Shown: one piece after another, positions 1 to 41,608 of the stretch | Layout of the letters: the number at the start of each line of letters is the position of its first letter | How positions within the stretch are numbered: position 1 is the first letter of the stretch | Sequence record: SRR2962707_2492 | Reading direction: 5' to 3' (one strand) | Length of the DNA stretch: 41,608 bases | Translations under genes and position numbers: made by a program | Notes under the pieces: model-generated | What the model saw: the letters and a program-made list of their open reading frames with translations, nothing else | Databases searched by the model: none | What the model was told of the DNA's origin: nothing

Positions 1-449
1 TGCGCGGAGGGCCTGTAAGCCGGATTCTGTCTGCGACAGGTTGCCCTGCCGGAGATGACCATTCCTCTAGGCCACGCATTGCTACGTGGCTCAAGCTGCC
101 AACCCGGACCCCTGGGCTAAAGCGGCCCTGCAGTGATATCCCCGAAAGGATCAATCCCGCGCGGGGTCCCTATTCGGCATTGCTCCCGGTGGGGCTTGCC
201 ATGCGGGTCCTGTTGCCAGTCCCCCGGTGGGCTCTTACCCCACCGTTTCACCCTCACCCGCCGCAAACTCCATCGGCGCACCTCTGGCAGAACCAATGGC
301 GCACCTCTGGTGCGACGGGCAGTCTGTTCTCTGTGGCGCTATCCGTCAGGTTGCCCTGCCCGGGCGTTACCCGGCACCGTTGCTTTAGGGAGTCCGGACT
401 TTCCTCGAAGGAACCAAGGCCCCCTCGCGGCCATCCAGCCCTCCGCGCA
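1..449 (-). ncRNA. rnpB: RNase P RNA, bacterial type A
   Basis: The minus strand carries the universal motifs GAGGAAAGTCCGG (plus ~394-406), GGGTGAAACGGTGGGGTAAGAGCCCACC and ACAGAATCCGGCTTACAGG (plus 11-30). Positions 1-12 and 438-449 form a perfect 12-bp inverted repeat (P1 helix). Mature ends may lie a few nt inside. Confidence 0.97.
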
Positions 450-455
450 GGACAG

Positions 456-484
456 GCCTTAGGCCCCGAGGTATCCGCGGTCAA
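456..484 (-). promoter_or_regulatory. Sigma70-type promoter of rnpB
   Basis: Minus strand TTGACC-N17-TAAGGC followed by 6 nt to the first base of the P1 helix (449). A -10 box lacking the final T is common in Rhodobacterales promoters. Confidence 0.65.
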
Positions 485-559
485 TCCCCAAGCACCGCGC
501 AGAGCCGAACAGCGAAAAGATCGCGCCGGATGGATCATGCCAGGACAGGGCGTCAGGGC

Positions 560-735
560 GTCGGCGAACAGGCCACACCCGAGAAACCCGGCGCGCTCGC
601 AACGCAAACTTCACAAGCAGCACCGCCAGCAGCCATGAGGCAATCACTTCGACCCGCGTGACGGGCGCAATCATCACGGCGGTGTCGCTAGACAGGAATG
701 AGAACAGACGCACATTGCCCTCGGCCACACGCATG
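560..735 (-). pseudogene. Possible eroded fragment of a membrane transporter (DMT/EamA-like C-terminus)
   Basis: Hydrophobic stretch LFSFLSSDTAVMIAPVTRVEVIASWLLAVLLVK continues in another frame as ERAGFLGCGLFA, loosely resembling the end of EamA domains. No credible start codon. Boundaries approximate. Confidence 0.25.
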
Positions 736-762
736 TCGCGCCTTAGGGTCCTGGCAGACGCG

Positions 763-1725
763 TCAGCCCTGGTGCCGCAGGATCTGCGTCCAGATCGCAA
801 CTTCATCCAGCAGGCTCCACTCCCGCCGCAACCCCCAGGGGCCGAATTCAGCGTGGCTCATACCCATCACATGCACCCAGGCACCAGTGGGCCGCCCAAA
901 GCTGCCCCAACCGTCGTGCGCCCCGCTAAGTGACCAGCGTAGCGCGGCGCGGGGCGGCATCAGCGGATTTTCCTGCCCAATCTGGTGGTGCACCTCAAAC
1001 GTGGCCGAAGGAAAGGACGCCCGCAGTCCCAGCCAGAAACTTTCGGCGGCTGCCCAGCCGTGGCCGGTTACGCCGCCGGAATAGTTCAGATGGCAGGCCC
1101 GGTCATACTGATCTGCGATGACCGAAAGATCGCCTGCCATCGCGCGCCCAAGCAGATCGCTGAACGCCGCACCCCACTGGTTCTTGTTGCCGTGCCCGGT
1201 ATAGGGGCCAATCACGTCCACCTCGGGGCGGAACGGCTGGGTTTCAGGGTCAAGATCGGGCAGCAACGCCTGCGCCCAGTCCCGAGGTGTGGTGCCAAGC
1301 TGGCGGGTGATCGCCGCCGTGTCGGTGACCTGCCAGACATCGCTGACCTGATTGGATTTGGCATAGATATCGGAAATCTCGCGGTAGCGCACGGTTTGGC
1401 CCGCAGGCGCGTCGTACCGCCCTGAGCCGCTATAGCGCGCCATGGCCAGCCCACGGTGCGACCCCAGCATGCCGACCCTGTCCGTACCGCACCAGATCAC
1501 ATCTTCGCCCAGCAGGCGGCGGTCGGGAAAGGCAAACTGATGCGACATAGCCGCCGCCGATGCGACCGCAGTGCCAAAACTAATGCCCGCCGGACTGCGC
1601 TGGATAATGTCGGAATGGCAATATTCCCCCAACCGGGCCCCCAAACCGCGGCCTTCCCAGATCTCCTCTGAGATACCGAGGATGTAGTCCGGGAAGTCTT
1701 TGAATTTTTTATCGAAACCCTGCAC
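763..1725 (-). CDS. Ester cyclase / tandem SnoaL-like (NTF2-fold) protein
   Basis: Likely GTG start (VQGFDKKFKDFPDYILGI) after AAAGGGTGG. Two SnoaL-like halves, with FPDRRLLGEDVIW and LRASFPSATFEVHH...RWSLSGAHDGWGSFGRPTG...EWSLLDE. Confidence 0.8.
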   Translation of the reverse strand: MQGFDKKFKDFPDYILGISEEIWEGRGLGARLGEYCHSDIIQRSPAGISFGTAVASAAAMSHQFAFPDRRLLGEDVIWCGTDRVGMLGSHRGLAMARYSGSGRYDAPAGQTVRYREISDIYAKSNQVSDVWQVTDTAAITRQLGTTPRDWAQALLPDLDPETQPFRPEVDVIGPYTGHGNKNQWGAAFSDLLGRAMAGDLSVIADQYDRACHLNYSGGVTGHGWAAAESFWLGLRASFPSATFEVHHQIGQENPLMPPRAALRWSLSGAHDGWGSFGRPTGAWVHVMGMSHAEFGPWGLRREWSLLDEVAIWTQILRHQG

Positions 1726-1849
1726 GATCCACCCTTTGAGCCAAACCAGTAAGACCCGGAGCATGCCACAGACCCCGGCCCGCTCATCCGCGCCCATTAA
1801 GGTTGATTAAGGGTTAAGAATGGGGCGAAAGCGGTCTGGGCAGCGGCAC

Positions 1850-2476
1850 TCAGACCTGGGCGCGACCGCGAAAGGTCGGAAAATCGGCGTATCTTCCCCG
1901 GCGCTGTTCCAGTGTTTCGGACGGTGCGGCACCCACGCGCAGCAGCGTACCCCTGGGCAGTACATAGGAATCGATGCGGCCCAGCGCCACGGGCCGCCAA
2001 CTGAGGTTGAAGGCGCAGAGTTTCGGGAAAAACCAGATCTCGGAATAATCGAGATGATCATGCAGCCACCAAGCGAGATCGCGCCAGTCCCGCCCCTGCG
2101 CATAGCGGTCGGCGAACCACGGGATCACAATGCTTGCGCCTGCAACGGGCACCTCTGGCAGATCCCAGATATGGCATTCCAGCGGATAATCGTTGCGCGC
2201 GCAGTTCAATCCGTTTTCGTTGCCAAACCGGTTGAGTGCCGCAGACCGATAGCCTGATCGCACAAATATCCGCCCGAATGTTTCCTCAAGCGGGTCCAAC
2301 AGCGTCTCGCAAAATGCGCGACCGCGTTCTATGGCCAAATCCGGGTCGTCGGGAATGTTCTGCAGACCGTGAAAATTGCCAATCTCGGAACAAAGAAATT
2401 CGCGCATCCAGAAGTAACGCGATAGGCGGACACGGCCCAGGGTCTCGAGGCTCCACATGGAACGCGGGCGTTTCAT
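1850..2476 (-). CDS. Conserved hypothetical protein, peptidase M15A-like fold
   Basis: RLSRYFWMREFLCSE, NIPD, LLDPLEETFG and SGYRSAALN resemble the Peptidase_M15_3 N-terminal motifs. Start taken at MKRPRSMWSLE. Confidence 0.7.
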   Translation of the reverse strand: MKRPRSMWSLETLGRVRLSRYFWMREFLCSEIGNFHGLQNIPDDPDLAIERGRAFCETLLDPLEETFGRIFVRSGYRSAALNRFGNENGLNCARNDYPLECHIWDLPEVPVAGASIVIPWFADRYAQGRDWRDLAWWLHDHLDYSEIWFFPKLCAFNLSWRPVALGRIDSYVLPRGTLLRVGAAPSETLEQRRGRYADFPTFRGRAQV

Positions 2477-2610
2477 GTGTGCAGGGTTGCTCTGATGCGG
2501 TGGCCGGTGCGGCCTGGGTGCGCTGCCCCTGTTCGCCATAGGCGAACGCCCCCGAAATATTTCCGGACAGATGAAATCAGGGGGTCAGAGACGCACAAGG
2601 TCATCGTCGT

Positions 2611-3036
2611 TCAGTAGCCCGCCCAGCGAAACCGGCCGTCCTGGGCCAGCGGCGCCTCAGGGTTCCAGGCGATTTCCCAAATGTGCCCCTCGGGATCAGC
2701 GAAATATCCGATATGCCCACCCCAGAACACGTCATGCGCGGGTTTCAGGATCTCGGCCCCCGCCGCCGCTGCGCGGTCAAGCAGGGCCGGCACTTCTTCG
2801 CGGGTGCGCAGGTTGTGGCCGTAGGTCGCGGCCCCCGTGCCCAGCCGTTCGGGCGCAACACCCATGTCGCGCGCCAGATCCGCAAGCGGATAAAGCCCCA
2901 GCGCCTGACCGATCAGATCATAAACCACGATGCCCTCGGGCGCGCTGGCGCGCTGCCAGCCGAGCGCGTCGTAAAATGCCGCCTCGCGCGCGATATCGCG
3001 CACCCCAAGAGTTATCAGGCTGATACGTTGTTCCAT
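2611..3036 (-). CDS. VOC/glyoxalase family protein
   Basis: MEQRISLITLGVRD...FYDALGW and FWGGHIGYFADPEGHIWEIAWNP are typical VOC motifs. Confidence 0.93.
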   Translation of the reverse strand: MEQRISLITLGVRDIAREAAFYDALGWQRASAPEGIVVYDLIGQALGLYPLADLARDMGVAPERLGTGAATYGHNLRTREEVPALLDRAAAAGAEILKPAHDVFWGGHIGYFADPEGHIWEIAWNPEAPLAQDGRFRWAGY

Positions 3037-3097
3037 TTTTCGACGCTCCGCTAATGAATGATCGCGCACCGGTACCGACGCACGTATGCCCAAGCAT

Positions 3098-3841
3098 TCA
3101 GTTGCCAGACACCTCTGTCACAGCCTGTTCTATCATGCGCAGGCAGGCGGGGTCGGAAAACCGGTGATCGACCCCCTTGACCAAGGTCAGGCGCAGATTA
3201 TCCGACCCGATGTGGTCCAGCAGGCGCAGGGCGGTGTCGCGCGTCACTGCGGTATCTTCGGTCCCCTGCATCAACCGCACCGGAAACGGCATATCCAGCG
3301 GATCACGCAGGACCAGATGTTCGCGGCCATCTTCGATCAGCCTGCGCGTGATGACATAGGGATCGCCGTAATCCGACGGCAGCGAAACTGCGCCATCGCT
3401 TAGGATAGTGGCGCGCTGATCGGGGGTGAACCCGGCCCAAAACCCGTCTTCTGTAAAATCTGGCGCGGCAGCGATGCCGACAAAACCCACGACCCGCGTC
3501 AAGCGCCGCACCAGCAGGCAGCCGATCCAGCCGCCCATTGAAGAGCCGACCAGAATCAGTGGCCCCTGTGTCACCGCATCGATCACCGCCAGCGCGTCAT
3601 CGGCCCAGTCCCCGATACAGCCGTCCTCAAACACGCCGCCCGACCTGCCATGGCCGGAATAATCCAGCCGCAGAAAGGCGCGGCCCTGCTCTTTGGCCCA
3701 GGCTTCCAGGTGCACGGCTTTGGTGCCCTCCATGTCGGATTTGTAGCCCGACAGAAACACCACGCCAGGCCCCGCGCCGTGGGTCAGGGCATAGGCCAGC
3801 CGTCGGCCCTCAGCGCTAATCAGATATTCGATGTCAGCCAT
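3098..3841 (-). CDS. Alpha/beta hydrolase
   Basis: GSSMGG nucleophile elbow, DYSGHGRS, QGTEDTAV and DHRFS. RBS GAGG precedes MADIEYL. Confidence 0.92.
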   Translation of the reverse strand: MADIEYLISAEGRRLAYALTHGAGPGVVFLSGYKSDMEGTKAVHLEAWAKEQGRAFLRLDYSGHGRSGGVFEDGCIGDWADDALAVIDAVTQGPLILVGSSMGGWIGCLLVRRLTRVVGFVGIAAAPDFTEDGFWAGFTPDQRATILSDGAVSLPSDYGDPYVITRRLIEDGREHLVLRDPLDMPFPVRLMQGTEDTAVTRDTALRLLDHIGSDNLRLTLVKGVDHRFSDPACLRMIEQAVTEVSGN

Positions 3842-3904
3842 GGCACCTCTCTTTCGCGCGCAGCATGCCAATGTGCCGCCGCCATGACCAGTGCCAAGGG
3901 GGCA

Positions 3905-4124
3905 TTATGTCAGCCCGACCTCTTGCTCGGCCTCCTCAACCCCAAGGGCCAGCGGGACCGATCAGCAGCAGCCCGCCAGTCAGCGTATTGGCCAGCACCG
4001 CATAGGACAACCACGCGTCATCGGGCGCCTTATTGACAACGTAGACGCCGCGCCCGCTGTGCACCCCCTGATAGGCAATCATCAAAGCAAAGAGAATGAC
4101 GAGAGTAATTCAGACCCGTCCCAT
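3905..4124 (-). pseudogene. Possible disrupted small membrane protein
   Basis: ATG GGA CGG GTC TGA then ITLVILFALMIAYQG...AWLSYAVLANTLTGGLLLIGP. Removing one base in GGTCCCGCTG continues the frame as LALGVEEAEQEVGLT*. This needs one in-frame stop and one frameshift. Confidence 0.3.
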
Positions 4125-4232
4125 CAGGCCAATGCCTTTGCTTGACACGCCGACCCCGCTTTGCCACTTAGGGCACGCATCATAACCCGCAACCGGGCGT
4201 CCCGTAGGCGCCAAACCGACGAGGAGCCTCAG

Positions 4233-6188
4233 ATGGCCCAGATCTCCCTCACCTTTCCCGACGGCAATGCACGCGAATTCGACGTGGGCGTGACCCCTGC
4301 CGCCGTGGCCGAAAGTATTTCCAAATCATTGGGTAAAAAGGCCATCTCGGCCACTGTGAACGGCGCACACTGGGATTTGCAGTGGCCCATTAACGCCGAT
4401 TCCTCGATCGCGATCAACACTCTGACCGATGCCGCGCCCGCGCTGGAACTGATCCGCCACGATCTGGCCCATATCATGGCCCGCGCCGTGCAAGAACTGT
4501 GGCCCGACGTAAAGGTGACCATCGGCCCGGTGATCGAAAACGGTTGGTATTATGACTTTGATCGCGCCGAACCCTTCACCCCCGAGGACCTTGGCCAGAT
4601 CGAAAAGAAGATGCGTGATATCATCAACAAACGCGATCCCGTCCGCACCGAGGTCTGGGACCGCGATGTTGCGATCAAATACTACGAAGACCGGGGCGAG
4701 CCTTACAAGGTCGAACTGATCGACGCCATTCCGGGCGACGAACCCCTGCGCATGTACTGGCACGGCGACTGGCAGGATCTGTGCCGCGGTCCGCATCTGC
4801 AACACACCGGTCAGGTTCCGGGCGACAGCTTCAAACTTATGTCCGTGGCCGGTGCCTACTGGCGCGGCGATTCCAATCGCCAGATGCTTCAGCGGATCTA
4901 CGGCGTTGCCTTTCAGAACAAGGAAAACCTCAAGGCACACCTGCATATGCTGGAAGAGGCTGCCAAACGCGACCACCGCAAGCTGGGTCGCGAGATGGAC
5001 CTGTTCCATATGCAGGAAGAGGCCCCCGGCCAGATTTTTTGGCACCCCAACGGCTGGAAAATCTACACCAGCCTTCAGGACTACATGCGCCGCCAGCAGA
5101 CCCGCGATGGTTATGTCGAGGTGAACACACCGCAGGTGGTGAACCGCAAGCTGTGGGAAGCGTCGGGCCATTGGGAAAATTACCAGGAGCACATGTTCAT
5201 CGTCGAGGTTGACGAGGAACATGCCCGCGAAAAGACTGTCAATGCGCTCAAGCCAATGAACTGCCCCTGCCATGTGCAGATCTACAACCACGGCTTGAAA
5301 AGCTACCGTGACCTGCCGCTGCGGATGGCCGAATTCGGATCGTGCAACCGATACGAACCATCCGGCGCCCTGCACGGCATCATGCGGGTGCGCGGCTTTA
5401 CCCAGGACGATGCACATATTTTCTGCACCATGGATCAAGTCGAGGCGGAGTCGAAGAAATTCATCGACTTCCTTGCCGGAATCTATGGCGATCTTGGGTT
5501 TGTAAACTGGCGGGTCAAACTGTCCACTCGTCCGGAAAAACGGGTCGGTTCCGAGGAAAGCTGGGACCGCATGGAAGCGGCGTTGGGCAATGCCTGCCGC
5601 GCCGCCGGCCGCGAATTCGAGATCTTCGAAGGCGAAGGCGCGTTCTATGCGCCCAAGCTGGAATTCGTGCTGACCGACGCTATCGGCCGCGACTGGCAAT
5701 GCGGGACTCTGCAACTGGACCCCAACCTGCCAGAACGGCTGGATGCGAGTTACATAGGCGCGGATGGATCAAAGCACCGCCCAATCATGCTGCACCGCGC
5801 CGTGTTGGGATCGTTCGAACGCTTCATCGGTATCCTGATCGAAGAACATGCCGGCAGGCTGCCGTTCTGGCTTGCCCCGCGTCAGGTGGTCGTCGCCTCT
5901 ATCGTGTCGGACGCTGATGACTATGTGAACGAAGTCGTGGCCACCCTGCAAAAGGTCGGCGTGCGGGCCGAGGCGGACACGCGGAATGAAAAGATCAACT
6001 ACAAGGTGCGCGAACATTCGGTCGGCAAGGTCCCCGTGATTTTGGCGATCGGCGCACGCGAGGTTGAGGAACGCACCGTCACCCTGCGCCGTCTGGGGGA
6101 AAAGGCGACTTCCGTCGTCGGGCTGGATGACACCGTGGCAGCACTGGCGGCAGAAGCAACGCCGCCGGATCTGCGCACCGACGACTGA
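4233..6188 (+). CDS. thrS: Threonine--tRNA ligase
   Basis: TGS N-terminus, [42 protein letters not shown] and [20 protein letters not shown] before the ATG at 4233. Confidence 0.99.
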
Positions 6189-6520
6189 TGTCGACAGGCG
6201 TTTCTTGATCAACAAAAAAGCATTGTCCTGAGCTACACCCTTAGGGCAAGCACCTGCCCCTGTGGTGGCACCTACCCCGCCCCTTCGTGTCACTTCGTGG
6301 CATCCACACCATCCGTAACTCTGAGACAACCGCTGATCTCACTTCAGCGCGCCGCGCACATCACGCACAGGCGCTGCCAGGCGCGATTGTGTCCGGGCTC
6401 GTCCGATGCATGCACGAATTTCAAATTGCAAAACGGTCCCAACCCGCACCACCAAATGTTACAGACATCACGCAGCGCCGCGCGCATAGCCGCCATGCCG
6501 TGGGATCAAGGCGAAGTCCT

Positions 6521-6544
6521 GTAACATTCCAGCAAGGGAACCGT
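6521..6544 (+). promoter_or_regulatory. Candidate ECF (SigF/EcfF-type) promoter upstream of the bufferin cluster
   Basis: GTAACA-N14-CCGT resembles the GTAAC...CG(T/A) promoters of the SigF/EcfF group, which regulates DUF692 clusters in other alphaproteobacteria. It lies ~205 nt upstream of the precursor ATG. Confidence 0.4.
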
Positions 6545-6748
6545 TTCAAAAAGGCACGGCACCAGCTTTCAAAACCCTCATTTATCCAGGTAAACCATTC
6601 ACTTGCGTATCTTACCTGTCTCACGCACCATGACACCGCCGTGATGCACAGCCCTGTGAGTATCTTTAACGGGCATCAGAATGCACCCTAACCACATCGA
6701 CGGGCCAACACTCGGCGATAAAGGTCAACACTTAAGAGGGAAGTACAG

Positions 6749-7054
6749 ATGTCAAACACCATGAAGTCCGCAGCCATCATCGGGGCCATCGCGGCATCCT
6801 TTGCAACCTATAGCACCACCGCCAGCGCACAGGCGCAGGAAAAGTGCTTTGGCGTCTCTCTGGCCGGTGCAAACGACTGCGCCGCCGGCCCCGGTACCAC
6901 TTGCGCGGGCACATCCAAGGTCGACTATCAGGGCAACGCCTGGTCCCTGGTCGAAGGCGGGACCTGCGCAGAAATCGCACTGCCCGCCATGGCAGACGGA
7001 TCGGCGCGCATGGGTTCACTCGAAGCGCTGGACCGCGATTTGCCGATGACCTAA
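6749..7054 (+). CDS. bufA1: Bufferin-type RiPP precursor (DUF2282, BufA1 family)
   Basis: Sec signal peptide ending in ASA-Q, then [14 protein letters not shown]-x7-CAG...DYQGNAW...GTC with four conserved Cys. First gene before DUF692. Confidence 0.92.
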
Positions 7055-7066
7055 GCCCCGGACATC

Positions 7067-7091
7067 AGGGTGCGCAACGCTTGCGCACCCT
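7067..7091 (+). other. Stem-loop after the precursor gene
   Basis: AGGGTGCGCAA-cgc-TTGCGCACCCT, a perfect 11-bp stem with no U tract. Confidence 0.7.
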
Positions 7092-7147
7092 ACACCCACA
7101 CCCCTGATACGCAGTCACCGACACCGCCCAAAGCCAAGGGATACACC

Positions 7148-8002
7148 ATGTTCGACAATCCAAATCCCCTGCCCGCAGCCCCCGGCGTCGGTTACAAGGC
7201 ACAGCATTTCACCGCGATCATGACAGACCCGGATCCGGTTCAATGGCTCGAAATCCATGCCGAAAACTACATGGGCAACGGCGGTCGCCCGATTGCACAG
7301 CTCCGGCATCTGGCCGAACGCTTTCCAATCTCGGTCCACGGCGTCGGACTGTCTATCGGGGGCGAAGGGCCACTTGACTCCGACCATCTTGCCCGGCTGA
7401 AACACCTCTGCGATTGGCTCAATCCAGCGAGCTTTTCTGAACACCTGGCATGGTCGACCCACGACAGCCATTTTTACAATGACCTCCTGCCGCTGCCCTA
7501 TTCCGACGCCACCCTGTCGCACGTCTGCGATCATATCGACACGGTGCAAGAGGTTCTGGGCCGCCCCATGCTGCTGGAAAATCCGTCCAGCTACCTCGCC
7601 TTTGAAACCTCGACCATGACGGAAACCGACTTTCTGCACGCCGTCACCCGGCGCACCGGTTGCGGCATGTTGCTGGATGTGAACAACGTCTTTGTGTCCG
7701 CCACCAACCTTGGCTATGCGCCGCGCGCCTATATCGATGCCTATCCGCTGGACGCAGTGGGCGAGATCCACCTTGGCGGCCATGACGAAGATCACGATGA
7801 TCATGGCGCGCCCCTGCTGATCGACAGCCACGGACGCGAAGTTGTCGACCCGGTCTGGGACTTGCTGGATTACACGCTTGCCCGGTCTGGCCCGCGCCCG
7901 ACCCTGGTGGAATGGGACACCGATGTGCCCGACTGGCCGGTTCTCGCGGCCGAGACGCGCCGCGCCGACATGGCCCTGTCCCGCCTTGGCGTGACCGCAT
8001 GA
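7148..8002 (+). CDS. bufB: Multinuclear non-heme iron oxidase (DUF692/MNIO), bufferin maturase
   Basis: WLEIHAENYM, HGVGLSIG, SEHLAW, LENPSSY, LLDVNNVFVS, EIHLGGH, IDSH and EWD, the DUF692 iron-ligand motifs. Confidence 0.95.
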   Translation: MFDNPNPLPAAPGVGYKAQHFTAIMTDPDPVQWLEIHAENYMGNGGRPIAQLRHLAERFPISVHGVGLSIGGEGPLDSDHLARLKHLCDWLNPASFSEHLAWSTHDSHFYNDLLPLPYSDATLSHVCDHIDTVQEVLGRPMLLENPSSYLAFETSTMTETDFLHAVTRRTGCGMLLDVNNVFVSATNLGYAPRAYIDAYPLDAVGEIHLGGHDEDHDDHGAPLLIDSHGREVVDPVWDLLDYTLARSGPRPTLVEWDTDVPDWPVLAAETRRADMALSRLGVTA

Positions 8003-8736
8003 CCCATCAGACCGCCTTTCACGCCGCCCTTCTGGATGCCGCCGCCCCCATTCCTGCCGGGCTGACCGATGGTATGGGCCGACCCGCAGGGCAGCGCTAT
8101 GCCGTTTATCGCAACAACGTCGCCGTATCGCTGCGCGACGCGTTGGAAACCGGATTTCCGGCCATCGCCAAACTGATCGGGACCGAAAATTTCCACGCCG
8201 TCGCGGGGATGTACCTGCGAAGCGCGCCGCCCGACACGCCGATCATGCAGCAGTATGGCGCTGGCTTCGCCGAGTTTCTGGAAACCCTCGCGCCGTTGGC
8301 CCATCTTTCCTATCTGGCCGATGTGGCCCGGATCGATCACAGGATGCGCCAATCCTATCACGCCGCCGATTCCACCCCCGCCGATGCCGGTCTTTTCCAG
8401 ACCCTGCCCGAAGACAAACTGATGTCCGCGCGCCTGTCCCTTGCGCCCTCTGTCCGGTTGCTACGATCTGCTTTTCCCGCCTTTGACGTCTGGGCCTTCA
8501 CCCTGCGCCCCGGCGCGCCAAAGCCCCGTCCACTGGCCCAGGACACTCTGATCCTGCGCGACGGATTCGATCCAGAACCGCACCTGCTCGGCCCCGGTGC
8601 CCATGACTTTGTACAGGCCATCGGCGCGGGCCAGCCACTGGGCGCCGCAATACAGGCGGCGGGCGACGTTTTCGATCTTGGCGCGATCCTGAACCTGCTG
8701 TTGTCCAACCACGCCATCACAGAGATCCATATTTGA
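7999..8736 (+). CDS. bufC: DUF2063 partner protein (RRE-like) of the MNIO
   Basis: RYAVYRNNV...L...FP...LIG.ENF, YG.GFAEFL and YLADVARID. ATGA overlap with the bufB stop. Confidence 0.9.
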   Translation: MTHQTAFHAALLDAAAPIPAGLTDGMGRPAGQRYAVYRNNVAVSLRDALETGFPAIAKLIGTENFHAVAGMYLRSAPPDTPIMQQYGAGFAEFLETLAPLAHLSYLADVARIDHRMRQSYHAADSTPADAGLFQTLPEDKLMSARLSLAPSVRLLRSAFPAFDVWAFTLRPGAPKPRPLAQDTLILRDGFDPEPHLLGPGAHDFVQAIGAGQPLGAAIQAAGDVFDLGAILNLLLSNHAITEIHI

Positions 8737-8749
8737 AAGGCACAATGCC

Positions 8750-9322
8750 ATGGACCGCCTCATAACGCTTCACACTGACCTGTCGGACAGTATCGAACGC
8801 CATTTTTCCGCGCTGATCCCGCTGATCGCCCGTCTGGTCTTTGCCGCGACGCTGCTGGGCTATTTCTGGTCCTCGGCCCTTACCAAACTGGGCGATGGGG
8901 TTATGGGGGTGCTACAGCCCTCGGCTGGCGCCTATGCCCAGATATTCCCCCGCGCGCTAGAAGCGGTGGGGTATGATGCCTCGCAGCTCGGCCTGTTTCA
9001 CTGGGCCGTTGTGACTTTGGGCATGTGGGCGGAATTCATCCTGCCGCTGCTGATTGTGGTCGGCCTGTTCACCCGTCTGGCAAGCCTTGGCATGATCGGC
9101 TTTATCGTTGTGCAAAGCCTGACCGACCTATACGCCCACGGCGCCATCGCGCATGAGGGAACACTTGGCGCGTGGTTTGACAGGGCACCCGACAGCCTGA
9201 TCCTGGATCAACGCACCTTCTGGATATTCGTGTTGCTGGTGCTCGTTATCCGGGGGGCCGGTGCGCTGTCGCTCGACCGCCTCCTGTCGCGTCAAATCCT
9301 GGGCCACAGGCACCCCGCCTGA
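8750..9322 (+). CDS. bufD: DoxX family membrane protein
   Basis: RLVFAATLLGYFWSSALTK, AEFILPLLIVVGLFTRLA and GAGALSLD. Fourth gene of the cluster. Confidence 0.9.
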   Translation: MDRLITLHTDLSDSIERHFSALIPLIARLVFAATLLGYFWSSALTKLGDGVMGVLQPSAGAYAQIFPRALEAVGYDASQLGLFHWAVVTLGMWAEFILPLLIVVGLFTRLASLGMIGFIVVQSLTDLYAHGAIAHEGTLGAWFDRAPDSLILDQRTFWIFVLLVLVIRGAGALSLDRLLSRQILGHRHPA

Positions 9323-9353
9323 CCGCGACGGATCGGGGCGGCCAGACCGGTCG

Positions 9354-9722
9354 TCAGAAATGCGCTTTCGGCTCATCCGGTTTTCCGGCGGCTAGCGCCA
9401 GAAAACCGCCCAACCCGGCAAAGGCAATCGGGAACATCGTGAAAACGTTGAACCCGAATGCCCCGTACATCCCAGCCGCCGACAGCAGCAGCAACACACC
9501 GCCCCACAGGGCGCGCGACATCGCCATGGCCCCACCCGCAATCGCCAGCATCGGCGACAGGATCGACACTATACGCACGAAATCCGGGTTGTCGAACATG
9601 CCGAAAGTCGCCTCGACCTCGGCAAAGTTGCGGGCCAGTTCGGTATAGCCGAACCCGACAAACCCCACGATCATCCCGATCACCCCGGCGATGATGCCCA
9701 AAGTCAGTGCAGCGCTGCGCAT
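9354..9722 (-). CDS. Hypothetical membrane protein (about 4 TM segments)
   Basis: MRSAALTLGIIAGVIGMIVG followed by Gly-rich hydrophobic helices. Starts immediately after the stop of the ArsC-family gene. Confidence 0.8.
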   Translation of the reverse strand: MRSAALTLGIIAGVIGMIVGFVGFGYTELARNFAEVEATFGMFDNPDFVRIVSILSPMLAIAGGAMAMSRALWGGVLLLLSAAGMYGAFGFNVFTMFPIAFAGLGGFLALAAGKPDEPKAHF

Positions 9723-9723
9723 C

Positions 9724-10044
9724 TCAGACCCCGCCCTGCAGGGCGATCTGCACAGCCTTGGACCAGCCCAGCCACATCTCGTCACCCTCTGTGATCAACG
9801 GGCGCTTCATCAGGGTGGGATGGTCCTGCAACAGCTCCAGTGGCGGGCGCGCGCGCTCTTGCGCATCCAGCCCGCGCCATGTGGTCGACCGCGTGTTGAC
9901 CACACCGTCGCCAAACACTGTCAGGGCACGTTCCAGCACCGCCAGCGGCACGCCATCTGTGCGCACATCCACAAAAGTGGCCCCATCCAGCGCTTTCTGC
10001 GCTTTGCGACAAGTGTCACATGTTTTCAGTCCGTAAAGGATCAT
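9724..10044 (-). CDS. ArsC/Spx/YffB family protein
   Basis: MILYGLKTCDTCRKA (CxxC), VNTRSTTWRGL and HPTLMKRPLI. RBS AGGAG. Confidence 0.93.
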   Translation of the reverse strand: MILYGLKTCDTCRKAQKALDGATFVDVRTDGVPLAVLERALTVFGDGVVNTRSTTWRGLDAQERARPPLELLQDHPTLMKRPLITEGDEMWLGWSKAVQIALQGGV

Positions 10045-10273
10045 GCCCGCTCCTGTATCATCTTGTTCAAATAATCGTACCCTGCCCGCTTTGCGACCCT
10101 GTTTTGCTTGCTTTTTACATATCCCGTGCAATCCTTTTCCCCACGTGGCCCCCAAGGGTCAACTCCGCAGCGGGTTCCGGCGTCCCTCGCCTGCCGCCCG
10201 GACAGCCCCGAAAGGGCCGCGCCGAACCCCTGACATTTTCAGGGACAAGCAAGACGAGAAGGAGACACGGGAC

Positions 10274-10480
10274 ATGCCGACGGGCACCGTGAAATGGTTC
10301 AACACCACCAAAGGATACGGGTTCATTGCACCCGATGATGGCGGCCAGGATGTGTTTGTGCATATCTCTGCCGTGGAACGCTCAGGCCTTACCGGGCTGG
10401 CCGACGATCAGAAAGTCGGCTTTGAAATGCGCGAAGGCCGTGACGGACGACAGATGGCCTCTGATCTGAAACTTATCTGA
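10274..10480 (+). CDS. cspA: Cold-shock protein (CspA family)
   Basis: GTVKWFNTTKGYGFI (RNP1) and DVFVHISA (RNP2). AAGGAG RBS. Confidence 0.97.
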   Translation: MPTGTVKWFNTTKGYGFIAPDDGGQDVFVHISAVERSGLTGLADDQKVGFEMREGRDGRQMASDLKLI

Positions 10481-10501
10481 ACGCGCGATACCTGAACTAG
10501 A

Positions 10502-10529
10502 TGGCCGGACCTGTCCCGGGACCGGCCAG
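10502..10529. terminator. Hairpin between the convergent csp and metR genes
   Basis: TGGCCGG...CCGGCCA inverted repeat with a weak tail. Confidence 0.4.
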
Positions 10530-10553
10530 TTACCCCCCTGCACGCCCCAGCAC

Positions 10554-11459
10554 CTAAACCGCCTGAAGCTTGACCGCTTCGGTGCGGGCAAATGTGATCA
10601 GGTCGCGCACAAATGGCTTGTCCACATCCGTGCTGCGCGTCGCCGCATAGAGCCGCCGGGTGATGCCCGTCTGCGTCAGTGGGCGGGTTACGTAATCCGA
10701 ATTATACTTGACCTCGCGCACCACCCAATCTGGCAGCACGGCCACACCGCGATTGCTCGCCACCAGCAGCAGGATGACCGCCGTCAGTTCCACCTGCCGG
10801 ATGCTGGCCGGTTCGACCTTGGCCGGGGTCAGCAGCTGGCTGAACACATCCAGCCGCGAACGATCCACCGGATAGGTGATCAGCGTCTGACCACGGAAAT
10901 CCTGCGCCTCGACAAAGGTTTTCTGCGCCAATGGATGGGTTGAGGCGGCAACAAAGACCGCCTTGTAATCAAAAAGCTCGGTAAAGGTGATGCCGGGAAT
11001 GTCCTCGGGGTCCGAGGATACCACCAGATCCACCTCTTCCTTGAGCAGCGCCGGCAGCGCATCAAAGGCAAGCCCCGGCCGGATGTCCACGTCGACATCA
11101 GGCCAGCCCTTGCGAAACGTCTCAAGCACCGGAAAAAGCCATTCAAAACAGGCGTGGCATTCGATCGCGATGTGCATCCGCCCCGTCGACCCGGCCCGCA
11201 AGCCGCTGAATTCCTCTTGCAAGGCCTCAACCTGGGGCAGGACCTGTTCGGCCAGCCGCAGCAGGCGCATGCCGGCGGGCGACAGCTTCATCGGTTTTGA
11301 TCGGCGCACAAACAGCTCGACCCCTGCCTGATCCTCAAGCCCCTTGATCTGATGACTAAGCGCGGATTGCGTTATGTTCAACTGATCCGCCGCCTTCGCC
11401 ACGCCCCCCGCCTCATAGATCGCCTTGATCGTGCGAAGATGCCTGAATTCGATATGCAT
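10554..11459 (-). CDS. metR: LysR-family regulator MetR
   Basis: MHIEFRHLRT...TQSALSHQIKGLE HTH and the MetR-specific IECHACFEWL. Divergent from metF. Confidence 0.93.
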   Translation of the reverse strand: MHIEFRHLRTIKAIYEAGGVAKAADQLNITQSALSHQIKGLEDQAGVELFVRRSKPMKLSPAGMRLLRLAEQVLPQVEALQEEFSGLRAGSTGRMHIAIECHACFEWLFPVLETFRKGWPDVDVDIRPGLAFDALPALLKEEVDLVVSSDPEDIPGITFTELFDYKAVFVAASTHPLAQKTFVEAQDFRGQTLITYPVDRSRLDVFSQLLTPAKVEPASIRQVELTAVILLLVASNRGVAVLPDWVVREVKYNSDYVTRPLTQTGITRRLYAATRSTDVDKPFVRDLITFARTEAVKLQAV

Positions 11460-11472
11460 TTTAGGTATCGGC

Positions 11473-11508
11473 CTCATGTTGTTGATGAGTATTATGAGTT
11501 TGTCTCAC
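11473..11508. promoter_or_regulatory. Candidate MetR binding sites
   Basis: CTCAT-N7-ATGAG (11473-11489) and ATGAG-N5-CTCAC (11494-11508) dyads in the metR-metF divergent spacer. Confidence 0.55.
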
Positions 11509-11554
11509 ACTGGGGGATATGCAACAAGTCGGGAAACGCACAAGGACGCCTGCC

Positions 11555-12421
11555 ATGACCCGCCCCGAGATTTCATTTGAGTTCTTCCCGCCCAAGAACA
11601 TCGAAGCCACCTTTCGCCTCTGGGACACTGTTCAGGTATTGGCCCCGCTGGCGCCACGGTTCGTGTCGGTCACCTATGGCGCGGGCGGCACCACGCGCGA
11701 TCTGACCCGGGATGTGGTGTCGACCTTGCAGAAAAATTCCGGCCTGCGCACCGCAGCGCATCTGACCTGCGTCGATGCAACTCGCGATGAAACACTGCAA
11801 ATCGCCCGCGATTTCGCCGCCGCCGGCGTGACCGACATCGTCGCCCTGCGCGGCGACCCGCCCAAGGGCGCAAACGGCTTTGTGCCCCACCCCGATGGCT
11901 TCAAAAGCTCTGTCGAACTGATCGAGGCACTGAAAGACGCCGGTGATTTTACCATTCGCGTCGGCGCCTACCCCGACAAACACCCCGAGGCACCCAGCGC
12001 CACGGCGGATGTCGAATATCTCAAACGCAAACTCGACGCTGGCGCTGACGAGGCGCTGACCCAGTTTTTCTTTGAGGCTGACACCTTCTTTCGGTTCCGC
12101 GATGCCTGCGCCAAGGCTGGGATCGACAAACCCATCGTGCCGGGCATCTTTCCGATCGAAAACTGGAAAGGCGCGCGTCGCTTTGCCGATTCCTGCGGCA
12201 CGCATATCCCCGAATGGGTCATCGACGCATTCGAAACCGCCACCCGGGACGGACGGCAGGATCTGCTGGCCACTGCGATGTGCACCGAACTCTGCTCGAA
12301 TCTGATCGACGGTGGGGTGGATAAGCTGCACTTTTACACGCTCAACCGCCCCGAACTAACGCGCGATGTCTGCTTTGCACTGGGCGTGACGCCCGACGTA
12401 ACCCTTGAAGACGTCGCCTGA
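11555..12421 (+). CDS. metF: 5,10-methylenetetrahydrofolate reductase
   Basis: ISFEFFPPK, FVSVTYGAGG, AHLTC, ALRGDPP, TQFFF and HFYTLN. Confidence 0.98.
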   Translation: MTRPEISFEFFPPKNIEATFRLWDTVQVLAPLAPRFVSVTYGAGGTTRDLTRDVVSTLQKNSGLRTAAHLTCVDATRDETLQIARDFAAAGVTDIVALRGDPPKGANGFVPHPDGFKSSVELIEALKDAGDFTIRVGAYPDKHPEAPSATADVEYLKRKLDAGADEALTQFFFEADTFFRFRDACAKAGIDKPIVPGIFPIENWKGARRFADSCGTHIPEWVIDAFETATRDGRQDLLATAMCTELCSNLIDGGVDKLHFYTLNRPELTRDVCFALGVTPDVTLEDVA

Positions 12422-12505
12422 CCGGGCCACCGGGGCTATGAATATTGTCCCGACCTATCCGCCTGCCCCTTGCCACTGTCGCGCGGCCACGGCACGTTCA
12501 GTTGT

Positions 12506-12967
12506 ATGATACGCCCTGCCCGCCCCGATGATCTGAACACCATTCGCGCCATCGCGGTCGCGGCTTATGCGCCCTATATTCCACTGATCGGTCGCAAACC
12601 CGCCCCGATGGAAGCGGACTTTGCCGCCCAGATCGCCGCTCACACCCTCTATGTCGCAGACCCGGACGACACCGCGCCGCTTGGCTTTGTGGTTTTCTAT
12701 CCGGCGGGGGATTCGATGTTTCTGGAAAATATCGCCGTTGACCGGGCCGTCGGCGGTCAGGGCATCGGCAGGGCGCTGATGACCTATTGCGAAACGCAGG
12801 CGCGCACGGCCGGGATGGTGGCGGTCACGCTTTATACCAACGCCCTGATGGCCGACAATCTGCGCATCTATCCGCATCTTGGCTATGTCCAGACCGACCG
12901 TCGGCACGAAGACGGCTTTGACCGGGTCTATTTCCGCAAGGACCTGCACCAAAGCGTCTCAGACTGA
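12506..12967 (+). CDS. GNAT family N-acetyltransferase
   Basis: MIRPARPDDL, LENIAV...GGQGIGRALM (acetyl-CoA motif A) and NLRIYPHLGY. Confidence 0.9.
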   Translation: MIRPARPDDLNTIRAIAVAAYAPYIPLIGRKPAPMEADFAAQIAAHTLYVADPDDTAPLGFVVFYPAGDSMFLENIAVDRAVGGQGIGRALMTYCETQARTAGMVAVTLYTNALMADNLRIYPHLGYVQTDRRHEDGFDRVYFRKDLHQSVSD

Positions 12968-13042
12968 ACCCGAAGCGGATGTGCGCTGTCCTTCCCTTTG
13001 GTCGAACGCAAACTCCGATGCTCTTTGTCCCAGTTTGAATCC

Positions 13043-13284
13043 GAAACGCCGAACACCGCCGCCCGCCTGGTCCCTGTAAAACCGGTGCGCCGCCGCGATG
13101 ACCTGCGCGCCCAGCGCGGGGATCGCCTTGGGGCAAATCTAGTTTGAAGCGCCCGAAGAAAGTGCTCGGCGCGTCCTGCGCCCTGCCGCGGGCCACCATT
13201 CTGAAAAACCCCGTGGTATTCTGCGGCAGGTGTGCCAGTGTTATGCTGAACATCAGCAATGTCGGTCCCGACAGCCTGCCTTGG
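13043..13284 (+). pseudogene. bhcB: Eroded 3' remnant of beta-hydroxyaspartate dehydratase
   Basis: 13144-13284 reads LKRPKKVLGASCALPRATILKNPVVFCGRCASVMLNISNVGPDSLPW. This parallels the BhcB/serine-dehydratase C-terminus (W.RMK.V.EPS.AVPLA.ILKN..VF.GKRVGVI.TGGNVDLD.LPW). A weaker match ETPNTAARLVPVK lies upstream in another frame. The position is the expected one, directly before bhcC. Confidence 0.75.
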
Positions 13285-13339
13285 TCAAGTGTCATCGCCG
13301 GGGTCGCCCCATCCGTTTTCTCAACGCGAGAAGAGAACT

Positions 13340-14503
13340 ATGAAAGACCACACAGATTTCACCGACTTAGAGGTTGGTTATGACATTCCCGCCCTGCCAG
13401 GCATGGATGAAGCCGACATTCAGACGCCCTGCCTGATCCTTGATCTTGATGCGCTGGAACGCAACATCACCAAGATGGGCGATTTCGCCAAATCCCACGG
13501 CATGCGCCACCGGGTCCATGGCAAGATGCACAAATCCGTCGATGTCGCCCTGCTTCAGGAACGTCTTGGCGGGTCCTGTGGCGTCTGCTGTCAAAAGGTG
13601 TCCGAGGCCGAAGTGTTCGCCCGTGGCGGCATCACGGATGTGCTGGTGACCAATCAGGTCACCCAACCGGCCAAGATCGACCGCCTTGCCCGCCTGCCAT
13701 TGCTTGGCGCGCGCACCATCTGCTGTGTCGATGACATGGATAACATCCCGAACCTGTCCGCCGCCGCGCAAAAACACGGCACCCAGATCGAATGTCTGGT
13801 GGAAATCGATTGCGGTGACGGGCGCTGCGGCGTGACAACCACGCCCCAGGTCGTGGAACTCGCCCGGGCCATCGACGCCGCCAAGGGTCTGAAATTCGCG
13901 GGCCTTCAGGCCTATCAGGGCGCGATGCAACACCTCGACAGCTATGAGGACCGCAAAGCCAAGGCCGATATCGCCGTTGCCATAGTCACCCACGCCATTG
14001 CCGCACTCAAGGCCGAAGGGATCGATTGCGACACCGTCAGTGGCGGCGGCACCGGCTCCTACTACTTCGAATCCGCCTCCGGGGTGTTCAACGAACTCCA
14101 GTGCGGCTCTTACGCCTTTATGGACGCCGACTATGGCCGCATTCATGGCAAGGACGGCAACCGCATCGATCAGGGCGAATGGGAAAACGCGCTCTTCGTC
14201 CTCACCAGTGTTATGAGCCACGCCAAAGCCGACAAGGCCATCGTCGATGCCGGGCTCAAGACCCATTCGGTCGATTCCGGCCTGCCGGTGATCTTTGGCC
14301 GCACGGATGTGAGTTACGTCAAATGCTCGGACGAACACGGCGTCGTGTCCGACCCTAATGGCGTGCTCCAGGTCAACGATACCCTCCGCCTCGTCCCGGG
14401 CCACTGCGACCCCACCTGCAATATCCACGACTGGTATGTCGGCGTGCGCGGCGGCAAGGTCGAAACCCTCTGGCCCATCTCGGCCCGCGGCAAGGCGTAC
14501 TGA
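13340..14503 (+). CDS. bhcC: Beta-hydroxyaspartate aldolase-like PLP enzyme (DSD1/D-threonine aldolase family)
   Basis: EVGYDIPALPGMDE, HGKMHKS (PLP Lys), CCQKVSEAE, ELQCGSYAFMDADY, SDEHG, PGHCDPTCN and ARGKAY. 387 aa, colinear with Paracoccus BhcC as recalled. Confidence 0.93.
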   Translation: MKDHTDFTDLEVGYDIPALPGMDEADIQTPCLILDLDALERNITKMGDFAKSHGMRHRVHGKMHKSVDVALLQERLGGSCGVCCQKVSEAEVFARGGITDVLVTNQVTQPAKIDRLARLPLLGARTICCVDDMDNIPNLSAAAQKHGTQIECLVEIDCGDGRCGVTTTPQVVELARAIDAAKGLKFAGLQAYQGAMQHLDSYEDRKAKADIAVAIVTHAIAALKAEGIDCDTVSGGGTGSYYFESASGVFNELQCGSYAFMDADYGRIHGKDGNRIDQGEWENALFVLTSVMSHAKADKAIVDAGLKTHSVDSGLPVIFGRTDVSYVKCSDEHGVVSDPNGVLQVNDTLRLVPGHCDPTCNIHDWYVGVRGGKVETLWPISARGKAY

Positions 14504-14544
14504 TACAGGTCTGCCCGCCCATCAGCCTGGGCCGAGCCAGAAAA

Positions 14545-14599
14545 CCATATACCAGCCATACGGCAACCATACGGTTTCCATACGCTTTCCACATGCCCC
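14545..14599. repeat. Degenerate 11-bp tandem repeat, 5 units
   Basis: CCATATACCAG CCATACGGCAA CCATACGGTTT CCATACGCTTT CCACATGCCCC. Units start at 14545, 14556, 14567, 14578 and 14589. Confidence 0.8.
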
Positions 14600-14822
14600 T
14601 TTCGACCCCTCAAAGACCGCAGAAAGACCCAAATACGCCGGTGATGCGGTCCGGGTGACAATTGGCAGACCACCCTGCGCACCGCTGCCTTTGCCGTATC
14701 CATTCAAACATCTTGCACGCAGAGTCCCAATGACTCGGCATAATCCGTGCCGTGCATTTATCCATTTGTGAACATCTGAATCACCTCTGGCTTCGTCTTT
14801 AGCCTGCCAAAGGCACGTCCTA

Positions 14823-14957
14823 CACTAGGGACGCAGCAGCACCGGAAAAATCATCCCGCTCGACGGCACCAAATTTGGTCTACTAGACCTTGCAGTCGCC
14901 GCCAAAGTGGTGGAGCTTGCACAGCAGAACGACATCGCTCTCGACGTCGATTTCTGA
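14823..14957 (+). pseudogene. bhcD: Eroded 3' remnant of iminosuccinate reductase (ornithine cyclodeaminase family)
   Basis: Reads H*GRSSTGKIIPLDGTKFGLLDLAVAAKVVELAQQNDIALDVDF*. This parallels the BhcD C-terminus HPGR.S...ITLFDGTGVGLQDLAVA...V.LA...G.A.EVDF. It has an in-frame TAG at 14826 and no start. The position is the expected one, after bhcC. Confidence 0.8.
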
Positions 14958-14972
14958 TGTAGAGGCAATGAC

Positions 14973-15965
14973 ATGCGCGTGGCTCTGAACGGTTTCGGCA
15001 GGATCGGACGCACAATCCTGCGCCAGCTTCTGGCATCCCACACTGATATCGAAATCGCCCTGATCAACGATATCGCCCCGCTGGACACCTGTGCCTACCT
15101 GTTTCGCTATGACTCGGTCTTCGGACCCTTTCCCGGAACGGTGCGCGCGGATACCGGGACGCTCGCGGTTGACGAACGGCTAATCCCGTTCAGCCACAAA
15201 AAAGATCTCGCCGAACTGGATCTTTCAGGCATCGATATCCTGATGGATTGCACCGGCATCATCCACACCCGCGCCCATGCTGCACGCGGGCTGACTGCGG
15301 GGGCGAAAAATGTCCTGATTTCCGGCCCCTGCGATGAGGCCGAAAAAACCATCGTCCTTGGCGCAAACGAGGGTCAGCTTGGCGATGCCCGCATCGTGTC
15401 CAACGCGTCCTGCACAACCAATGCGCTCGCGCCCCTGCTGCGCGTGCTACAGGACACCTGGGGTATCGCGCAGGGCCATATGACCACGATCCACTGCTAC
15501 ACTGGCAGTCAGCCCATGGTCGACGCGCCGCGCGGCGACCTTGCCCGCAGCCGTGCCGGGGCCGTGTCCATGGTGCCCACCACCACCAGCGCCACGCGCC
15601 TGATCGACCAGGTCCTGCCCGACATCGCGGGCCGCGTCACCGGCGCCGCCGTCCGCGTCCCGGTCATCAGCGTCTCTGCCATTGATCTGGTCGTGACGCT
15701 AAAAACCATTCCTGATCAATCTCTTGACATCCATCTGGAACAGATCTCACAGGCATCAAAGGTGCTGGGCATCACCCGGGATGCCACAGTCTCGACGGAC
15801 CTGCGTGCCCGGCCAGAATCCCTTGTCATTGCGCTACCGGAAACCATCCAGACCGGCAATCAGGTGCGGATCTTTGGCTGGTACGACAACGAATGGGGCT
15901 TTTCCGCGCGAATGATTGACATGGCACGCCTGATGGCGGCCCGACCGCCACGCCGGTCATCCTGA
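14973..15965 (+). CDS. gap: Type I glyceraldehyde-3-phosphate dehydrogenase family protein (divergent paralog)
   Basis: NGFGRIGR, YDSVFG, SNASCTTN (catalytic Cys), AVRVP and WYDNEWGFS. Confidence 0.9.
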   Translation: MRVALNGFGRIGRTILRQLLASHTDIEIALINDIAPLDTCAYLFRYDSVFGPFPGTVRADTGTLAVDERLIPFSHKKDLAELDLSGIDILMDCTGIIHTRAHAARGLTAGAKNVLISGPCDEAEKTIVLGANEGQLGDARIVSNASCTTNALAPLLRVLQDTWGIAQGHMTTIHCYTGSQPMVDAPRGDLARSRAGAVSMVPTTTSATRLIDQVLPDIAGRVTGAAVRVPVISVSAIDLVVTLKTIPDQSLDIHLEQISQASKVLGITRDATVSTDLRARPESLVIALPETIQTGNQVRIFGWYDNEWGFSARMIDMARLMAARPPRRSS

Positions 15966-16020
15966 ACGGATCCGCAGGATTCCCCTCGAAGGTGACCTGC
16001 TTTGCGGGTAAGGCAAGCGC

Positions 16021-17136
16021 ATGACCACTGACACCCCTTTCGAGATTTTCCTCGTCGCCCCGCCGGGCCTGGAATGCCTGCTCTGCGCCGAGGCGCTGGA
16101 AAAGGGATTTACCTGTCCCACCGTCACCCCCGGTGGCGTCACGATCACTGGCGGTTGGCCTGACGTCTGGCGTGCCAATCTGATGCTGCGCGGGGCATCG
16201 CGTGTGCTGGCCCGCATCGGCGCGATCCGGGTCATGCACCTGGCGCAACTCGACAAACGTGCGCGAAAATTTCCTTGGGCCGAAACCCTGCGCCCGGACG
16301 TGCCTGTCCGTGTCGATGTCACTTGCAAGGCGTCGCGCATTTATCATGCCGGCGCTGCCACCCAGCGCATCGAAACCGCGTTGCGCGAAACCCTGGGCGT
16401 GACCATTGCCGCCGACGCCCCCCTGCGCCTTATGGCCCGGATCGAGGATGACCTATGTACCTTTTCCCTCGATACCTCGGGCGAACCTCTGCACAAGCGC
16501 GGCCACAAGGAGGCCGTGGGCAAGGCACCTATGCGCGAAACGCTGGCCTCGCTCTTTCTGCGCCAATGCGGCTACAAAGGGTCGGAACCGGTGGTGGACC
16601 CCATGTGCGGATCGGGCACCTTTGTGATCGAGGCCGCTGAAATCGCCAAGGGGCTGCACCCGGGCCGCACGCGCAGTTTCGCATTCGAACAATTCGCAAG
16701 TTTCGATAACGCCTTATGGCAGCAGATGCGCCGCGCCGGTCCGCCAGTGGCACCGGCGTCCCGGTATTACGGCAGCGACCGTGACACCGGCGCCATCCGA
16801 ATGAGCACCGCCAACGCCGAACGCGCAGGTGTCGGTGACATCGCGAGCTTTCGCCACAACGCGGTCAGCGACCTGATCCGCCCTGACGGCCCGCCCGGTC
16901 TTGTCATGGTGAACCCGCCCTACGGCACACGTATTGGCGAAAAGAAGCTGTTGTTCGCCGTCTACGGTGCCCTGGGCAAGACCCTGCTGGACCGTTTCAG
17001 CGGTTGGCGAATCGGGATGGTCACGACCGATCTGGGCCTCGCCAAGGCGTCCGCCCTGCCCTTTGCACCGCCCATCGCACCGGTGTCACACGGCGGGCTA
17101 CGGATACATCTTCTTCAGACGGCTCCGCTGCGCTGA
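16021..17136 (+). CDS. THUMP-domain class I SAM-dependent RNA methyltransferase (RlmL-like)
   Basis: SLDTSGEPLHKRG, APMRETLA, DPMCGSGTFVIEAA and NPPYG. Confidence 0.92.
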   Translation: MTTDTPFEIFLVAPPGLECLLCAEALEKGFTCPTVTPGGVTITGGWPDVWRANLMLRGASRVLARIGAIRVMHLAQLDKRARKFPWAETLRPDVPVRVDVTCKASRIYHAGAATQRIETALRETLGVTIAADAPLRLMARIEDDLCTFSLDTSGEPLHKRGHKEAVGKAPMRETLASLFLRQCGYKGSEPVVDPMCGSGTFVIEAAEIAKGLHPGRTRSFAFEQFASFDNALWQQMRRAGPPVAPASRYYGSDRDTGAIRMSTANAERAGVGDIASFRHNAVSDLIRPDGPPGLVMVNPPYGTRIGEKKLLFAVYGALGKTLLDRFSGWRIGMVTTDLGLAKASALPFAPPIAPVSHGGLRIHLLQTAPLR

Positions 17137-17304
17137 CTCCAAAAACTTGTCTTTAAGTTGCGGGCCCCTGTAGGGTTTTCGGTTTTCGTCGGTTTTTATC
17201 GTTGTCTCGCCAATTTTACAGAAAAGCTTCCGGGGTCGGTAAAGGGGATAGTCACCATTTCCGGCAAATCTGCCGTTCAGTCACGAATCGAGGATTGGAT
17301 GGAA

Positions 17305-18447
17305 ATGACACTCAAGACACTTACAATCGGTGCCGCCACTGCGCTGACAATGGCGGGGGCAGGCTTTGCCGCCCAAGGGATCACCAGCGACAGCGTGAAA
17401 TTCGCTCAGGTCGCCGCCTTGGACGGCCCTGCCGGTGCACTTGGTCTGGGAATGCAGCAGGGTATCCGTGCCGCATTTGAAGACGTCAACAGGGTCGGTG
17501 GCGTCAACGGTCGCATGCTGTCGCTGGATAGCATGGATGACGGGTACGAACCGGATCGCTCCGCCGTCGAAGTGCAGACCATCATTTCCAGCGATGAATA
17601 CCTTGGCCTCGTCGGGGCAGTCGGCACCCCGACATCCGCCGCAACACAGCCCATCGCCACTGCCAGTAACATGCCCTTCATCGGCCCATTTACCGGCGCC
17701 GGCTTTCTGCGGGATGGCAGCTTTAAAAACATCCTGAACGTGCGGGCCTCCTATGCCGCAGAAACCGAGGCTTGGATCAAGCATCTGGTTGACGACGAAG
17801 GCATGTCAAAGATCGCAATCCTATACCAGGACGATGGGTTTGGCCGCGTCGGCCTTGATGGGGTGACCGCAGCGCTCGAACGCCGCGGCATGACCCTGGC
17901 CGCGACCGGCACCTACACGCGTAACACAGTTGCGGTGAAATCCGCCCTGCTGGATATTCGCAAGGCCGACCCCGAAGCCGTCGTTATGGTCGGCGCGTAC
18001 AAGCCGATTGCCGAATTCATCAAGCTTTCGCACAAGCTCAAGTTCAACCCAGAATTCGTCAATATCTCCTTTGTCGGCTCCAAGGCGCTTGCCACAGAAT
18101 TGGGCCCAGACGGTGAAGGTGTGGTCATCTCCCAGGTCGTGCCGTTCCCGTGGGATGCCTCGGTGCCCGTGGTTGCCGCCTATCAGGCCGCCCTCACGGC
18201 CGTCGATCCTGCCGCAGAACCGGGTTTCGTCTCGCTCGAGGGTTACCTTGTTGGCCGCTTGGTGATCGAAATCCTGACCCGGACTGGCACCGATGTCTCG
18301 CGCGAACACTTCCTCGCCGCAATGGAAAACCTCGGAACAGTTGATTTCGGCGGCGCCGAAATGACCTTTGGTCCGGACGACAATCAGGGCATGGATAGCG
18401 TCTTTCTGACGCGCATCAAGGCTGACGGAACCTTTGAACCGATCTGA
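17305..18447 (+). CDS. Periplasmic substrate-binding protein (LivJ/Peripla_BP_6 type)
   Basis: Signal peptide, GGVNGR, DDGYEP, GAVGTPT, NVRASYAAE and YQDDGFG. Alternative start at 17299. Confidence 0.9.
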   Translation: MTLKTLTIGAATALTMAGAGFAAQGITSDSVKFAQVAALDGPAGALGLGMQQGIRAAFEDVNRVGGVNGRMLSLDSMDDGYEPDRSAVEVQTIISSDEYLGLVGAVGTPTSAATQPIATASNMPFIGPFTGAGFLRDGSFKNILNVRASYAAETEAWIKHLVDDEGMSKIAILYQDDGFGRVGLDGVTAALERRGMTLAATGTYTRNTVAVKSALLDIRKADPEAVVMVGAYKPIAEFIKLSHKLKFNPEFVNISFVGSKALATELGPDGEGVVISQVVPFPWDASVPVVAAYQAALTAVDPAAEPGFVSLEGYLVGRLVIEILTRTGTDVSREHFLAAMENLGTVDFGGAEMTFGPDDNQGMDSVFLTRIKADGTFEPI

Positions 18448-18461
18448 CGGAAACGTCCAGC

Positions 18462-18489
18462 AGTCAACCCGCCCCGCGGCGGGTTGACT
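18462..18489 (+). other. Intercistronic stem-loop
   Basis: AGTCAACCCGCC-ccgc-GGCGGGTTGACT, a perfect 12-bp stem with no U tract. Confidence 0.75.
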
Positions 18490-18523
18490 CATTCCCTCAA
18501 CGCTCTCTCGGAAAGCCCATGCA

Positions 18524-21172
18524 ATGAAATCAATTCTTGGAAGCCTCGCTTTAAAGATTACCGTTGTCTTAATTGCGATGGGTGGAATGGTCGGTGTTGC
18601 GATTTACGTTTCCAACGCCGTATTCAAAGAAACTGTGAACAGTCTCGACACACTCGTGAACGAACGACTGAACGAACTCACTCAAAGTTCTTTGCTGGTA
18701 AACAATTCAGACAAATTAAAATCCGAACTTGTCGATGTGCTTCTTGCATCTGATCAGACGGAACTTGCCCAGGCGACAGCGCGTGTAACACAGCACACGG
18801 GCGAAGTGTCAGACATCAGCGACACCTTCTCGGATGAACTGACCCAAACTCTCAAAGCTCAGATCCAAAAGGTCATCGTCGATTTCGACGAGCTGGCCAA
18901 GGCGCGCGACGCGAGCTTTTCAGCCGCCGCAAACCTTCGGACCCAGATGCACGCGCTGCGCGCAGCGGCGGCAGCGTCTGGCGACCATCTGATTGAACTC
19001 AGAGACAACGCCTTTTTTGAACTTTCCCTGGGGGGCGAAGAGACAGTTAACGCGCTGGACAGCAAATTGCAGTTTCTGGTGAACGACGTGGTTGCCACGT
19101 TGCAGAACAGGTACCGCATCAGTGCCGATGTGAACCTGCTCACTGGACTGTCCTTGACCCTGACCCAGACCGCCGACGGCCCCCTGATTTCGATCCTAAA
19201 AGATTTGGCCCAAGGCGCCCTGAGCGATCTGAAGGCCGCAGTACAGGAATCGAAAGACTCTGCATTCGACACCTTTGACACCACCAAAATCGAAGCCAGC
19301 TTTGCCATGTTCGAAAAGGTGTTGAACAGTTCCGCATTTGTCATAAAGGCCGAGCGCGAGAATATCATCACGCTTCAGAGGGAATTGGGATCACTGATTT
19401 CGTCAGAGGTGGATAACCTGATCTTTACCCTCGCCATCGAAAGTGACACGGCGACGGAAGAGAACCGCGCCACGATCCAAACTCTTCTCGACGGGCCGGT
19501 GGCACAGATCATGGACCTGTCGGAAATAGACGTGGCGGTCTGGACCTATGTGGCCTCGGCCCTTGAATTGGCGGCTGCCGAAGACCCGGTTCAGGCTAGC
19601 CTTATGAATGACGAACTCACCAACATGGCTCAGTTATTGACAAGGCTGATCCCCGATACTTTGCCAGAACTTACCGCAGAGGTCGCCCAGTTAACCGCAT
19701 ATTCAAACCCTGAAACGGGACTTTATAACACCCGAAGCGCCATGAACACCTCCGCAATCGTAGCCGAGGAAGCTTTGAAAAAAACCGTGGCAAGCGTGCG
19801 TGCGGTCGGGACAAGCGCCAACGAAGCCGGTGAGCAGACCAGATCGCAGATCAAATCCGACAGCCTCAGCGTTCTTCAAGAGGCCCAAGATGCAAACATT
19901 AAACTGCAGAACATCGGCTGGTTGTCACTTGGAGTCTTTCTTGCAGCCATCGCATTGACATACTTTTCCGTCGTACGTCCCCTGCAGCGGCTGACACGCA
20001 GCACCGAAACGCTCGCGTCGGGCGATCTGGCCCAGGAAATTCCGTTCGAGAGTAAGGGCGGCGAAATCGGACGAATGGCACGCGCCTTGCTGGTCTTCCG
20101 CGACGGTCTGGTTGAAAAGCAGCAAATGCAGGCAAACGACGAAGAGCAGCGCAACCTGCGCCAACAAGAGCAGGAACTGATTGTATCAACGCTGGCTGAA
20201 GGCATGAACCGCCTCGCTGAGGGTGACCTTTCGGTCCAGATCACCCAGACCTTTCCGGGAGATTACGAGCGGCTACGCACGGATTTCAATCAGGCGACCA
20301 CGACACTGCATTCCGCAGTTCAACGAATTGCCCACAGCGCCGCATCCGTAAACGATTCAAGCTCGGAAATCTCCATGGCTTCGGACGATCTGGCGCGCCG
20401 CACCGAACACGCTGCCGCCACACTGGCCGAGACTGCAGCAGCTCTCGCGGAAATGACCACCTCCGTGCACAGCTCCGCCGAACGCGCCGAAAGCGCCCTT
20501 CAGGTCGTCGGTGTGGCCAGCAGCAGCGCCCAGGAAGGCAAGAACATCGTTGAGGCAACCGTCGCCGCCATGCGCCTTATCGAAGATTCAGCGCTCAAGA
20601 TTAGCAAGATCATTGGCGTGATCGACGACATCGCCTTCCAAACGAACCTTTTGGCCCTGAACGCCGGGGTCGAGGCTGCACGCGCAGGAGAGGCTGGTCG
20701 CGGCTTTGCGGTGGTTGCGTCCGAAGTCCGTGGTCTTGCGCAGCGGTCTTCGAACGCTGCCAAGGAGATCAACAGTCTGATTTCCGAAAGTACGGTTCAG
20801 GTCGATCAGGGTGTGTCCCTTGTAGGCAAAACGGAACAAGCGCTCGACCGGATTACTGGTGCGGTGATCGAAGTGTCGCAGCAAGCGTCGCAAATCGCGC
20901 AATCGGCAAAGCAGCAAGCCGTTGGCATTTCTGAGGTCAACACTGCCGTAAATGAACTCGATCAGGTGACCCAGCAGAACGCCGCAATGTTCGAACAGAC
21001 AAGTGCCGCAAGCATGACCCTGAATTCCGAGGCAAGCAATCTAGCGGATGCCATCTCGGGCTTCAAGCTGACCGAATCCAGAAAACATGCAAAGCACAGC
21101 GGGAATTCCGCCGAAGTTCCGGCCGAAGGTTGGAGCGTTGAGGAAGAAGAGGATATGGCTCGCTCTGCCTGA
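18524..21172 (+). CDS. Methyl-accepting chemotaxis protein with a large helical periplasmic domain
   Basis: Two TM segments about 430 aa apart, HAMP domains, and the signalling hairpin [37 protein letters not shown]. Confidence 0.96.
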
Positions 21173-21427
21173 GCCAGCTGCCCAAGCTCATGCGGCGGTC
21201 CGGGTTGGCGCGCAAATATCCCGCGACGCTCGAGCCCGGGCCAATGGGATCCCTACGCGGACAGCTAACTTTGAATACACCCAATTTTGCGCCATTAGAA
21301 ATTTTTGGCGAATTCAGAATCGCTTCTCGTCCTCAGATAGTGACGCCCAACAACACAATCGCGTTGTACCCGCTGACCACATCGGGGTAGGAAGCGACCA
21401 GGTTTCGACAACGGGCGACACGCAAAA

Positions 21428-22120
21428 ATGAAGATGCGCGACACTTTTCTTAAACCCATGCACCCCGAGGGGCGCAGGTTTGTGGCAATATTTGCAGCGA
21501 TCAGTGTGGTTCTTTTCCTGATTTGGGATCCGTTGGGATGGATCGGCGTGGGTTTGACCATTTGGTGTTACTATTTCTTTCGTGATCCGCTGCGGACAAC
21601 GCCAACCCGCGCAGGACTGATCATAAGCCCTGCGGATGGCATCGTTTCATTGATCGAACCAGCCGTTCCACCGGCAGAGCTCGGCATGGCCGACGCGCCG
21701 CTGATGCGTGTAAGCGTTTTCATGAACGTGTTCAATTGTCACGTGAACCGCGCGCCAATCGCCGGTCGCATCAGCGCGATCGCTTATAGGCCCGGAAAGT
21801 TTTTGAATGCTTCGCTCGACAAGGCCAGTGCAGACAATGAGCGCAACAGCCTTTGCATAAACATGGCCGATGGCCGCCAGGTCGCCGTGGTGCAGATCGC
21901 CGGCCTAGTGGCGCGGCGGATCGTGTGTTTCGTTACCCCCGGCACCGAAATTGCGACAGGCGGCCGTTTTGGACTGATCCGTTTCGGATCGCGTGTGGAT
22001 GTCTACTTGCCTGACGGCGTGGCCCCGATGGTCAGCATCGGCCAGACGATGGTTGCCGGCGAAACCGTGCTAGCCGATCTGATGTCGGACGAGCCCCCCC
22101 GCCACAGTCATACGGGCTGA
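21428..22120 (+). CDS. psd: Phosphatidylserine decarboxylase proenzyme
   Basis: [34 protein letters not shown] and the IRFGSRVD autocleavage motif. Confidence 0.96.
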
Positions 22121-22123
22121 GCC

Positions 22124-22870
22124 ATGAGGGACGATTTTCCCGGCCAAAAGGGCGATTTGCAACTGGTGCAGCTGTTGCCCAATCTGATGACAATCGCGGC
22201 GATCTGCGCCGGGCTGACCGCGATACGGTTCGGGTTTCAGGCCGATTTCGACAGGGCGGTACGACTGATCCTTTTGGCGGCGGTGCTTGATGGGATGGAC
22301 GGACGCCTGGCCCGGCTACTCAAAAGCGAATCCAAGATCGGTGCCGAACTCGATTCACTGGCGGATTTCCTGAACTTTGGCGTCGCGCCTGCGCTTATCC
22401 TGCATGTCTGGGCCTTGCAGGACTGGCGCGGTGCCGGATGGATGGCTGTCTTGATCTATGCTGTTTGCTGCGTGCTGCGCCTTGCCAGGTTCAACGTGAC
22501 AAGCAAGGATGGCGACGAACCCAAAGGCAAAAATTATTTTGTGGGTGTGCCATCACCTGCCGGGGCCTTTCTGGTGATGTTGCCGATGTTCGTGGCCTTC
22601 CTCTTTCCCGAACTGCCGCGCGTCCCAGTTGAGGTTTTGGCAGGCTATGTGGTGGCTGTCGGGTTGCTGATGATCAGCAATATTCCAACGTATTCCTTCA
22701 AGAGAATCGCCATTTCGCGGAGCAACGCGAAATTCGTCGTCTTGGGTTTCGTCCTTCTGATTGCGGCTTTGCTGACATATCTCTGGGCGACACTCGCCCT
22801 GCTGAGCGTTGGCTACGCGGCCACTGTTCTCTGGGCGCTCCTTCCCGGAAAGCTACGCAGGCGCGAATAA
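22124..22870 (+). CDS. pssA: CDP-diacylglycerol--serine O-phosphatidyltransferase
   Basis: CDP-alcohol motif DGMDGRLAR...GAELDSLAD, plus LRLARFN and FVGVPSPAGA. Confidence 0.95.
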   Translation: MRDDFPGQKGDLQLVQLLPNLMTIAAICAGLTAIRFGFQADFDRAVRLILLAAVLDGMDGRLARLLKSESKIGAELDSLADFLNFGVAPALILHVWALQDWRGAGWMAVLIYAVCCVLRLARFNVTSKDGDEPKGKNYFVGVPSPAGAFLVMLPMFVAFLFPELPRVPVEVLAGYVVAVGLLMISNIPTYSFKRIAISRSNAKFVVLGFVLLIAALLTYLWATLALLSVGYAATVLWALLPGKLRRRE

Positions 22871-22880
22871 GGGCACCATT

Positions 22881-23513
22881 ATGGACATCGACGCAGTCAA
22901 AACCTCTTATTCACGCTGGGCCCCCATTTATGACCGCACGTTTGGCGCGATCACGCAGGTCGGACGCCGGGCGACGGTTGGCTATATCAACAGCCAGCCG
23001 GTCAAAAGCGTTCTTGAGGTAGGCGTCGGCACCGGCCTGGCCTTGCAATTCTACCGCAGCGACATAAAGCTTACCGGCGTCGACTTTAGCATGGCTATGC
23101 TGGAAAAGGCGCGCATTCGGGTCGCAGAGGAAGAACTGACACATGTGCAGCAGCTGCTGCAGATGGATGCGCGGATGCTGGATTTTCCGGACGACCACTT
23201 TGATGTCGTCACAGCGATGCACATTGTGTCCGTTGTGCCCGAACCCGAAAAGGTCGTGTCCGAAATGGCGCGGGTCTGCAAACCGGGTGGCAAGATCGTG
23301 ATCACCAATCATTTCGCCAGCGACAAGGGCATTCTGGCCCTGGTCGAGAAGCTTAGCGCGCCGTTTTCTGACCTTTTGGGCTGGCATTCTGATTTCCGAA
23401 TCTCGACTGTTCTCGGAAATCCGGCGCTGACAGTTGTGGAACGCCGGTCGCTGCCGCCAATGGGAGTTATGACGTTTCTGGTGCTTGAAAAATCGATCCC
23501 TACGCTGTCCTGA
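22881..23513 (+). CDS. pmtA: Phosphatidylethanolamine N-methyltransferase (Rhodobacter-type)
   Basis: YSRWAPIYD, VLEVGVGTG, VSVVPEPE and ITNHF. Follows psd-pssA. Confidence 0.88.
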   Translation: MDIDAVKTSYSRWAPIYDRTFGAITQVGRRATVGYINSQPVKSVLEVGVGTGLALQFYRSDIKLTGVDFSMAMLEKARIRVAEEELTHVQQLLQMDARMLDFPDDHFDVVTAMHIVSVVPEPEKVVSEMARVCKPGGKIVITNHFASDKGILALVEKLSAPFSDLLGWHSDFRISTVLGNPALTVVERRSLPPMGVMTFLVLEKSIPTLS

Positions 23514-23755
23514 TCCGTTCTGTGGAACTCGATCTGCATCTGATCAAGCCCTCTTTCACCAACGTTCTTCGGCTCTTAATTAACGTGACGGGCCAGAATA
23601 GTGGATGCGTTGACATTCTGAATTTCTGCCTCCCACGTCTGACGGCTGACAACAGTTTTGTCTTGTGCCCGCGCTTCCATTACGACCGTACCGACCAGCC
23701 TTGCGCCGATCAGGAAATGTACCCAATTTTCCTTTATTGAGCCGGGAGACGCCGA

Positions 23756-24256
23756 TTATTCCGTTTTCAAATCCGACCTGGCGAAGTCATAGGCCCGGGC
23801 AACAATCACGTCACGCGATAGCGCCACGTCGACGGCAAGCACCCCCGGACCGGTCGGTGGTTCAAGATCCGCGAACTGACTCTCGAGCAGGCTGATCGGC
23901 ATGAAATGCGCGGACCGCGCAGCCATACGTTCGGCCAGCAGGGCCTTGCTGCCAGAAAGAAAGATGATCCCCATGTCTGGATGGGTGGATTGCAGGCGCG
24001 TCCGGTACGCAGACTTCAGCGCCGAACAGGCAATGACAACACTGCCCGTTTGCGCCGCTGCTGCCGCTGCGATCCGATCAAGCCACCCCCAGCGGTGCTC
24101 GTCCGTCAGCGGCAAGCCCGAAGCCATGCGTCCGACAGCCTCAGGTGAATGAAAATCATCCGCTTCGATGAAAGCAGCGTTCAGTTTTTCGGAAAGTGCG
24201 CGCGCAACGGTTGATTTCCCGGTGCCACAAACCCCCATTACCAAGAGAATTCGCAT
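23756..24256 (-). CDS. gntK: Gluconokinase (GntK/IdnK type)
   Basis: VMGVCGTGKST P-loop, EADDFH, PLTDEHRWGWL, ACSALKSAYR and HFMPISLLESQFADLEPP. Confidence 0.93.
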   Translation of the reverse strand: MRILLVMGVCGTGKSTVARALSEKLNAAFIEADDFHSPEAVGRMASGLPLTDEHRWGWLDRIAAAAAAQTGSVVIACSALKSAYRTRLQSTHPDMGIIFLSGSKALLAERMAARSAHFMPISLLESQFADLEPPTGPGVLAVDVALSRDVIVARAYDFARSDLKTE

Positions 24257-24533
24257 TTTACCCTCCAAACAGACGCAAGATCCACATATGCCCGCGCTGT
24301 CATTAGGTAACAGAGCTGGCTTTCGTCAAGGATAGCTTTGACATGAGATCGACACAGTAGCCCGTCACGGACCCGAAATGACAGGGAATCTCACCCAACG
24401 ATTGGCGAAGGACACGGCGAACATCGCATAAATCCGGTTTGCGAATTGATGATGCGATTCGGCGTAAATCGCCATACATTGCACGACACTGGCACCAAGC
24501 ATCCAATGCAGGGTACATGAAGACCACTCAGCA

Positions 24534-24567
24534 AAAAGGCGCGCCATCCGGGGACCACGCGCCTTTT
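24534..24567. terminator. Intrinsic terminator after the aminotransferase (possibly bidirectional)
   Basis: AAAAGGCGCG...CGCGCCTTTT inverted repeat with A and T tracts on both sides. Confidence 0.75.
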
Positions 24568-24588
24568 GCCATTTCAAATATTCAAACC

Positions 24589-25971
24589 TTAGCTCAGACC
24601 TTCAGCCTCAACCCAGTCCTGTGCGAGGTCTAGAGCCCGGCCCATCCTTTCGAGGATCTGGTCAATGTCGTCCTCTGTCACGATCAGCGGCGGGCAAAGG
24701 GCCACGGTTTCATAGACGTTGCGGCAGATCAGGCCTTCTTGCGCGGCGAATTTAACAACCTGTGCCGAAACCTTTCCCGCCGGGGAAAAGCTGCGCTTTG
24801 TCGCCTTGTCAGCCACCAGCTCCAAACCTGCGATAAGTCCCACGCCGCGTACCTCACCGACCAACGGATGATCGGCGAACTTTCGCAGCCCATCCTGGAA
24901 ACGCGATTCCAGGCGGGCGGCATTGCCGATCAGATCCCGCTCTTGAATGATGGCAAGGTTTTCCAAACCCACAGCGCAGGCAACCGGGTGACCGGACCCG
25001 GTAAAACCATGACCGAAAGTGCCCAGTTTTTCCGAATGGTCGGCGATGGCGTTGTAGACCTTGTCGTTCATGATGATTGCAGACAGCGGCATGTAGGACG
25101 ATGTCAATTGCTTGGACATCACCATGATGTCTGGGGTAAATCCGTATTTTTGGCAGCCAAAGGTCGTCCCCAGACGGCCGAACCCGTTAATGACCTCGTC
25201 TGCGATCAACACGATGTCGTATTTGCGGCACAGCGCCTCAATCCCGGGCCAATATCCTTCGGGCGGGGTCATGACGCCACCTGCACCCATCACCGGCTCG
25301 CCGATGAAACCGGCAATCGTCTCTGGACCTTCGGCCAGGATCACATCCTCGGCCTCGTTCAGCAGGCGCGCAGTAAACTCGGCTTCGCTCTCGCCATCCT
25401 GTCCCCAGCGCCAGTAGTGCGGGCAGGTCAGATGCGTGACAGGGATGGCGGGCAGATCGAAATCCTTGTGGTTCGCCGGCAAACCAGTCAACGAACCAGA
25501 GGCGATTGTGATCCCGTGATAGCCTCTGTCGCGCGCCAAAAACCGCTTCTTTTCGGGGCGCCCCAGGCCGTTATTCATAAACCACAGCATCTTGATGACG
25601 GTGTCGTTTGCCTCGGACCCCGAGTTGGTGAAGAACACCCGGTTCATGCCTTCGGGTGCCATTTCCGCCAACTTCTCGGCCAGGCGGATCGCAGGCTCAT
25701 GCGATTTGTGGGAAAAGCTGTGATAATAGGGCAGCAGGTCCATTTGCCGGACAGCGGCATCCCGCAGGCGCGGTTCGGAAAAGCCGACAGCCACGGACCA
25801 GAGCCCGGCAAGACCTTCGATATATTCTTTGCCGTGATCATCATAGACACGCACGCCATCCCCACGCGCCATGATCATCGGCCCCTGCTTTTCGTGTAGG
25901 CGCATGTTTGTATAGGGATGTACGCTGTGCGCGATGTCCGCTGCGGCGAGCGAGTTTGACAGGTCTTTCAT
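24589..25971 (-). CDS. Class III (omega-type) PLP aminotransferase
   Basis: GLAGLW, FTNSGSEAND, GYHG, EPVMGAGG, ADEVINGFGRLG, SKQLTSSYMP (PLP Lys) and HGFTGSGHP. Confidence 0.95.
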   Translation of the reverse strand: MKDLSNSLAAADIAHSVHPYTNMRLHEKQGPMIMARGDGVRVYDDHGKEYIEGLAGLWSVAVGFSEPRLRDAAVRQMDLLPYYHSFSHKSHEPAIRLAEKLAEMAPEGMNRVFFTNSGSEANDTVIKMLWFMNNGLGRPEKKRFLARDRGYHGITIASGSLTGLPANHKDFDLPAIPVTHLTCPHYWRWGQDGESEAEFTARLLNEAEDVILAEGPETIAGFIGEPVMGAGGVMTPPEGYWPGIEALCRKYDIVLIADEVINGFGRLGTTFGCQKYGFTPDIMVMSKQLTSSYMPLSAIIMNDKVYNAIADHSEKLGTFGHGFTGSGHPVACAVGLENLAIIQERDLIGNAARLESRFQDGLRKFADHPLVGEVRGVGLIAGLELVADKATKRSFSPAGKVSAQVVKFAAQEGLICRNVYETVALCPPLIVTEDDIDQILERMGRALDLAQDWVEAEGLS

Positions 25972-25986
25972 GTGTTTCTCCGAAAA

Positions 25987-27021
25987 TCAGGCGCGCGTGT
26001 CGCGGCCAAGAAATCCCCCAAGGAAGGAGGCAAGCGATGTGGTCAGATCCGGTGAAAGATAGCCACCTTCCTGGACCAGGACTGTAGGCAGGTCCGCCTC
26101 GGCGATCAGAAGACCGGCCTGCCGGAATCCCTCAAAAGTGACTTTCATGCCCTTTAGAGGATCGTTTTCATGTGCATCGAGTCCCAAACTGATCACAAGC
26201 GCACCCGGATCGAATTCCGCGATCCCCGCAAGGGCGTCGGAAATCGCCGCGCACCAATCATCGTCTGCCGTGGTGGGGGGCAGCGGCATGTTGATGTTGA
26301 ACCCTTGGCCCAGCCCACGTCCGGTTTCATGTGCGTGTCCCACGAAGAACGGATAATACAGATGCGGGTCAGTATGGATCGAGATAAATAGCACGTCGTC
26401 GCGGTCGTAAAATATCCACTGCGTACCATTCCCATGGTGCACGTCGATGTCCAGGATCGCCACACGTTCATGTTTTTCGCGCAGACGTTCTGCCGCGATG
26501 GCGCTGACGTTCATCAGGCAGTGCCCGGCGCAGGTTTCGGCATCCGAATGGTGGCCCGGCGGGCGGGTCAGTGCATAGGCCGCGCGATCACCGTCCAGAA
26601 CCGCATCCGCCGCCGCTATGGCACAGTCGGCGGCGCGTCGCGTCGCATCCCAGCTGTGCGGCCCAATTGGGGCCGAGGTATCGCCCATATGCCAACCCGC
26701 CCGCCCGATGATGCTGTCGGGATAGGTCGCCCTAGCCTTTTGTGCAAAGGCGTTCGGTACCACTTCGACCCCCGCGCCGGGCAGTTTCTGCCAATCTTCC
26801 CAAGCCGTTTCAAGAAAGGTCAGCAGTTCGGGTGTATGCACGGCCTCAAGACAGGCGCGCGGCGCCTCGGGCGGTTCTTGTGTGCTCAGCCCCAGCTGGT
26901 TCAGCCCAGCAATCAGAAGCGTTGCCCTCTCGGCCTGTTCAGCGTTGCGCATCAAAGCGCCATTGGTCAGGCGAAACTGCGGGTCATGCGCTTCGGTTTC
27001 TTTGGCGTAAAAACACTTCAT
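25987..27021 (-). CDS. Histone deacetylase family Zn amidohydrolase (acetylpolyamine amidohydrolase-like)
   Basis: RPPGHH, DIDVHHGNGTQ, SLGLDAHENDP and QEGGY. Confidence 0.94.
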   Translation of the reverse strand: MKCFYAKETEAHDPQFRLTNGALMRNAEQAERATLLIAGLNQLGLSTQEPPEAPRACLEAVHTPELLTFLETAWEDWQKLPGAGVEVVPNAFAQKARATYPDSIIGRAGWHMGDTSAPIGPHSWDATRRAADCAIAAADAVLDGDRAAYALTRPPGHHSDAETCAGHCLMNVSAIAAERLREKHERVAILDIDVHHGNGTQWIFYDRDDVLFISIHTDPHLYYPFFVGHAHETGRGLGQGFNINMPLPPTTADDDWCAAISDALAGIAEFDPGALVISLGLDAHENDPLKGMKVTFEGFRQAGLLIAEADLPTVLVQEGGYLSPDLTTSLASFLGGFLGRDTRA

Positions 27022-27734
27022 GGGGCGATATTGTCCTCCAGCAGGCGGAATTGTTGGCAGACAAGCGTCCGCGCAGTTCCGATGTGATAATCTATGGCAT
27101 CTACAGCAGCATCCGTGTCGCCCGCTGCGATCGCATCGATGATCGGCTGGTGGGTTTCTGCCATCTTGTGAGGGTCGTCGTACAGCCGACCGATCAAGAT
27201 CAGGCCCAGTTTGGTTTCATTCGCGATCTGATCAAAGACCGACAAGAAACGCGGATTGCCCGATCCCTTGCAGATCAGCCGATGAAACTGCATATCCGCC
27301 TCGACTTGGCGCGCCATATCCTCGCCAGTCTCGGCGACCCGAAAAAGCTCTTTGAGTTGTTCCCGCAGCAGCGGAAGCGTTTTTTCAGCCCCCTCAGCCA
27401 CAAGCCGAGCAATGGCTGCGCGTTCGATGACGATGCGAAATTCGTAAAGGTTGTCCAAAGCGGCAGACGACATCGTCTGCACAAAAAAACCGCGGTTGGT
27501 GTGATATTCAACCAAACCAGAGCTTTCGAGCAGGCGAGCGGCCTCTCTGACTGGCGCGCGGGAAAGCCCCATGTCGCGGGCGATGGCCGATTCTGACAGC
27601 CGCTCGCCAGGACGAATCCGTCCTGCAATGATCGCCTCGGCCAGCAGGTTTGCCACACGATCCACCAACCCATCACGGCTCACCCGCTGGAATCGCGTCT
27701 CGGACGGGACTTCTGGCTGCAAAGGGTCAAACAC
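27018..27734 (-). CDS. GntR family (FCD) transcriptional regulator; start uncertain
   Basis: PGERLSESAIARDMGLSRAPVREA wHTH and FCD motifs DMQFHRLI...SGN and H..II.AI..GD. The in-frame start is GTG at 27734. The RBS-preceded ATG at 27750 is out of frame. Confidence 0.88.
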   Translation of the reverse strand: MFDPLQPEVPSETRFQRVSRDGLVDRVANLLAEAIIAGRIRPGERLSESAIARDMGLSRAPVREAARLLESSGLVEYHTNRGFFVQTMSSAALDNLYEFRIVIERAAIARLVAEGAEKTLPLLREQLKELFRVAETGEDMARQVEADMQFHRLICKGSGNPRFLSVFDQIANETKLGLILIGRLYDDPHKMAETHQPIIDAIAAGDTDAAVDAIDYHIGTARTLVCQQFRLLEDNIAP

Positions 27735-27792
27735 GGAATAAGATGTCCATACGGCAGGCTCCTTGAAAACAGCAGTATCCGCAAAAATGTCG

Positions 27793-27804
27793 ATTGTCGA
27801 CAAT
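27793..27804. promoter_or_regulatory. Candidate GntR operator
   Basis: Perfect palindrome ATTGTCGACAAT, preceded by the partial copy ATGTCG, in the divergent spacer. Confidence 0.7.
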
Positions 27805-27869
27805 TTCCTTGACTCGTAGTCGGGAACCGCAATGCTGGGGCCAATCGCAACCGGACCAAGGATCACCAC

Positions 27870-28637
27870 ATGCCGGATGGCACGACCGAGCTGCCCGTAT
27901 CCGCCCTGCGCCGCGACCTTGCTGCGGCCTATCGCCTGATCGCGCTCGAAGGGATGGACGACAGTATCTACACCCACATCTCGGCACGTCTGCCCGATGG
28001 CCCAAAAGGTGAAAAACGTTTCCTGCTGAACCCTTACGGACTTAGGTTCGATGAGGTGACGGCAAGCAACCTTGTCACCATTGACGAAACCGGTGCCGTG
28101 GTCGATGACCCCTATGGCGCAGGTGTAAACGATGCCGGATTTACCATCCACTCAGCGGTTCACATGGCCCGCCATGATGCCACCTGTGTTCTACACACGC
28201 ATACCGTGGCCGGCGTTGCGACATCTTCTGTTAAGGAAGGTCTCCTGCCGCTCAACCAATGGTCGGCGCAATTCTACAACCGCATCGCCTATCATGATTA
28301 CGAAGGTATCGCGCTGAACCTGGCTGAACGCGAACGCATTGTGGACGACCTTGGCGCCAAGAATGTCATGTTTTTACGCAACCACGGTGTTCTTGTCCTT
28401 GGCCGGTCGGTCGGAGAAGCAGTTGCGACTGTGATGAACCTTGAACGGTCCTGTAAGGCGCAGATTGCGGCGCTTGGCATGGGGCTGACGCCGGTTGTGC
28501 TGTCCGACGATGTTGCCGAACACACCGCCCGCCAGTACGAACAGGCCTATGACGGCATTCACCAAAACGGGCGTGACCCGGAATGGGCCGCCATGTTGCG
28601 CCGTCTAGACCGCGCAGCGCCGGACTATGCAGACTGA
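27870..28637 (+). CDS. Class II aldolase/adducin family protein
   Basis: LAAAYRL, HISAR, GFTIHSAVH, LHTHT and LRNHG metal-binding motifs. Confidence 0.92.
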   Translation: MPDGTTELPVSALRRDLAAAYRLIALEGMDDSIYTHISARLPDGPKGEKRFLLNPYGLRFDEVTASNLVTIDETGAVVDDPYGAGVNDAGFTIHSAVHMARHDATCVLHTHTVAGVATSSVKEGLLPLNQWSAQFYNRIAYHDYEGIALNLAERERIVDDLGAKNVMFLRNHGVLVLGRSVGEAVATVMNLERSCKAQIAALGMGLTPVVLSDDVAEHTARQYEQAYDGIHQNGRDPEWAAMLRRLDRAAPDYAD

Positions 28638-28691
28638 CCCCGGAACAACTGGGGCACATTTGACACCAACAAACCACGACAGGGAAACAAA

Positions 28692-30239
28692 ATGAAGTTT
28701 TTGAAAACCACCACCTTTCTGATTGCCGCCGGCCTGGCCCAGCCCGTTCTGGCGCAGGACGCCGGAGGACGGATCGACATCGTCGTGCAGCCCGAACCGC
28801 CCAGCCTGATGCTAGGTCTTGTACAGAACGGCCCAACACAGCAGGTGGCAGGTGACATCTATGAAAGCCTTCTGCGTTATGACACTGACCTCGAACCCCA
28901 GCCCAGCCTTGCCAAATCTTGGGATATCTCAGAGGACGGTCTGACCTATACCTTCCAACTGCAGGACGGTGTGAAATGGCATGACGGCGAACCCTTCACC
29001 TCGGCAGACGTAGTGTTTTCGGCCGACGTTTTCCTGCGTGAAACCCATGCCCGGATGCGGTCGTCGCTGGCCCATGTGGATAGCATCGAAGCCCCTGACG
29101 ATCTGACAGTTGTGTTCAAACTCAAGGAACCCTTTGGCCCGTTTATCGGCGTGTTCGAAACCGGCACCATGCCGATGATCCCCAAGCACATCTATGAAGG
29201 CACCGATTTCGCCAACAACGAAATGAACGCCACGCCTATCGGCACCGGCCCGTTCAAATTTGAAGCGTGGGAGAAGGGCAGCTTTATCCACCTCGTGAAA
29301 AACGAAGATTACTATCTGGAAGGCAAACCTTACATCGACGAAGTGTACTACCGCGTCATCCCAGATGCTGCCTCCCGCGCCGTGGCCTTTGAAACCGGCG
29401 AAGTCGACGTTCTGCCCGGCGGATCGGTCGAAAACTGGGATGTGCAGCGCCTGACCGAGATGGACAACACCTGCTCGACCGGCAAGGGCTGGGAATTCTT
29501 TGCTCCGCACGCCTTCATGTGGCTCAACAACCGCGAGGGGCCGACCTCGGACCCGCTGTTCCGTCAGGCTCTGATGTACGCAATGGACCGCGAATTTGTG
29601 AAAGACGTCGTCTGGAACGGCTTTGGCAAGGTTGCAACCGGCCCGGTATCGTCCAAGACAAACTTCTATTCCGATGACGTGACTCAGTATGACTACAACC
29701 CCGAAAAGGCCAAGGAACTGCTGGCTGAAATGGGCTATGACGGTGCGCCCGTCCGCATCCTGCCCCTGCCCTACGGCGAGACATGGCAACGCTGGGCAGA
29801 GGCGGTCCGCCAGAACCTGCAAGAGGTCGGCATCGAGGTTTCGATCGATTCCACCGACGTAGCCGGGTGGAACGAAAAGACCGCCCAATGGGATTATGAC
29901 ATGGCCTTTACCTACCTCTATCAGTACGGCGATCCTGCCTTGGGGGTCTCGCGCAACTACGTTGAATCGCAGATCGAAAAGGGCAGCCCCTGGAATAACG
30001 TCGAAGGCTACGCAAACCCCGAGCTGGACAAGAAATGGGACGCGGCAGCAGTATCGCCAAGCCAGGAAGAGCGCACAAAGCTATACGCCGAAATCCAGAA
30101 GGAAATCGTCGACGATGTGCCGGTCGCTTGGCTTCTCGAAATCGAGTTTCCGACAATCTACAACTGCGATGTGCAGGACCTCGTGACCACTGGCATCGGT
30201 ATTTCCGACGGTCTGCGCGACGCCTGGATCAAGCAGTAA
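28692..30239 (+). CDS. ABC transporter substrate-binding protein, family 5 (DppA/OppA-like)
   Basis: Signal peptide, IYESLL, LAKSWDISEDGLTYTF.L..GVKWHDG.PFTSADV and PIGTGPFKF. Confidence 0.96.
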   Translation: MKFLKTTTFLIAAGLAQPVLAQDAGGRIDIVVQPEPPSLMLGLVQNGPTQQVAGDIYESLLRYDTDLEPQPSLAKSWDISEDGLTYTFQLQDGVKWHDGEPFTSADVVFSADVFLRETHARMRSSLAHVDSIEAPDDLTVVFKLKEPFGPFIGVFETGTMPMIPKHIYEGTDFANNEMNATPIGTGPFKFEAWEKGSFIHLVKNEDYYLEGKPYIDEVYYRVIPDAASRAVAFETGEVDVLPGGSVENWDVQRLTEMDNTCSTGKGWEFFAPHAFMWLNNREGPTSDPLFRQALMYAMDREFVKDVVWNGFGKVATGPVSSKTNFYSDDVTQYDYNPEKAKELLAEMGYDGAPVRILPLPYGETWQRWAEAVRQNLQEVGIEVSIDSTDVAGWNEKTAQWDYDMAFTYLYQYGDPALGVSRNYVESQIEKGSPWNNVEGYANPELDKKWDAAAVSPSQEERTKLYAEIQKEIVDDVPVAWLLEIEFPTIYNCDVQDLVTTGIGISDGLRDAWIKQ

Positions 30240-30247
30240 GACCTGCA

Positions 30248-30276
30248 GCAGGGCGCCGGAAAGGCCGGTGCCCTGC
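30248..30276 (+). other. Stem-loop after the binding-protein gene
   Basis: GCAGGGCGCCGG-aaagg-CCGGTGCCCTGC, a typical ABC-operon intercistronic hairpin. Confidence 0.65.
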
Positions 30277-30341
30277 GGTTCATGTGCGACACGAAGTGTC
30301 GCCGCTAAATACCTGACGTCATTGACGGATTCACCCAAAAG

Positions 30342-31319
30342 ATGTCCTTTGTCACCACCATCCTGGGTCGGCTATTTAAGGCAGTGATCACGCTGCTGGC
30401 CATTGCCGTACTGAACTTCTTTCTGATCCATGCTGCTCCCGGCGATCCCGCCGCCGTTCTGGCCGGTGAGGCCGGTGCCGCCGATCCCATGTTCATCGCG
30501 CAGCTGCGTGAACGCTTTGGTCTGGATCAGCCGCTCTACATTCAACTTTGGGTCTATGTGAAAAACGTGCTCACGCTCGACCTTGGCTATTCGTTTCGTC
30601 AGGGAATGCCGGTCTACGACCTGATCGCCGACCGCCTGCCCGCGACGCTCCTGCTCACCCTGTCATCCTTTGTCATTTCGCTGTCGCTTGGCATTGCCTT
30701 CGGTGTTGCTGCCGCCGCGCGGGTGGGCAAGATGTCTGACAGTGTCCTCACCACGATTGCGCTGCTGTTTTATGCCACACCGCTGTACTGGGCTGCTTTG
30801 ATGGCGGTTCTGGTGTTCTCGGTTCAGCTAGGATGGTTGCCAGGCTTTGGCTATGAAACTGTCGGCAGCGGGTATTCCGGGCTGCAACGGGCCTGGGACA
30901 TCATCCAGCATCTGATCCTGCCGGCACTCACGCTGGGTCTGTTCTTCATGGCCGTCTATATGCGCATGACCCGGGCTTCGATGCTCGAAGTCAGCCAGAT
31001 GGATTTTGTGAAAACTGCCCGAGCCAAGGGCCTTTCCGCCCACATCATCCGCCGCCGCCACATACTGCGCAATGCGCTGCTACCAGTGGTCACGCTGGCC
31101 GGACTCCAGGCAGGGCAGCTTATCGGCGGCGCGGTTCTGACTGAAACGGTCTTTGCCTGGCCCGGCATCGGACGGCTAATGTTCGAAAGCCTTGAGGCGC
31201 GCGACTACAACACCATCCTTGGCGTTTTCCTTGTTTCTGCCGCCATGGTGATCGTGTTCAACATCCTTACCGACATCGTCTACCGCATCGTCGACCCGCG
31301 GATCGGAGCCAAGTCATGA
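30342..31319 (+). CDS. ABC transporter permease (DppB-like)
   Basis: APGDPA, FGLDQPL, DLGYSF and the EAA loop DFVKTARAKGL. Confidence 0.96.
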   Translation: MSFVTTILGRLFKAVITLLAIAVLNFFLIHAAPGDPAAVLAGEAGAADPMFIAQLRERFGLDQPLYIQLWVYVKNVLTLDLGYSFRQGMPVYDLIADRLPATLLLTLSSFVISLSLGIAFGVAAAARVGKMSDSVLTTIALLFYATPLYWAALMAVLVFSVQLGWLPGFGYETVGSGYSGLQRAWDIIQHLILPALTLGLFFMAVYMRMTRASMLEVSQMDFVKTARAKGLSAHIIRRRHILRNALLPVVTLAGLQAGQLIGGAVLTETVFAWPGIGRLMFESLEARDYNTILGVFLVSAAMVIVFNILTDIVYRIVDPRIGAKS

Positions 31320-32155
31320 CACTCTGGAAACGCTTTGCCACAAATCGGGGCGCGGTGATCGGCCTGATTATCCTGATGGCGGTGATCATGATCGCCCTTC
31401 TAGCCCCAGTAATTTACCCCGATGGTCCCTGGAAGATGGTGCAGCGCCCCTTTCTTGTCCCTTTTACCAATGGCGATCTGCCGCTGGGTACGGATACTCT
31501 TGGTCGCAACGTCGCCGCAGGCCTTGTTCACGGCGCACGGGTGTCGCTGCTTGTCGGGCTCGTGTCTACAGTCATGGCACTGCTGATTGGCGTGCCTTTG
31601 GGCGCGCTGGCGGGTTTCTATGGTGGCTACGTGGATGAAGGCGCCATGCGGTTTACCGAATTCTTCCAGACCATCCCGAACTTTGCCCTCGCCATCGTGC
31701 TGGTGGCGATTTTACAACCAACGCTCGGTTCGATCACGCTTGCCATCGCCATTGTCAGTTGGCCCCCCGTCGCACGTCTGGTCCGTGCCGAGGTGATGTC
31801 GCTCAAACACCGGGAATTCGTCGATGCGGCGCATCTGGCCGGGCTGTCCAACCTGCGTATCCTGATCAGCGAAGTGCTGCCCAACGCCATCTCACCAATC
31901 ATCGTCATGGCCTCACTCATGGTGGCAACGGCGATCCTGCTGGAATCGTCGCTGTCCTTTCTTGGCCTTGGGGATCCCAACATCATGTCTTGGGGTTATA
32001 TGATTGGCGCGGCGCGCACTGTGATCCGATCAGCTTGGTGGCTTTCGTTCTTTCCGGGACTCGCGATTCTGCTGACGGTGTTGGCGCTGAACCTGATCGG
32101 CGAGGGGCTGAACGACGCCTTTAACCCGCATCTGACCAAAAAGGGCCGCACATGA
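31316..32155 (+). CDS. ABC transporter permease (DppC-like)
   Basis: LGTDTLGR, GARVSL, EFVDAA and ESSLSFLGLG. Confidence 0.96.
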   Translation: MTLWKRFATNRGAVIGLIILMAVIMIALLAPVIYPDGPWKMVQRPFLVPFTNGDLPLGTDTLGRNVAAGLVHGARVSLLVGLVSTVMALLIGVPLGALAGFYGGYVDEGAMRFTEFFQTIPNFALAIVLVAILQPTLGSITLAIAIVSWPPVARLVRAEVMSLKHREFVDAAHLAGLSNLRILISEVLPNAISPIIVMASLMVATAILLESSLSFLGLGDPNIMSWGYMIGAARTVIRSAWWLSFFPGLAILLTVLALNLIGEGLNDAFNPHLTKKGRT

Positions 32156-33777
32156 GCGATCCTATCCTTTCCATTGATGGTCTCCGCATCGACCTGCCCG
32201 CAGGGGCCGACCGGCCACATGCTGTCGAAGACGTCAGCTTTAACCTCAACAAAGGCGAAATCCTGTGTGTTGTTGGCGAAAGCGGTTCTGGCAAATCCAT
32301 GACCGCCAACGCGCTGATGGGTCTGCTGCCGGATGGCGTGACGGTGGGCAGCGGCCGCGCAATGTTCGACGGCACCGATGTGCTCACCCTGAGCGAGTTG
32401 CAGAAACAGGCCCTGCGCGGCGCGCGCATCGGCATGATTTTTCAAGAACCGATGACCGCGCTCAACCCGTTGATGCGCATCGGTGACCAGATTTCCGAGG
32501 TTTTTGCCGCCCACAACCTTTATGGCGCATCCGAACGGCGCGCCCGCGCCCTGGCTCTGGTCAAAGAGGTCGGTCTGCCGGACCCGGAAAAGATCATCCG
32601 GGCTTATCCCTTTCAACTGTCGGGCGGACAGCGGCAGCGCGCAATGATCGCTATGGCGCTGGCGCTGGAACCAGAGATCCTGATCGCGGACGAACCGACC
32701 ACGGCGCTAGACGTGACCACCCAGGCACAGATCCTGCGGCTGATCCTCGCCCTGCGGGAAAAGCACGGCATGGCGGTGATGTTCATCACCCACGACTTTG
32801 GCGTGGTGGCAGAGATTGCCGACAGGGTGATCGTTATGCGCCATGGCAAAATCGTCGAAACAGGTGCCGCACAACAGGTGCTCGGGTCGCCCCGGCATGA
32901 CTATACCCGCGCCCTGTTGGACGCGATCCCGACCGGGGTCGTACCGGACCGGGCCGAGGTGACCGCCCCCCCCGCGCTGGAAATCCGCCACCTCAACAAG
33001 ATTTATCGCACAGGCGGCGGGCCCTTTCGGCCCGCGCGCGAGGTCCGGGCGGTCGATGATGTATCCCTGACCATTGCAAAAGGTGAAATTGTCGGGCTGG
33101 TGGGTGAATCCGGGTCCGGTAAATCCACTCTGGGCCGCGCTGTCGTACGTCTGGTGACACCGGATTCGGGCAATGTTCTTGTCGGTGGCGTCGATCTTGC
33201 CGCGCTGGACACGCACGAACTGCGCAAGCAACGACATCGGGTTCAGATGGTATTTCAAGATCCTTATGCCTCGCTCAACCCGCGCCACCGCATCCTGCGT
33301 TCCCTTTCGGACGGACCTGTGGCCAAGGGCGTGCCAAAGCAGCAGGCCCATTCCCGCGCCCGCGAACTGCTGGATATCGTCGGGTTGGGCGCGGATGCGG
33401 CCACGCGGTTTCCGCACGAATTTTCCGGCGGTCAACGCCAGCGTATCGGCATTGCCCGCGCCCTTGCCATGGACCCAGAACTGATCATCGCGGACGAGGC
33501 TGTTTCCGCGCTTGACGTATCAATACAAGCGCAGGTTCTGGAACTGCTGGCGGATTTGCGCAGCAAGATGGGCCTGTCGATCCTGTTCATCACACACGAT
33601 CTGCGCGTCGCGGCGCAGGTCTGCGACCGTATCGCGGTGATGCAGCGCGGACGACTGATTGAGGTCGGGTCCGTGCGCGGCGTCTTTCACGCCCCAAAAG
33701 AAAACTATACCCGAGAGCTGTTGGCAGCCGTGCCCGGCGCCGGGTGGACAACCGACAAAGAGGACGTCATCGCGTGA
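32152..33777 (+). CDS. ABC transporter ATP-binding protein, fused double domain (DppD/F-like)
   Basis: Two GESGSGKS Walker A motifs, with LSGGQRQR and FSGGQRQR signatures. Confidence 0.97.
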
Positions 33778-34682
33778 CCAAGCAGAAATTGACCGGTGTT
33801 GTGGCCTGCCAGGTGCTCAACCTGCGCGATAAATATGGGTCCACGTTTGCCCAACTGGCACCGCAGATCACTCTTTTAACGCCGGATGAGGTGGAAAACC
33901 CCGAAACGGTTGATTTCGTACTGAGCTGGTCGCCGCCCGAAGACGCCTTTGTACCCTACCCAAACCTGCGCGGGATTTTTTCCATCGCCGCTGGCATGGA
34001 TGCGATCCTGGCCTGCCCTTCGCGGCCCGCAGATGTGCCGGTGTTTCGGGTCGAAGACCCGGATCAAGCGTTGCAGATGGCCGGTTTTGCCGCGTTTCAC
34101 ATTGTTTGGCATCACCGCAACATGCGTCTGCATCTGGAAGATCAGGCGCGCGAAGTTTGGCGTCGACCTACGTCAGGCCGCTCTCCTGCGAAAGTCCGTG
34201 TTGGAGTTATGGGCTTTGGATTTATGGGCCGTGCGGTGGCGCGCGGCGCCGCAGCGCTGGGATATTCCGTGGCCACCCTGTCGCGCAGCATGCCAGAAAA
34301 GCCAGAGGCCGGGATCACGCATTTCGTTGATGCAGATCGAAAGGATTTTCTTGCGCGATCCGATATCCTTGTGAACGTGCTGCCGATGACCCCCGCGACC
34401 AAGGGCCTGTTCGATGCGGATCTGTTTGCAGGGCTGCCCCAAGGCGCCGGTTTCATTCATCTGGGACGCGGCGCGCAACTGAACGAAGCGGCCCTTCTTG
34501 AAGCGTTGGAGACTAGGCAGCTTTCGGGCGCGTCCCTGGACGTGTTTGCACCAGAACCCCTAGTGCCGGGCCATCCGTTCTGGAGCCACCCTAAAATATT
34601 CGTAACCCCGCACACAGCAAGCGAGGCCGAAGCCCCCGCCGTAGTGGAGAATATCGTCGATCATCTGTCCGCCAAGGATTGA
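33774..34682 (+). CDS. D-2-hydroxyacid dehydrogenase (GhrA-like)
   Basis: GTGA overlap with the ATPase stop. Motifs VGVMGFGFMG, LVNVLP.TP.T, GRG, LDVF..EPL and TPHTAS. Confidence 0.9.
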   Translation: MTKQKLTGVVACQVLNLRDKYGSTFAQLAPQITLLTPDEVENPETVDFVLSWSPPEDAFVPYPNLRGIFSIAAGMDAILACPSRPADVPVFRVEDPDQALQMAGFAAFHIVWHHRNMRLHLEDQAREVWRRPTSGRSPAKVRVGVMGFGFMGRAVARGAAALGYSVATLSRSMPEKPEAGITHFVDADRKDFLARSDILVNVLPMTPATKGLFDADLFAGLPQGAGFIHLGRGAQLNEAALLEALETRQLSGASLDVFAPEPLVPGHPFWSHPKIFVTPHTASEAEAPAVVENIVDHLSAKD

Positions 34683-34718
34683 ACTTTCGCTGCGACATTA
34701 ACGACCGATACTCCTTGA

Positions 34719-35750
34719 TTACTCGGCCGTGCGGGATCGCCGGTTGTGGCGCAGCGACGACATGAGCGACAATCCTATGAATCCCGCGCCCAGAAGTCCG
34801 GTAATGACCTCTGGCACATGGATCAGGGTCTGCGCGAACATGATCAACGATAGTATCAAAATTGACCAGAACGCACCGTGTTCAAGGTAACGGAACTCGG
34901 CCAGGGTTTTACGCTCGACCAGCATGATCGTCATGGCGCGCACATACATCGCGCCGATCCCTAGCCCGATGGCGATCAAAAACAGGTTCTGCGTCAGGGC
35001 AAAGGCACCGATGACACCATCAAAGCTGAAAGAGGCATCCAGCACCTCAAGGTACAGAAATGCCCCCAGACCACCACGCGCCAATTGATCCGCTGTATGC
35101 ACATGATCCAGAAGGTGCCCAAGGATTTCCACCGCCAGAAAGGTCACAATGCCAAAGATGGCTGCGAACAGAAAGGTGCCGGATTCTTCCGCTGGCATCA
35201 CCATCGAGAATATCAACACAAGCAGCAGGACAATGGCAATCTCGGCTCCACGCACGGCGCCACATTTGCGCATCCCCTTTTCCACGCCCTTGATCCAATC
35301 GATTTCTTTCGCATCATCGATGAACCAGCTCAGCGAAACCATCATCAGAAATGCACCGCCAAAGGCTGCGATGGACAGGTGCGCGCCATTGATAATCTCG
35401 GCGTAGCGTGCGGGTTGCGTGGCGGCCAGGCGGATCGCCTCGATCGGATTGATCCCTGCGGCCACAACGACCACAAGCAACGGAAACAGGATGCGCATTC
35501 CGAACACGGCGATAAGGATGCCCCATGTCAGGAACCGTTGGCGCCAGACCGGCGTCATCTTATCCAGCTTGTTGGCGTTGACGATGGCGTTGTCAAAGGA
35601 CAGCGATATTTCCAGCACCGCTAGGATCGCCCCGATCATCAGGTATCCCAACGCCCCTGAAAGAGTGCCGGAATAGACCCATCCCAGCCAGAAGGCGAGC
35701 ACCAGTCCCAGCAGGGTGACACCGTATGCCCATCCAAAGTATCTTAACAT
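34719..35750 (-). CDS. DUF475 / TerC-family integral membrane protein
   Basis: LEISLSFDNAIVNA, LEVLDASFSFDGVIGAFA and YLEHGA. Confidence 0.92.
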   Translation of the reverse strand: MLRYFGWAYGVTLLGLVLAFWLGWVYSGTLSGALGYLMIGAILAVLEISLSFDNAIVNANKLDKMTPVWRQRFLTWGILIAVFGMRILFPLLVVVVAAGINPIEAIRLAATQPARYAEIINGAHLSIAAFGGAFLMMVSLSWFIDDAKEIDWIKGVEKGMRKCGAVRGAEIAIVLLLVLIFSMVMPAEESGTFLFAAIFGIVTFLAVEILGHLLDHVHTADQLARGGLGAFLYLEVLDASFSFDGVIGAFALTQNLFLIAIGLGIGAMYVRAMTIMLVERKTLAEFRYLEHGAFWSILILSLIMFAQTLIHVPEVITGLLGAGFIGLSLMSSLRHNRRSRTAE

Positions 35751-35751
35751 G

Positions 35752-36729
35752 TCAAACCCTTATCGTCGGCAAATAACCAGTTAGGTCGACTGGTGACACC
35801 AAAGGCCGACCAGCAAGGAACGCTGCGATGTTGTCGACCATGAGCTGCGCCATGGCATCCCTCGTCTCAACCGTGCCAGAGGCATGGTGCGGGTAAAGCG
35901 TGACATTGGGCAAAGAGGTCAGCCGCGGGTCAGCGTCAGGCTCGTTTGCAAAGACATCAAGAGCCGCCGACCCCAGCCGCCCATCCGACAGGCAAGTAAT
36001 CAACGCCTCTTCATCGACGACCGATCCGCGGGCGACATTGATCAGCAGGCCGCGCGGGCCAAGTGCCTCCAACACCTTGGTATCTATCAGGTTACGGGTC
36101 CCTTCCCCGCCGGAAACGATAACCACCAGCGCATCACTGTCGCTCGCCAATTGTGTCAGGTCGGCTTGAAAGGTCCAAGGCAGATCCTTGGGTCGGCGAT
36201 TCCAGTAGCTGACATGCTGCCCCATCGCCTTTGCGCGGTGCGCGATGGCCTGTCCGATGGTGCCCATACCGACAATGCCCAGCTTGCCGCCCCTCAGCGA
36301 ACGCTGGAGTGGAAACGGCCCACTGCGCGCCCAGTCGCCTGAACGCACATAAGCCTCGGCAGGGACAAGGCCCCGGCGCGCGGCGAGCAGCAGCATGATT
36401 GCGGTGTCGGCCACGTCGTCGCACAATGCCGGCGAGGTGTTGGTCAGCGCAACGCCGTGTTCGTCCATCGCCACGACGTCAAATCCCTCAAAACCCGCAG
36501 AAGAGCAGGAAACGAGTCCAAGATCCGGCATTTTTTCGATCATCGCACGGGTGACAGGCATATGACCATTGGTTGCAATGGCACGGCATCTCGGGCCGTA
36601 TTCGGCGAAAAAGGCCTCTTTGTCACTGTCCTCGACCAAGTCGAAACGATGGAGCGTGCAGAAATGCTCCAACTGTTTCACCGCGTCAGGTCGCTGCGGA
36701 CACAGCATCAAAACATCGGGTTTGTTCAT
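35752..36729 (-). CDS. D-2-hydroxyacid dehydrogenase
   Basis: TNT...DDVAD, GIVGMGTIG, INVARGSVVDE, LDVFANEP and PHHASGT. AGGAG RBS before MNKPDVLML. Confidence 0.93.
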   Translation of the reverse strand: MNKPDVLMLCPQRPDAVKQLEHFCTLHRFDLVEDSDKEAFFAEYGPRCRAIATNGHMPVTRAMIEKMPDLGLVSCSSAGFEGFDVVAMDEHGVALTNTSPALCDDVADTAIMLLLAARRGLVPAEAYVRSGDWARSGPFPLQRSLRGGKLGIVGMGTIGQAIAHRAKAMGQHVSYWNRRPKDLPWTFQADLTQLASDSDALVVIVSGGEGTRNLIDTKVLEALGPRGLLINVARGSVVDEEALITCLSDGRLGSAALDVFANEPDADPRLTSLPNVTLYPHHASGTVETRDAMAQLMVDNIAAFLAGRPLVSPVDLTGYLPTIRV

Positions 36730-37083
36730 GTCAGAAAATCTCCTGCGCCTGCCAAACCTCAGGCGGGCCTGTATCCGGATATCGAAATCGAATAGTCCCG
36801 CAATCCGCCCACGGGCCGTAACCTCGCGACGGGCATTGCACATCTGGCGTGTCGCTGCCTGTTCTACAATACGTCACGCCTGTGATATGCTGACCCCCCT
36901 GGGATAATAGCACTAGAACAGCACGTTTTGGTACAGACTGTTGCCGATTGGTCCGAATGCGCCGCGAGGCCGAGGCAGACTGTGTGTCCTATGCGCCGCA
37001 GCCCACGCATCCACCCCGCCGAGCGAGAATGTCGCAGCACGGAAGCCTTCCCCTCAGACCGCCGCGGTGGTTAAGCTGCGGCA

Positions 37084-37440
37084 ATGATCAAGAACGTGGC
37101 CCGCATTGTCCTGCTGCTTGGTGTCCTAATGGGCATCGTACTGCCGAAGTCTTCGGCGGTTCTGGCGCAGCTTGGTCTTATCAACGGCCAGGTGTTGGTC
37201 ATCTGCACCGGCGACGGACTTCAGACCTTGGTGCTGGACCGCGACGGGAACCCGGTCGAGATTGAACACCACCCTCACCATTGTCTTCTTGTTCATGCAA
37301 CCGACACGGCAAAGGCGATAGTGCCACTGCCGATTGATCCGGAATTTGTGCCTCTTGGTGGAATGCTGCATGCCGATGCAGTGGCGCCACACCGCGCGCC
37401 CGGCCTGGACGCGCGCCCCCGTGCGCCGCCTTTGGTCTGA
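37084..37440 (+). CDS. DUF2946/CruR-like leader protein with C-terminal RAPP motif
   Basis: N-terminal hydrophobic segment, VICTGDG, HHPHHCLLVH and the ending HRAPGLDARPRAPPLV. Directly upstream of a copper chaperone gene. Confidence 0.8.
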   Translation: MIKNVARIVLLLGVLMGIVLPKSSAVLAQLGLINGQVLVICTGDGLQTLVLDRDGNPVEIEHHPHHCLLVHATDTAKAIVPLPIDPEFVPLGGMLHADAVAPHRAPGLDARPRAPPLV

Positions 37441-37511
37441 GCGTCCCATACACACCATTGCACATATATAACGGGTCGGCCTTGACCGCCCGCTCATCCG
37501 GAGAATATCCT

Positions 37512-37994
37512 ATGAAAACGCTTTTTGCCGCCGCGCTGATCTGCGCGCTTCCCGCTGTCGCGTCTGCCCATGAATTCACCCGGGGCAACATCACCGTGGA
37601 CCACCCATATACCTTTGAAACGCCCCCCATGGCCCATACCGCTGCGGGTTACATGACCATCATCAACAACGGCGACACTACCGACGCCCTACTGGCCATC
37701 GAATCTGATATGCCCAAGACAATGCTGCATGAATCCAAGGAAGTAGACGGCGTAGCCAGCATGACCCATGTCGAAAAGCTGGACATCGCACCCGGCGACA
37801 CGGTCGAACTCGCACCCGGTGGCTATCACATCATGTTCATGGGTCTGAACGGCGAAACCTTTGAACTGGGTTCGCAAATCCCAGTCACGCTGGTTTTCGA
37901 ACACGCGGGTCGGATGGATGTCGAATTCGACGTTCAGTCCCGTGACAGCGGCGCTGCCGGCGCGGATGCACATTCCGATCACGCCACGCACTGA
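37512..37994 (+). CDS. Periplasmic copper chaperone PCu(A)C
   Basis: Signal peptide, AAGYMTI.N.G...D.L, Cu ligands H-x10-M...HIM (LHES...SM...GGYHIMFMGL), and a His-rich tail. Confidence 0.95.
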   Translation: MKTLFAAALICALPAVASAHEFTRGNITVDHPYTFETPPMAHTAAGYMTIINNGDTTDALLAIESDMPKTMLHESKEVDGVASMTHVEKLDIAPGDTVELAPGGYHIMFMGLNGETFELGSQIPVTLVFEHAGRMDVEFDVQSRDSGAAGADAHSDHATH

Positions 37995-38011
37995 CGTCGG
38001 GGGATAAATCA

Positions 38012-39466
38012 ATGGCAACACTCGACAAAGCGGCCGACCTCCGGTCGGCGCAGGATGCTGGCCGCCCGGCAAAACTATACCGGGCTGCATGGCGTTGGCA
38101 TTTCTATGCCGGTCTTTATGTCATTCCGTTCTTCATGATGTCGGCGATCACGGGCATGTCCATGCTCTGGATCGCCTGGATTGACGGACGCGACGGGGAA
38201 CGGACCATGGTGCAAGTCCTGAATGCGCCCACGTCCATATCGGCGCAGGCGGATGCGGCCCAGGCCGTTTGGCCCGGCGGTACGCTGGCGCAGTATATTG
38301 CGCCGCGCGCCAGTGATCTGGCTGCCATCTTTCGCGTCAATACCGAAGACGGCGCAATGATGGCGGTGGTCGATCCCTACACCGCCCAAGTGATCGAAAC
38401 CTTCTCGCGCCGCAGCGGCTGGTACGACACCATGGACAATATACACGGCGAACTGATGATCGGCATGATCGGCGACCGGATGATCGAAATTGCCGCTTCG
38501 CTGGGAATTATCTTGATCGCCACCGGCCTTTACCTTTGGTGGCCACGCGACGGTGCCGGTCTGGGCGCGCTTGTACCACGGCTGACCGCACGTGGGCGCG
38601 GGCTCTGGAAATCTCTGCACGCCAGTGTCGGGATATGGATCTCGGTCTTTTTGCTGTTCTTCCTGTTGTCGGGCCTGGCTTGGAGCGGGGTCTGGGGCGG
38701 CAAGATGGTGCAAGGGTGGTCCAGTTTTCCGGCTGGCAAATACGGCGGCATTCCCCTGTCAGACCTGACCCATCAGGATCTGAATGGCGGGCGATCCGAA
38801 GTGCCTTGGGCGCTGGAAAAAACGCCGCTGCCGGCGTCGCAACTGGATGAACATGCCAACCACCGCGCCGCAGAATCTGGACCACCCGTTGCTATTACGG
38901 GCACGTCGGCCGGGCCAAACCCGGACATCGACCGTATCGACACCTTTGCCCGGAGCATCGGATTTCAGGGTCGTTATCAGCTCAACCCACCCCTTGATGA
39001 AACGGGTGTCTGGTCCATCAGCCGGGATTCGATGAGTACGGACACCATCAACCCGACAAGCGACCGCATTGTGCATGTGGACCGCTATTCCGGCAATCTT
39101 CTCGCTGATGTCCGCTACGGCGACTACAGCCTGCTGGGCAAGGCGATGGCCGTTAGTATCGCGCTGCATATGGGAACACTGGGGTTGTGGAGCGTTCTTG
39201 CAAACACTCTGTTTTGCCTCTCGGTGATCTTTCTCTGCGTGTCAGGTTTGGTCATGTGGTGGAAGCGTCGCCCTGCCGGATCACTGCGCATTGCGGCACC
39301 GCCGGCACCACGCCAGATGCCGCATTGGAAGGGCGCGTTTGCCGTCGCACTTGCCCTATCCCTGGCCTTTCCGATGGCCGGTATCACAATCGCCACGGTG
39401 CTGCTTCTTGATGCGCTAGTGCTGTCCCGCTTTGGTGTAGAATCGTCTGAGACTTTGGCCAGCTGA
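38012..39466 (+). CDS. PepSY-associated TM helix domain protein
   Basis: LYRAAWRWHFYAGL, IHGEL, TGLYLWWPR, LHASVG, LHMG and SGLVMWWKRRP. Confidence 0.92.
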   Translation: MATLDKAADLRSAQDAGRPAKLYRAAWRWHFYAGLYVIPFFMMSAITGMSMLWIAWIDGRDGERTMVQVLNAPTSISAQADAAQAVWPGGTLAQYIAPRASDLAAIFRVNTEDGAMMAVVDPYTAQVIETFSRRSGWYDTMDNIHGELMIGMIGDRMIEIAASLGIILIATGLYLWWPRDGAGLGALVPRLTARGRGLWKSLHASVGIWISVFLLFFLLSGLAWSGVWGGKMVQGWSSFPAGKYGGIPLSDLTHQDLNGGRSEVPWALEKTPLPASQLDEHANHRAAESGPPVAITGTSAGPNPDIDRIDTFARSIGFQGRYQLNPPLDETGVWSISRDSMSTDTINPTSDRIVHVDRYSGNLLADVRYGDYSLLGKAMAVSIALHMGTLGLWSVLANTLFCLSVIFLCVSGLVMWWKRRPAGSLRIAAPPAPRQMPHWKGAFAVALALSLAFPMAGITIATVLLLDALVLSRFGVESSETLAS

Positions 39467-39602
39467 CCCTGGGCCGGGGCGCCGTTCAACCGGTGCACCG
39501 GCTTATCTTTTTGTCGGCATGCGCAAATTTTCCACAGCGGATTATCTGTGGCGGAAAGACGTGGTCCCCGCCGACGCGAAAAATACGCGCGATTTTAGGT
39601 CA

Positions 39603-39911
39603 CTACATCCGCATCGACAGATTAGCGACTATCCACAAAGTCCCACCACACATGATGGACAGGATCAGGAAGGTGAACAGGATGAGGTGCAGATCCTCGC
39701 GCTTTTGTCGGGACAGGTCGATGTGCAGAAAATATCGGAAGTGGACCACGACCTGGATCAGGGCACACAGGGCCACGACGGCAAGCGTCGGTCCGGCTGA
39801 CAGACTACCCCAAGCGACCAGACCGAAAGGCACGCAGGTCAGGGTCAGGGCAAGCGCGAACCCCGCAAGATACCAGCGCAGTTCGACGCCATAGTCCAAA
39901 TGTTCGCTCAT
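39603..39911 (-). CDS. cyoD: Quinol oxidase subunit IV
   Basis: YLAGFALALTLTCVPF, QVVVHFRYFLH and GTLWI. ATGA overlap with cyoC. Confidence 0.92.
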   Translation of the reverse strand: MSEHLDYGVELRWYLAGFALALTLTCVPFGLVAWGSLSAGPTLAVVALCALIQVVVHFRYFLHIDLSRQKREDLHLILFTFLILSIMCGGTLWIVANLSMRM

Positions 39912-40540
39912 CCTGCCAGCCCCCCCAGATAGACGACCGAAAATATGCCGATCCAGATGATGTCTAGAAAATGCCAAAACAGGCCAAGCCGCAGCAGACG
40001 GGTCTTGACCATGTCGGACTGACCAAAAACCTGCAGCTGCACCAGCATCACCATCAACCAGATGCTACCCGCCGCCACATGCAACCCGTGTAACGGAACA
40101 AGGCCAAAGAAGGCCGACAGAAACCCAGACCGCGCAGGGCCCGCCCCGTCGGCGATCATTCCAGAAAAATCACGCATCTCAAGCGTCAGAAAGCCCAGTC
40201 CGAGGATCAGCGTAAGCCCGAGCCAAAGGGTGATGTCACGCGTTCCACGCTGATGCCGCAGTGCCAGTGACGCTATGCCAAACGTCAGGCTGCTGGTAAG
40301 CAATAGCATGGTCTGGGCAAAGGCGCTGGTCAGGTCGAACAGATCCTGTGGCCCCGGGCCGCCTGCCCGCGCCATCGGGCCCAGCATTGTCACATAAGTC
40401 GCGAACATCAGGCCAAAGATGATCATGTCGCTCATCAGGAAGATCCAGAAGCCAAAGGCTGTTGTTTCGGCCTTTTCATGGGCGTCGCCGTGGTGATGAC
40501 CAAGGTTAATGCCGGGATGGCTGCGGGGGCCATGTCTCAT
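39908..40540 (-). CDS. cyoC: Quinol oxidase subunit III
   Basis: FGFWIFLMSD, LLLTSSLT, FLSAFFGLV.LHGLHV and FWHFLDIIWI. Confidence 0.95.
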   Translation of the reverse strand: MRHGPRSHPGINLGHHHGDAHEKAETTAFGFWIFLMSDMIIFGLMFATYVTMLGPMARAGGPGPQDLFDLTSAFAQTMLLLTSSLTFGIASLALRHQRGTRDITLWLGLTLILGLGFLTLEMRDFSGMIADGAGPARSGFLSAFFGLVPLHGLHVAAGSIWLMVMLVQLQVFGQSDMVKTRLLRLGLFWHFLDIIWIGIFSVVYLGGLAG

Positions 40541-41608
40541 GCCGACGCCTCGCTGAATTCAGGGCCTGCAAGACCCACATTGCATCTGTCCGTTTCCAGG
40601 TCGCGTCGTGTGGGTCTGGCCGCAGCGATGGTCGCAAGCCATTGCTTGTGCGCATGTTCCACTTCGGCAGATAGAACCGTTCTGTGGGTCTGTCTGCGGA
40701 AGGACAGTGCTATGACGGCCGCGACAATGACAAACATCGACAGCGCCGCGAGCCACCAGATGTACCATACCAGGCCAAGGCCCATCGCCGTGCCGCAAAT
40801 CAGGACAATCACTCCGATAGAGGTGTTGGCCGGAACTTCGATATCTTCATAAATTTCGGACGGCTGATAGGCGACGCCATTCTCCTTTGCCTCGGCAAAG
40901 GCGTCCCGGGTGCTGACAGTCGGGAGGACGAAGAAATTGTATTCCGGCGGTGGCGCTGGAATGGACCATTCCAGCGTGCGGCCGTTCCATGGGTCCCCCA
41001 CCGGGACCTGTGTCAGGGCGCGATCCCGGACGCTGACACAAAGCTGGATCAACAGGGTCGCAAGCGCCCCCAAGATTAGAACCGCCCCCGCCATCGCAAC
41101 CAGTGTCAACGGTTCAAATGCAGGGTCGGCGTAGCTGGCAGACCGCCGCGGCATCCCCATCAAGCCCAGCACGTAGAGCGGGAAGAACGTGAAGGCAAAG
41201 CCAAGGATCCACAGACTGGCCGAGATATAACCCCAGCCTTCTTTCAGCCGAAAACCGAACGCCTTTGGAAACCAGTAGTGGTATCCGGCAAGCAAACCAA
41301 ACAGCACCCCCGGGATGATCACGTTATGGAAATGTGCGACCAGAAACAGCGTATTGTGCACCTGATAGGAAATTGTCGGATTGGCCAGCATGACGCCCGT
41401 CAACCCACCGATCACAAATAGTATAAGGAACCCGGTCGCATACAGCATTGGCACCGTGAACCGGATTCGTCCACGGAACATCGTTGCCATCCAATCATAG
41501 ACCTTAACCCCAGTTGGCACGGCAATGAACATCGACGCGACACCAAAGGCCGCGTTCACATTGGCGCTTTGCCCCATGGTGAAAAAATGGTGCAACCAGA
41601 CGGTAAAG
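40537..41608 (-). CDS. cyoB: Heme-copper quinol oxidase subunit I, 5' end outside the window
   Basis: VWLHHFFTMG (CuB His pair), IAVPTGVK, GGLTGV, FLVAHFHN (heme ligands), GMPRR and DPWNGRTLEW. Confidence 0.96.
   Translation of the reverse strand, partial: FTVWLHHFFTMGQSANVNAAFGVASMFIAVPTGVKVYDWMATMFRGRIRFTVPMLYATGFLILFVIGGLTGVMLANPTISYQVHNTLFLVAHFHNVIIPGVLFGLLAGYHYWFPKAFGFRLKEGWGYISASLWILGFAFTFFPLYVLGLMGMPRRSASYADPAFEPLTLVAMAGAVLILGALATLLIQLCVSVRDRALTQVPVGDPWNGRTLEWSIPAPPPEYNFFVLPTVSTRDAFAEAKENGVAYQPSEIYEDIEVPANTSIGVIVLICGTAMGLGLVWYIWWLAALSMFVIVAAVIALSFRRQTHRTVLSAEVEHAHKQWLATIAAARPTRRDLETDRCNVGLAGPEFSEASA

Follow-up and report, generated by a model that had tools for sequence, protein, structure and literature searches.

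The beta-hydroxyaspartate cycle is encoded by a four-gene unit through which glycolate-derived glyoxylate is assimilated in the sea; the founding paper, on the cycle of Paracoccus denitrificans, reportedly appeared in Nature in 2019. Older enzymology gives the aldolase of the cycle, BhcC, a substrate range wider than 3-hydroxyaspartate. BhcC reversibly joins glyoxylate and glycine to beta-hydroxyaspartate, and the conversion of two glyoxylate to oxaloacetate requires four enzymes, a three-enzyme shunt being made up of BhcC, BhcB and BhcD (bioRxiv 10.1101/2022.08.08.503134, available part of the text). For expression of bhcABCD, BhcR is required (PMC11323563, likewise in the available part). 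A literature search returned no report of a lone or decayed bhc cluster, with the founding paper and the older enzymology lying outside its reach.

The DNA analysed here (the window) is a 41.6-kb contig of an assembly that mixes several organisms, and searches for Bhc proteins covered this window. It carries a decayed bhc operon in the ancestral slot of a roseobacter-type chromosome of a marine bacterium (Table 1). A sequence-only reading had described an intact bhcC flanked by remnants of bhcB and bhcD, and profile searches recovered this arrangement on both sides of the gene. We consider it likely that a beta-hydroxyaspartate-cycle operon fell to ruin here while selection kept bhcC, probably as a stand-alone aldolase read through from metF and the GNAT gene.

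Table 1. Features of the bhc locus in window coordinates, with G094 as the closest genome found.
Feature	Position	Strand	State or comparison	Basis
GNAT acetyltransferase gene	12470..12967	+	intact	Pfam Acetyltransf_1
bhcR 3'-end vestige	13089..13132	-	~45 nt; left edge of ~2.9-kb deletion	blastn
Deletion 1 junction	13133..13145		13 nt replace 2923 nt of G094 (L172 6534-9456)	blastn blocks, segment alignments
bhcB 3' vestige	13144..13290 (codons 13144-13287)	+	final 48 codons	profile, nhmmer, NCBIfam, tblastn
bhcB-bhcC spacer	13291..13339	+	83.3% identical to G094 (42 columns aligned)	
bhcC	13340..14503	+	full length, 387 aa	NF045642
bhcC-bhcD spacer, ancestral, with initial bhcD bases	14504..14633	+	78% identity to G094 10832-10966	
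Deletion 2 junction	14634..14668		35 nt in place of ~320 nt of G094 bhcD (L172 10967-11286)	
Internal bhcD fragment	14653..14757	+	frameshifted by small indels	nhmmer
Deletion 3 junction	14721..14827		107 nt in place of ~464 nt of G094 bhcD (L172 11341-11804)	
bhcD 3' vestige	14829..14957	+	final 42 codons and original TGA stop	profile, nhmmer, NCBIfam, tblastn
gap (GAPDH-like gene)	14973..15965	+	intact	TIGR01534, 329.6 bits, under 367.2 cut-off

The intact gene was scored with NF045642, the curated NCBIfam equivalog model for BhcC, 3-hydroxy-D-aspartate aldolase (cut-off 690 bits). It reached 738.8 bits with alignment over 1-387/387, which is low among the over-cut-off NF045642 matches listed for genomes (~695-783). 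The Pfam domains Ala_racemase_N and D-ser_dehydrat were present, and PDB entry 6qkb aligned without gaps over residues 3-387/387 (674.9 bits). The gene is accordingly named bhcC, a member of the BhcC family encoding a predicted 3-hydroxy-D-aspartate aldolase.

The flank upstream of bhcC had been taken for a BhcB C-terminus, and profile, NCBIfam and tblastn searches agreed on this. A BhcB profile made from 74 neighbouring ORFs was run against the whole window, translated in six frames and cut into 1440 pieces, and matched the vestige codons at profile positions 276-323/325 (E 7.8e-9; runner-up piece E 2.4). At the DNA level the match was ungapped and extended over 13141-13288 (E 4.2e-19). NF045641 (BhcB) was the only family matched (267-312/312, E 1.5e-6, 27.6 bits, cut-off 550), and in tblastn the BhcB of L081 was 47.8% identical along 46 aligned residues (E 1.1e-6). 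Identity to G094 was 70.7% at the nucleotide and 54% at the amino acid level, compared to 86% of nucleotides for bhcC. The bhcB stop codon is gone through a 1-nt deletion, and a purine-rich stretch in the following spacer, ahead of the bhcC ATG, may serve in ribosome binding.

The G094 segment missing at deletion 1 comprises most of bhcR, the whole of bhcA and ~85% of bhcB. At its left edge, blastn aligned the bhcR vestige to loci L047 and L108 with 88.6% identity over 35 nt (E 2.5e-6) and to G094 6490-6533, inside bhcR, with 79.5% over 44 nt; tblastn with residues 258-283 of the L003 BhcR gave a weak match (E 0.58), and this is the least well supported among the vestiges. The reported absence of bhcR and bhcA from the window stands for bhcA and for a full-length bhcR (tblastn E at least 0.13, which was the best value), and has to be amended for the short bhcR remnant. 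Neither a class-V aminotransferase nor an IclR protein was found by Pfam in the 38 other ORFs of the window, and the two vestige ORFs matched no Pfam family. None of the intact cluster genes bhcA (NF045640), bhcB (NF045641), bhcD (NF045643) and bhcR (NF045644) was found at the window locus. Two stretches, 12968-13088 (121 nt) and 14758-14820 (63 nt), were compared with 173 loci and with the remainder of the window, and neither had a match.

Downstream of bhcC, the stretch read as 'H*GRSS' had been assigned to a BhcD C-terminus. The string was read exactly: its stop is an in-frame TAG at 14826-14828, at the end of the deletion 3 junction. NF045643 (BhcD) was the only family matched by the 3' vestige behind it (280-321/321, E 2.2e-7, 30.5 bits, cut-off 500). 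Searched against the whole window, a BhcD profile matched 14829-14954 (+) at positions 289-330/330 (E 3e-8), and the DNA-level match covered 14821-14965 (E 9.4e-16); identity to G094 was 79.6% of nucleotides, ungapped, and 71% of amino acids. The internal fragment was placed by nhmmer on positions 350-458 of the DNA profile, in an alignment with three gaps (3, 1 and 2 nt; E 1.2e-8), covers the GG-x-L-T-x-L-RTAA stretch of the profile and has 72.8% identity to G094; the protein profile matched it at positions 111-130 (iE 0.043 within the flank). This second bhcD fragment and the bhcR vestige had both been overlooked in the sequence-only reading. The bhcC-bhcD spacer carries 11-nt CCATACG repeats. 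Heavy erosion, as proposed before, describes the bhcD side, which was lost piecemeal by two deletions, indels and a stop; the upstream loss was essentially one deletion of ~2.9 kb.

G094 carries an intact metR-metF-GNAT-bhcR-A-B-C-D-gap arrangement, and its DNA is 82-83% identical to window positions 6628-12950 and 14828-15943. The synteny of GNAT, bhc genes and gap was found there around an intact bhcRABCD, and the canonical bhcB-C-D order and strand held as well, both vestiges lying on (+) in synteny with G094. Intact metR-metF-bhcRABCD-gap without GNAT is present in L003, L011, L012, L038 and L047, and gap lies downstream of bhcD in 11/80 loci and also in L081 and G094 (88% aa identity, omega 0.105). 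In L081 (87% aa identity) bhcA, bhcB, bhcC and bhcD are intact, with A, B and D above the NCBIfam cut-offs. The GNAT gene was found in 0/80 other genome loci. Its origin as an insertion that replaced bhcRAB, considered on account of this absence from 80 loci and five syntenic genomes, was rejected because in G094 its orthologue, with 78-79% aa identity, directly precedes the intact cluster; GNAT is ancestral to the lineage, not inserted. Among related loci, full bhcB was present in 135/137 with sufficient upstream flank and full bhcD in 127/129 with sufficient downstream flank. One genome, G285, was flagged with stops inside bhcD and bhcA, and tblastn alignments showed none (BhcA 1-388, BhcD 38-304).

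From these comparisons, the ancestor had the order metR-metF-GNAT-bhcR-bhcA-bhcB-bhcC-bhcD-gap. A single deletion of ~2.9 kb took out the regulator gene bhcR, all of bhcA together with the BhcR-dependent promoter region in front of it, and the larger part of bhcB. In bhcD, two deletions came together with small indels and an acquired stop codon to break up the gene. Compared to G094, the frame damage amounts to three deletions, small indels, one stop lost and one stop gained. With syntenic homology, truncation, frame disruption and raised dN all found, the locus classes as a decayed operon with pseudogenes.

For the age of the decay, 90 vestige codons were compared. Their median identity to 127 relatives was 48%, whereas intact relatives share 67-77% among themselves over the same codons. 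In distance-based three-taxon estimates, the vestige branch dN was ~0.25 for the window and ~0 for G094, and omega was 0.42 for the vestiges against 0.06-0.18 for the neighbouring genes. By this difference in branch dN the decay is old, in line with the proposal of a loss long ago; the dating is rough, since only 90 codons were available and dS is saturating.

Between window and G094, bhcC has a dN of 0.077, a dS of 0.536 and an omega of 0.14. By branch, dN was estimated at 0.040 (window) and 0.037 (G094), with a branch omega of ~0.12. Omega of the neighbours was 0.067 for metF, 0.056 for metR, 0.105 for gap and 0.18 for GNAT, and bhcC lies inside this range. In simulations of neutral evolution (20,000 trials of random substitution, indels left out), the bhcC frame stayed open in 0.5% of trials at 0.2 substitutions per site and in 0.1% at 0.29. 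Because of the low dN next to that of the vestiges, and because an open frame was so rare in the simulations, bhcC is maintained by purifying selection. The dN/dS check thereby bore out the selection assumed earlier, at a level equal to the intact-operon sister; bhcC has stayed full length, and purifying selection has acted on it as it has in relatives whose operon is intact.

Since bhcA, bhcB and bhcD are not intact there, the window locus can run neither the cycle nor the shunt. Within the scope of the 41.6-kb window, the likeliest reading is that bhcC was probably retained for a function outside the cycle. The lone BhcC would most likely act as a stand-alone PLP aldolase without BhcA, BhcB and BhcD, cleaving 3-hydroxyaspartate, and perhaps other D-beta-hydroxy amino acids, to glycine and an aldehyde, or buffering glyoxylate.

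The same purifying selection is exactly what would be predicted if the cycle were dispersed instead of lost, that is, if bhcA, bhcB and bhcD (with bhcR) were located elsewhere, for example after duplication and complementary losses, and bhcC were still a cycle enzyme. Duplications do occur, as BhcC and BhcD are each present twice in G116 and in G238, and in G250 bhcC and bhcD are located on separate contigs. We rate this dispersal as unlikely, however: it demands a duplication and three complementary losses, the 41.6-kb window contains no other BhcA-, BhcB- or BhcD-like sequence, and the 4.6-Mb genome G037 keeps a BhcC over cut-off (707.1 bits) but has no over-cut-off match for BhcA, BhcB or BhcD. 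In G037, bhcC is surrounded by bicupin, TauE, xanthine/uracil permease and OHCU-decarboxylase/deacetylase genes, and no vestiges were found. A further lone bhcC is present on the metagenome contig L144, where BhcC scored 738.7 bits, over cut-off, without adjoining bhcB or bhcD. L144 retains a 32-residue vestige of the BhcB C-terminus, with an ISKra4 transposase fragment downstream and an opposite-strand BhcA-like aminotransferase gene upstream (452.6 bits against a cut-off of 650). L144 and G037 resemble the window in having a lone BhcC over cut-off but differ from it in gene context, and the three are independent events, not one deletion. Of 138 genomes of the roseobacter family in which BhcC exceeded the cut-off, one had no BhcD among the matches listed, and among 137 related loci with sufficient flank, one had only a bhcB vestige.

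Retention of bhcC for a role outside the cycle gains indirect support from G037 and from the lone bhcC on L144. More tentatively, we suggest that BhcC has a cycle-independent physiological role, strong enough to have preserved its gene in repeated losses of the cycle (window, L144, G037). Candidate roles are a salvage pathway in which 3-hydroxyaspartate or another D-beta-hydroxy amino acid yields glycine and glyoxylate, and the handling of glyoxylate from, for example, purine breakdown, as in the G037 gene neighbourhood.

Window BhcC preserves 166/170 columns that are invariant across 155 relatives; the changed residues are T104, D160, G270 and H309, and this number of departures from unanimous columns is the second-highest of 156 sequences. 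T104 is also present in 6qkb. The replacements A160D, D270G and A308T/Q309H arose in the window lineage after its split from G094, at columns that are unanimous (for A308 near-unanimous) in the 155 aligned relatives. The four changes at invariant columns could mean that constraint has been partly lost or that specificity has changed. A BhcC neofunctionalised after break-up of the operon, and in practice no longer a 3-hydroxyaspartate aldolase, would fit the window-specific replacements and the fact that the aligned positions differ among the D-threonine aldolases 7dib, 4v15 and 7yqa, as specificity positions should. It is nevertheless very improbable, as the branch dN is not above that of G094, the protein is still above the BhcC equivalog cut-off, and the BhcCs of L144 and G037 are without these changes; no substitutions common to the lone BhcCs of window, L144 and G037 were found. 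A faster evolution of window BhcC, which had seemed apparent against L081 (branch 0.128 versus 0.067 in the first tree; dN 0.061 versus 0.038), was gone against the closer G094. That bhcC is a functionless piece, open by chance and not yet decayed, as its four unanimous-column changes and its long branch in the first tree might suggest, is barely credible and already disfavoured, given that the excess vanishes against G094, that the adjoining vestiges diverged far more on the same branch, and that the frame seldom stayed open in the neutral simulations, with three indels in the 105-nt bhcD fragment alone.

How the retained bhcC might be expressed was examined in 12300-15100. No promoter-like sites were found (1.0 expected), and the sole terminator-like site lies inside GNAT (shuffle expectation 2.3), with none between GNAT and bhcC. 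The spacer fold was no stronger than that of shuffles (z 0.11), and Rfam gave two matches far under the gathering scores (E 0.29 and 0.47). Because its own promoter and activator are lost, bhcC is probably transcribed by read-through from the same-strand metF-GNAT, although the route is a guess because the region contains no promoter-like site. Its response to glyoxylate via BhcR would thereby be lost. If so, the deletion also rewired bhcC in this lineage, replacing control by BhcR, inducible by glyoxylate, with co-transcription from metF-GNAT.

The preferred reading, an operon wreck with a selected bhcC, would mean that the bhc unit can break up while the aldolase stays under selection, and points to an undescribed second use of BhcC. 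With neutral vestiges beside a constrained gene, the locus constitutes a dated natural experiment. KEGG entry K18425 presumably denotes the aldolase. If it does, an organism like that of the window counts as cycle-positive though its locus cannot run the cycle. If the role of BhcC is independent, surveys of the aldolase alone would overcount the cycle, an effect that is small in our sample (1/138 genomes, 1/137 loci). In a recent preprint, the cycle is scored by the single entry K18425 (bioRxiv 10.1101/2025.09.29.679071, available part of the text).

Among enzymes of known structure, the D-threonine aldolases 7dib, 4v15 and 7yqa belong to the same fold family as window BhcC (308-333 bits) and are stand-alone enzymes, the mode of action required of any lone BhcC. 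They are far more distant than 6qkb, and NCBIfam makes the window protein a BhcC, not a D-threonine aldolase. From 6qkb, a D-3-hydroxyaspartate aldolase, window BhcC differs at D160 (A in 6qkb), G270 (D), T308 (A) and H309 (Q). Compared to bhcR-bhcABCD of Paracoccus denitrificans, the window is without bhcA and retains ~45 nt of bhcR, 48 codons of bhcB and about one third of bhcD in pieces; it shares with that system the bhcB-bhcC-bhcD order and strand and the divergent orientation of bhcR.

The locus cannot run the beta-hydroxyaspartate cycle, and the bhcC gene that it retains is conserved. Window BhcC matched the NCBIfam BhcC equivalog end to end (738.8 bits, cut-off 690) and carries the Pfam domains Ala_racemase_N and D-ser_dehydrat. 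The rest of the window consists of ordinary chromosomal genes, e.g. thrS, psd, pssA and transporters. The segment 6749-8733 holds three genes in a row that resemble peptide-modification clusters: one for a small DUF2282 membrane protein, then one of the MbnB/TglH/ChrH family (352 bits), then a DUF2063 gene.

Relatives' loci were taken from the best 80 of at least 596 (genomes) and the best 80 of at least 589 (metagenomes) confirmed BhcC relatives. BhcB and BhcD profiles were built from the neighbours of bhcC in the 80 genome loci (74 of 77 and 53 of 61 ORFs kept, respectively) and run against the window translated in six frames (1440 pieces in all). The BhcB profile had a sole match at 13144-13287 on the plus strand (positions 276-323 of 325, E 7.8e-9; runner-up piece E 2.4). 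The BhcD profile matched 14829-14954 (+; positions 289-330 of 330, E 3e-8), followed by 14645-14740 (+; positions 111-130, E 0.56). DNA profiles located bhcB at 13141-13288 (ungapped, E 4.2e-19) and bhcD in two collinear pieces, 14653-14757 (three small gaps, E 1.2e-8) and 14821-14965 (E 9.4e-16). In independent agreement with the locus-built profiles, the curated NCBIfam models recognized only BhcB in the upstream peptide (last 46 positions, E 1.5e-6) and only BhcD in the downstream peptide (last 42 positions, E 2.2e-7); single-protein tblastn gave E 1.1e-6 for BhcB and 5.2e-8 for BhcD. The bhcB and bhcD vestiges around bhcC are thus real, as the sequence-only reading had proposed from the translated flanks, and the bhcD fragment at 14653-14757 is one more than it had seen. 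Its statement that bhcA and bhcR are absent held in that neither a class-V aminotransferase nor an IclR regulator was found among the remaining window genes, but a short bhcR vestige persists (88.6% over 35 nt against the related loci L047 and L108, E 2.5e-6).

The gene order of relatives identified the locus as a decayed bhc operon in its ancestral place. Locus L003 (metR-metF-bhcR-bhcA-bhcB-bhcC-bhcD-gap) can be aligned with window DNA to either side of the missing genes; among the 80 genome loci, metR-metF lies upstream in 5, gap downstream in 11 and the GNAT gene in none. In L081, the best metagenome relative (87% amino acid identity), bhcA, bhcB and bhcD all exceed the NCBIfam cut-offs and gap lies downstream. 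The best database homologue of the window GNAT is 80% identical and labelled Puniceibacterium sediminis by its source. A family search of 401 genomes yielded one close orthologue (79%), in genome G094, with a complete bhc cluster on the same contig. Its bhc region (L172) has the order metR-metF-GNAT-bhcR-bhcA-bhcB-bhcC-bhcD-gap and is 82-83% identical to window DNA over 6628-12950 and 14828-15943; G094 is the best reference for the lost genes. Since GNAT occupies the same place there beside an intact cluster, it is ancestral in this lineage, and an insertion of GNAT is ruled out.

Features of the bhcC region and lesions relative to G094
Feature	Window position or length	Strand	G094 counterpart	Remarks
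metR	10554-11477			upstream of bhcC; divergent from metF
metF	11519-12421	+		upstream of bhcC
GNAT gene	12470-12967	+		between metF and bhcC
bhcR vestige	13089-13132 (~45 nt)			left edge of deletion 1
Deletion 1	13133-13145 (13 nt)		L172 6534-9456 (2923 nt)	from inside the bhcR 3' end through bhcA to bhcB ~codon 265
bhcB vestige	last 48 codons			right edge of deletion 1; 70.7% nt identity to G094
bhcC	13340-14503	+		387 residues, intact ORF
bhcC-bhcD spacer				retained; 78% identity to G094
Deletion 2 in bhcD	35 nt		~320 nt	
Internal bhcD fragment	105 nt			72.8% identity to G094; frameshifting indels
Deletion 3 in bhcD	107 nt		~464 nt	ends at in-frame TAG, 14826-14828
bhcD 3' end	last 42 codons and original TGA			79.6% identity to G094
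GAPDH-like gene (gap)	14973-15965			downstream of bhcC; rlmL-like gene also downstream

Comparison with G094 narrowed the earlier description of heavy erosion on both flanks: the upstream loss is essentially one event, and stepwise erosion is limited to bhcD. The bhcB vestige lost its stop codon through a 1-nt deletion. From the GNAT stop to the bhcR vestige, 121 nt (12968-13088) had no counterpart in G094 (~42 nt there) and matched neither any of 173 loci nor any other part of the window. In the bhcC-bhcD spacer (14543-14600), CCATACG is repeated head to tail at 11-nt spacing (3 exact copies plus degenerate ones), and the G094 spacer (L172 10870-10930) has 5 exact copies; of the 152 other loci, 151 lacked the motif within 200 nt after bhcC (background rate: 0.004 per 200 nt). 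The array may be a lineage-specific set of binding sites or a slippage product, and the predicted fold of the spacer RNA is somewhat stronger than that of shuffles (z -2.58). The gap product scored 329.6, short of the 367.2 cut-off for type I GAPDH. The gene recurs 3' of bhcD in 11 of 80 genome loci, L081 and G094, is intact despite the decay of the cluster, and could have a functional link with the cluster or with bhcC.

On its own, BhcC would be a reversible PLP aldolase interconverting glycine plus glyoxylate and beta-hydroxyaspartate; older enzymology records activity on other D-beta-hydroxy amino acids. One preprint states that the full cycle requires BhcA, BhcB, BhcC and BhcD, that a three-enzyme shunt requires BhcC, BhcB and BhcD, and that E. 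coli test strains given just BhcC and BhcB were not rescued (bioRxiv 10.1101/2022.08.08.503134). The missing bhcA, bhcB and bhcD may be present elsewhere in the genome; the source assembly of the contig is a mixture of organisms. Glyoxylate activation of the promoter upstream of bhcA needs BhcR, according to another report (PMC11323563). Because the deletion took out convergent bhcR, and neither a terminator-like site nor an unusually stable hairpin was found between GNAT and bhcC, we propose that bhcC could be transcribed by read-through from metF-GNAT. A bhcC promoter, if the gene has its own, would lie in 12968-13088 or in the bhcB vestige.

The claim that the pathway was lost long ago at this locus was borne out, with rough dating. 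The 90 codons of the C-terminal bhcB and bhcD vestiges showed a median amino acid identity of 48% to 127 relatives, against 67-77% among intact relatives; vestige omega versus G094 was 0.42, and branch dN was 0.25 for the window and ~0 for G094. If change has been neutral since inactivation, the branch spans ~0.3 synonymous substitutions per site and omega was near 0.2 beforehand, the vestiges would have drifted for roughly 0.2-0.3 substitutions per site, i.e. most of the time since the G094 split; this estimate draws on a small number of sites and on a dS that is partly saturated. For bhcC, Nei-Gojobori pairwise omega against 155 relatives had a median of 0.11 (0.05-0.14 in a sample of 25). 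Pairwise omega to G094 was 0.14 and falls inside the range of the neighbours (metR 0.056, metF 0.067, gap 0.105, GNAT 0.18). An initial tree grouped the window with L081 (support 0.913; branches 0.128 and 0.067, respectively), and three-taxon estimates gave dN of 0.061 versus 0.038 at similar omega (0.12 versus 0.11). Against the closer relative G094, this apparent excess was gone (dN 0.040 versus 0.037; omega 0.12 versus 0.18), and faster evolution of window bhcC was rejected. That bhcC is merely not yet decayed is very unlikely, because its branch dN is 0.04 where equally long drift predicts about 0.2, and because, of 20,000 simulated neutral histories, 0.5% (at 0.2 substitutions per site) or 0.1% (at 0.29) left an open frame, with indels uncounted. 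Selection has kept bhcC, as had been supposed, and omega was nowhere near 1.

Lone bhcC is rare and has arisen at least three times. Near-full bhcB was found in 135 of 137 related loci with sufficient upstream flank, and near-full bhcD in 127 of 129 with sufficient downstream flank; the exceptions were L048, L154 (bhcD displaced ~700 nt) and L144. L144 (region 2594-5762) encodes a BhcC of 738.7 bits and a 32-residue BhcB vestige; no bhcD was found there, and an ISKra4-family transposase fragment lies downstream, where bhcD was expected. A BhcA-like aminotransferase (452.6 bits, cut-off 650) is located upstream on the other strand; a GntR regulator and an amidase are also upstream. Among 301 sampled family genomes, BhcC exceeded the cut-off in 138 and BhcD in 141, and a BhcD match was listed for 137 of the 138 (lists compared by eye). 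The remaining genome, G037 (4.6 Mb), had no BhcA, BhcB or BhcD over cut-off (best 274, 228 and 133 bits) and no vestiges around bhcC. Its bhcC neighbours (L165, G037:C5 5453-12391) encode a bicupin, TauE, a xanthine/uracil permease and an OHCU-decarboxylase/polysaccharide-deacetylase fusion, which looks like a context of purine or ureide breakdown, a glyoxylate source. The otherwise complete clusters of G285 (C1:3040838-3045189, L173; stops flagged inside bhcD and bhcA, which tblastn did not confirm), G205 (C82:6750-7665; bhcD in two frames) and L048 (4900-5982; bhcB likewise in two frames) may be at an early stage of damage. Either genuine pseudogenes or assembly errors could account for what was seen.

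The bhc gene family and its operon are already known, as is the process of operon decay; the literature searched, which did not include the founding paper and older enzymology, yielded no description of a bhc cluster in decay or of a bhcC standing alone. The finding suggests a second role for BhcC and cautions against scoring the cycle by a single marker gene. KEGG entry K18425 is presumably the aldolase. One preprint scores the cycle by this entry alone (bioRxiv 10.1101/2025.09.29.679071).

Window BhcC departs from 4 of 170 columns invariant in 155 aligned relatives (T104, D160, G270 and H309), the second-highest leave-one-out count among 156 sequences. The changes date after the G094 split and do not occur in the other lone BhcCs. 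From the alignment, they may reflect nothing, mild relaxation or tuned specificity. The alignment of window BhcC with the solved D-3-hydroxyaspartate aldolase 6qkb (674.9 bits), which shares T104, has no gaps, and solved D-threonine aldolases are variable at the positions aligned to the changed residues.

Follow-up and report, generated by a model that had tools for sequence, protein, structure and literature searches.

BhcC and the related D-threonine aldolases (DTAs) are in use, and have been engineered, for the synthesis of beta-hydroxy-alpha-amino acids, and the beta-hydroxyaspartate (BHA) cycle is being moved into plants and production strains. To our knowledge, the determinants of substrate range in BhcC and DTAs are poorly mapped. 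The closest described counterpart of the gene analyzed here is BhcC of P. denitrificans (6QKB). The window, i.e. the entire stretch of 41,608 nucleotides from sequence record SRR2962707_2492, encodes a protein that is 76% identical to it over 382 aligned columns; both are 387 aa long and have their catalytic residues in common, and the window gene descends from a bhcABCD cluster. However, P. denitrificans BhcC has Ala160, Asp270, Ala308, and Gln309 where the window protein has Asp160, Gly270, Thr308, and His309, and the window gene has no neighboring bhcA, bhcB, bhcD, or bhcR. The window enzyme can no longer have its physiological role in a cycle encoded by this locus.

Two further groups are instructive. 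The DTAs of A. xylosoxidans (4V15), F. marinum (7DIB), and C. reinhardtii (7YQA) are, like the window bhcC, stand-alone genes, at 44–47% identity. They share with the window protein the PLP-binding lysine, Arg157/162, His193/198, and the His/Asp metal site, and their substrates, in the portion of the A. xylosoxidans DTA (AxDTA) paper drawn on here, are D-beta-hydroxy-alpha-amino acids with neutral side chains (PMC4401734). Unlike the window protein, these three enzymes have Gln or Gly at position 160, never Asp, and lack the loop at 267–279. The second group comprises 22 stand-alone BhcC-like aldolases of Rhodobacteraceae, which resemble the window gene in having no bhc neighbors and usually a residue other than Gln at position 309. 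They represent older, separate lineages (47–75% identical), whereas the window orphan is recent and arose in situ, by deletion.

An intact aldolase gene among operon remnants

The window bhcC is the sole gene of its cluster left intact (Table 1). Its product exceeds the cut-off of the curated BhcC equivalog (NCBIfam NF045642, 3-hydroxy-D-aspartate aldolase) with 738.8 bits versus 690, over positions 1–387 of 387, and contains the Pfam domains PF01168 (Ala_racemase_N) and PF14031 (D-ser_dehydrat). In the structure-sequence comparison it matched 6qkb at E 4e-202; DTAs followed more weakly, at E 2.5e-98 to 8e-91. A tree of 88 sequences places it inside a genus-level BhcC clade with bootstrap values of 96–99. 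An identity as a DTA of the 4V15/7DIB/7YQA type was dropped, as the protein is closer to BhcC by both E value and tree. The AF2 model (pLDDT 93.3) superimposes on 6qkb with a TM score of 0.97 and an rmsd of 1.2 Å (Foldseek); as modeled, the window BhcC is a fold-type III PLP enzyme like 6QKB, with an alanine-racemase-like barrel and a beta domain. Its putative reaction, glycine + glyoxylate <-> (2R,3S)-beta-hydroxyaspartate, follows from the family assignment. The catalytic residues named for AxDTA in the portion of PMC4401734 used here were transferred by alignment, and all are kept: K62, Q85, R162, Y192, H198, T238, Q254, S257, Y265, D331, H355, and D357. The exact protein is absent from a collection of 15 billion proteins by exact look-up, leaving one sequence only.

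Table 1. Positions of the aldolase gene, its unusual codons, and the surrounding remnants in the window
Feature	Position	Strand	Remarks
GNAT acetyltransferase gene	12470..12967	+	Pfam; upstream edge of the former bhc locus, same strand as bhcC
bhcB 3' remnant, 148 nt	13144..13291	+	1-nt deletion (frameshift), stop codon gone, many substitutions
bhcC ribosome-binding region	13326..13337	+	GCGAGAAGAGAA in the window versus GGGAGATGAGA in six congeners (alignment)
bhcC	13340..14503	+	Intact ORF, 387 codons + stop
Codon 160, GAC (Asp)	13817..13819	+	Loop G159-D160-G161-R162; Arg162 two residues on
Codon 270, GGC (Gly)	14147..14149	+	Asp in 120/120 homologues and 7/7 congeners
Codons 308-309, ACC CAT (Thr-His)	14261..14266	+	Ala-Gln of the GLKAQS loop in relatives
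bhcD internal fragment (probable)	14659..14757	+	blastn 70-78% to bhcD of G090 and G402, E 8e-7
bhcD 3' remnant, last ~38 codons	14823..14936	+	In-frame stop
GAPDH-like gene	14973..15965	+	Pfam Gp_dh_N/C; downstream edge of the former bhc locus

The first-pass annotation had regarded the gene as the survivor of a lost operon. This is borne out by a congener (G090), whose syntenic site carries the intact cluster in the order GNAT-bhcR(-)-bhcA-bhcB-bhcC-bhcD-gap, while only scraps of bhcB and bhcD are left in the window. The synteny with this genome ends at ~12950, and on the other side the GAPDH-like gene is 83–84% identical to the gene 3' of bhcD in G090. In all 80 related loci bhcC is adjoined by bhcB and/or bhcD, as opposed to the decayed scraps found here. 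No match to BhcA, BhcD, or BhcR was found at E <= 1e-3 within the 41.6 kb, and BhcB is represented by a 46-aa tail only; the bhcD scraps surfaced under looser searches. The bhcB remnant aligns with BhcB residues 280–325 at 54% identity (tblastn, E 3e-8), and the bhcD 3' remnant with BhcD residues 278–315 at 44.7% identity (tblastn, E 2e-5). A different outcome is seen in another genome of the genus (G403), where a second, divergent bhc cluster exists beside a decayed ancestral one; there, the decay of the ancestral cluster took bhcC along.

How could the remaining gene be expressed? The ribosome-binding region departs from that of the congeners, and the Shine-Dalgarno sequence appears weakened. 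From 12300 to 15100, a promoter scan detected nothing resembling a sigma-70 site. Nor was a terminator-like site detected between the GNAT gene and bhcC (12967 to 13340); the one such site in the scan lies inside the GNAT gene. RNA folding of the two junction regions was unremarkable (z -0.25 and -1.71). Transcription of bhcC probably occurs by read-through from the GNAT gene.

Purifying selection on the orphan gene

The scraps provide a neutral reference for the aldolase gene. Window-private changes were obtained as three-sequence relative-rate counts on real sequences. The bhcB remnant carries 29–32 private substitutions versus 8–12 per relative lineage in a six-congener alignment, and the bhcD 3' remnant carries 21 in 118 nt versus 4 in G090 and 9 in G402. 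Over the former codon positions, the private substitutions of the bhcB remnant are distributed 8/12/12. With this even distribution, the frameshift, and the stop, the scraps are by their sequence features neutrally decayed. Expressed per site, the private rates are 0.216 (32/148) for the bhcB scrap and 0.178 (21/118) for the bhcD scrap, at or above the rate of 0.149–0.156 at four-fold sites of bhcC; the scraps have therefore been drifting over roughly the entire terminal branch, which places the loss of the operon early on the lineage.

In contrast, bhcC contains no stops and no indels, and its private changes fall 17/6/55 on the three codon positions (70% third). At positions 1 and 2 combined, 23 of 774 sites are changed in bhcC compared to 20 of 99 in the scrap (Fisher p = 2e-9). 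Pairwise NG86 omega is 0.08–0.15 for the window versus its congeners and 0.05–0.21 among the congeners themselves. Private amino-acid changes number 21–25 in the window, 23–27 in G090, and 12 in G402, and the terminal branch of the window protein (0.113; median 0.1145) ranks 45th of 88 in the tree. A faster overall rate on the window lineage was thus rejected by both relative-rate tests and branch length, and the lack of acceleration means that there is no positive sign of adaptive change. In 5000 simulations of neutral decay at 0.142–0.216 per site, the frame stayed free of stops in 0.9–0.1% of runs, and 114–164 amino-acid changes were predicted versus the 21–25 observed. An open frame, an omega of ~0.1, no excess of amino-acid changes, and retained catalytic residues together indicate that the orphan is maintained by selection.

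Replacements at conserved positions

Counted from the ATG at 13340, codon 160 is GAC and the surrounding stretch reads VEIDCGDGRCGV; in 6qkb, the solved enzyme of P. denitrificans, the equivalent positions read VEIDCGAGRCGV and GLKAQS. The Asp at 160, the retained AYQGA (A195) and SVDS (S313) motifs, and the GLKTHS in place of GLKAQS were all pointed out in the first-pass annotation and are found in the translation. Residue counts were made in three overlapping sets of relatives: 80 related genome loci, the 120 best database homologues, and seven congeneric genomes. Position 160 is Ala in 80/80, 120/120, and 7/7, so that Asp160 is unique, hardly a chance variant, and arose on the window lineage. 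Gln309 is equally invariant (80/80, 120/120, 7/7), and Ala308 is found in 80/80 loci, 118/120 homologues, and 7/7 congeners, making Thr308 nearly unique. Codon 270 falls in a loop without counterpart in DTAs, the alignment to 4v15 being gapped there. In total, the window BhcC has 11 private residues, the highest number among 121 sequences (median 1); five of these sit at columns invariant in the remaining 120, since 6qkb shares T104 and S234, D160, G270, and H309 remain. Pathway-linked BhcC proteins are thus characterized by Ala160, Asp270, Gln309, and nearly always Ala308, and the window protein departs from them at each position. A metagenome scan for the pattern E-I-D-x-G-[D/E]-G-R-C-G returned 29 loci, none of which encodes a BhcC; 12 have a family member at 28–34% identity and 17 have none.

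The structure work on P. denitrificans BhcC is said to have identified A160, A195, and S313 as the residues that tell BhcC from DTAs. Among 101 superfamily representatives, this signature, invoked in the first-pass annotation, holds up in part only: A160 occurs in 12/101 and A195 in 23/101, and S313 is the majority residue (56/101), shared also by the solved DTA 7dib. Gln309 occurs in 2/101 representatives, in all operon-type relatives, and in 4 of the 22 stand-alone genes. On these counts it tracks the pathway and is a better BhcC marker than the three signature residues, and it too has changed in the window. The stand-alone set was defined as BhcC-like genes from Rhodobacteraceae genomes lacking any BhcB match (for instance G391, G033, G004, G094). 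It has a residue other than Gln at 309 in 18 of 22 and Ala at 160 in 15. The expectation that Asp160 accompanies orphan bhcC genes in general has to be abandoned: none of the 22 carries it, so D160 is no general orphan trait. Elsewhere in the superfamily the replacements are known, with Thr308 in 11/101, His309 in 9/101, and an acidic residue at 160 in three distant members. The fold therefore tolerates such changes, and a new function is not required to account for them.

Where the four residues lie can be estimated from AxDTA, for which the part of PMC4401734 considered here describes Arg157 (Arg162 in the window protein) as contacting PLP O3' and the substrate carboxylate. The window loop 308–309 aligns with AxDTA 295–298, which the same part of that paper describes as supplied to the active site by the second protomer. 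From their sequence neighborhood and this 44% identical enzyme (PMC4401734, as far as used), we infer that D160, G270, T308, and H309 line the substrate pocket.

Possible roles of the orphan aldolase

So what is the aldolase kept for? Since selection has preserved bhcC, it is best read as encoding a working enzyme under changed constraints, and we would give an even chance to a functional PLP aldolase that acts on its own and whose substrate pocket has shifted. The ancestor carried bhcR and the bhcABCD cluster for the BHA cycle between the GNAT and GAPDH-like genes. Early on the branch that leads to the window alone, most of bhcB was deleted together with bhcR and bhcA, and bhcD eroded, while purifying selection kept bhcC alone and catalytically complete, as a PLP- and metal-dependent retro-aldol/aldol enzyme with the alanine-racemase fold. 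During the orphan period, Ala160Asp was fixed beside the Arg that, going by the portion of the AxDTA study cited above, binds the carboxylate; Ala308Thr and Gln309His in the loop lent by the partner subunit; and Asp270Gly in the BhcC-specific loop. Most likely, this would mean that the constraint of the cycle, binding beta-hydroxyaspartate, was exchanged for another, so that the enzyme would still cleave or form D-beta-hydroxy-alpha-amino acids with a shifted preference for substrate or aldehyde. A more specific version, which we advance only tentatively, holds that the aldolase left behind by the loss of the cycle took on a new substrate: Asp160, His309/Thr308, and Gly270 would rebuild the distal pocket in favor of a D-beta-hydroxy amino acid or aldehyde acceptor without a second carboxylate, possibly a cationic one. 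The first-pass annotation made a related proposal, in which Asp160 would disfavor hydroxyaspartate and a neutral or basic substrate would be accepted instead; this is speculative, and His309 could offset the charge of Asp160.

The orphan may also be a working beta-hydroxyaspartate aldolase of essentially unchanged chemistry, its four replacements being near-neutral or mutually compensating, for example with Asp160 and His309 pairing across the subunit interface and the distal carboxylate still admitted. Such an enzyme would serve glycine/glyoxylate interconversion alone or a bhc set elsewhere in the genome. The score above the equivalog cut-off, the catalytic set complete by alignment to AxDTA as described in the portion of its paper used, and purifying selection as strong as in operon copies are all consistent with this. 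Three BhcB-less genomes (G391, G033, G314) retain a BhcC above the NF045642 cut-off with Ala160, and G403 sets a precedent within the genus; as there, a second bhc cluster elsewhere in the source genome could use the window enzyme. However, Ala160 and Gln309 are invariant in all examined pathway-linked relatives, down to 76% identity, which argues that the cycle role is intolerant of change at both. With three or four such changes, this branch ranks second among the 121 sequences, and no intact bhcA, bhcB, or bhcD lies within the 41.6 kb. On balance, we consider unchanged chemistry possible but rather unlikely. A gene that is now useless, with its active-site changes as first damage before any stop codon, is quite improbable. 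Its operon partners are lost, invariant sites are struck, the Shine-Dalgarno sequence deviates from the congener consensus, its own promoter is deleted with no sigma-70-like site detected, and bhcC was not spared in the decayed ancestral cluster of G403. But the neutral clock of the flanking scraps covers roughly the entire branch, over which bhcC kept an omega of ~0.1, 70% third-position changes, and a frame without indel or stop; at the scrap rate, at most 1% of simulated frames stay open, and the predicted amino-acid changes far exceed those seen. That the GAC at codon 160 stems from faulty sequencing or assembly is very unlikely indeed. A single C-to-A change separates GCC from GAC, and no exact protein match provides an independent observation. 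Nevertheless, three more conserved sites of the ORF carry unusual replacements, two in neighboring codons, and the amount of lineage-specific synonymous change is normal, indicating a real diverged lineage instead of a single wrong base.

The locus amounts to a natural experiment that comes with its own clock: when the pathway was lost can be read from the remains of the partner genes, selection on the aldolase continued, and the four replacements at otherwise frozen sites fall in or beside active-site loops. If the pocket of the stand-alone aldolase has shifted its specificity, the four residues are ready engineering targets and the gene a clean case of enzyme salvage from a decaying pathway; if its kinetics are ordinary, the invariance of Ala160 and Gln309 overstates how essential they are. 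Recruitment to a new substrate, if true, would be a dated natural neofunctionalization of a pathway enzyme via a handful of identifiable residues, which could be transplanted into BhcC or biocatalytic DTAs.

As for the genomic surroundings of the 22 stand-alone BhcC-like genes, several of them adjoin a bicupin gene.

Origin of the stand-alone bhcC

bhcB and/or bhcD adjoins bhcC in 80 of 80 relatives, and the A-B-C-D order is found in 71 of them, the remainder lying at contig ends or carrying a BhcA below the 55% threshold. The search for bhc partners in the window organism covers the window alone, where the sole tblastn hit with BhcA, BhcB, BhcD and BhcR as queries was a BhcB tail of 46 aa immediately upstream of bhcC. 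The best flank match among 401 sampled family genomes is the congener G090, with 84% nucleotide identity over metR-metF-GNAT that ends at ~12950 of the window. On one G090 contig, GNAT is followed by bhcR (minus strand), bhcA, bhcB, bhcC, bhcD and a GAPDH-like gene; its BhcC matches database protein P0005 exactly, an entry with the NCBI name Puniceibacterium sediminis, and the best matches of the window BhcC (89%) also carry the name Puniceibacterium. The alignment to G090 spans the last ~145 nt of bhcB, bhcC and the bhcC-bhcD spacer and resumes at the last ~110 nt of bhcD and beyond. This alignment around the missing genes shows that the orphan arose in place, with ~3.0 kb lost upstream and bhcD worn away piecemeal downstream. 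The bhcB tail, the bhcD scraps and the full cluster at the matching G090 site thus document what the first-pass annotation had described as a surviving BhcC.

Features of the bhcC locus and of other regions of the window
Feature	Position	Strand	Description
MbnB/TglH/ChrH-family, DUF2063 and DoxX genes	7070-9322		
Dispersed repeat	12953-13049		~100 nt, just past the GNAT stop
bhcB 3' end	13144-13291		scrap
ORF containing bhcC	13259-14503	+	ATG at 13340; 387-aa protein, aligned end to end with BhcC
Codon 160	13817-13819	+	GAC, counted from ATG 13340
Intergenic element	14545-14610		short, downstream of bhcC
bhcD interior scrap	14659-14757		~100 nt, match to interior of bhcD
bhcD 3' end	14823-14936		scrap
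Aminotransferase, deacetylase-family and regulator genes	24589-28151	-	

The dispersed repeat sits at the upstream deletion junction and has many 72-85% copies across the congener G402; a search for a second copy within the window found none. It may have played a part in the deletion. The intergenic element, built of repeated CCATACGG-like units, recurs in G090 and G402 as dozens of copies at 81-95%, one place being the G090 bhcC-bhcD spacer; its RNA fold is unremarkable (z -1.7).

Another congener, G403, retains at the same site (L118+L114, G403:C59:259641-265488) an intact bhcA, a bhcR fragment, two bhcD fragments and only the last ~89 codons of bhcC (aa 298-386), with bhcB absent; a second, more distant cluster on another contig has a 74% identical bhcC with bhcA and bhcB. 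The G403 remains show that the cluster is decaying independently within the genus and that bhcC is not regularly spared.

Selection on the orphan gene

A maximum-likelihood phylogeny built from 88 bhcC coding sequences places the window gene with those of G090 and G402 (bootstrap 99) within the genus clade (96); the terminal branch of the window gene, 0.113, ranks 45th of 88 (median 0.1145). By three-taxon comparison the window has 21-25 private amino-acid changes, G090 has 23-27 and G402 has 12, and pairwise NG86 omega is 0.08-0.15 in window pairs and 0.05-0.21 among congeners. The 148-nt bhcB scrap has accumulated 29-32 window-private substitutions versus 8-12 per relative lineage, together with a 1-nt deletion and loss of the stop. 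By (former) codon position its private changes number 8/12/12, with 1/2/7 and 3/0/7 in the relatives and 17/6/55 in the window bhcC; positions 1 and 2 together are changed at 20/99 sites in the scrap versus 23/774 in bhcC (Fisher p = 2e-9). Over 118 nt of the bhcD tail, 21 substitutions are private to the window, as against 4 and 9 in the relatives, and a stop interrupts the frame.

Private change per site is 0.18-0.22 in the scraps versus 0.149-0.156 at four-fold degenerate sites of bhcC. Since the scraps' rate is not below the four-fold rate, they have evolved neutrally over roughly the entire terminal branch, and almost all private bhcC changes, D160 included, therefore date from the orphan period. 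In simulations of neutral decay (5000 runs at each rate), 0.142 per site left the frame open in 0.9% of runs with 114 residues changed, and 0.216 per site in 0.1% with 164 changed, versus the 21-25 observed. From omega, codon positions and simulations, comparing bhcC with the scraps, we conclude that purifying selection has long acted on bhcC as a gene standing alone. This is a single gene, yet the evolutionary argument for a living orphan is unusually clean.

Altered residues in the retained aldolase

The window protein comprises the Pfam domains Ala_racemase_N and D-ser_dehydrat and scores 738.8 bits with the NCBIfam BhcC equivalog NF045642 (cut-off 690). The closest solved structure is Paracoccus denitrificans BhcC (6qkb, E 4e-202), followed by three D-threonine aldolases (E 2.5e-98 to 8e-91), and an AF2 model built from a 50-sequence alignment (mean pLDDT 93.3) superposes on 6qkb with TM 0.97, rmsd 1.2 Å and 76% identity. 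A paper on the A. xylosoxidans D-threonine aldolase AxDTA (4v15) names PLP-Lys59, Gln81, Arg157, Tyr187, His193, Thr233, Gln249, Ser252, Tyr260, Asp321 and the metal ligands, one histidine and one aspartate, with Arg157 contacting PLP O3' and the substrate carboxylate and His193 acting as base (PMC4401734). By alignment this set maps to K62, Q85, R162, Y192, H198, T238, Q254, S257, Y265, D331, H355 and D357 of the window protein, all present and most in invariant columns of alignment A1. At the metal site, whose conserved GHCDP motif aligns between the two enzymes, the AxDTA ligands are presumably His347 and Asp349. With every mapped residue present, the catalytic machinery is complete.

Translation of the ORF and alignment to 6qkb bear out the earlier reading of codon 160 as GAC: the window BhcC carries VEIDCGDGRCGV, AYQGAMQH and GLKTHSVDS, and for the first and third of these 6qkb has VEIDCGAGRCGV and GLKAQSVDS. 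Asp160 is a statistically striking departure, with Ala in 80/80 related loci (species-representative genomes), 120/120 best matches from a 5.8-billion-cluster protein search and 7/7 genomes of the closest genus, three sets that overlap. Gln309 is equally invariant across them, and Ala308 is kept in 80/80 loci and 118/120 homologues. In a 121-sequence alignment the window BhcC has the most residues found in no other member (11; median 1), and five of its private residues (T104, D160, S234, G270, H309) occupy columns invariant among the other 120 (median 0), a number exceeded only by one short metagenomic sequence. Because 6qkb shares T104 and S234, it is D160, G270 and H309 that depart from all, alongside the rare T308. 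DNA encoding E-I-D-x-G-[D/E]-G-R-C-G was found at 29 loci of a metagenome contig collection, with no BhcC among them.

Position 160 varies across 101 wider-superfamily representatives, with Q in 41, G in 13, A in 12, M in 8 and other residues elsewhere, among them Asp (two distant members) and Glu (one); the states at position 309 include L, F, V and H, with Gln in only 2. Solved homologues have A (6qkb), Q (4v15, 7yqa), G (7dib) or N (3anu) at position 160. This spread, set against the invariance in BhcC, shows that the fold accepts many residues at 160 and 309 and the BhcC clade does not. The first-pass signature A160/A195/S313 is only partly diagnostic: A160 is invariant in BhcC relatives, but S313 is the majority state of the superfamily (56/101) and A195 occurs in 23/101.

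The changed residues probably lie in or near active-site loops. In the AF2 model, residue 160 belongs to a Gly-flanked loop that follows strand 150-156, two residues ahead of Arg162. The stretch 305-308 corresponds in the alignment to AxDTA 295-298, which the paper describes as one of two active-site loops supplied by the second protomer (PMC4401734), and residue 270 falls in a segment (about 267-279) after the phosphate-binding Tyr265 that is gapped in the D-threonine aldolase alignment. The protein would act as a dimeric PLP/metal aldolase by the AxDTA route, through an external aldimine with the beta-OH on the metal, His198 as base and Arg162 holding the alpha-carboxylate, and the part of the pocket meeting the substrate's distal group would have been rebuilt. 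With an additional acidic side chain at 160, next to Arg162, a substrate bearing a second carboxylate should be less favoured, unless Asp160 is paired with His309.

How much of this applies to the living enzyme? We give roughly even chances to a working enzyme of shifted preference. A working, unchanged enzyme, to which the full catalytic set and the equivalog score would equally apply, is less likely given the strictness of the BhcC clade at the altered positions. That the gene is dying is improbable in view of the purifying selection, even though its surroundings have been stripped: the cluster's own promoter region is gone, a promoter scan found no sigma-70-like site for bhcC, and the Shine-Dalgarno region does not match GGGAGATGAGA of the congeners. 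As no terminator-like site was found between bhcC and the co-oriented GNAT gene either, our guess is transcription by read-through from GNAT. The exact window protein had no match in a protein collection look-up; a base-call error at codon 160 is nevertheless very improbable. The functional inference on the altered BhcC is reasonable but unproven, resting in part on the three-residue signature, which is not wholly borne out by the sequences.

Other stand-alone BhcC-like genes and further gene content

But what of BhcC-like genes that stand alone elsewhere? Of the 401 sampled genomes, 207 contain a BhcC-like match (E <= 1e-150), 180 of them above the cut-off, and 185 contain BhcB (E <= 1e-120). 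All 24 genomes with a BhcC-like match and no BhcB match were examined; two proved to be artefacts of contig ends, with bhcD next to the gene. In the remaining 22, no other bhc gene lies within 1.5 kb, and the encoded proteins share 47-75% identity with the window BhcC; because the lineages are related to one another, counts among them do not represent independent events. Position 160 is A in 15, Q in 2, G in 2 and N, M and C in one each; with Asp in 0/22, the suggested co-occurrence of D160 with orphan bhcC genes does not hold in general. Position 309 is Q in 4, M in 8, L in 4, S in 2 and A, F, H and T in one each, so that Gln309 accompanies the pathway context; its loss in the window BhcC fits a departure from the pathway role.

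In three of these genomes (L151 in G033, L162 in G199, L167 in G283) a two-domain cupin gene lies directly upstream of the stand-alone gene, and in G283 a GAPDH-like gene then follows, as it does downstream of bhcD in the genus of the window. This cupin neighbourhood is possibly another conserved setting for BhcC-like aldolases.

Elsewhere in the window, the MbnB/TglH/ChrH-family gene (E 2e-105) is followed by the DUF2063 and DoxX genes, an arrangement that matches the usual DUF692-DUF2063 pair linked to RiPP-like or stress peptides. The minus-strand region encodes a class-III aminotransferase, a histone-deacetylase-family (acetylpolyamine amidohydrolase-like) protein and a GntR/FCD regulator, followed by a peptide-type ABC transporter and two D-2-hydroxyacid dehydrogenases, and looks like a catabolic island with no relation to bhc.
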